In this document: positions 1-32,055 of the stretch, one piece after another
How the letters are laid out: every line of letters starts with the position of its first letter
How positions within the stretch are numbered: the stretch's first letter is position 1
Origin: an uncultured Sphingorhabdus sp.
Lineage (GTDB): Bacteria > Pseudomonadota > Alphaproteobacteria > Sphingomonadales > Sphingomonadaceae
Assembly: GCA_964535925.1 (NCBI GenBank)
Contig: CAZHWG010000001.1
Coordinates: 1-32,055, forward strand
Length of the DNA: 32,055 bases
Direction of reading: 5' to 3'
Notes under the pieces: generated by a model
What the model saw: only the letters and a program-made list of their open reading frames with translations
Databases searched by the model: none
What the model was told of the DNA's origin: nothing
Made by a program: the position numbers and the translations under genes

Positions 1-621
1 GTTCTGCGAAGCGCCGAGGTTGGCCTGTCCACTCGTCACCGTGTCGAGCGCGGTGGTCAGGGCGGTCAGCGCGGCGTCGGCACCGAGCGAAGTGCTGATG
101 TCGAGTGCGTCGACGCCCAGCGTGGCTGCCGAAACGTCCACCAAAGCAATGTCGACCCGCTCAGCGGCCTTCGAGCCCGTCTGGATCGAAACGGTGGCGT
201 TCGTGCCGTCGAGCAGCTTGACGCCGTTGAAGTCGGTGCGAGTGGCAATGTCGCCGATCTGGCCGATCAGCTGGGTGACTTCGGCCTGCAGGTTGGTGCG
301 GTCGCCGTCGGAGAGCGTGCCGTTGGCCGACTGGACCGACAGTTCGCGCATACGCTGCAGCATGTTGGTGACTTCGTTCATGCCGCCTTCGGCCGTCTGG
401 GCGAGCGAGATGCCGTCATTGGCGTTGCGCATTGCCATGTTGAGGCCGCGCATTTCGGAGGTCATGCGGGTCGAGATGGCAAGACCGGCAGCGTCGTCGC
501 TGGCCGAGTTGATGCGCTGACCGGTCGACAGGCGTTCGATCGCCTTCGACAGGCCGACTTCGGCACGCGACGAAGCGGTCGATGCGCGCATAGCGGAGAT
601 ATTCGTTCCAATTACACTCAT
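1..621 (-). CDS. fliC: Flagellin (paralog 1), 3' end runs off the window
   Basis: Manual translation from ATG at 621: [50 protein letters not shown]...[15 protein letters not shown]...[15 protein letters not shown], the flagellin N-terminal domain. RBS AAGGA upstream. Absent from the ORF track because it has no stop in the window. Confidence 0.96.
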   Translation of the reverse strand, partial: MSVIGTNISAMRASTASSRAEVGLSKAIERLSTGQRINSASDDAAGLAISTRMTSEMRGLNMAMRNANDGISLAQTAEGGMNEVTNMLQRMRELSVQSANGTLSDGDRTNLQAEVTQLIGQIGDIATRTDFNGVKLLDGTNATVSIQTGSKAAERVDIALVDVSAATLGVDALDISTSLGADAALTALTTALDTVTSGQANLGASQN

Positions 622-676
622 GATCAGGTCCTTCTTACTGTTGCGGCAGCTCAACTTTTCAGCGGCCTCAGAGTGA

Positions 677-702
677 GTAACGGCAACCCAGGGAATAGCT
701 TA
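677..702 (-). promoter_or_regulatory. sigma28 (FliA)-type promoter of flagellin 1
   Basis: Minus strand TAAG-N14-GCCGTTAC, 56 nt upstream of the ATG. Same -10 box as upstream of fliD. Confidence 0.75.
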
Positions 703-749
703 AGGCGGAAATCACGATTTTTTTCCGTAAGTTGCAGGAATAAGAACGC

Positions 750-785
750 AAAAGGGCGCCCGTCGGACAAGGTCCGACGGGCGCC
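750..785 (-). terminator. Intrinsic terminator after flagellin 2
   Basis: Perfect 14-bp inverted repeat GGCGCCCGTCGGAC-AAG-GTCCGACGGGCGCC (755-785), followed on the minus strand by CTTTT. Confidence 0.8.
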
Positions 786-829
786 AGTCATACCCGGATG
801 GACGGAGCTGGTCCGTCCTGATCCGAGGA

Positions 830-1645
830 TCAGCGCAGCAGGCTGAGAACGCCCTGCTGGCTCTGATTGGCCTGGGCTAGCATCGCGGTCGATGCCTGGT
901 TGAGGATCTGGAATTTCGCCAGCTGGCTCGATTCCGCCGAGAAGTCGGCATCAAGGATCCGTGAACGCGATTCGGACAGGTTGGTGACACGGTCGGTCAG
1001 GCTGCTGATCGTCGCCTGCAGACGGTTCTGCGAAGCGCCGAGGTTGGCCTGTCCACTCGTCACCGTGTCGAGCGCGGTGCTCAGGACGGCCAGGGCGGCG
1101 TCGGCACCGGCCGAAGTGCTGATGTCGATTGTGTCGACGCCCAGCGCGGTAGCCGAAACGTTCACCAGCGAGACGTCGACCCGTTCAGCGGCCTTAGAGC
1201 CCGTCTGGATCGAGATCGTGGTGTTGGTGCCGTCGAGCAGCTTGACGCCGTTGAAGTCGGTCCGGCTCGAAATGTCGCCGATCTGGCCGAGCAGCTGCGT
1301 GACTTCAGCCTGCAGGTTGGTGCGGTCGCTGTCGGAGAGCGTGCCGTTGGCCGACTGGACCGACAGTTCACGAACGCGCTGAAGCATGTTGGTGATTTCG
1401 CTCATGCCGCCTTCAGCGGTCTGGGCGAGCGAGATGCCGTCATTGGCATTGCGTACGGCCATGTTGAGGCCGCGCATTTCGGAGGTCATGCGGGTCGAGA
1501 TCGCAAGACCGGCAGCGTCGTCGCTGGCCGCATTGATGCGCTTGCCAGTGGAGAGACGCTGGATAGCCGTTGAAAGTCCCATTTCTGCGCGGTTCGAAGC
1601 AGTCGACGAGCGCATCGCGGAGATGTTGGTTCCGATAACAGTCAT
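830..1645 (-). CDS. fliC: Flagellin (paralog 2), 271 aa
   Basis: [20 protein letters not shown] and [33 protein letters not shown] motifs. Start moved from 1702 to ATG 1645 because of RBS AAAGGA and alignment with paralog 1. Confidence 0.97.
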
Positions 1646-1703
1646 GTTGAATTCCTTTAGCAGTGATCCCAGTCCGGCTTGTTTGTTCGCCGGTACAGCC
1701 ACA

Positions 1704-1729
1704 GTGACGGCAGGTCGGCGGATTGGTTA
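1704..1729 (-). promoter_or_regulatory. sigma28-type promoter of flagellin 2
   Basis: Minus strand TAAC-N14-GCCGTCAC, at the position equivalent to the flagellin 1 promoter. Confidence 0.65.
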
Positions 1730-1785
1730 AATCGAAAAAACCATCTCTGTCCGGCGGTCGGTGCGATGGCTCCTTAATAGGGGAG

Positions 1786-1823
1786 CGCCAATTTCTTGAC
1801 GCTTGCCCGTCTGGTATTTGACG
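1786..1823. promoter_or_regulatory. Tandem enhancer (UAS) boxes for the sigma54 promoter at 1886
   Basis: CGCCA-ATTTCT-TGACG (1786-1801) and CGTCT-GGTATT-TGACG (1808-1823), 22 bp apart, sharing TTGACGCTT. They resemble GTCA-N6-TGAC FleQ boxes. Confidence 0.6.
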
Positions 1824-1885
1824 CTTCGCCCCCGGCCGACGGCATACCGGCACCCGCATCCCGCAAAACACCGCGCTCCAGAAAT

Positions 1886-1900
1886 TGGCACGGTCCTTGC
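1886..1900 (+). promoter_or_regulatory. sigma54 -24/-12 promoter of the fleT-fliE..fliJ operon
   Basis: TGGCAC-GGTCC-TTGC, a perfect RpoN consensus 58 nt upstream of ATG 1958. Confidence 0.9.
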
Positions 1901-1957
1901 GTATTCGTTGCTGAGGACATCGGCGGATCGACCGTCACGTCATCGGGGGATACGGGA

Positions 1958-3274
<1,317 letters not shown>

Positions 3275-3288
3275 AGGAGGACTGAAAC

Positions 3289-3657
3289 ATGCAACCGATG
3301 GCCAACAGTCTGCTCGCAGCGCGCAACGCGATCCTGCAGCAAAACAAGGTGTTCCAGAACGTCGTCGACGCTCCGAAGGGCGGCAGCGCCCCTATCGGCG
3401 GCAGCGCCCCGATCGGTGGCGATACCGCCAGCGTCGAGATGCCCTTTGCGACGACGATGCGCGACGCGCTCCAGCAGGTGAACGAAAGCCAGACCGTCGC
3501 TGCGAACGCGGCTTCGGCCTACGACGCTGGTGAAACCACCGACATCGCCGCGGTCATGCTCGCCAAGCAAAGGGCTTCGGTAGGATTTGAGGCCACGTTG
3601 CAGGTCCGCAACAAGCTGCTCTCGGCTTACGAGAACATCATGAACATGCCGGTGTAA
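3289..3657 (+). CDS. fliE: Flagellar hook-basal body protein FliE
   Basis: FATTMRDALQQVNESQ...VMLAKQRASVGFEATLQVRNKLLSAYENIMNMPV is the FliE signature. RBS AAGGAGG. Confidence 0.96.
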   Translation: MQPMANSLLAARNAILQQNKVFQNVVDAPKGGSAPIGGSAPIGGDTASVEMPFATTMRDALQQVNESQTVAANAASAYDAGETTDIAAVMLAKQRASVGFEATLQVRNKLLSAYENIMNMPV

Positions 3658-3658
3658 T

Positions 3659-5353
3659 ATGAACCAGATGACCATTTCCCAGCCGGGTGATGCCGGCAGC
3701 TCGGCGACCACCCTCACCCCGCAACGGCTGAAACCGATAGGCGGTGGCGCCAACATGGCCGGTTTCGTCGATCGTGCCCGCGAATTCATCGCCCAGCCGG
3801 CGGTCGCCAAGTCGCTGCCGCTGCTTGGCTTCATGGCCGTTGTCGCGATGGCCGCGCTCGCCTGGATAGCCTTGCAGTCGCCACCGCAGCGCGACCTGTT
3901 CCGCGGCCTGCCCGAAAACGACAAGGCTGCCGTCGCCGCCGCGCTCGGCACCTCGAACATCGCCTTTCAGATCGACAATGCGACCGGCGCCCTGACCGTC
4001 AACGAAGACGATTACCACTCCGCCAAGATGATGCTTGCCGCCGAGGGCCTGCCCAAGAGCGCGCCCGATGGCGACAGCATGATTTCGAGCATGCCGATGG
4101 GCGCCAGCCGCGCGGTCGAGACCGAAAAGCTTCGCGGCGCCCGCGAAGCCGACCTCGCACGCTCGATCGAGGCGATCGACAGTGTCATTTCGGCGCGTGT
4201 CCATCTTGCCGTCGATCCGCCGAGCGTGTTCATCCGCGAACGCAACGAACCCGCGGCATCGGTCATCCTCAACCTTGGCTCGGGGTCTACCCTGGGCAGC
4301 GATCAGGTCCAGGCGATCACCCACCTTGTCGCCAGCTCGGTTTCGGGCCTCAACGCCGAGCGCGTTTCGGTGGTCGACCAGAACGGCCATCTCCTGTCGC
4401 AGAGCGCCGGCGCGGGTCCGATGGGCGAAGCCGGCCAGCAGCTGCTTGTCCGCGAACAGATCGAAGACCGCTATCGCCGGTCGCTCAATGCACTTTTGAC
4501 CCCGATCCTCGGTGCCAACAATTTTGCCGCCGAAGTATCGGCCGACCTCGATTTCTCGCAGCGCCAGGCGACCAGCGAAACCTATCCCAAGGACGAAGCC
4601 CGGATCCGCAGCGAACAGCGCAGCTGGACCTCCGAAGGCGACGACGCTGGTGGCTCGGCCGGCGGCATTCCCGGTGCGGTATCCGACCAGCCGCCCGCCA
4701 ACGCGACGGTCCAGGACCAGATGGGCGATCCGGCGGCTGCGGCCACCGACATGAAAACCCGCCAGGAACAGGTCAACCGCAGCTTCGAGCTCGGCCGTTC
4801 GGTATCGGTCGTGCGCGAAGCGACCGGCGACGTCAGCCGCCTTTCGGTCGCCGTGGCGGTTGCCAACGCGCCCGGCGGGAAACCGCGCAGCGCCGCCGAA
4901 ATCGCTTCTATCGAAAAGCTCGTCAAAGGTGCCATGGGTTTCAACGAAGCGCGCGGCGACCAGGTCGCGGTATCGTCGCGCTCGTTCCAGCCGATCGTCG
5001 AAACATCGGAAGCCTGGTACGAAGCAAGCTGGCTCGCGATGCTGGTCCGCAACCTGTCGGCGACGCTCGTCGCGCTGGCGATCATCTTCTTCATTGGCCG
5101 GCCGCTGCTCAAACGCCGCAAGGAAATGAAGGCGATCACCGGCAGTTCTGGGACCCCCTCCTACGGGAACCATCGCGCGCCCGAAGCGAACAGCCTGCCC
5201 GTGACGCTCGACATGATTACCGCCGCGCACAGCTATCAGGAACGCGCGCTGCTGATCCAGAATTTCGTGAAACAGAATCCGGAGCACGCGACGCTCGTCG
5301 TCCGTGACCTCCTGCAATCGGCGAAGAAGCCTAAGGAGGCCGTCAATGGCTGA
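3659..5353 (+). CDS. fliF: MS-ring protein FliF
   Basis: Two TM segments, LAAEGLP, ARVHLA..PSVF, ASVIL, VSVVDQNGHLL, RLSVAVAV, GFNEARGDQVAV. Operon position. Confidence 0.96.
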   Translation: MNQMTISQPGDAGSSATTLTPQRLKPIGGGANMAGFVDRAREFIAQPAVAKSLPLLGFMAVVAMAALAWIALQSPPQRDLFRGLPENDKAAVAAALGTSNIAFQIDNATGALTVNEDDYHSAKMMLAAEGLPKSAPDGDSMISSMPMGASRAVETEKLRGAREADLARSIEAIDSVISARVHLAVDPPSVFIRERNEPAASVILNLGSGSTLGSDQVQAITHLVASSVSGLNAERVSVVDQNGHLLSQSAGAGPMGEAGQQLLVREQIEDRYRRSLNALLTPILGANNFAAEVSADLDFSQRQATSETYPKDEARIRSEQRSWTSEGDDAGGSAGGIPGAVSDQPPANATVQDQMGDPAAAATDMKTRQEQVNRSFELGRSVSVVREATGDVSRLSVAVAVANAPGGKPRSAAEIASIEKLVKGAMGFNEARGDQVAVSSRSFQPIVETSEAWYEASWLAMLVRNLSATLVALAIIFFIGRPLLKRRKEMKAITGSSGTPSYGNHRAPEANSLPVTLDMITAAHSYQERALLIQNFVKQNPEHATLVVRDLLQSAKKPKEAVNG

Positions 5354-6416
5354 TGTCCTGGAACAAGAAGACACCGACGTCGAGACGGCCGCAACGCCGG
5401 TCAACGAGGTCCCTGCCCCGCCGGTGATAGATGACGAACAGGCCGCGGCGATCCTGCTCCTGCTGTTTTCCGAAGAGGAAGCCGCCGGCATCCTGTCGCG
5501 CCTCGAGCCCGACGAAGTCCAGCAGCTGAGCAGCGTAATGTACTCGGTCGCCGACGTCGGCGCCGACGAAATCAACCGCGTGCTCGACCGGTTCGTCGAC
5601 CGTGCCCGTCATCGCACGACAGTCGGTTATCGTGCTGATGTCCAGATCCAGGCGATGCTGACCACGGCACTGGGGGAGCAGCGCGCCGAGGCCATGATCA
5701 GCCGCACCGCACCCAAGAAAGCCGCGCCCAGCCTCGATGCCCTCAAATGGATGGCGCCGAAGGAAATCGTCGCGATGATCGAGGAGGAACATCCCCAGAT
5801 CGTTGCGTTGGTATTGTCCTTCCTGTCGCCCGACAATGCTGCCGCGGTGCTCAAGCTGATGCCAGCGGAGAACCAGGAAGACATCATCTATCGCTTCGCC
5901 ACGCTCGGCCAGGTGAGCCCCGACGCGATCGAAACGATCGAACACCTGCTTTCGGCGCACCATGCCCCCAAGGGATCGGCCCCGGTCGATACCGGCGGCG
6001 GAAGCGCGGCCGATGTCGCGGCGATCATGAACCTCGTCGGCAAGCGCAACAGCAACCGCATGATCAAGGCGCTGGCCAAGCGCGACAAGACGCTGGCGGG
6101 CGCGATCCAGGACCAAATGTTCACCTTTGCCGACCTCATCACGATCGATGCCAAGGATCTCGGCACCGTCATGCGCAGCGTCGACAACGAACTGCTCATT
6201 CCCGCGCTCAAGGGTGCCGACGCGAAGCTCAGGGCGAAGATCCTCAGCGCCATGTCGAGCCGCGCGGCGCAGACGATCGAGGACGAGATGGCCGAACGCG
6301 GACCAATGCCGATGAGCGAAGTCATCCAAGCGCAAAAGGCGGTCGTCGCGCAGGCGCGCAAGCTGGCCGATGCCGGCGACATCACGATCGGGGGTCAGAG
6401 CGATGATTATGTCTGA
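5346..6416 (+). CDS. fliG: Motor switch protein FliG
   Basis: AAILLL, EHPQ, GG..VAAIMN, MFTF, MSSRAA motifs. Start at ATG 5346 (RBS AAGGAGG), overlapping the fliF end. Confidence 0.96.
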   Translation: MADVLEQEDTDVETAATPVNEVPAPPVIDDEQAAAILLLLFSEEEAAGILSRLEPDEVQQLSSVMYSVADVGADEINRVLDRFVDRARHRTTVGYRADVQIQAMLTTALGEQRAEAMISRTAPKKAAPSLDALKWMAPKEIVAMIEEEHPQIVALVLSFLSPDNAAAVLKLMPAENQEDIIYRFATLGQVSPDAIETIEHLLSAHHAPKGSAPVDTGGGSAADVAAIMNLVGKRNSNRMIKALAKRDKTLAGAIQDQMFTFADLITIDAKDLGTVMRSVDNELLIPALKGADAKLRAKILSAMSSRAAQTIEDEMAERGPMPMSEVIQAQKAVVAQARKLADAGDITIGGQSDDYV

Positions 6417-7029
6417 GCCCTTTGCCGCCCACGCGATGGGCGATGCCGCCGCGAGCTTCCGTCCCGTCTGGCAACCGGCATTCAGCCCGTTCAGCACGTC
6501 GGGCGGCCGCGACGGTGGCGAGCAGTCGAACGATCGCGACGAGGATGCGGCAACGCTGTTTCGCCAGCAGCTCGACGACACCTATCGCAAGGGATATGAA
6601 GACGGACAGATCGCGATGGCCGAGCTGAATGCCGAGCTGATCGCGGCGTCGGATCGGCTCGCCCAATCGGTCGAGACGCTCAAGCCCCAGCCCAGCGATG
6701 CGCTGTGCGAGACGCTGCTCCGCACGATCCGCACGCTGCTGCAGAATACCGCAGGTTTCGCGGCACCCGATGCCGAGACGCTGAAAAAGCATTGCGCGTC
6801 GCTCGCGGCGCTCGCCGAAAAGGACTGTTCGAACGCGATCCTCCACATCCATCCGCAGGACCGGATGTTGCTCGGCGAGGCCACCTATGGCCTCACGCTC
6901 GAAGACGACCTGACGCTGACGCGCGGCACGCTGTCGCTCGCGCATGCCGATGGCTGGATCGAGCAGGGCACCGACCCGGTGCTCAACGAACTTGAATCGA
7001 TGATCGAAGCGATCGAGGCGGCACGATGA
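6409..7029 (+). CDS. fliH: Flagellar assembly protein FliH
   Basis: YRKGYEDG (xxxG repeat), ILHIHPQD, DLTLTRG; located between fliG and fliI. Start 6403 or 6409. Confidence 0.85.
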   Translation: MSEPFAAHAMGDAAASFRPVWQPAFSPFSTSGGRDGGEQSNDRDEDAATLFRQQLDDTYRKGYEDGQIAMAELNAELIAASDRLAQSVETLKPQPSDALCETLLRTIRTLLQNTAGFAAPDAETLKKHCASLAALAEKDCSNAILHIHPQDRMLLGEATYGLTLEDDLTLTRGTLSLAHADGWIEQGTDPVLNELESMIEAIEAAR

Positions 7030-8357
7030 TCGCCGCACAGGAACGCGCCGTCGCCGGGCTCGCCGAAAGAATCGGCGCGATCGGCTGCGGCCCGCGCCGG
7101 ATCGGCCGGCTCGTCGCGCACAATGCCGGCATGATGGAAGTCACCGGCTTCGATTATCCGATCGGCTTTGGCGGCACGATCCGCACCGCCGACGGCCGCT
7201 CTATGAAGGCTGAAATCGCCGGTTTCCGCGGTTCGCGCGCACTGATGATCCCGCTCGACAGCGATGGCGCGGTGCGCAACGGCGCGCGCGTCGAACCCGA
7301 TATGCAGTCGAGCCAGGCACAGGTCGGCGACGGGCTGCTCGGCCGCGTCATCGGCCCGATGGGCGAACCGCTCGACGGCGGCGGCCCGATTATCTCCGAC
7401 GCTTACTGGCCGCTGGCGGGCAAGCGTTCGAACGTTCTCAACCGCGGCCGCGTGACCAAGCCGATCGACCTTGGCGTCCGCGCGATCAACGGCCTGCTGA
7501 CCGCAGGCTATGGCCAGCGCATCGCGATCGCGGCAGGTTCCGGCGTCGGCAAATCGGTCCTGATCGGACAGATCATCGCCAACGCCGATGTCGATATCGC
7601 CGTCATCGGCCTGATCGGCGAACGCGGCCGCGAGGTCAGCGATTTCGTCGAGACCAAGCTTGCCGGCCCGATGAAGGGCCGCACCGTGACCGTCGCGGTC
7701 CCGGCCGATTATTCCCCCGTCCTGCGCCTGCGCGCCGCCGCCCGCGCGACCGCCATCGCCGAATATTTCCGCAGCCTGGGCAAGCGCGTCCTGCTGATCA
7801 TCGACAGCCTGACCCGTATCGCCCACGCGCAGCGCGAGATCGGCCTGTCGCTCGGCGAGCCGCCGACGATGAAGGGCTATCCGCCGTCATCGCTCGCGCT
7901 GATTCCCCGCCTGATCGAACGCGCCGGCAACGACCGCGCCAGCGGCGGATCGATTACCGCCATCTATACCGTGCTCGCCGATGGCGGCGACATGGAGGAT
8001 CCCGTCGTCGATACCGCCCGCGCGATCGTCGACGGCCATATCATCCTGTCGCGCCTGCTGTCCGAACAGGGCATCTTCCCCGCGATCGACGTCGGAAAAT
8101 CGCTCAGCCGCGTGGCGACCGACATTATTCCCGACCAACATCGCGCCGCCCAGGCCAATTTCCGCCGGCTCTGGTCGGCCTATGAGGAAAACCGCGACCT
8201 CCTCTTGATGGGGGCCTATCGCGAAGGCAGCGACCCGATCATCGACGAAGCCGTCGAACGGCGCGAGGAACTGCTCGACTATATCCGCCAGGATGCCGAC
8301 ACCTCGGTGTCGCTCGACGATAGCGTCGCGACGCTCGAAATGGGCTTCGCGGCATGA
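7026..8357 (+). CDS. fliI: Flagellar export ATPase FliI
   Basis: AGSGVGKS, GLIGERGREV, DSLTRIAHAQREIGL, GEPP..KGYPPS, GSITAIYTVL, DGHIILSR. Confidence 0.97.
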   Translation: MIAAQERAVAGLAERIGAIGCGPRRIGRLVAHNAGMMEVTGFDYPIGFGGTIRTADGRSMKAEIAGFRGSRALMIPLDSDGAVRNGARVEPDMQSSQAQVGDGLLGRVIGPMGEPLDGGGPIISDAYWPLAGKRSNVLNRGRVTKPIDLGVRAINGLLTAGYGQRIAIAAGSGVGKSVLIGQIIANADVDIAVIGLIGERGREVSDFVETKLAGPMKGRTVTVAVPADYSPVLRLRAAARATAIAEYFRSLGKRVLLIIDSLTRIAHAQREIGLSLGEPPTMKGYPPSSLALIPRLIERAGNDRASGGSITAIYTVLADGGDMEDPVVDTARAIVDGHIILSRLLSEQGIFPAIDVGKSLSRVATDIIPDQHRAAQANFRRLWSAYEENRDLLLMGAYREGSDPIIDEAVERREELLDYIRQDADTSVSLDDSVATLEMGFAA

Positions 8358-8785
8358 AGAAGCTGCTCGCCAGTCGGCGCCGCATCCTCGGCATGCGCGA
8401 TACGCAGCTGCGCATCGCGACCGGCGACAGCGCGGTCGCGCGCGGTGCCGAAGACACGCTCCGCCAGCGCCGCCGGCAACTGAAATCGATCGCCGCCCAT
8501 ATGCACGAAGCGGGCAATGCGTGCCGCGAAGGCCGCGCGCTCCACGCCCAGCTCGAGCTGGTCGATCGCTTGCGCCACGCCGACGACGGGATGGCGCAGA
8601 CGATCGACGAGGCGCGGCAAAGAACTGCCGAGATGGAACGGCAACGCATTGCCGCCTTCCAGAAACGCGAGATGGCCGACCGGCTCGCCGGTCGCGCCGC
8701 CGCCCAAGTTGAAATCGAGATCGATCGCAAGATCGCCAACCAACCGCGCGCTGTGCCGCGCAGATCGATGGAATCGCGCCCATGA
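8354..8785 (+). CDS. fliJ: FliJ-like coiled-coil protein
   Basis: 143 aa, charged and helical, translationally coupled to fliI (ATGA overlap). Call is mainly positional. Confidence 0.7.
   Translation: MKKLLASRRRILGMRDTQLRIATGDSAVARGAEDTLRQRRRQLKSIAAHMHEAGNACREGRALHAQLELVDRLRHADDGMAQTIDEARQRTAEMERQRIAAFQKREMADRLAGRAAAQVEIEIDRKIANQPRAVPRRSMESRP
8615..8654. promoter_or_regulatory. Tandem enhancer boxes inside fliJ
   Basis: CGGCA-AAGAAC-TGCCG (8615-8630) and CGGCA-ACGCAT-TGCCG (8639-8654), 24 bp apart, about 185-225 bp upstream of the sigma54 site at 8838. Confidence 0.6.
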
Positions 8786-8837
8786 TGAACCTTCCCATGA
8801 CCCCCGGAGCAGGTAGCTCGACCAAGGGGCCTGCAAC

Positions 8838-8853
8838 TGGCACGCTTTCTGCT
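8838..8853 (+). promoter_or_regulatory. sigma54 promoter for fliKLMN
   Basis: TGGCAC-GCTTT-CTGCT (GG-N10-GC). Confidence 0.75.
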
Positions 8854-8865
8854 AGGTCGGAACCG

Positions 8866-10377
8866 ATGACCGGTAACACCCTTCCTTTTCGCCGCCAGCT
8901 CGAGGCCAAGACGGTGCCGCACCCGGCGCCCACGATTCCCTTGGCGCTACCGGGCCACGCGAAATTCGCGGTCGCTTCGCCGGTCGGCGAAGAGGTCGAC
9001 GCCCTCGCGGTCGATCCACGCGCTACTGACAAGGCTGATGCTGCGAAAACCGACGACACGCGCGATGCCGAGGCCATCCCCACTGTAATGGCGCCGATCA
9101 TCGTTCTTCCCGGGGTCCCCGCACCGCAAGGCCTTGCCGCAATTCCCGCCACCGGTGCTGCACTGACGCAAACCATCGGCAGCGCAGGCGACAGCCTGCA
9201 AAGCGGATCGCATGGAGCGGCTCGCAGCGCGCCCGGCGTCCCCGCGCGCGGAACGATCGAACTGCCCGCATCCGCTTCGGATGTCGCGAAAACCGCTACC
9301 GCCACGCCCGCTTCGGACGCGACAAAAACCGTGACCGCTTCGCCAAGGGCGACAATTGCGACTCCCGTTACGCCCGCTGGCCCGGCAACACCAATCGCGG
9401 CCAGCTCCGCCACCCCTGTTACCACCGCTCCTACGCCGCCGACGATCCAATCGTCGGCGGCGGCCCGGAGCGACCAGGCCACCTCCGCGCAGCCGCAAAA
9501 CGACCAGGCCGCGCGAACCGCAGTCACCCAGACCCTCCCGACCGCCGCATCGGCAACCGGCGCGGCGCAGATCGTCCAGGCCAACGGTATCGCGGGTCTT
9601 GCCAATGCCATGCCAACGCGCGCGACTCAGGGCTCCAAGGCCCATGGCGCCAAGACCGGCGACTCAGAGACGCCGGCGACCAATCGCGCGCCCGCGCCCA
9701 ACCTTGCATCGGCGCTGCAACGCTCGATCGGCGACAAGCCCGCCCCAGCGCATTCAAACGCACCGACTGCGTCAGCACCCGCACCGTTCCCCGCCGCCGA
9801 CACGTCGGCCCAGCCGGTCCAGAATTTCGCCCAGGTCGTCGCGCAGCAGGCCGCGCCCGCTCAGGCCGGCACCGCGACGCCAACCAACCTGCCGACTGCC
9901 GCAACGGTCCCGTTCGATCACAATTTCGGACAGCGCATCGGCGGCGCGATCAGCGCCGCGATGTCGGCGATGTCGATCAAGAACGGCGCGATCCTGTTGC
10001 AGATTACCCCCGAAGGGTTCGGCAAGCTCGAGATCGCACTCGATCACAAGATGGAACGCTTGCAGATCACGACCGAAAACGAAGCCGTGCGCAGCGCGAT
10101 CGCGCAGGCGCATGGCCGCATCGAACACGAGCTGCGCCAGGCGGGCCAGCGGATCACGACGATCGATGTCGCGACGCGCGACGCAGCCGCCCGCCATGAC
10201 AGCAGCGGATCCGATCAGCGTAGCGGCCAGAGCGCCGCGCACGACAGTCGCGGCGGCAACGCCCAGCAATCGGCCAGCGCGCGCCACGACCAGCGAGGCT
10301 TTTCGGCCAATCGCGGCGGCCCCGTGCGCGCCGAGAGCGAGCTGTCTAGCCCCGGTGCAAACGTGTTTTACGCCTGA
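8866..10377 (+). CDS. fliK: Hook-length control protein FliK
   Basis: Long Ala/Thr/Pro-rich region plus a C-terminal FliK domain LQITPEGFGKLEI...AVRSAI...IEHELRQAG. The frame is open from 8782; start uncertain, 8866 preferred because it lies downstream of the sigma54 promoter. Confidence 0.85.
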   Translation: MTGNTLPFRRQLEAKTVPHPAPTIPLALPGHAKFAVASPVGEEVDALAVDPRATDKADAAKTDDTRDAEAIPTVMAPIIVLPGVPAPQGLAAIPATGAALTQTIGSAGDSLQSGSHGAARSAPGVPARGTIELPASASDVAKTATATPASDATKTVTASPRATIATPVTPAGPATPIAASSATPVTTAPTPPTIQSSAAARSDQATSAQPQNDQAARTAVTQTLPTAASATGAAQIVQANGIAGLANAMPTRATQGSKAHGAKTGDSETPATNRAPAPNLASALQRSIGDKPAPAHSNAPTASAPAPFPAADTSAQPVQNFAQVVAQQAAPAQAGTATPTNLPTAATVPFDHNFGQRIGGAISAAMSAMSIKNGAILLQITPEGFGKLEIALDHKMERLQITTENEAVRSAIAQAHGRIEHELRQAGQRITTIDVATRDAAARHDSSGSDQRSGQSAAHDSRGGNAQQSASARHDQRGFSANRGGPVRAESELSSPGANVFYA

Positions 10378-10413
10378 TTTTTCGGTTAATTAAGAGTCAT
10401 TCGGAGTTCAATC

Positions 10414-10956
10414 ATGTCGACTGAAAAGCAACCCAAGAAACGCAGCAAGAAGAAAAAGATCCTGCTGCCAGCGATTGCTATTCTGCTGGCCGGGGCCTTC
10501 GGCGGCGGCGGCTATGTCTATGCCAATTCGGTCAGCGGCCCGCCCGCCGAGGAAAAGCCCGACCTGCCCAAGCTTGTCCTCAAGGACGGCGGCGAGGTCG
10601 AGGCACCCGCGAACGGCAAGGTGACCCATCCCGATAAGTACAAGGTCACCTATCACCCGATCGAGAAGACCTTCACCACCAACCTGCGCGACGACAGCGG
10701 CTTCGCCCAGGTCGATATGGCGGTTTCGACCCTGTATGACGAAACGGTCATCGAGGCGCTGACCGATCACGACATCGCGGTGCGCAATGCGATCGTACTC
10801 GAACTCGCCAATACCGACGGGCTCGAACTCGAAACCGTCGCGGGCAAGGAAGCGCTGGCCGATCGGCTGCGCGACCGGATCAACAAGACGCTCGCGGAAA
10901 AGACGGGCTTTGGCGGCATCGACGAAGTCTATTTCACCAAGCTCGTGCTGCAGTAG
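10414..10956 (+). CDS. fliL: Basal body-associated protein FliL
   Basis: Basic N-terminus plus one TM, FTTNL, AVRNAIV..L, GKEALA, IDEVYFTKLVLQ. Confidence 0.95.
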   Translation: MSTEKQPKKRSKKKKILLPAIAILLAGAFGGGGYVYANSVSGPPAEEKPDLPKLVLKDGGEVEAPANGKVTHPDKYKVTYHPIEKTFTTNLRDDSGFAQVDMAVSTLYDETVIEALTDHDIAVRNAIVLELANTDGLELETVAGKEALADRLRDRINKTLAEKTGFGGIDEVYFTKLVLQ

Positions 10957-10961
10957 AAACC

Positions 10962-11879
10962 ATGGCGACCCAGGCTCCCCCATCACCGGCCCCGGCGGCC
11001 GACGCGCTGCAGGGTGCGGCGCACAGCTTTCCGCGGCGCGACAGCAGCGAAGCCGACGTCATGCCGATCGCCCGGCGGACCGCCAAGCTGCTTGCCGGCG
11101 GCCTGCGCACCGCACTCCAGCCGCTTGCCAGCGAGCGGCTGACGGTGACGCCCGAACAGGCGATCATCGACACGCACGACAGCTGGCTGGCGGCGCAGGG
11201 CCATTCGATGGGCCTCGCCTTCTACCAGTTGCCGCCGATGAAGGGCCGGCTCGCGCTGCGCCTCGGCCACGACCTCATTGCCGCGCTCGTCGACGCCTTT
11301 TTCGGCGGTTCGATTTCTCGCGCGAAAACGCAGAAGACCGAATATTCCCCCGCCGACCTGCGCCTGATGCATCGCATTGCCGATTCGCTCGCGCTGCCGA
11401 TCGGCGCCGCCTGGGGCGAGTGCGGATCGTTCCGCTGCCTCGCCGCTGGCCTGACCGATGATCCCGAGGAAGCGAAGATCGCCAAGGGCGACGCGGGGCT
11501 GATGATCCAGCCGTTCACATTGACCTTTGCCGGCACGACCAGCTTCACGATCGACATCATCTACCCGATTGCGATGATCCAGTCGGCGCGTGAAGAATGG
11601 AGCCCCAGCCAGGGCCCGGACGCCGTCACCGCCGATCCGGCATGGCGGCTCGAAATGGGCAGCGCGATAGCCGAGGTCTTTGTGCCCGTCCGCTCGATCC
11701 TGGCGCGCCCGACGATGACGCTGCCCGAGCTCGCCAACCTGAAGCCCGGCGACATCATTCCCATTCCGCCGGCCCAGAACATTCCGCTGATCGTCGGCGA
11801 TCGCACCTTCGCACGCGGCAGTCTCGGCGAACAGAACGGCCTCGCCGCCTTCCGCATCGACCATATCGAGAAAGGATAA
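10962..11879 (+). CDS. fliM: Motor switch protein FliM
   Basis: LVDAFFGG, EYSPAD, C-terminal SpoA domain LANLKPGDIIPI...ARGSLGEQNG; located between fliL and fliN. Confidence 0.9.
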   Translation: MATQAPPSPAPAADALQGAAHSFPRRDSSEADVMPIARRTAKLLAGGLRTALQPLASERLTVTPEQAIIDTHDSWLAAQGHSMGLAFYQLPPMKGRLALRLGHDLIAALVDAFFGGSISRAKTQKTEYSPADLRLMHRIADSLALPIGAAWGECGSFRCLAAGLTDDPEEAKIAKGDAGLMIQPFTLTFAGTTSFTIDIIYPIAMIQSAREEWSPSQGPDAVTADPAWRLEMGSAIAEVFVPVRSILARPTMTLPELANLKPGDIIPIPPAQNIPLIVGDRTFARGSLGEQNGLAAFRIDHIEKG

Positions 11880-11882
11880 ACT

Positions 11883-12251
11883 ATGAACGACATGACCGAA
11901 GCCCCCACGCTTGCCGCACAAGGCGGCAACGAAGCGGCAAATTCTTGCCGCGACGCTGGGGCAGCTTTTGCCGACGAAAGCGCCAACCACTATCGCTTCC
12001 TCGCCGACATCCCCGTCCGGCTTTCGGTCGAGGTTGGTAACGTTTCGCTAAAACTTAGCGAAATCATGGCCTTGAACGAAGGTTCGGTGGTCGAACTCGG
12101 GCGCCAGGCGAGCGACCTGCTCGACATCAACGTAAATGGCACGCTGGTTGCAAGGGGCGAAGTCGTAACGGTCGACGGTCGTTTCGGCATCCGCGTCGCG
12201 GAAGTTGTCACGAAGAACGTCGGCAGTGCGAAGGTCGAAAGGCGTGCTTAG
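11883..12251 (+). CDS. fliN: Motor switch protein FliN
   Basis: DIPVRLSVEVG, GSVVELGR, VNGTLVARGEVVTVDGRFGIRV. Confidence 0.96.
   Translation: MNDMTEAPTLAAQGGNEAANSCRDAGAAFADESANHYRFLADIPVRLSVEVGNVSLKLSEIMALNEGSVVELGRQASDLLDINVNGTLVARGEVVTVDGRFGIRVAEVVTKNVGSAKVERRA
11934..11973. promoter_or_regulatory. Enhancer boxes inside fliN
   Basis: Perfect GCGGCAA-ATTC-TTGCCGC (11934-11951) and degenerate GGGCA-GCTTT-TGCCG (11959-11973). Their TTGCCG halves are 23 bp apart. Confidence 0.6.
12137..12152 (+). promoter_or_regulatory. sigma54 promoter for fliOPQR-flhB, internal to fliN
   Basis: TGGCAC-GCTGG-TTGCA, a perfect consensus about 100 bp upstream of fliO. Confidence 0.8.
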
Positions 12252-12649
12252 TGACGTATTACATACTCAAACTGGTGATCATGCTGCCGCTCATGGCAGG
12301 CATGATCGTGGGAGCGTTATGGCTCTATCGTAAATACCAGCCGGGCCTCGCCCCCGGCGTGAAGCAGCGCGACATGCGCCTCGTCGAGACGCTTTCGATG
12401 GGCACGTCGGGCCGGCTCGCGGTGATCGAATTCGGCAGCCAGCGGATCCTGCTGTCGGCCACGCGCGGCAAGATCGAACAAATCGCAGCGCGCGAGATGA
12501 CGCCAGCCGAACGCGAGGCGCACACTGCGCCGGTGCCGGTGGCAGACGACACGCCCGATGCCGGGCTCGGCGAACCCGCCAATCCGTTCCGCACGATCAT
12601 GAACAAGGCGCTCGCGCTGCGCGCCGCCACCCGCCCGGGCCAGGAATAA
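12251..12649 (+). CDS. fliO: Flagellar biosynthesis protein FliO
   Basis: N-terminal TM, MRLVETLSMG..GRLAVIEFGSQRILL; GTG start overlapping the fliN stop. Confidence 0.88.
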   Translation: MTYYILKLVIMLPLMAGMIVGALWLYRKYQPGLAPGVKQRDMRLVETLSMGTSGRLAVIEFGSQRILLSATRGKIEQIAAREMTPAEREAHTAPVPVADDTPDAGLGEPANPFRTIMNKALALRAATRPGQE

Positions 12650-12653
12650 GCCG

Positions 12654-13439
12654 ATGCGCGCGTCGCTTCGCCTCCCCGCCCCCGCCACATTGCTCCGCCT
12701 CGGCCTCGCCGGCCTGCTGCTGGCAATCCCTGCCCAGCTATCGGCGCAGACGCCGGGTGCTTCCGAAGCGCTGACCCGCGCGCTTGGTGACGTATCGGGC
12801 AACGGTGCGCCGTTGACGCTGTCGCTCCAGATTCTCGTGATGATGGGTCTGCTGACGATCCTGCCATCGCTGATCCTGATGATGACCAGCTTCACGCGCA
12901 TCATCATCGTCCTGTCGATCCTGCGCCAGGCACTCGGCCTCCAGCAGACCCCGCCCAACCAGGTCCTCATCGGCCTGTCGCTGTTCCTTTCGCTGTTCGT
13001 CATGGCGCCGTCGATCGAGCAGATCAACGCCCGCGCGATCCAGCCTTATGGCGCCGACCAGGTGACGCTCGAACAGGCGGTTTCGACCTCGGGCGACATC
13101 TTCCACAGCTTCATGGTCAAGCAGACGCGCCAGACCGACCTCAAGCTGTTCATGGACATCGCCAAGCAACCGAGCTTCGAAAACCCCGAAGCGATCCCGT
13201 TCTCGATCCTGCTGCCCGCCTTCGTGACGAGCGAGCCCAAGACCGCGTTCCAGATCGGCTTCATGATCTTCCTGCCCTTCCTGATCATCGATCTGGTCGT
13301 GGCATCGACGCTGATGGCGCTCGGCATGATGATGCTGTCGCCGACGATCATCTCGATGCCGTTCAAGCTGCTCCTGTTCGTCCTGGTCGACGGCTGGGCC
13401 CTGACGATGGGCTCGCTCGCCGGTTCGTTCGTAACCTGA
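12654..13439 (+). CDS. fliP: Export gate protein FliP
   Basis: MMTSFTRIIIVLSILRQALGLQQTPPNQVLIGL, LGMMMLSP, PFKLLLFVLVDGW. The conserved SELKTAF reads SEPKTAF. Confidence 0.97.
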   Translation: MRASLRLPAPATLLRLGLAGLLLAIPAQLSAQTPGASEALTRALGDVSGNGAPLTLSLQILVMMGLLTILPSLILMMTSFTRIIIVLSILRQALGLQQTPPNQVLIGLSLFLSLFVMAPSIEQINARAIQPYGADQVTLEQAVSTSGDIFHSFMVKQTRQTDLKLFMDIAKQPSFENPEAIPFSILLPAFVTSEPKTAFQIGFMIFLPFLIIDLVVASTLMALGMMMLSPTIISMPFKLLLFVLVDGWALTMGSLAGSFVT

Positions 13440-13449
13440 GGCGCGGACC

Positions 13450-13722
13450 ATGGAACAGACCGATTTCTTCATTAGCATCGCGCAGCAGACGCTGTGGATC
13501 ACCGCGCTTGCCGCCGCCCCGCTGCTCGTCCCCGCGCTCGTCGTCGGCATCCTGCTCGGCATGGTCCAGGCGGCAACGTCGATCAACGAGGCGACGCTGA
13601 GCTTCGTGCCGAAACTGATCGTCGTCGGCCTGATGCTCGCGCTGTTCGGCGGCTCGATCCTCTACCTGATCGCCGACTTCACGATCGACATGTTCAACCG
13701 GATCCCGGAACTGCTCGTATGA
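13450..13722 (+). CDS. fliQ: Export gate protein FliQ
   Basis: QAATSINEATLSFVPKL. Confidence 0.96.
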   Translation: MEQTDFFISIAQQTLWITALAAAPLLVPALVVGILLGMVQAATSINEATLSFVPKLIVVGLMLALFGGSILYLIADFTIDMFNRIPELLV

Positions 13723-14498
13723 TCGCTCCGGCTTTCGCAGGCGCCGAAGACCAGTTGTGGCAATGGGCGATGGCGATGATCCGGCCCGGCGCCGCGCTGG
13801 TCGCCGCGCCGATCTTCGGTGCCGCGCAGGTGCCGCTACAGGTCCGCATCATCCTGGCGATGATGATCGGGATTGCCGCAACCGGCGCGGGCGGCGCGGT
13901 CATGCCCGCCGAAACGCTGGTCAGCTTTACCGGTTTCGTCTTCATCGCCGGCGAAATCGTCGTCGGCATCTCGATCGGTTTCGCGCTGCAGATCGGCTAT
14001 TCGGCGGCATTCGTTGCCGGCGAGACGCTGAGCAACGCGATGGGCCTCGGCTTCGCCTCGCTCAACGACCCGCAATCGGGCGCGTCGACCCCGGTGATCG
14101 GCCAGTTCCTGTCGATCGTCGCAACGCTGTTGCTGCTTGCGATGGACGGGCATCTGATGCTCATCTCGATCATCGTCGACAGCTATCACACCCTCCCGCC
14201 GGGCCGCGCCTTTCCCGGCTTCGCCGCGATCGGCGACCTGGTCGATTTCGGCGGCTCGCTGTTTGCCATGGGCTTGCTGATCGCGATGCCCGTCGGCGCC
14301 GCTCTCATCCTGATCCAGCTGGTCATGGCGATGCTCGCCCGGTCGGCCCCGGCGATGAACCTGTTCGCGGTCGGCCTTCCGGTCGCACTCCTGTCGGGCC
14401 TCGTCCTGCTGGCGATCGCCGCACCGGTCATGGCCAATGCGGTGATGAACGCCATGTCCGACGGTCTCGACCAGTCGCAAATCGTCGTGAGAGGCTGA
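13719..14498 (+). CDS. fliR: Export gate protein FliR
   Basis: APIFG..QVP, GEIVVG, MGLGFA..NDP, MDGHL, RSAPAMNLFAVGLP. ATGA overlap with fliQ. Confidence 0.95.
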   Translation: MIAPAFAGAEDQLWQWAMAMIRPGAALVAAPIFGAAQVPLQVRIILAMMIGIAATGAGGAVMPAETLVSFTGFVFIAGEIVVGISIGFALQIGYSAAFVAGETLSNAMGLGFASLNDPQSGASTPVIGQFLSIVATLLLLAMDGHLMLISIIVDSYHTLPPGRAFPGFAAIGDLVDFGGSLFAMGLLIAMPVGAALILIQLVMAMLARSAPAMNLFAVGLPVALLSGLVLLAIAAPVMANAVMNAMSDGLDQSQIVVRG

Positions 14499-14502
14499 CG
14501 CG

Positions 14503-15645
14503 ATGGCCGATTCCCCACCCGGCGGCGGCGAGAAAACCGAAGTTCCAACCCAAAAGCGGTTGAAGGACAGCGCCAAGAAGGGCGACGTCCTCCAGTCTAA
14601 GGAACTGGGCGTCGCGCTCATCATGATCGGCGGTGCGACGGCGTTCGCATTGTTCGGCAGCTATCTCGTCGATGCCACGTCGGCGGTGGTCCGATCGGGC
14701 CTGAGCTTCGCGCCGACCGACATCGAAGATTTCAACATGGCCGAACGCACCTTGCGGCTGCTCGCGCCGCTGGCACTTCCGTTCGGCGCGCTGTTCGCGC
14801 TGCTGATGCTGACCGCGGTCGCCACCCCGACAATGCTCGGCTCGCTCGGTTTCCGCTGGTCTGCGCTCAAGCCCAAGGCATCGAAGATGAACCCCGGGTC
14901 GGGTCTCAAGCGCATGTTCGGCATGCATGCGCTGATCGAGCTGTCGAAGGCGGTCGCCAAGGTCAGCCTGATGGGCGTCGTCGGCACCGTCCTCATCTAT
15001 TCGTCGATCAAGGACATGGTGCAGCTGGGTCTCGGCGATATCCGCAACAGCATCGACGCCTTTGGCGGAATGTTCGTCTTCACGCTGATCGCGATGGCGG
15101 GCTGCCTCGTCGTCATCGCGCTGATCGACGTGCCCGCGCAGATGTTCCAGCGCAGCAAGAAGCTGCGCATGACCAAGCAGGAAGTGAAGGACGAGCACAA
15201 GGAAAGCGAAGGCTCGCCCGAGGTCAAGCAGGCGATCCGCCAGCGCCAGCAGGAGATGACGAGCGGATCGGCGCGCAAGGCGATCGAGGATGCGACCGTG
15301 CTGCTGGTCAACCCGACGCATTTCGCGGTCGCGCTGCGGTATGACCACGAACGCGACGCGGCGCCGATCGTGCTGGCGCGCGGACGCGGCGAACTGGCGC
15401 TGATCATGCGCAGCCTGGCCGACGAGAACAAGGTGCCGATCCTGCATTATCCCGAGCTGACGCGCGCGATCTATTACACGTCGAAACCCAATCACATCGT
15501 CGACGAGCGGCTCTACATGGCGGTCGCCTCGCTGCTCGCCTTCATTTTCCGCCTCGATGCCGAGATGGCCGACAAGCACGATCGCCCCGACATCGTCGTT
15601 CCCGACGACCTGCGCTTCGACGCAGAAGGTCGCCCCGAAGCCTAA
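14503..15645 (+). CDS. flhB: Export protein FlhB
   Basis: EKTEVPT.KR, MTKQEVKDEHKESEGSPEVK, autocleavage motif NPTH. Confidence 0.97.
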   Translation: MADSPPGGGEKTEVPTQKRLKDSAKKGDVLQSKELGVALIMIGGATAFALFGSYLVDATSAVVRSGLSFAPTDIEDFNMAERTLRLLAPLALPFGALFALLMLTAVATPTMLGSLGFRWSALKPKASKMNPGSGLKRMFGMHALIELSKAVAKVSLMGVVGTVLIYSSIKDMVQLGLGDIRNSIDAFGGMFVFTLIAMAGCLVVIALIDVPAQMFQRSKKLRMTKQEVKDEHKESEGSPEVKQAIRQRQQEMTSGSARKAIEDATVLLVNPTHFAVALRYDHERDAAPIVLARGRGELALIMRSLADENKVPILHYPELTRAIYYTSKPNHIVDERLYMAVASLLAFIFRLDAEMADKHDRPDIVVPDDLRFDAEGRPEA

Positions 15646-15669
15646 ATGTTTTCCGCCGCCTGCCGTTAC
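15643..15669 (+). promoter_or_regulatory. sigma28 promoter for fliD-fliS
   Basis: TAAA-N15-GCCGTTAC. The TAA of the -35 box is the flhB stop codon. Confidence 0.75.
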
Positions 15670-15689
15670 AGCATCCAGAAAGGGGCCTT

Positions 15690-17102
15690 ATGCTCTCCAG
15701 TATTTCCAATCTGATCAGCGGCCAGTCCGGGATCAATTCCGCCCAGCTCGTGGCCGATCTTGTCGCGGCCACGCGCGAGCCGCGCGCAGCGACGATCCAG
15801 CAGAAGCAGCAGCTCAACAGCGCGCGCATCTCTGCGCTCGCGTCGGCCTCTTCCTCGCTCAACACCTTTGCCGACGCGCTCAGCGGGATCCTCGACGGTC
15901 GGCGCTTCGCCGGCGACCTGGTATCGAGCAACGGCGGCGTGGCCACCGCGAGCTTCATCGACGGCCAGACGCCCAAGGGGCTGCCGGTCTCGCTCGAAGT
16001 CAAACAGCTCGCCTCCGAACAGCGGATCATCTCGCGCAATTTCAGCGACGCCGCCGCACCCGTCGGCCAGGGCACGTTGACGATGACGACGAGCACAGGC
16101 TCGTTCGACATCGTCATCGATACGACCAACGACAGCCTTTTCGGGCTGCGCGATGCGATCAACACCGCCGATGCCGGCGCGACCGCCAAGATCGTCACCG
16201 ACAATCGCGGCACGCGACTCGTCGTGTCGGGACAGCAGGGATCGAGCGAGAGCTTTTCGATCGCCGCGCCGCCGCCCGACCCGGTCACCGGGGTGCCGAG
16301 CACGCTTGAGGACTTCGCCTATCCGCCGGGCACCGGCAGCGGGATGACGAAGGTGTCCGACGCCGCCGACAGCATCATCATGATGGACGGCATCGAGCTG
16401 ATCAATTCGAGCAACGTCATCGAAAACGCGATCGAGGGGGTCCAGCTCAACCTGCTGTCGGCCGCCCCGGGCGCCGCGATCACGATCTCGGGCGACAAGC
16501 CGGTCGCGACCACGCGCGACCTCGTGACCGAATTCATCGACGCCTACAACACGCTCAAGCGCGGCCTCAACACTGCGACCGCGCCGGGCACCGACAGCGC
16601 CTCGGGCGGTCCACTTGCGGGCAACCGCGCGATTCGCGACATGACAACGCGGCTTGGCCGGATGAGTTCGGCCGTCCTCTCGGTCGATGGCCCCTTCCGC
16701 ACACTCGCCGACATCGGTGTTCGCACCGCGCGCGACGGTACGCTCGAGCTCGACGGCCCCACCTTCGATCGCGCGATAGCGGCCGATCCCGATGCCGTCG
16801 CCCAGATGCTCGACCCGGTAGATCCCGACGCCGGCCATCCCGGAATCGCCGGCACGCTCGAATCGGTGCGCACCGCGCTGGAGGACCAGAACAGCCCGCT
16901 GACACTGGCCAAGACGCGCTTTGCCGCCGTCAACAAGCAGCTCGCCGAGCTGCGCGAGAAGCTCGATGACGACATCACGCGCTATCAGGCCAACCTGCAG
17001 CAGACGTTCTCGAACATGGACCGCCAGCTCGCGATCCTGCGCCAGACGCAGCAATATGTCGAACAGCAGGCTTCGATCTGGAACGGCAGCAACAACAACT
17101 AG
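15690..17102 (+). CDS. fliD: Filament cap protein FliD
   Basis: SGINSAQLVADLV, VKQLASEQ, LRDAIN, SSNVIENAIEGVQLNL, FIDAYN, LADIGV..RDGTLELD, C-terminal coiled coil. Confidence 0.94.
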   Translation: MLSSISNLISGQSGINSAQLVADLVAATREPRAATIQQKQQLNSARISALASASSSLNTFADALSGILDGRRFAGDLVSSNGGVATASFIDGQTPKGLPVSLEVKQLASEQRIISRNFSDAAAPVGQGTLTMTTSTGSFDIVIDTTNDSLFGLRDAINTADAGATAKIVTDNRGTRLVVSGQQGSSESFSIAAPPPDPVTGVPSTLEDFAYPPGTGSGMTKVSDAADSIIMMDGIELINSSNVIENAIEGVQLNLLSAAPGAAITISGDKPVATTRDLVTEFIDAYNTLKRGLNTATAPGTDSASGGPLAGNRAIRDMTTRLGRMSSAVLSVDGPFRTLADIGVRTARDGTLELDGPTFDRAIAADPDAVAQMLDPVDPDAGHPGIAGTLESVRTALEDQNSPLTLAKTRFAAVNKQLAELREKLDDDITRYQANLQQTFSNMDRQLAILRQTQQYVEQQASIWNGSNNN

Positions 17103-17122
17103 AATCGACAAGGAATTCGACG

Positions 17123-17515
17123 ATGTATTACGCGGGCAATCGCAGCGTGGCGCAGAGCTATGGCGCCCTTGATGCAACCAGCCGGGTTGCGGCCGCTTCG
17201 CCGCACGAGCTGGTCGCGATCCTGTTCGAGCAGCTGTTGCTGCGGATCGATCGCGCCGCACGGTGCATCGATCGTGGCGACGTCGCGGCGATGCTGCAAT
17301 CGCGCGCCAAGGCGTCGGACATCCTCAACGCGCTCGAAGAAAGCCTCGATTTCGATCGCGGCGGCGATATCTCGACCGCGCTCGCGATCGTCTATCGCGA
17401 AGCGTCGAACTGTCTCAACGACGCACGCGGCGAAGAGGCAGCCGCAAAATTGCAGGCCGCCCGCGATATCATTTCGGAAGTGGCCGATGCCTGGATCGAG
17501 ATCGGCAAGCGCTAG
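17123..17515 (+). CDS. fliS: Flagellin chaperone FliS
   Basis: ASPHELVAILFE, L..SLDFDRGGDIS.AL..VY, SEVADAWIEI. Confidence 0.94.
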   Translation: MYYAGNRSVAQSYGALDATSRVAAASPHELVAILFEQLLLRIDRAARCIDRGDVAAMLQSRAKASDILNALEESLDFDRGGDISTALAIVYREASNCLNDARGEEAAAKLQAARDIISEVADAWIEIGKR

Positions 17516-17554
17516 GCCCCGGTGGGGGTCGCGCTGCGCCGATCAAGCGACCTG

Positions 17555-18571
17555 TCAGGCGACCTGGCGTTCGTCGCGCGAGATATTGTGGCGCCGCATC
17601 TTTTCGACAAACGTCGTGCGCTGGACGTCGACGAGGCGGGCCGCCTGGGCGATCACGCCGCCGCATTCGACGAGGGCATCGACCAGCAGCCGGCGTTCTT
17701 CGGCCTGCAGATGGTCCTGCAGCGAGAAGCCTTCGGCCAATTTGACATCGGCGACCATCGGTTCAGGCTGGTCGGCGGTATGGGGGAACATCGGAACGAC
17801 CGACGTTTCGGCGAGGAGGAGCTCGACCTCTTCGCGGCCGATCGTCTGGCCAGGGAAGAAAATTCCGGCGCGTTCGACGACATTGCGCAGTTCGCGCACA
17901 TTGCCAGGCCAGTTGTAGGCGGCGAGGCGGTCGATCGCGGCCTTGCTCAGCACCGGGCGTTCTTCACCGGGCTCGATCAGGCTAATGAAATGCGCGACGA
18001 GCGGGCCGACATCCTCGGGACGTGCGGCCAGCGAGGGAATCTTGATGGGAATGACGCACAGGCGATAGAACAGGTCCTCGCGGAAGCCGCCGGTGGCGAT
18101 TTCCTGGTGCAGGTCACGATTGGTCGCGGCAATGATGCGGACATCGACGGGGATCTGCTTGGTCCCGCCAACGCGGCGAATCGAGCGTTCCTCGATGACG
18201 CGCAGCAGCTTGACCTGGAGCGCGAGCGGCATTTCGCCGATCTCGTCAAGGAACAGCGTGCCGCCATTGGCCTGTTCGAACAGGCCGACATGGCGACCGG
18301 TTGCGCCGGTGAAGCTGCCGTTTTCATGGCCGAACAGTTCGGACTCGATTAGGTTGGCGGCGATTGCGCCGCTGTTGACCGCGATGAAGGGCTGGTCCTT
18401 GCGCGGCGAGGCGCGGTGAATGGCCTGGGCGACGACTTCCTTGCCGCAGCCCGAGGGGCCGGTGATCATGACGCTCGCCCTGGCGTTGATCGAAAACCGG
18501 ATCATCGTGCGAACCGATGAAATCGCTTCGCTGTCGCCGATCACGAGTTCTGAAATTATCTTAGTTGGCAC
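17555..18571 (-). CDS. fleQ: sigma54-dependent activator, FleQ-like, AAA+ and HTH only
   Basis: GPSGCGKE, ESELFGHENGSFTGA, LFLDEIGEMPL, FREDLFYRL, WPGNVREL, and FleQ-type HTH AARL..VQRTTFVEKMRR. GTG start; located next to fliS. Confidence 0.85.
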   Translation of the reverse strand: MPTKIISELVIGDSEAISSVRTMIRFSINARASVMITGPSGCGKEVVAQAIHRASPRKDQPFIAVNSGAIAANLIESELFGHENGSFTGATGRHVGLFEQANGGTLFLDEIGEMPLALQVKLLRVIEERSIRRVGGTKQIPVDVRIIAATNRDLHQEIATGGFREDLFYRLCVIPIKIPSLAARPEDVGPLVAHFISLIEPGEERPVLSKAAIDRLAAYNWPGNVRELRNVVERAGIFFPGQTIGREEVELLLAETSVVPMFPHTADQPEPMVADVKLAEGFSLQDHLQAEERRLLVDALVECGGVIAQAARLVDVQRTTFVEKMRRHNISRDERQVA

Positions 18572-18665
18572 CCCGCAACCCCCGTCGCTATTATGTTTTT
18601 ATCGGGGACCGGGCGGGCTGTGTGACTGCCCTGCGATCCGCTGAGACCGAAGTAGCGGTGAAATG

Positions 18666-18681
18666 GTTAACGAAACCTTTA
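18666..18681 (-). promoter_or_regulatory. Putative CtrA binding site upstream of fleQ
   Basis: Minus strand TAAA-GGTTTCG-TTAAC(CAT): one mismatch to TTAA-N7-TTAAC, and it includes the TTAACCAT half-site. Confidence 0.5.
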
Positions 18682-18696
18682 ACGCCGACCCATGCT

Positions 18697-18789
18697 CGGA
18701 AAAAAATTGCCTGATTGCGGCAACGCATTGCCGGAATGCACCAAAATCCGCCAATCACACTCCCCGATCGGCGGCAGCGAATTGCCGCC
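18697..18789. promoter_or_regulatory. Enhancer-type palindromes in the fleQ/HD-GYP divergent region
   Basis: CGGAA-AAAAAT-TGCCT (18697-18712), CGGCA-ACGCAT-TGCCG (18718-18733) and GGCGGCA-GCGAAT-TGCCGCC (18770-18789). Confidence 0.55.
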
Positions 18790-18908
18790 CAAAAGGGCTT
18801 TCGGCGAACCAATGGTGCGATGACTTCGATTCGGGAGGTCAGCACAAAAACTCATTAATATTGATTAGTTGGGAGGCACTCTTTCCCAAGAATCCGCAGT
18901 CTCTGCAT

Positions 18909-18937
18909 TTGTCCGCGAGCGTTTAGACAGTTTTAAT
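18909..18937 (+). promoter_or_regulatory. Possible sigma70 promoter of the HD-GYP gene
   Basis: TTGTCC-N17-TTTAAT ending 23 nt before the ATG. Confidence 0.35.
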
Positions 18938-18959
18938 TTTCACTTCCTAAGGCAAAGGG

Positions 18960-20303
18960 ATGAAACGAGAAATCGCTGTCACCCAGCTCCAGATTGGCAT
19001 GTTCGTCGACTCCGTCGGCGGTTCGTGGTTTTCCCACCCCTTCTGGCGCAGCCGGCTCAAGATCAAGACCAACGAGCAGGTCGCGGCGTTCATCGAAAGC
19101 GGGATCGAGCGGCTCGTCATCGACACCGATCTGGGTATCGACGTCCCTGACGAGACTGCAACCCCCGAGGTCCAGCCCTTCGGCGCTTCGGCACCCGCCC
19201 GCCGCCGCGCAAGTCCGACGCCGTTTGCATCGGCCAAGCCTTCGCGGACGTTCGGCAAGCGCGAACGCGCCGCAGAGACGATCGACAATTCGAAACGCTT
19301 GGTCAAAACCCTGTACGAACAGGTCCAGTCGGGAGCCGCTGTCGAGCTTTCGCTCGCCGACACCGTGGCCGAAGACATCTGCAATGCGGTCGTCCAGGAT
19401 TCGGTGACGCTGGTCAACATGCTGCGGCTGAAGACCATGGACGAATACACCTATCTTCATTCGATCGCGGTCTGCACGCTGATGATCAAGCTGGCGCGGC
19501 AGCAACGCCTGGCGCAGGACCATGTCGTCCGCCTGGGAGTCGCCGGACTGCTCCACGACATCGGCAAGACCGGCATCCCGGCCGAAATCCTCAACAAGCC
19601 CGAGCCGTTGACCGAAAGCGAATTTGCGCTGGTCAAGGAGCACGCGCAAAAGGGCGCGGCGATCCTGCGCGAGCTGCCCGGCGTGACCGACTGCGCAATC
19701 GAGGTCTGCCTGCACCATCACGAACGCATGGACGGCAAGGGCTATCCCGCAGGGCTCGCCGGCGCCAAGATCGGCCTTCCCGCGCGGATGGGCGCGATCT
19801 GCGACGTTTACGATGCACTGACGTCCGAGCGTCCCTACAAAGAGGCGTGGTCGCCGCAACGCGCGGTCGGCGAAATGCAGAGCTGGAACGGCTGTTTCGA
19901 TCCCGAACTGCTGTTCAGCTTCTGCCAGGCGATCCGCGTCTTCCCGCTGGCATCGGTGGTCAAGCTCGACACCGACCAGCTCGCCGTCGTGATGCCGTCA
20001 AAGACCGACAATTCGCCGCCGCTCGTGCGCGTGTTCTACGACACGCGGCGCGATACGGTCGAACAGCCCGAGGACCTTGTCCTGGGCAACCGCGCCAATC
20101 ACGCGCACATCGTCGCGAGCGTCGACCCGCGGACCTGGCGCGCCGAGGACCCCGCGTCGCTGATCAAATATGTCATGCAGCCGGTCGGCACGATCAACCG
20201 CACCGTCCTGCAGCACATGTGGAACGAACCCCCAGCGGCCCCGGTCATCGGGCCCGACGGCAAAGAGACATCGCCGCAAGCCTTTGCGTGGAAAGCCGCC
20301 TAA
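18960..20303 (+). CDS. HD-GYP domain protein (c-di-GMP phosphodiesterase) with DUF3391-like N-terminus
   Basis: N-terminal QLQIGMFV...WFSHPF; DEYTYLHS, LLHDIGK, HHERMDGKGYP, ICDVYDALTSERPYK. Confidence 0.92.
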   Translation: MKREIAVTQLQIGMFVDSVGGSWFSHPFWRSRLKIKTNEQVAAFIESGIERLVIDTDLGIDVPDETATPEVQPFGASAPARRRASPTPFASAKPSRTFGKRERAAETIDNSKRLVKTLYEQVQSGAAVELSLADTVAEDICNAVVQDSVTLVNMLRLKTMDEYTYLHSIAVCTLMIKLARQQRLAQDHVVRLGVAGLLHDIGKTGIPAEILNKPEPLTESEFALVKEHAQKGAAILRELPGVTDCAIEVCLHHHERMDGKGYPAGLAGAKIGLPARMGAICDVYDALTSERPYKEAWSPQRAVGEMQSWNGCFDPELLFSFCQAIRVFPLASVVKLDTDQLAVVMPSKTDNSPPLVRVFYDTRRDTVEQPEDLVLGNRANHAHIVASVDPRTWRAEDPASLIKYVMQPVGTINRTVLQHMWNEPPAAPVIGPDGKETSPQAFAWKAA

Positions 20304-20310
20304 CGGCCGG

Positions 20311-20871
20311 TTAGACCGACCGCACGATCGCGCGCTGGCCGAAGCTGGCGGGGGCCGCGTTGACCAGTACCCAGCGCAACCCCATCAGCAGCGCGAACCA
20401 GAGCGTGTCGTTGAGCCCGATCGTCGCGACGATATTGGGCGCAAAGGTATCGAGCCCGCCGGCGAACTGTGCCAGCGCGAACAGCGAACCTTCATAAATG
20501 GCGAACGCCGCGACGAAACCCGCGACCATGGCTGCCAGATCGTTCGTCGTGTCGCCGACCCACTGCGTGATCGCGGTCCGGACGAAGCGCGCGGCCACCA
20601 GCGCCGCGATGCTGGCGCCAAGCAGTGCGGCGCCCCAGCCGATCGAATATTGCGTTACCGGATAGTCCATCAGACCATAGCCGATCGCCTGGTTGAGCAG
20701 CCAGACGAGGCCGATGGCGGCCATCGCGCGCCGAATGTCGAGCGTGAACGCGGCAACCGCGGCGGTCGCGGCGAAGGGCAGCACGCATGCGGCGGCAGGC
20801 GCGCCGGCAACGGTCGCCACCGCGAGGACACCGGTCCACAACAGCGCCTGGTTCGATTTGGTCATCGTCAT
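20311..20871 (-). CDS. Small polytopic membrane protein (about 6 TM), probably cobalamin-related
   Basis: 186 aa, hydrophobic, strong RBS AAGGAG, 21 bp downstream of the TonB receptor on the same strand. Confidence 0.8.
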   Translation of the reverse strand: MTMTKSNQALLWTGVLAVATVAGAPAAACVLPFAATAAVAAFTLDIRRAMAAIGLVWLLNQAIGYGLMDYPVTQYSIGWGAALLGASIAALVAARFVRTAITQWVGDTTNDLAAMVAGFVAAFAIYEGSLFALAQFAGGLDTFAPNIVATIGLNDTLWFALLMGLRWVLVNAAPASFGQRAIVRSV

Positions 20872-20892
20872 GTCTTTACTCCTTGATGCCGG

Positions 20893-22821
20893 TCAGAACC
20901 GGGCCTTGATGCCTATATGCGCGCTGCGACCGGGCGTCGCATAGCTAAAGACGTCTTCATAGTCTGCAGAAAACAGGTTTTCGATCCGCGCGAACAGCGT
21001 GACGCGCGCGTCGAGATCGTATCGCGTGCTCGCATTGACGAGCAGATAGTCGTCGAGCGTCACCGTGCGCGGCACGAACGACGGATCGGTGAAAGCGACA
21101 TCGCGCTGGCGCCCGGTATAGCGCGCGACGATCGTCGCAGCGAAACGGCTGGCCGTCGGCGTCCAGTCGACCGCGAGGCTTGCGGTGTGCGCCGGCCGGC
21201 GGACCTCCTCGACGCCGTTCTCGCGCGCGTCCAGCCAGGTATAGGCGCCGTCGATCCGCCAGGCCGGGCTCAGTCGCGCCTGAATATGGGTTTCGATGCC
21301 GCGCTGGCGCGACACCTCGGCGCGATTTCCCGGCGTAGGCACGAAGCCTGGCGGCGGAAAGGTGATGAATATCTCGTCGGTCAGGCGGCTCTGGAACCAG
21401 GTCGCGCCGATCGTCACGCGATCCGCGGCGAAGCGTTGCTCGATCCCCGCCTCCCAGCCGGTCGAACGCTCGGGCTGCAGCCCCGGATTGCCGATGAAGC
21501 GCCCGTCGAAATAGCCATAGAGTTCGTAAAAACCGGGATTCTTGACGCCGGTGCCGAACGCCGCGTGAAGCCGCGTGGCGGCGGCGATGCGGGCCGATCC
21601 GTTGAGGCGGAATGTGGTGACGTCGGCAAAACGGTTGTTCACGTCGTGGCGAACCGCCGCGCCGAGCACGTATGCCTCGCCGATAGTCAGCGCATATTCG
21701 CCGACCAGTCCAAGATTGTCGAAATCGCGCCGGCCGGTAAACGCCATGCCGGTCGGATCGGTATTGCGCGCACTCTCGCGCTCGGCATCGATCGCCAGCG
21801 TGACGCGATGCGCCAGCGCGCCCGCGCCGAAGTGGAGCGTGCTTTCATACGATCCCTTGTAGCGCCGCCCCTCGTTGCCAGAACTGCGGGCATCGCTGCG
21901 ATAGGTGTCGCGCACGCTGTCGGCGACCTGCGCGCTCACGACCTGTTTCCACTTGCCTCCGGCGAGGTCGAGCTCGCCGCGCAGCAGCGCGTAGCGCGCC
22001 GAGTTGACGAATCGCAGTCCCGGCGTGTCGACGATCAGGCCGAAATCGGGGCTGGCGGGATCGCCGTCGACGTCGTTGAAATCGCCCGCGCTGCGCGCAT
22101 AGCGCAACACCGCGGTCAGGCGCGCATTGTGAGCAAGCGAAAGGTTCGATTTTAACGCCAGCCCGCGGCTGTCGCTGCCGAGGTTGCGATTGCCGCCGCG
22201 TGCGCCCGGAGTCCCTTCGCTCGTCGAGTAGCTGCCCGACAGCGCATAATCGAACGCGCCCGAAACCCCTGCCCCGCGCGCCGCCGCGCCGAACGTACCG
22301 AACGATCCCGCCTCGGCGCGCGCGCTCAACCCCGGCGCATCGCGTCCCGAGGCGGTAATGTACTGGACGACGCCGCCGATCGCGTCGGAGCCGTAGAGCG
22401 CGCTCTGCTGGCCGCGCAGAACCTCGATCCGCGCGCCCGGTTCGGCGGTCAGGCCGGCAAAGTCGAACTCGCCCGCGAACGGATCGGACACCTCGATCCC
22501 GTCGATCAGGACGAGGACGTGGTTCGCTTCGCTGCCGCGCAGGCGCAGCTGCGTCTGACCGGGGGTCGCGCCGACCGCGACGCCGGGCACGTCGCGCAGC
22601 AGTTCGGCAACGCTGCGCCCCTCGCGATGGTCGATCGCGGTCGCATCGATGACGGTCACCGAATCGCCGCTGCGGTCGAGCGGCTCGGCCTCGCCCGATC
22701 GCGTGGCGGTGACGACAATCTCTTCATCGGAAGCGAAATCGTCGGACGCAATCGCCTGCGCCCAGCCGGGCGCGGACAACGCCAGCAGTGTCGCCGTGGT
22801 CAGATAATATACGGATTTCAT
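20893..22821 (-). CDS. btuB: TonB-dependent receptor, BtuB-like (642 aa)
   Basis: Signal peptide, TonB box EEIVVTATR, plug motifs LRDVPGV, RGSEANHVLVLIDG, RIEVLRGQQSALYGSDAIGGVV, NPGLQPE, terminal Phe. Start at ATG 22821. Substrate inferred from the riboswitch. Confidence 0.9.
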   Translation of the reverse strand: MKSVYYLTTATLLALSAPGWAQAIASDDFASDEEIVVTATRSGEAEPLDRSGDSVTVIDATAIDHREGRSVAELLRDVPGVAVGATPGQTQLRLRGSEANHVLVLIDGIEVSDPFAGEFDFAGLTAEPGARIEVLRGQQSALYGSDAIGGVVQYITASGRDAPGLSARAEAGSFGTFGAAARGAGVSGAFDYALSGSYSTSEGTPGARGGNRNLGSDSRGLALKSNLSLAHNARLTAVLRYARSAGDFNDVDGDPASPDFGLIVDTPGLRFVNSARYALLRGELDLAGGKWKQVVSAQVADSVRDTYRSDARSSGNEGRRYKGSYESTLHFGAGALAHRVTLAIDAERESARNTDPTGMAFTGRRDFDNLGLVGEYALTIGEAYVLGAAVRHDVNNRFADVTTFRLNGSARIAAATRLHAAFGTGVKNPGFYELYGYFDGRFIGNPGLQPERSTGWEAGIEQRFAADRVTIGATWFQSRLTDEIFITFPPPGFVPTPGNRAEVSRQRGIETHIQARLSPAWRIDGAYTWLDARENGVEEVRRPAHTASLAVDWTPTASRFAATIVARYTGRQRDVAFTDPSFVPRTVTLDDYLLVNASTRYDLDARVTLFARIENLFSADYEDVFSYATPGRSAHIGIKARF

Positions 22822-22934
22822 GTGTCGTTTCCCTTCGCGTTGTCGATCCGGAAGACACCGCGCCTTCCGGACATCGCTCACGCGAGGAAAAACCCCGTCC
22901 GCCCGGCACACCCGTCCGCGCGAAGGAACGACGC

Positions 22935-23122
22935 GGTGGGCAGGTCTCCTGGCTCTCGGGTCGCCGCCCGCATCGCGCCTCGCCTTCCCGGAATGTGTCC
23001 AGTGGCAAAGAGGCGCTTGGGCTCTCCGATGACAGTTGCGGGAGCAGCGCCGGATTGGGTCTTGCGACCGCACCGGCTTCCCTTTTGCTTCCCCCGGCTA
23101 AAGGGGAACCCATCACATGGCG
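22935..23122 (-). ncRNA. Cobalamin riboswitch
   Basis: Minus strand AAAAGGGAAGCCGGTG...AATCCGGCGCTGCTCCCGCAACTGT...GCCACTG...GGGAAGG...GAGCCAGGAGACCTGCC (B12 box). Boundaries approximate. Confidence 0.95.
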
Positions 23123-23185
23123 GCGATTTTAGGCAGCTTGGGCGCTCTCACGCAAGAGCGGAATGCAGCGGTCCCAGGCAGGCTA

Positions 23186-24541
23186 TCATGACGCGCGCTT
23201 GAAGCGAGCGATGAAGAACCCGTCGGCGCCACCCTCATCGGCGAGCATCGGCGGCGCAATCCTGAGCCAGCCCTCGGGCGCAATCGTCATCCCCGGCGCG
23301 ACCTCGTCGGCGGCAATCGGGTCGATCGACCAGCCGTCATGAGCCGCGATAAAGGCCTGCGCCTGCGCTTCTCCCTCGACGGGTTCGAGCGAGCAGGTCG
23401 CGTAGATCAGCCTGCCGCCCGGCTTCACCCACTCGGCGGCACGCGCAAGCGTCGCGGCCTGCAGTTCGGCGAGAGCGGCGATATCGTCGTCGCGGACGCG
23501 GTAGAGGACATCGGGATGGCGGCGGAAAATGCCCGTCGCGCTGCACGGCGCATCGAGTAACACCGCATCGGCTTGTCGCTCGGGCTGCCATTCGAGGATA
23601 TCGGCAGCGATCGTTGCGACCGACAGGCCCGAGCGCGCGATATTTTCGGCCATGCGTTCGAGCCGCTTGGCCGACTTGTCGACTGCAACCACGTTCCATC
23701 CGGCGGCGGCGAGCTGCAGGCTCTTGCCACCCGGTGCGGCGCACAGGTCGAGCACTGTCTTGCCGGCGCCCGCGCCGAGCAAGCGCGTAGGGATCGCCGC
23801 GGCGATGTCCTGCACCCACCAGGCGCCCGCGTCATAGCCGTCGAGCGCGGCGATCGATCCGGGCGTGTCGAGGCGGACATGGCCCGGCATCAGGCTCGTC
23901 CCGCCCAGCGTTTGCGTCCATTGCGCGGTTTCGCCCGCATCGCGCAGCGTCAGGTCGATCGGCGGCTGGTGGCCGAACGCCTCGCTCGCCGCTGCGACCA
24001 TTGGATCGCCCCACGCCGCCCGCCACCGGTCGACGACCGGTTCGGGCAGTTCGGCGATCTCGGGCAACCTTGCCTCCGAACGGAAGATCGTGCCGAGGAC
24101 GCCGTGCGCCAGCCGGCGCGGGCCGCCTTCGAGCAGCGGCAGCGCGGTCGCGAGGATCGCGTGCGGGGGGGTCGCCATCTTGAAGTGCTGGACGAGCGCG
24201 AGCCGCATCACCGAGCGTACCTTGACGTTGCTGTCGACCGGATTGCGCATCGCGCCGTCGATCAACGCGTCGAGCGCGGGCAAATGGCGCAGCACCTCGA
24301 TCGCGATCGCGATGGCGAGCGCGCGGTCGGCCTGCGCGGGCATGCCCTGCGTCGCGCCGTTGGCGACGCGGTCGAGCGACTCGCCGCGATGGAGCACCGC
24401 ATCGATGATCTTCAATGCCGCGCGGCGTGCGGGAAGCCCCGGCACCTCGCGCGTTTCGGTCTCGCGCTTGGGGCGCGGCCGTTTCGGCCCGCGCCAGGCC
24501 TGCGATTGATCGGGACGGTTCTGTCGGGGAGGATGCGCCAT
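23186..24541 (-). CDS. rsmB: RsmB/NOP family RNA m5C methyltransferase with NusB-like N-terminus
   Basis: WWVQD, VLDLCAAPGGKS, LLDAPCSATG, YATCSLE..EGE, DGFFIARF. Confidence 0.92.
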   Translation of the reverse strand: MAHPPRQNRPDQSQAWRGPKRPRPKRETETREVPGLPARRAALKIIDAVLHRGESLDRVANGATQGMPAQADRALAIAIAIEVLRHLPALDALIDGAMRNPVDSNVKVRSVMRLALVQHFKMATPPHAILATALPLLEGGPRRLAHGVLGTIFRSEARLPEIAELPEPVVDRWRAAWGDPMVAAASEAFGHQPPIDLTLRDAGETAQWTQTLGGTSLMPGHVRLDTPGSIAALDGYDAGAWWVQDIAAAIPTRLLGAGAGKTVLDLCAAPGGKSLQLAAAGWNVVAVDKSAKRLERMAENIARSGLSVATIAADILEWQPERQADAVLLDAPCSATGIFRRHPDVLYRVRDDDIAALAELQAATLARAAEWVKPGGRLIYATCSLEPVEGEAQAQAFIAAHDGWSIDPIAADEVAPGMTIAPEGWLRIAPPMLADEGGADGFFIARFKRAS

Positions 24542-24633
24542 CGCGCCGCCCTAGGCCAGCCCGAGCGGCGCGCCAAGCTTTTGCGCGCATGCGCGGCCTT
24601 TCGCCGAGCCGGCGCAACGCCTATATCGAAGCC

Positions 24634-24831
24634 ATGACCGACGATCCCCTGACCGACGATGCCACCCGCCCCCGCGCCACCAAGCGCCCCGACACGGTGC
24701 GGCCCCCGACGCGCTGGACCAACACGCCGCCGCCCAAACCGGCACGCGTCGACCTGGGCGACGATCCGCTCGGCACCGACCCCGTTCGCTATGGCGACTG
24801 GGAACGCAACGGCATCGCAATCGATTTCTAG
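24634..24831 (+). CDS. DUF1674 (SdhAF4-like) small protein
   Basis: C-terminal DPVRYGDWERNGIAIDF signature; 65 aa from ATG 24634, divergent from rsmB. Confidence 0.88.
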   Translation: MTDDPLTDDATRPRATKRPDTVRPPTRWTNTPPPKPARVDLGDDPLGTDPVRYGDWERNGIAIDF

Positions 24832-24861
24832 CGCCGGGTCCGGTCCACGCTCGCAGTGCGA

Positions 24862-26055
24862 TCATGCCGGGCGCAAGATCGCGGGCAATGCGGCCTTGCC
24901 ATGAATTTCGGCGAAGCGGGCACAGGCGAAACGGTCGGTCATGCCGGCAATGTAATCGGCGATGTGGCGCGCGCGACCGGGCTGCGCCCTTGGCAGGCGA
25001 TCGAACCAGTCGGCGTCGATCAGTTGCGGATCGTGCGCATAGGCATCGTACAGCCCCGCGATCACCGTTTCGGCGGCATCTGCGGCGGCGAGCTGTGCGT
25101 CGTGATGGTAGAGATTGGCGTACATGAACGATTTGAGCGCGCGTTCGTCGTGCGCCATCTGCGGCGAAAAACCGGCGATCGTCCGGCCGGCATGGCGCAC
25201 GTCGTCGGCGCTCGCCGGGTTCGTCTCGGCAATTGCGGCCCTGGTCTGTTCGATGACGTCGTTGACCATCGCACCGATTTGCGAGCGGACCAGCTCGCGC
25301 GCGCGCAATTCTACGGAAACGTCGGGATAGGTCGCGCTGACACGTTCCCACGTCGCCGCGATGAACGGTTCCTCGGCGAGCAGCCGGTCGAGCGTCAACA
25401 GGCCCGCGCGCAGCCCGTCGTCGATATCGTGATTGTCATAGGCGATGTCGTCGGCCACCGCCGCGACCTGCGCCTCGAGCGAGGCATAAGTGCCAAGATC
25501 GAGCGGAAACGCCGCATCGGCCGCCGCAAGCGCCCAGCCCGGCGCTGTCACCGGACCGTTATGCTTGGCGAGACCTTCAAGCGTTTCCCAACTGAGATTG
25601 AGCCCGGCAAAGCGCGGATAGGGGCTGTCGAGCAGCATCACCATACGCAGCGTCTGGCCGTTATGGTCGAAGCCGCCATGATCGGCGAGTGCAGCCTTGA
25701 GCGCCTTTTCGCCGGCATGGCCGAATGGCGGATGGCCGATGTCGTGCGCCAGGCAGAGTGCTTCGGTCAAATCCTCGTTGAGGCCGAGCGCGCGCGCGAT
25801 CGTGCGTCCGATCTGCGCGACTTCGAGGCTGTGGGTCAGGCGGACGCGATCGTGATCGCCGTCGGGCGAGATGAACACCTGCGTCTTGTGGCGCAGGCGA
25901 CGAAAGCCGGTCGAATGGATGATGCGGTCGCGGTCGCGCTGAAAGGCGTCGCGCGGGCCGCGCTGCTCGCCCGACGGACCCGGTTGGGCATGCTGGCGGC
26001 CCCGGCTGTTGGCGGGGTTTGCGGCATAGGGCGGGTGGGTTTGGGGGTCGGTCAC
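24862..26055 (-). CDS. dgt: Deoxyguanosinetriphosphate triphosphohydrolase
   Basis: FQRDRDRIIHS..FRRL..KTQVF, RLTHSLEV, AHDIGHPPFGHAGE, ADDIAY..HD.DD, DYIAGMTD. Confidence 0.95.
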   Translation of the reverse strand: MTDPQTHPPYAANPANSRGRQHAQPGPSGEQRGPRDAFQRDRDRIIHSTGFRRLRHKTQVFISPDGDHDRVRLTHSLEVAQIGRTIARALGLNEDLTEALCLAHDIGHPPFGHAGEKALKAALADHGGFDHNGQTLRMVMLLDSPYPRFAGLNLSWETLEGLAKHNGPVTAPGWALAAADAAFPLDLGTYASLEAQVAAVADDIAYDNHDIDDGLRAGLLTLDRLLAEEPFIAATWERVSATYPDVSVELRARELVRSQIGAMVNDVIEQTRAAIAETNPASADDVRHAGRTIAGFSPQMAHDERALKSFMYANLYHHDAQLAAADAAETVIAGLYDAYAHDPQLIDADWFDRLPRAQPGRARHIADYIAGMTDRFACARFAEIHGKAALPAILRPA

Positions 26056-26068
26056 GCCGACCCGCCTA

Positions 26069-27874
26069 TCACTTGCCCGGAAGCTTTTCGACCTCCAAAC
26101 CGTCGGTGCTCGACCAGGCGAACGAATCGCCGCCCGCCTTGCGATATTCGGCGTCCCAGGCCTTGGCGTCCTTAAGGCTGTCGAACGGTCCGACGACGAG
26201 GCGGCGCGTCTGCCCCCATTGCGACGTCCAGCCGTCCTGCCCCTTGAACTGTTCGGGATATTTCTTCGCCATGCGCCGGAAATCGAACGCCAGCGCCTTC
26301 ACGTCGGCACCGGTCGCAACCTGGACCCAGAAGCGCGCCGGGTTGGCCGCCTTGGCCAGTTTTTCAGCCTTCTTCGCATCGGCTTCGGCCTTTGCCTTGG
26401 CGTCGGCCTCCTGCCTGGCTTTCGCTGCCGCCTGAACCTTGGCCTTTTCGACCGCCGCGCGCTTTTCCTCGGCCGCCTGCTCGGCCAGCGCCTCCTGCTT
26501 GATCCGCTCGAGCTCGGCGGCGCTCAGCGCGGCGGTCGGCGGGCGCTCCGACGTGGCGGGCACGTCGATCGCGTTGACGATATCGAACAGCGATATCTCG
26601 CGCGCGGGGGCATTATCGCTCGGGCTGGTCGGGCCATAGACGGAAGTCGACGTTGCGGTCGGCGCGCTTGGCGTCGTGCGCGGGGCGATCGTGATCGCCT
26701 GCGCCGGCGGCAGCGAAGGCGATGCACTGGCGCTCGCATTGCCGCTGAAGCCCGGCTGGACCGCCGATGACGGCGGCAGTTGCGTCGAGCGGATCGGTTC
26801 GGCGCGCTGGACGACCTGGGTCGTGGCCGGCTGCGGACTAGGTGCCGCGGGTTGGGGGACGACCTGCGGAGTCGGCGAAGTAGTGACCGCCGTGCGTCGA
26901 CCGCGCGTCAACGTCGTCGAACCGGCGGGCGCCGGAACCGCCCGCGCCGCCTTGTCGCGTTGGGCCTGGTCGCGCGCGGCCCGGCGCGCCGCATCGCGCT
27001 CGGCGCGCGTCGGCCTGCGGCTCGATGCCGGGGCGGGAGCGCGGGTGTCGGCCGAAGCGAGGCGAACCTCCGAAGGCGCCAGCGGCCCGGTGGGAAACTT
27101 GCCCAGGTGCACTGCCGCTGCCTTTTGCACCGGGGTCAGATTGTCCATCCGCGCAAGATAGGGCTTGATGTCGCGCGCCAGGTCGGCCGGCATCATCGCG
27201 TCGACCGTCTTTGCGGCTTCGCCGGTCTGCCCGTTCATCGCCAGGATGAAGGCTTGCGCACGCCAGGCGGCGCGATCCTGGCTCGCCAGCAACGGGTTGA
27301 GGATCGCGAGGGCCGCCTTGCTGTTGCCGGCAATGCCCATCGACAGCGCATAATTGCGCGTCAGCGTCGGATCGCCCGGCTTGATCGCGAGCGCAGCGCG
27401 ATAGTCGCGCTGTGCCGCGGCGCCATCGCCGCTGAGTTCATAGGCCAGCGCGCGCTCGCCGAGATAGGCCCGTTCACGGGCGCCGAGGCTCTCGGCTTCG
27501 CCGAAATAGCGCAGCGCCTGGTCGTCCTTTCCGATCCCCATCATCGCCGCGCCGAGCGCCGATTTGACCCGCGCCTCGCGCGGGATGATACGCTCTGCAC
27601 GCGCGAGAAAACCGAGCGCTGACTGCGGGTCGTTTAGGGCGATCGCCGCCTCGCCCGCATCGAGCAGTGCGTAGCCATTATTGCCGTTCTGCGCGATCCG
27701 GGACAACGCGCCGGCGAGCTTCTTCTGCGCATCGGCGCGTTCCTGGAACGCTGCGCGTTCGGCAGGCGTGGCGACGTGGGCCGGTTGCACCTGCGCGCTG
27801 GCGGGCACACCGATCGCCGCTGTCGCCAGCGCAAGCGCCGGGAGGCGGAACAGGGGATGAAGAAGCGAAGTCAC
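26069..27874 (-). CDS. Exported TPR + SPOR domain protein
   Basis: Signal peptide, TPR-like helices (AQRDYRAAL, RNYALSMGIAG), Pro/Ser/Thr linker, Ala/Lys/Glu helix, SPOR-like FWVQVATG...RLVVGPFDS..A. Confidence 0.85.
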   Translation of the reverse strand: MTSLLHPLFRLPALALATAAIGVPASAQVQPAHVATPAERAAFQERADAQKKLAGALSRIAQNGNNGYALLDAGEAAIALNDPQSALGFLARAERIIPREARVKSALGAAMMGIGKDDQALRYFGEAESLGARERAYLGERALAYELSGDGAAAQRDYRAALAIKPGDPTLTRNYALSMGIAGNSKAALAILNPLLASQDRAAWRAQAFILAMNGQTGEAAKTVDAMMPADLARDIKPYLARMDNLTPVQKAAAVHLGKFPTGPLAPSEVRLASADTRAPAPASSRRPTRAERDAARRAARDQAQRDKAARAVPAPAGSTTLTRGRRTAVTTSPTPQVVPQPAAPSPQPATTQVVQRAEPIRSTQLPPSSAVQPGFSGNASASASPSLPPAQAITIAPRTTPSAPTATSTSVYGPTSPSDNAPAREISLFDIVNAIDVPATSERPPTAALSAAELERIKQEALAEQAAEEKRAAVEKAKVQAAAKARQEADAKAKAEADAKKAEKLAKAANPARFWVQVATGADVKALAFDFRRMAKKYPEQFKGQDGWTSQWGQTRRLVVGPFDSLKDAKAWDAEYRKAGGDSFAWSSTDGLEVEKLPGK

Positions 27875-27987
27875 CCGATCAGTCTATAACGTCACGGGCT
27901 GAATGGCGCGCAACACAGCCCGCAGCCGGTCGTGAATGGGGCACCGTCCATCCTGTCGAGCGCGACATGTCGCGGACCGGCGCCAGC

Positions 27988-29700
27988 CTATTGATTGTTC
28001 TGCCGATTGAGGAAGCGCGGGATCTCGAGAGCGTCGCCATCGTCGTCTCCGTCGTCTCCATCGGCATCGCTCTTGGGCGCGCCGCGCGAAAGCCGTGACA
28101 TCCGTTCGAACAGCGTCCCGCCGCCCTTGGTGCTCGACGCCGCAGGAGCGGATTTCGACGGACTGTCGAGGACCAGTTCATCTTCGTCGTCGGCCGGCGC
28201 CGCGCTATCATGCGAGCCATCCTGGCTCTGGCGCAGCCGTTCCCGGATCGACAGGCCAGGCACCGGTTCGGGCGCAGTGTCGTCATAGGTCGGAATCGCC
28301 TGGCGCTTGGGCGTAACGGCCGAACGGAACGGCGGAATCGGCGCCTCGTCCGACGACGAACTGTCGAGCTCGTCGGATAGCTCGAGCGGCTCTGCGTCGG
28401 CGTCCGAACCGCCATCTGCGGCAGGCCCGGTGCCTTCGAACGACGGCTCCGATTCTGCCGGACGCGGCGCAGCAGGCGCAAAGCCCTGGCGCGGCGGCGG
28501 CACATCGTAGGAAACGTCCGTGTCCTCGTCGGCGGTATCGTCCAAGCCGTGATCGCTGGCAAAGCCGGCCGAGTGGTCGCCGCTGTCGTCGGCGTCATCG
28601 CTCGCGGTGACGGCTTCGCTCTCGGCGGGTGCGTCGGCGATGCTCGTCGGAACGGTTTCGACAGGAGCCTCTGACGCCTGCTTGCGCGGCGGGAACGAAA
28701 AGGCGCGGCTGACCGGGGCGCGATCGCCCTCGGCATCGGCGTCGATTCCGGTCGCGACGACCGAGACGCGGATCTTGCCTTCGAGGTTGTCGTTGAACGC
28801 CGAACCCCAGATGATGTTGGCTTCGGGATCGACCAGCTCGCGAATGTGGTTGGCGGCCTCGTCGACTTCCATCAGGCGCATGTCCTCGCCGCCGGTGATC
28901 GAGATGATGACGCCCTTGGCGCCGCGCATCGACACGCCGTCGAGCAGCGGGTTGGCGATCGCCTTTTCGGCGGCTTCGAGCGCGCGGCCGTCGCCTTCGG
29001 CTTCGCCGGTGCCCATCATCGCCTTGCCCATTTCGTGCATGACCGAGCGGACGTCGGCGAAATCGAGGTTGATGAGGCCGGGCATGACCATCAGGTCGGT
29101 GATGCCGCGAACGCCCTGTTGCAGGACTTCGTCGGCCATCTGGAACGCTTCCTTGAAGGTCGTATTCGGGTTGGCGACGAGGAACAGGTTCTGGTTGGGA
29201 ATGACGATCAGCGTGTCGACATTGGCCTGCAGTTCCTCGATACCGGCATCGGCCGAACGCATGCGGCGCGAACCTTCGAAGGTGAACGGCTTAGTGACGA
29301 CGCCGACGGTTAGGATGCCACGGTCGCGCGCGGCCTTGGCGATGACCGGAGCAGCACCGGTTCCGGTGCCGCCGCCCATGCCCGCGGCGATGAAGCACAT
29401 ATGCGCGCCCTCGAGCGCCTGCTCGACCGAATGGATCGTTTCCTCGGCAGCGGCGCGGCCGATTTCGGGGCGCGAACCGGCGCCAAGCCCCTGGGTGATA
29501 TCGGGCCCGAGCTGGATCCGGCTTTCGGCGGCCGACGCGTTGAGCGCCTGGGCATCGGTGTTGGCGACGATGAAGTCGACGCCTTCGACATTGGCCGCGA
29601 TCATGTTGGCGATCGCGTTGCCGCCCGCCCCACCGACGCCGATAACGGCGATCCGTGGCCTCAGTTCATCGACTTCGGGCGGTCCGATGTTGATACCCAT
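27988..29700 (-). CDS. ftsZ: Cell division protein FtsZ
   Basis: [35 protein letters not shown]-terminal [10 protein letters not shown]. Confidence 0.99.
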
Positions 29701-29841
29701 GGCCTGAATTCTCCCCTCGCCCGCCGGTCTGGCCGGGACTGTTCACTGGTGCATCGCGCGCGCCGCGCAACGGTTGCGGAATCAATGCACTAAACGAGGG
29801 CCGGAATCACCATAAAAATTAACCTTCTTGCATCGTTTGGC

Positions 29842-31095
29842 CTAAAAATTCCGCCGGAACGCCTTCATGAGCCGCGCCAGAACCGGACCGCCGCCGCCGC
29901 CGGTCTCGTCGATATTGCGCGTGCCGATCCGGCGCAGGTCGATCGGGTCCTTCGCAGCATAGAGCACGAGCCCCGCCATCGTCGCGAAGGCCGGCCCGCT
30001 GTGCGCCTCGGGCAGCGACGACAGGCCGCGCGGGCGACCGATCCGCACCGACCGGCCGAGCGCGCCTTGCGCATAATCGGCCATGCCCTTCATGTCGGCA
30101 CCGCCGCCCGCAAGGACGACCTGGCGCCCGACCGGGCCGCCATAGCCCATCTCCTTGAGGCATTTGCCGATTTCGCCGATCATGTGGTCGAGCCGCTCGC
30201 GAATGACCGTGATCAGCTGTGCACGCGTGATCTGGCGGCGCGGCTGGCCGCTGTCGCCCGGCTCGATATCGACCATGTCGTTGTTGTCGCGCGGGCTCGG
30301 CATCGCCGATCCGTAGAAGCATTTCATCCGCTCGGCCTGGCTGCGGCGAATGCCGAAGGCGCTGGCGATGTCGTCGGTAATCTCGCCCGCGCCGAACGGC
30401 AGCGACGACAGGGCGACGAGCATGCCCCCGGCAAACAGCGAGATATTCGTCACCGCCGAGCCGATCTCGACGAGCGCGACGCCAAGGTCGCGTTCCTCTT
30501 CGGAGAGGCAGGCCAGCCCCGTCGCGACCGGCGCTGCGACGATCGACTTGACGTCGAGATGGGCAGCGCGGACGCACATTTCCAGATTGCGGACGGGCGG
30601 ACCGTCGGCGAGCACGATATGGATATCGACGCCGAGCTTGTCGGCGTGGAGACCGATCGGGCTGCTGACCCCCTGAAGATCGTCGAGCGTGTAGAGCGCG
30701 GGTTCGGCATGGAGGATCATCCGCCCTTCGGGATCGATCGACGCACGCCCCGCCGCGAACAGTGCATCGACATCCTCCTGTTCGACGCGATGGCCCGACA
30801 GCTCCACCTCGGCGCGCGCGGTATCGCTCGATAGGCTGCCCGCCGAAAAGCCAACCCAGACATGCTCGATATTGATGCCGGCAATCCGTTCGGCCTGCTC
30901 GATCGCTTCGCGCACCGCCTGTTCGGCCTTGTCGCGATCGACGACATAGCCGCGCTTGATCCCCTGGCTCTGGCGCTGGCCGGTCCCGAGCACGGTCAGC
31001 CGGCCGTTTTCGTCCTCGCCCGCGATCAGCGCGCAGACCTTGGCCGAGCCGATGTCGATGCCGGTAAACAGGCGTTCGTAGCGCGCGGCGGCCAT
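29842..31095 (-). CDS. ftsA: Cell division protein FtsA
   Basis: GIDIGSAKV, EERDLGVALVEIG, ITDDIA, AERMK, VLAGGGA, VRIGRP, C-terminal amphipathic helix. Confidence 0.97.
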   Translation of the reverse strand: MAAARYERLFTGIDIGSAKVCALIAGEDENGRLTVLGTGQRQSQGIKRGYVVDRDKAEQAVREAIEQAERIAGINIEHVWVGFSAGSLSSDTARAEVELSGHRVEQEDVDALFAAGRASIDPEGRMILHAEPALYTLDDLQGVSSPIGLHADKLGVDIHIVLADGPPVRNLEMCVRAAHLDVKSIVAAPVATGLACLSEEERDLGVALVEIGSAVTNISLFAGGMLVALSSLPFGAGEITDDIASAFGIRRSQAERMKCFYGSAMPSPRDNNDMVDIEPGDSGQPRRQITRAQLITVIRERLDHMIGEIGKCLKEMGYGGPVGRQVVLAGGGADMKGMADYAQGALGRSVRIGRPRGLSSLPEAHSGPAFATMAGLVLYAAKDPIDLRRIGTRNIDETGGGGGPVLARLMKAFRRNF

Positions 31096-31097
31096 GC

Positions 31098-32003
31098 TTA
31101 TTCCTCGCCGCTATCAGAGGCGGGATCGGCCACGGGCTTGGGCGCGGCCCGCTCGCCGGGCAGGAAGACGAACTTGTCGGGATCGCGCATGTCAAAGCGG
31201 ACGATGCCGCGACCGAGCAGGCGATTGGCCCCGTCCATCCGGGCGAAATCGATCAGCGCCGCCTTCGCCTCGGCATCGCCTTCGGGCAGCGCGAGCGTTT
31301 CGCCCGACTGGAAGCGCAGGTCCCAGCGCCGGTTGCCGACCCAGGTCGCGCCCGCAACCAGCGGCCGCAGCGCGGGCACTTCGTCGAGCAGCTTGTCGAG
31401 CTGCTTGGTCTGGCGATTGGCATTGGGGCCGATGACGAGCGGCAGGTCGGGCGCATTGCGCGCATCGACGCGCTCGAGCACGACGCCGTTCTTGTCGATC
31501 AGCGCGAGTTTCCGGTTGTTCTGCCACACCGCCGAAGGCGTGCGCTCGACGATATCGACGACGAGCGTATCGGGCAGCCGGCGCGAAACGCGTGCATCGG
31601 CGATCCAGCCATATTGCATGAGGTCGCCGCGGACCTCGTCGAGATCGACTGCAGCCATCGAACGATTGCGCTGATTGAGCGCGATTTCATAGACCTTCGC
31701 CTGGTCGATCCGATCGACCCCGACGACCTCGACGCGGCGCACTTCGAACCCGGCGCGGCCGACCGCCTTTTCGACCTCTTCGGCGATCTTCGCCGATACG
31801 CCGCTGACATTGGCTGCAACAACGACGAGGACGACGAGCAGCGACACGATCACCAGCGTCGCGATGCGTTGCAGCGTCGCCCGGCTCACCGGGAGCGCAC
31901 CCAGCACCGCATCGACGCGCGATCCTTGCGTCTTGCGCCGCGCAGGCTTGCGCCGCGGCGCGGGCTTGGCACGCTTGCCGCGCTTGATCTTCGCGGCGGT
32001 CAT
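31098..32003 (-). CDS. ftsQ: Cell division protein FtsQ/DivIB
   Basis: Basic N-terminus, one TM, POTRA WIADARVSRRLPDTLVVDIVERTP, RRWDL, FDMRDPD. Confidence 0.95.
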   Translation of the reverse strand: MTAAKIKRGKRAKPAPRRKPARRKTQGSRVDAVLGALPVSRATLQRIATLVIVSLLVVLVVVAANVSGVSAKIAEEVEKAVGRAGFEVRRVEVVGVDRIDQAKVYEIALNQRNRSMAAVDLDEVRGDLMQYGWIADARVSRRLPDTLVVDIVERTPSAVWQNNRKLALIDKNGVVLERVDARNAPDLPLVIGPNANRQTKQLDKLLDEVPALRPLVAGATWVGNRRWDLRFQSGETLALPEGDAEAKAALIDFARMDGANRLLGRGIVRFDMRDPDKFVFLPGERAAPKPVADPASDSGEE

Positions 32004-32055
32004 CGCGCCGCGGCGCCGGCCAGCGCCTCCTCTACGATCCGTTCGACCAGCTCGG
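32000..32055 (-). CDS. ddl: 3' end of probable D-alanine--D-alanine ligase
   Basis: ...ELVERIVEEALAGAAAR*, stop overlapping the ftsQ ATG. Assignment from dcw synteny and only 17 codons. Confidence 0.65.
   Translation of the reverse strand, partial: ELVERIVEEALAGAAAR

Follow-up and report, generated by a model that had tools for sequence, protein, structure and literature searches.

The outer-membrane receptor BtuB is established as delivering corrinoids into the periplasm. Many Gram-negative B12 auxotrophs are described as having BtuB but no BtuCDF, with an inner-membrane importer that is mostly unknown (PMC6072759), and the importers screened for in PMC10378866 were BtuCDF, BtuM, Rv1819c and CbrT. 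Among described systems, the one closest to that reported here is the Thiobacillus denitrificans protein BtuM (Rempel et al. 2018, PMC6072759; PDB 8OVV, 8C7P). That account places an essential Cys80 in loop L3 of BtuM, and also notes that E. coli lacks an ECF module. CbtC and other transporters predicted from riboswitches are likewise small, B12-regulated predicted membrane proteins of Alphaproteobacteria (Zhang 2009, PMC2667541; Sun 2013, PMC3766115), and the descriptions given there assign CbtC to 18 organisms, all B12 producers, including many Rhodobacterales and six beta/gamma-proteobacteria, in units such as cbtC-cbiA, cbtC-cobW-cobN and cbtC-cobFT.

This study focused on a two-gene unit in a window of 32,055 nucleotides, the whole stretch of DNA analysed, from an uncultured Sphingorhabdus sp. 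A cobalamin riboswitch is followed by a TonB-dependent receptor gene and then by a gene for a 186-aa membrane protein (Table 1). The original prediction had named these three elements and a unit closed by a convergent gene and free of btuCDF and ECF ATPase genes; all three were located, and the gene inventory bore out the rest, with no BtuC, BtuF, EcfT or transporter ATPase gene found within the unit. Its span of 20311-23122 was right in content, but the Rfam match extends beyond 23122. Between the receptor stop and the start of the 186-aa ORF lie 21 nt, with an AAGGAG ribosome site preceding the ORF, and the stop codon of the convergent HD-GYP-type gene is 7 nt from the end of the unit, with no terminator-like site found between the two genes. 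On one side the unit is flanked by a flagellar cluster, on the other by rsmB, a dGTPase-like HD gene and ftsZAQ. Gene order is identical in Sphingorhabdus soli, the closest named relative (L002, 93% identity), which rules out an artefact of assembly.

Table 1. Features of the two-gene unit and its convergent neighbor, in window coordinates.
Feature	Position	Strand	Basis or remark
Cobalamin riboswitch aptamer (RF00174)	22922-23128	-	Rfam, 109.7 bits (gathering score 31.5), E 7e-27
Likely translational expression platform	22824-22932	-	Possible pairing of 22919-22932 with the ribosome-binding region 22824-22839
BtuB-like TonB-dependent outer-membrane receptor, 642 aa	20893-22821	-	PF07715 and PF00593
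186-aa six-helix membrane protein, family without a name	20311-20871	-	Predicted S-component fold
Cys29 codon	20785-20787	-	Predicted periplasmic loop L1; conserved in the family
DUF3391/HD-GYP-type gene	18960-20303	+	End of flagellar cluster; convergent with the unit

The riboswitch was the only RF00174 match in the 2.18-Mb, 86%-complete window assembly (G000). Fourteen base pairs (-19.7 kcal/mol) are possible between the 3' tail of its aptamer and the ribosome-binding region, in competition with an alternative hairpin; the whole-leader fold was no better than that of shuffled sequences (z -1.4), and a promoter and terminator scan of the unit gave no candidates. The pairing fits translational control, with a predicted switch in which the ribosome site would become accessible at low B12, turning on both genes. 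For the receptor, TIGR01779 (B12 receptor) was the best NCBIfam model, with an E of 1e-68 but a score under the model cut-off; TIGR01779 and NF007926 were the best-scoring models, at 232 bits against a curated 599.7, and receptors from the btuFCD operons of relatives likewise score low on B12-receptor models (317-326). The best PDB matches were E. coli BtuB (E 6e-35), and by this homology and the riboswitch the receptor would take a corrinoid into the periplasm. A second BtuB-like receptor fragment, 28% identical to the first, is present elsewhere in the window assembly (G000:C422:68-1675).

No named family explains the 186-aa protein, which judged by sequence comparison belongs to a distinct family. 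It had zero matches in Pfam, NCBIfam and the PDB; among 139 diverse members no Pfam family was common to more than one and no NCBIfam family to more than two; and family profiles matched no PDB chain at E≤10. A profile search gathered 1352 family proteins at 90% clustering (927 clusters at 50%), recorded from Alphaproteobacteria, Planctomycetota, Verrucomicrobia-related and cyanobacterial sources and annotated, where an annotation was given, as 'hypothetical protein'. A description of the family was not found in the literature outside subscription papers. One member was probably on record earlier as a regulated gene without a name, PHZ_c1917, because the order riboswitch, receptor, family gene and BtuF-like gene in a Phenylobacterium (L017) matches the 'btuB-PHZ_c1917-btuF' listed in the cobalamin regulon of Phenylobacterium zucineum (Sun 2013, PMC3766115), a match by gene order alone. 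As far as the published descriptions of CbtC go, its distribution and gene context differ from those of the family, which gave one strong match in 141 genomes of a Rhodobacteraceae-centered sample and none in about 202 non-alphaproteobacterial genomes.

Just as first noticed, the protein lacks His, has C29 as its single Cys and carries the motifs WLLNQAIG, DYP, WG and YE. Cys29 was kept in 118/118 and 139/139 aligned members, and in 149/149 of those aligned from the best 150 of the 927 clusters, the search profile itself containing the Cys. It is the sole conserved Cys column across the 139 members and lies in loop L1, which charge bias places on the predicted periplasmic side; L3 carries YP, and no His is conserved. 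The other near-invariant residues are P32, W57, N60, Q61, G64, Y70, P71, W79 and G80. The roughly six hydrophobic segments and S-component likeness originally proposed are reproduced by an AlphaFold model, which shows six membrane-length or re-entrant helices with L1, L3 and L5 outside (model and charge bias), and whose 13 best structural matches were all S-components, BtuM included. A Foldseek search with the model gave nothing at E≤0.001; its weak matches included RibU and a second S-component, and on re-alignment three S-components ranked first.

The relationship to BtuM was explored in several ways. BtuM genes were located by a short motif, one being confirmed against 8C7P/8OVV (E 4e-52), and 62 of 120 listed matches plus two loci gave an alignment of 64 sequences. 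Against this, hhalign of the family alignment returned a probability of 0.13% (E 0.44), and the structural match had 11% identity. Both appear to share the S-component fold, as far as the model goes, a host without an ECF module (EcfT in 0/5 and 0/19 carriers of the host's own taxonomic family) and an adjacent receptor. In contrast, the family has its Cys in L1 and BtuM in L3, and BtuM conserves H28, D67, Y85 and R153 in place of the near-invariant residues given above. That the 186-aa protein is BtuM was ruled out by the profile probability and the position of the Cys, and a search of the 63 carrier genomes for BtuM gave no match (control 3/3), in keeping with the family distinct from BtuM that had been suggested. 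If both cysteines ligate cobalt, thiolate ligation would have arisen twice on one fold, because they sit in different loops.

Gene context was compared for the best 80 of 192 relatives in species-representative genomes, a set biased to close kin. A model trained on seven riboswitches, of which six came from these same loci, found 56 sites in 51/80 loci, and a same-strand upstream riboswitch in 43 of the 67 loci having at least 2.8 kb upstream. Rfam confirmed 8/8 and a further six model-positive loci, and gave no match in 29 model-negative loci. Since genomes carry only 1-4 sites, one would fall within a given 12-kb stretch by chance in about 1% of cases. Within the host's own taxonomic family, 17/19 carrier regions had a riboswitch, as did G181, a 99%-complete genome of the same genus, and in an even phylum sample it was found in 5/6 regions of 12 kb and not in one 2-kb contig. 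The predicted tie of homologs to B12 riboswitches thus holds for most loci, the 29/80 without one including seven of a Rhodopila type. TonB receptors neighbor the family gene in 42/80 loci, and the six tested scored best as B12 receptors. A leaderless BtuF-like protein (PF01497) occurs in 15/80 loci, a DUF6925-type protein in 12/80 and DUF7676 in 10/80; neighbors seen in single cases were cobO, cobS/cobT, cbiZ, cbtA, nrdAB and a metE fragment, with btuFCD-type genes in Rhizobium.

Other routes of B12 import were assessed in 301 genomes sampled evenly from the host's order, 206 of them from its own taxonomic family. Of these 206, 194 carry a FecCD permease and 19 the 186-aa family. The permease is most likely BtuC, because a B12 riboswitch was nearby in 11/12 regions checked, mostly together with a receptor, BtuF-like and cob genes. 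Among the 12 genomes without it, eight have the 186-aa family (six genera), one has DUF6580 beside a riboswitch and receptor, and three have the synthesis gene cobH. Presence of the family was associated with absence of BtuC with an odds ratio of 33 (p 4e-7), both values being inflated by kinship. The absence of btuCDF that the original prediction had put forward as a check held for the window assembly and G181, with no EcfT or BtuC found in either, but 11/19 carriers retain a BtuC-type permease; it is a strong tendency, not a rule. These 11 carriers, and the riboswitch-less copies, oppose a pure replacement of BtuC. In a broader set of 63 carriers (62 distinct genomes, one entered twice, and many of them MAGs of undetermined completeness), FecCD was found in 43, EcfT/CbiQ in 13 and cobH/cbiC in 22.

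G181 carries genes for two B12-binding enzymes and a single riboswitch, that of the present unit, and no match was found for metE, cobN, cobH, cobT, cobS or FecCD, nor for PF01497, EcfT, BtuM, DUF6580, ABC_membrane_2 or SbmA. The window assembly agrees, within its 86% completeness, and has a MetH-like DxHxxG frame, which we take to be MetH by its motif. Because such a cell has B12 enzymes and the synthesis and nucleotide-loop genes were not found, it must import a complete cobamide, and the 186-aa protein is the only inner-membrane importer candidate found in its inventory.

The 186-aa protein is thus probably a sequence-distinct, ATPase-free corrinoid importer, and we regard solitary import with Cys29 as cobalt ligand and trapping in the cytoplasm as the likely mode. 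The corrinoid delivered by the receptor would be caught in a pocket that faces outward and is lined by L1 (C29, P32), helix 3 (W57, N60, Q61, G64), L3 (Y70, P71) and helix 4 (W79, G80), placements that conservation and predicted topology suggest. By analogy with the mechanism hypothesized for BtuM, the protein might then topple in the membrane and let go of the corrinoid on the inner side, where MetH and other B12 enzymes would trap it in the cytoplasm and thereby drive uptake. We infer both transport and cobalt ligation by the Cys. The wider proposition stands about evenly balanced, namely that solitary corrinoid importers of this kind are widespread, use an L1 Cys-cobalt ligation independent of BtuM, replace BtuCDF in streamlined Alphaproteobacteria and act beside BtuCDF elsewhere as broad-specificity precursor importers.

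A different role, in corrinoid processing or selection (removal of the upper ligand, or handling of cobinamide and cobyric acid) with bulk import by another route, seems unlikely, though several loci speak for it. In 8 of the 11 carriers that retain BtuC, the family gene lies in a separate riboswitch unit ahead of cobT, mostly with cobC, cobS, cobD and cobQ-type salvage genes, which suggests a role with incomplete corrinoids, or processing, in these organisms. Furthermore, cbiZ comes after the family gene in L072, L170 and L172, and the Cys of BtuM is reported to catalyze decyanation (PMC6072759). Against it, G181, G217, G070 and G277 need complete cobamides because no cobT or cobS was found in them, nor was a BtuC-type permease, and the mutual exclusion with BtuC favors import.

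It is improbable that the protein works only as the membrane subunit of a larger system, with an ECF module, the leaderless BtuF-like protein, DUF7676 or DUF6925 as partner. The recurrence of the last three beside the gene would fit, as would the EcfT/CbiQ of 13/63 carriers, but a search of G000 turned up none of the four, and neither PF01497 nor EcfT was found in G181. The predicted fold and topology are also those of the ECF S-components RibU, ThiT, BioY, PanT, FolT, CbrT and CbiM/NikM; these work with a module, of which EcfT (PF02361) was not found in G000, G181 or the 19 carriers of the host's own taxonomic family. An AxxxA in helix 1 is a feature of module-dependent ECF S-components; here the strict form occurs in at most 21/139 members, and small-xxx-small at positions 20/24 in 94/139. 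Cobalt (or zinc) transport by a solitary counterpart of CbiM/NikM, for cobalt an option that the original prediction had left standing, is very improbable. CbiM/NikM have a conserved N-terminal Met-His metal site, in contrast to a protein without His; 41/63 carriers cannot use cobalt for ring synthesis, because cobH/cbiC is missing, as it is in 19/19 of those in the host's own taxonomic family; and the receptor encoded alongside is BtuB-like, as it also is in L154. Import of a lower-ligand base or alpha-ribazole, as by the S-component CblT, would suit the frequent position ahead of cobT-cobC-cobS, but it can scarcely be credited with cobT missing in 11/20 carriers searched (G000 included) and cobS in 5/5, and a free base has no need of a TonB receptor or of an invariant Cys.

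A solitary corrinoid importer, if confirmed, would cover 8/12 BtuC-type gaps in one bacterial family and, with 927 sequence clusters, would improve prediction of which community microbes take up B12. Together with BtuM there would then be two one-gene systems in which to ask if an S-component acting alone can transport without ATP, and if ligation of cobalt by a Cys is needed for this.

Language-model features placed DUF6580 (PF20221) closest among the named families (0.83, taken as a lead only). It is of the same size class and, in genomes without BtuC, adjoins a B12 riboswitch as well as a TonB receptor, but has PHPxN and no Cys in L1. Its profile probability with the 186-aa family was 8% over 36 columns, PF20221 matched none of 139 family members, and 0/301 genomes carried both. 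Identity of DUF6580 with BtuM was rejected (no PDB match, profile probability 10%); by these profile comparisons it is a third separate family. It lies beside B12 riboswitches and TonB receptors in L138 (G231), L139 (G013), L082 and L084, FecCD is missing in 4/15 DUF6580 carriers (G231, G009, G013, G129) versus 19/301 overall, and DUF6580 looks like another candidate solitary B12 importer.

The BtuF-like neighbors (L017, L019, L021, L023, L030-L033, L036, L042, L048, L054, L057, L108, L110, L113) form two subtypes; in most of them just 5-9 residues precede the domain and there is no signal peptide; a cytoplasmic corrinoid trap is possible. DUF7676 (PF24724), DUF6925 (PF21973) and DUF1636 (PF07845) are found repeatedly alongside the family gene in B12-riboswitch units (L030, L034, L057, L078, L107, L153-L155, L170, L172, L173), and in L078 DUF7676 also adjoins btuF- and btuD-like genes. 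On a Gloeocapsopsis plasmid (L154:860-12420), a BtuB-like receptor, DUF7676-ferredoxin, the family gene and DUF1636 are set among thrS, folE, GTPase, hisI and cysS genes, which resembles a zinc-starvation regulon and has no cobalamin riboswitch. This cyanobacterial copy may stand where btuFCD stands in Anabaena, because a ferredoxin-like gene is described there between btuB2 and btuFCD (PMC10878165). A metagenome scan with the cyanobacterial member gave one locus, without riboswitch or receptor. Copies of the Rhodopila type (L025, L035, L047, L056, L075, L079, L080) follow CoA-transferase III and enoyl-CoA hydratase genes, and full-length FecCD and cobH were absent in the five such genomes searched. 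In L081:3315-6543, L055:1491-6543, L060 and L061 the family gene comes last in riboswitch units of B12-independent substitutes, namely a Rieske oxygenase with its reductase and class I nrdAB.
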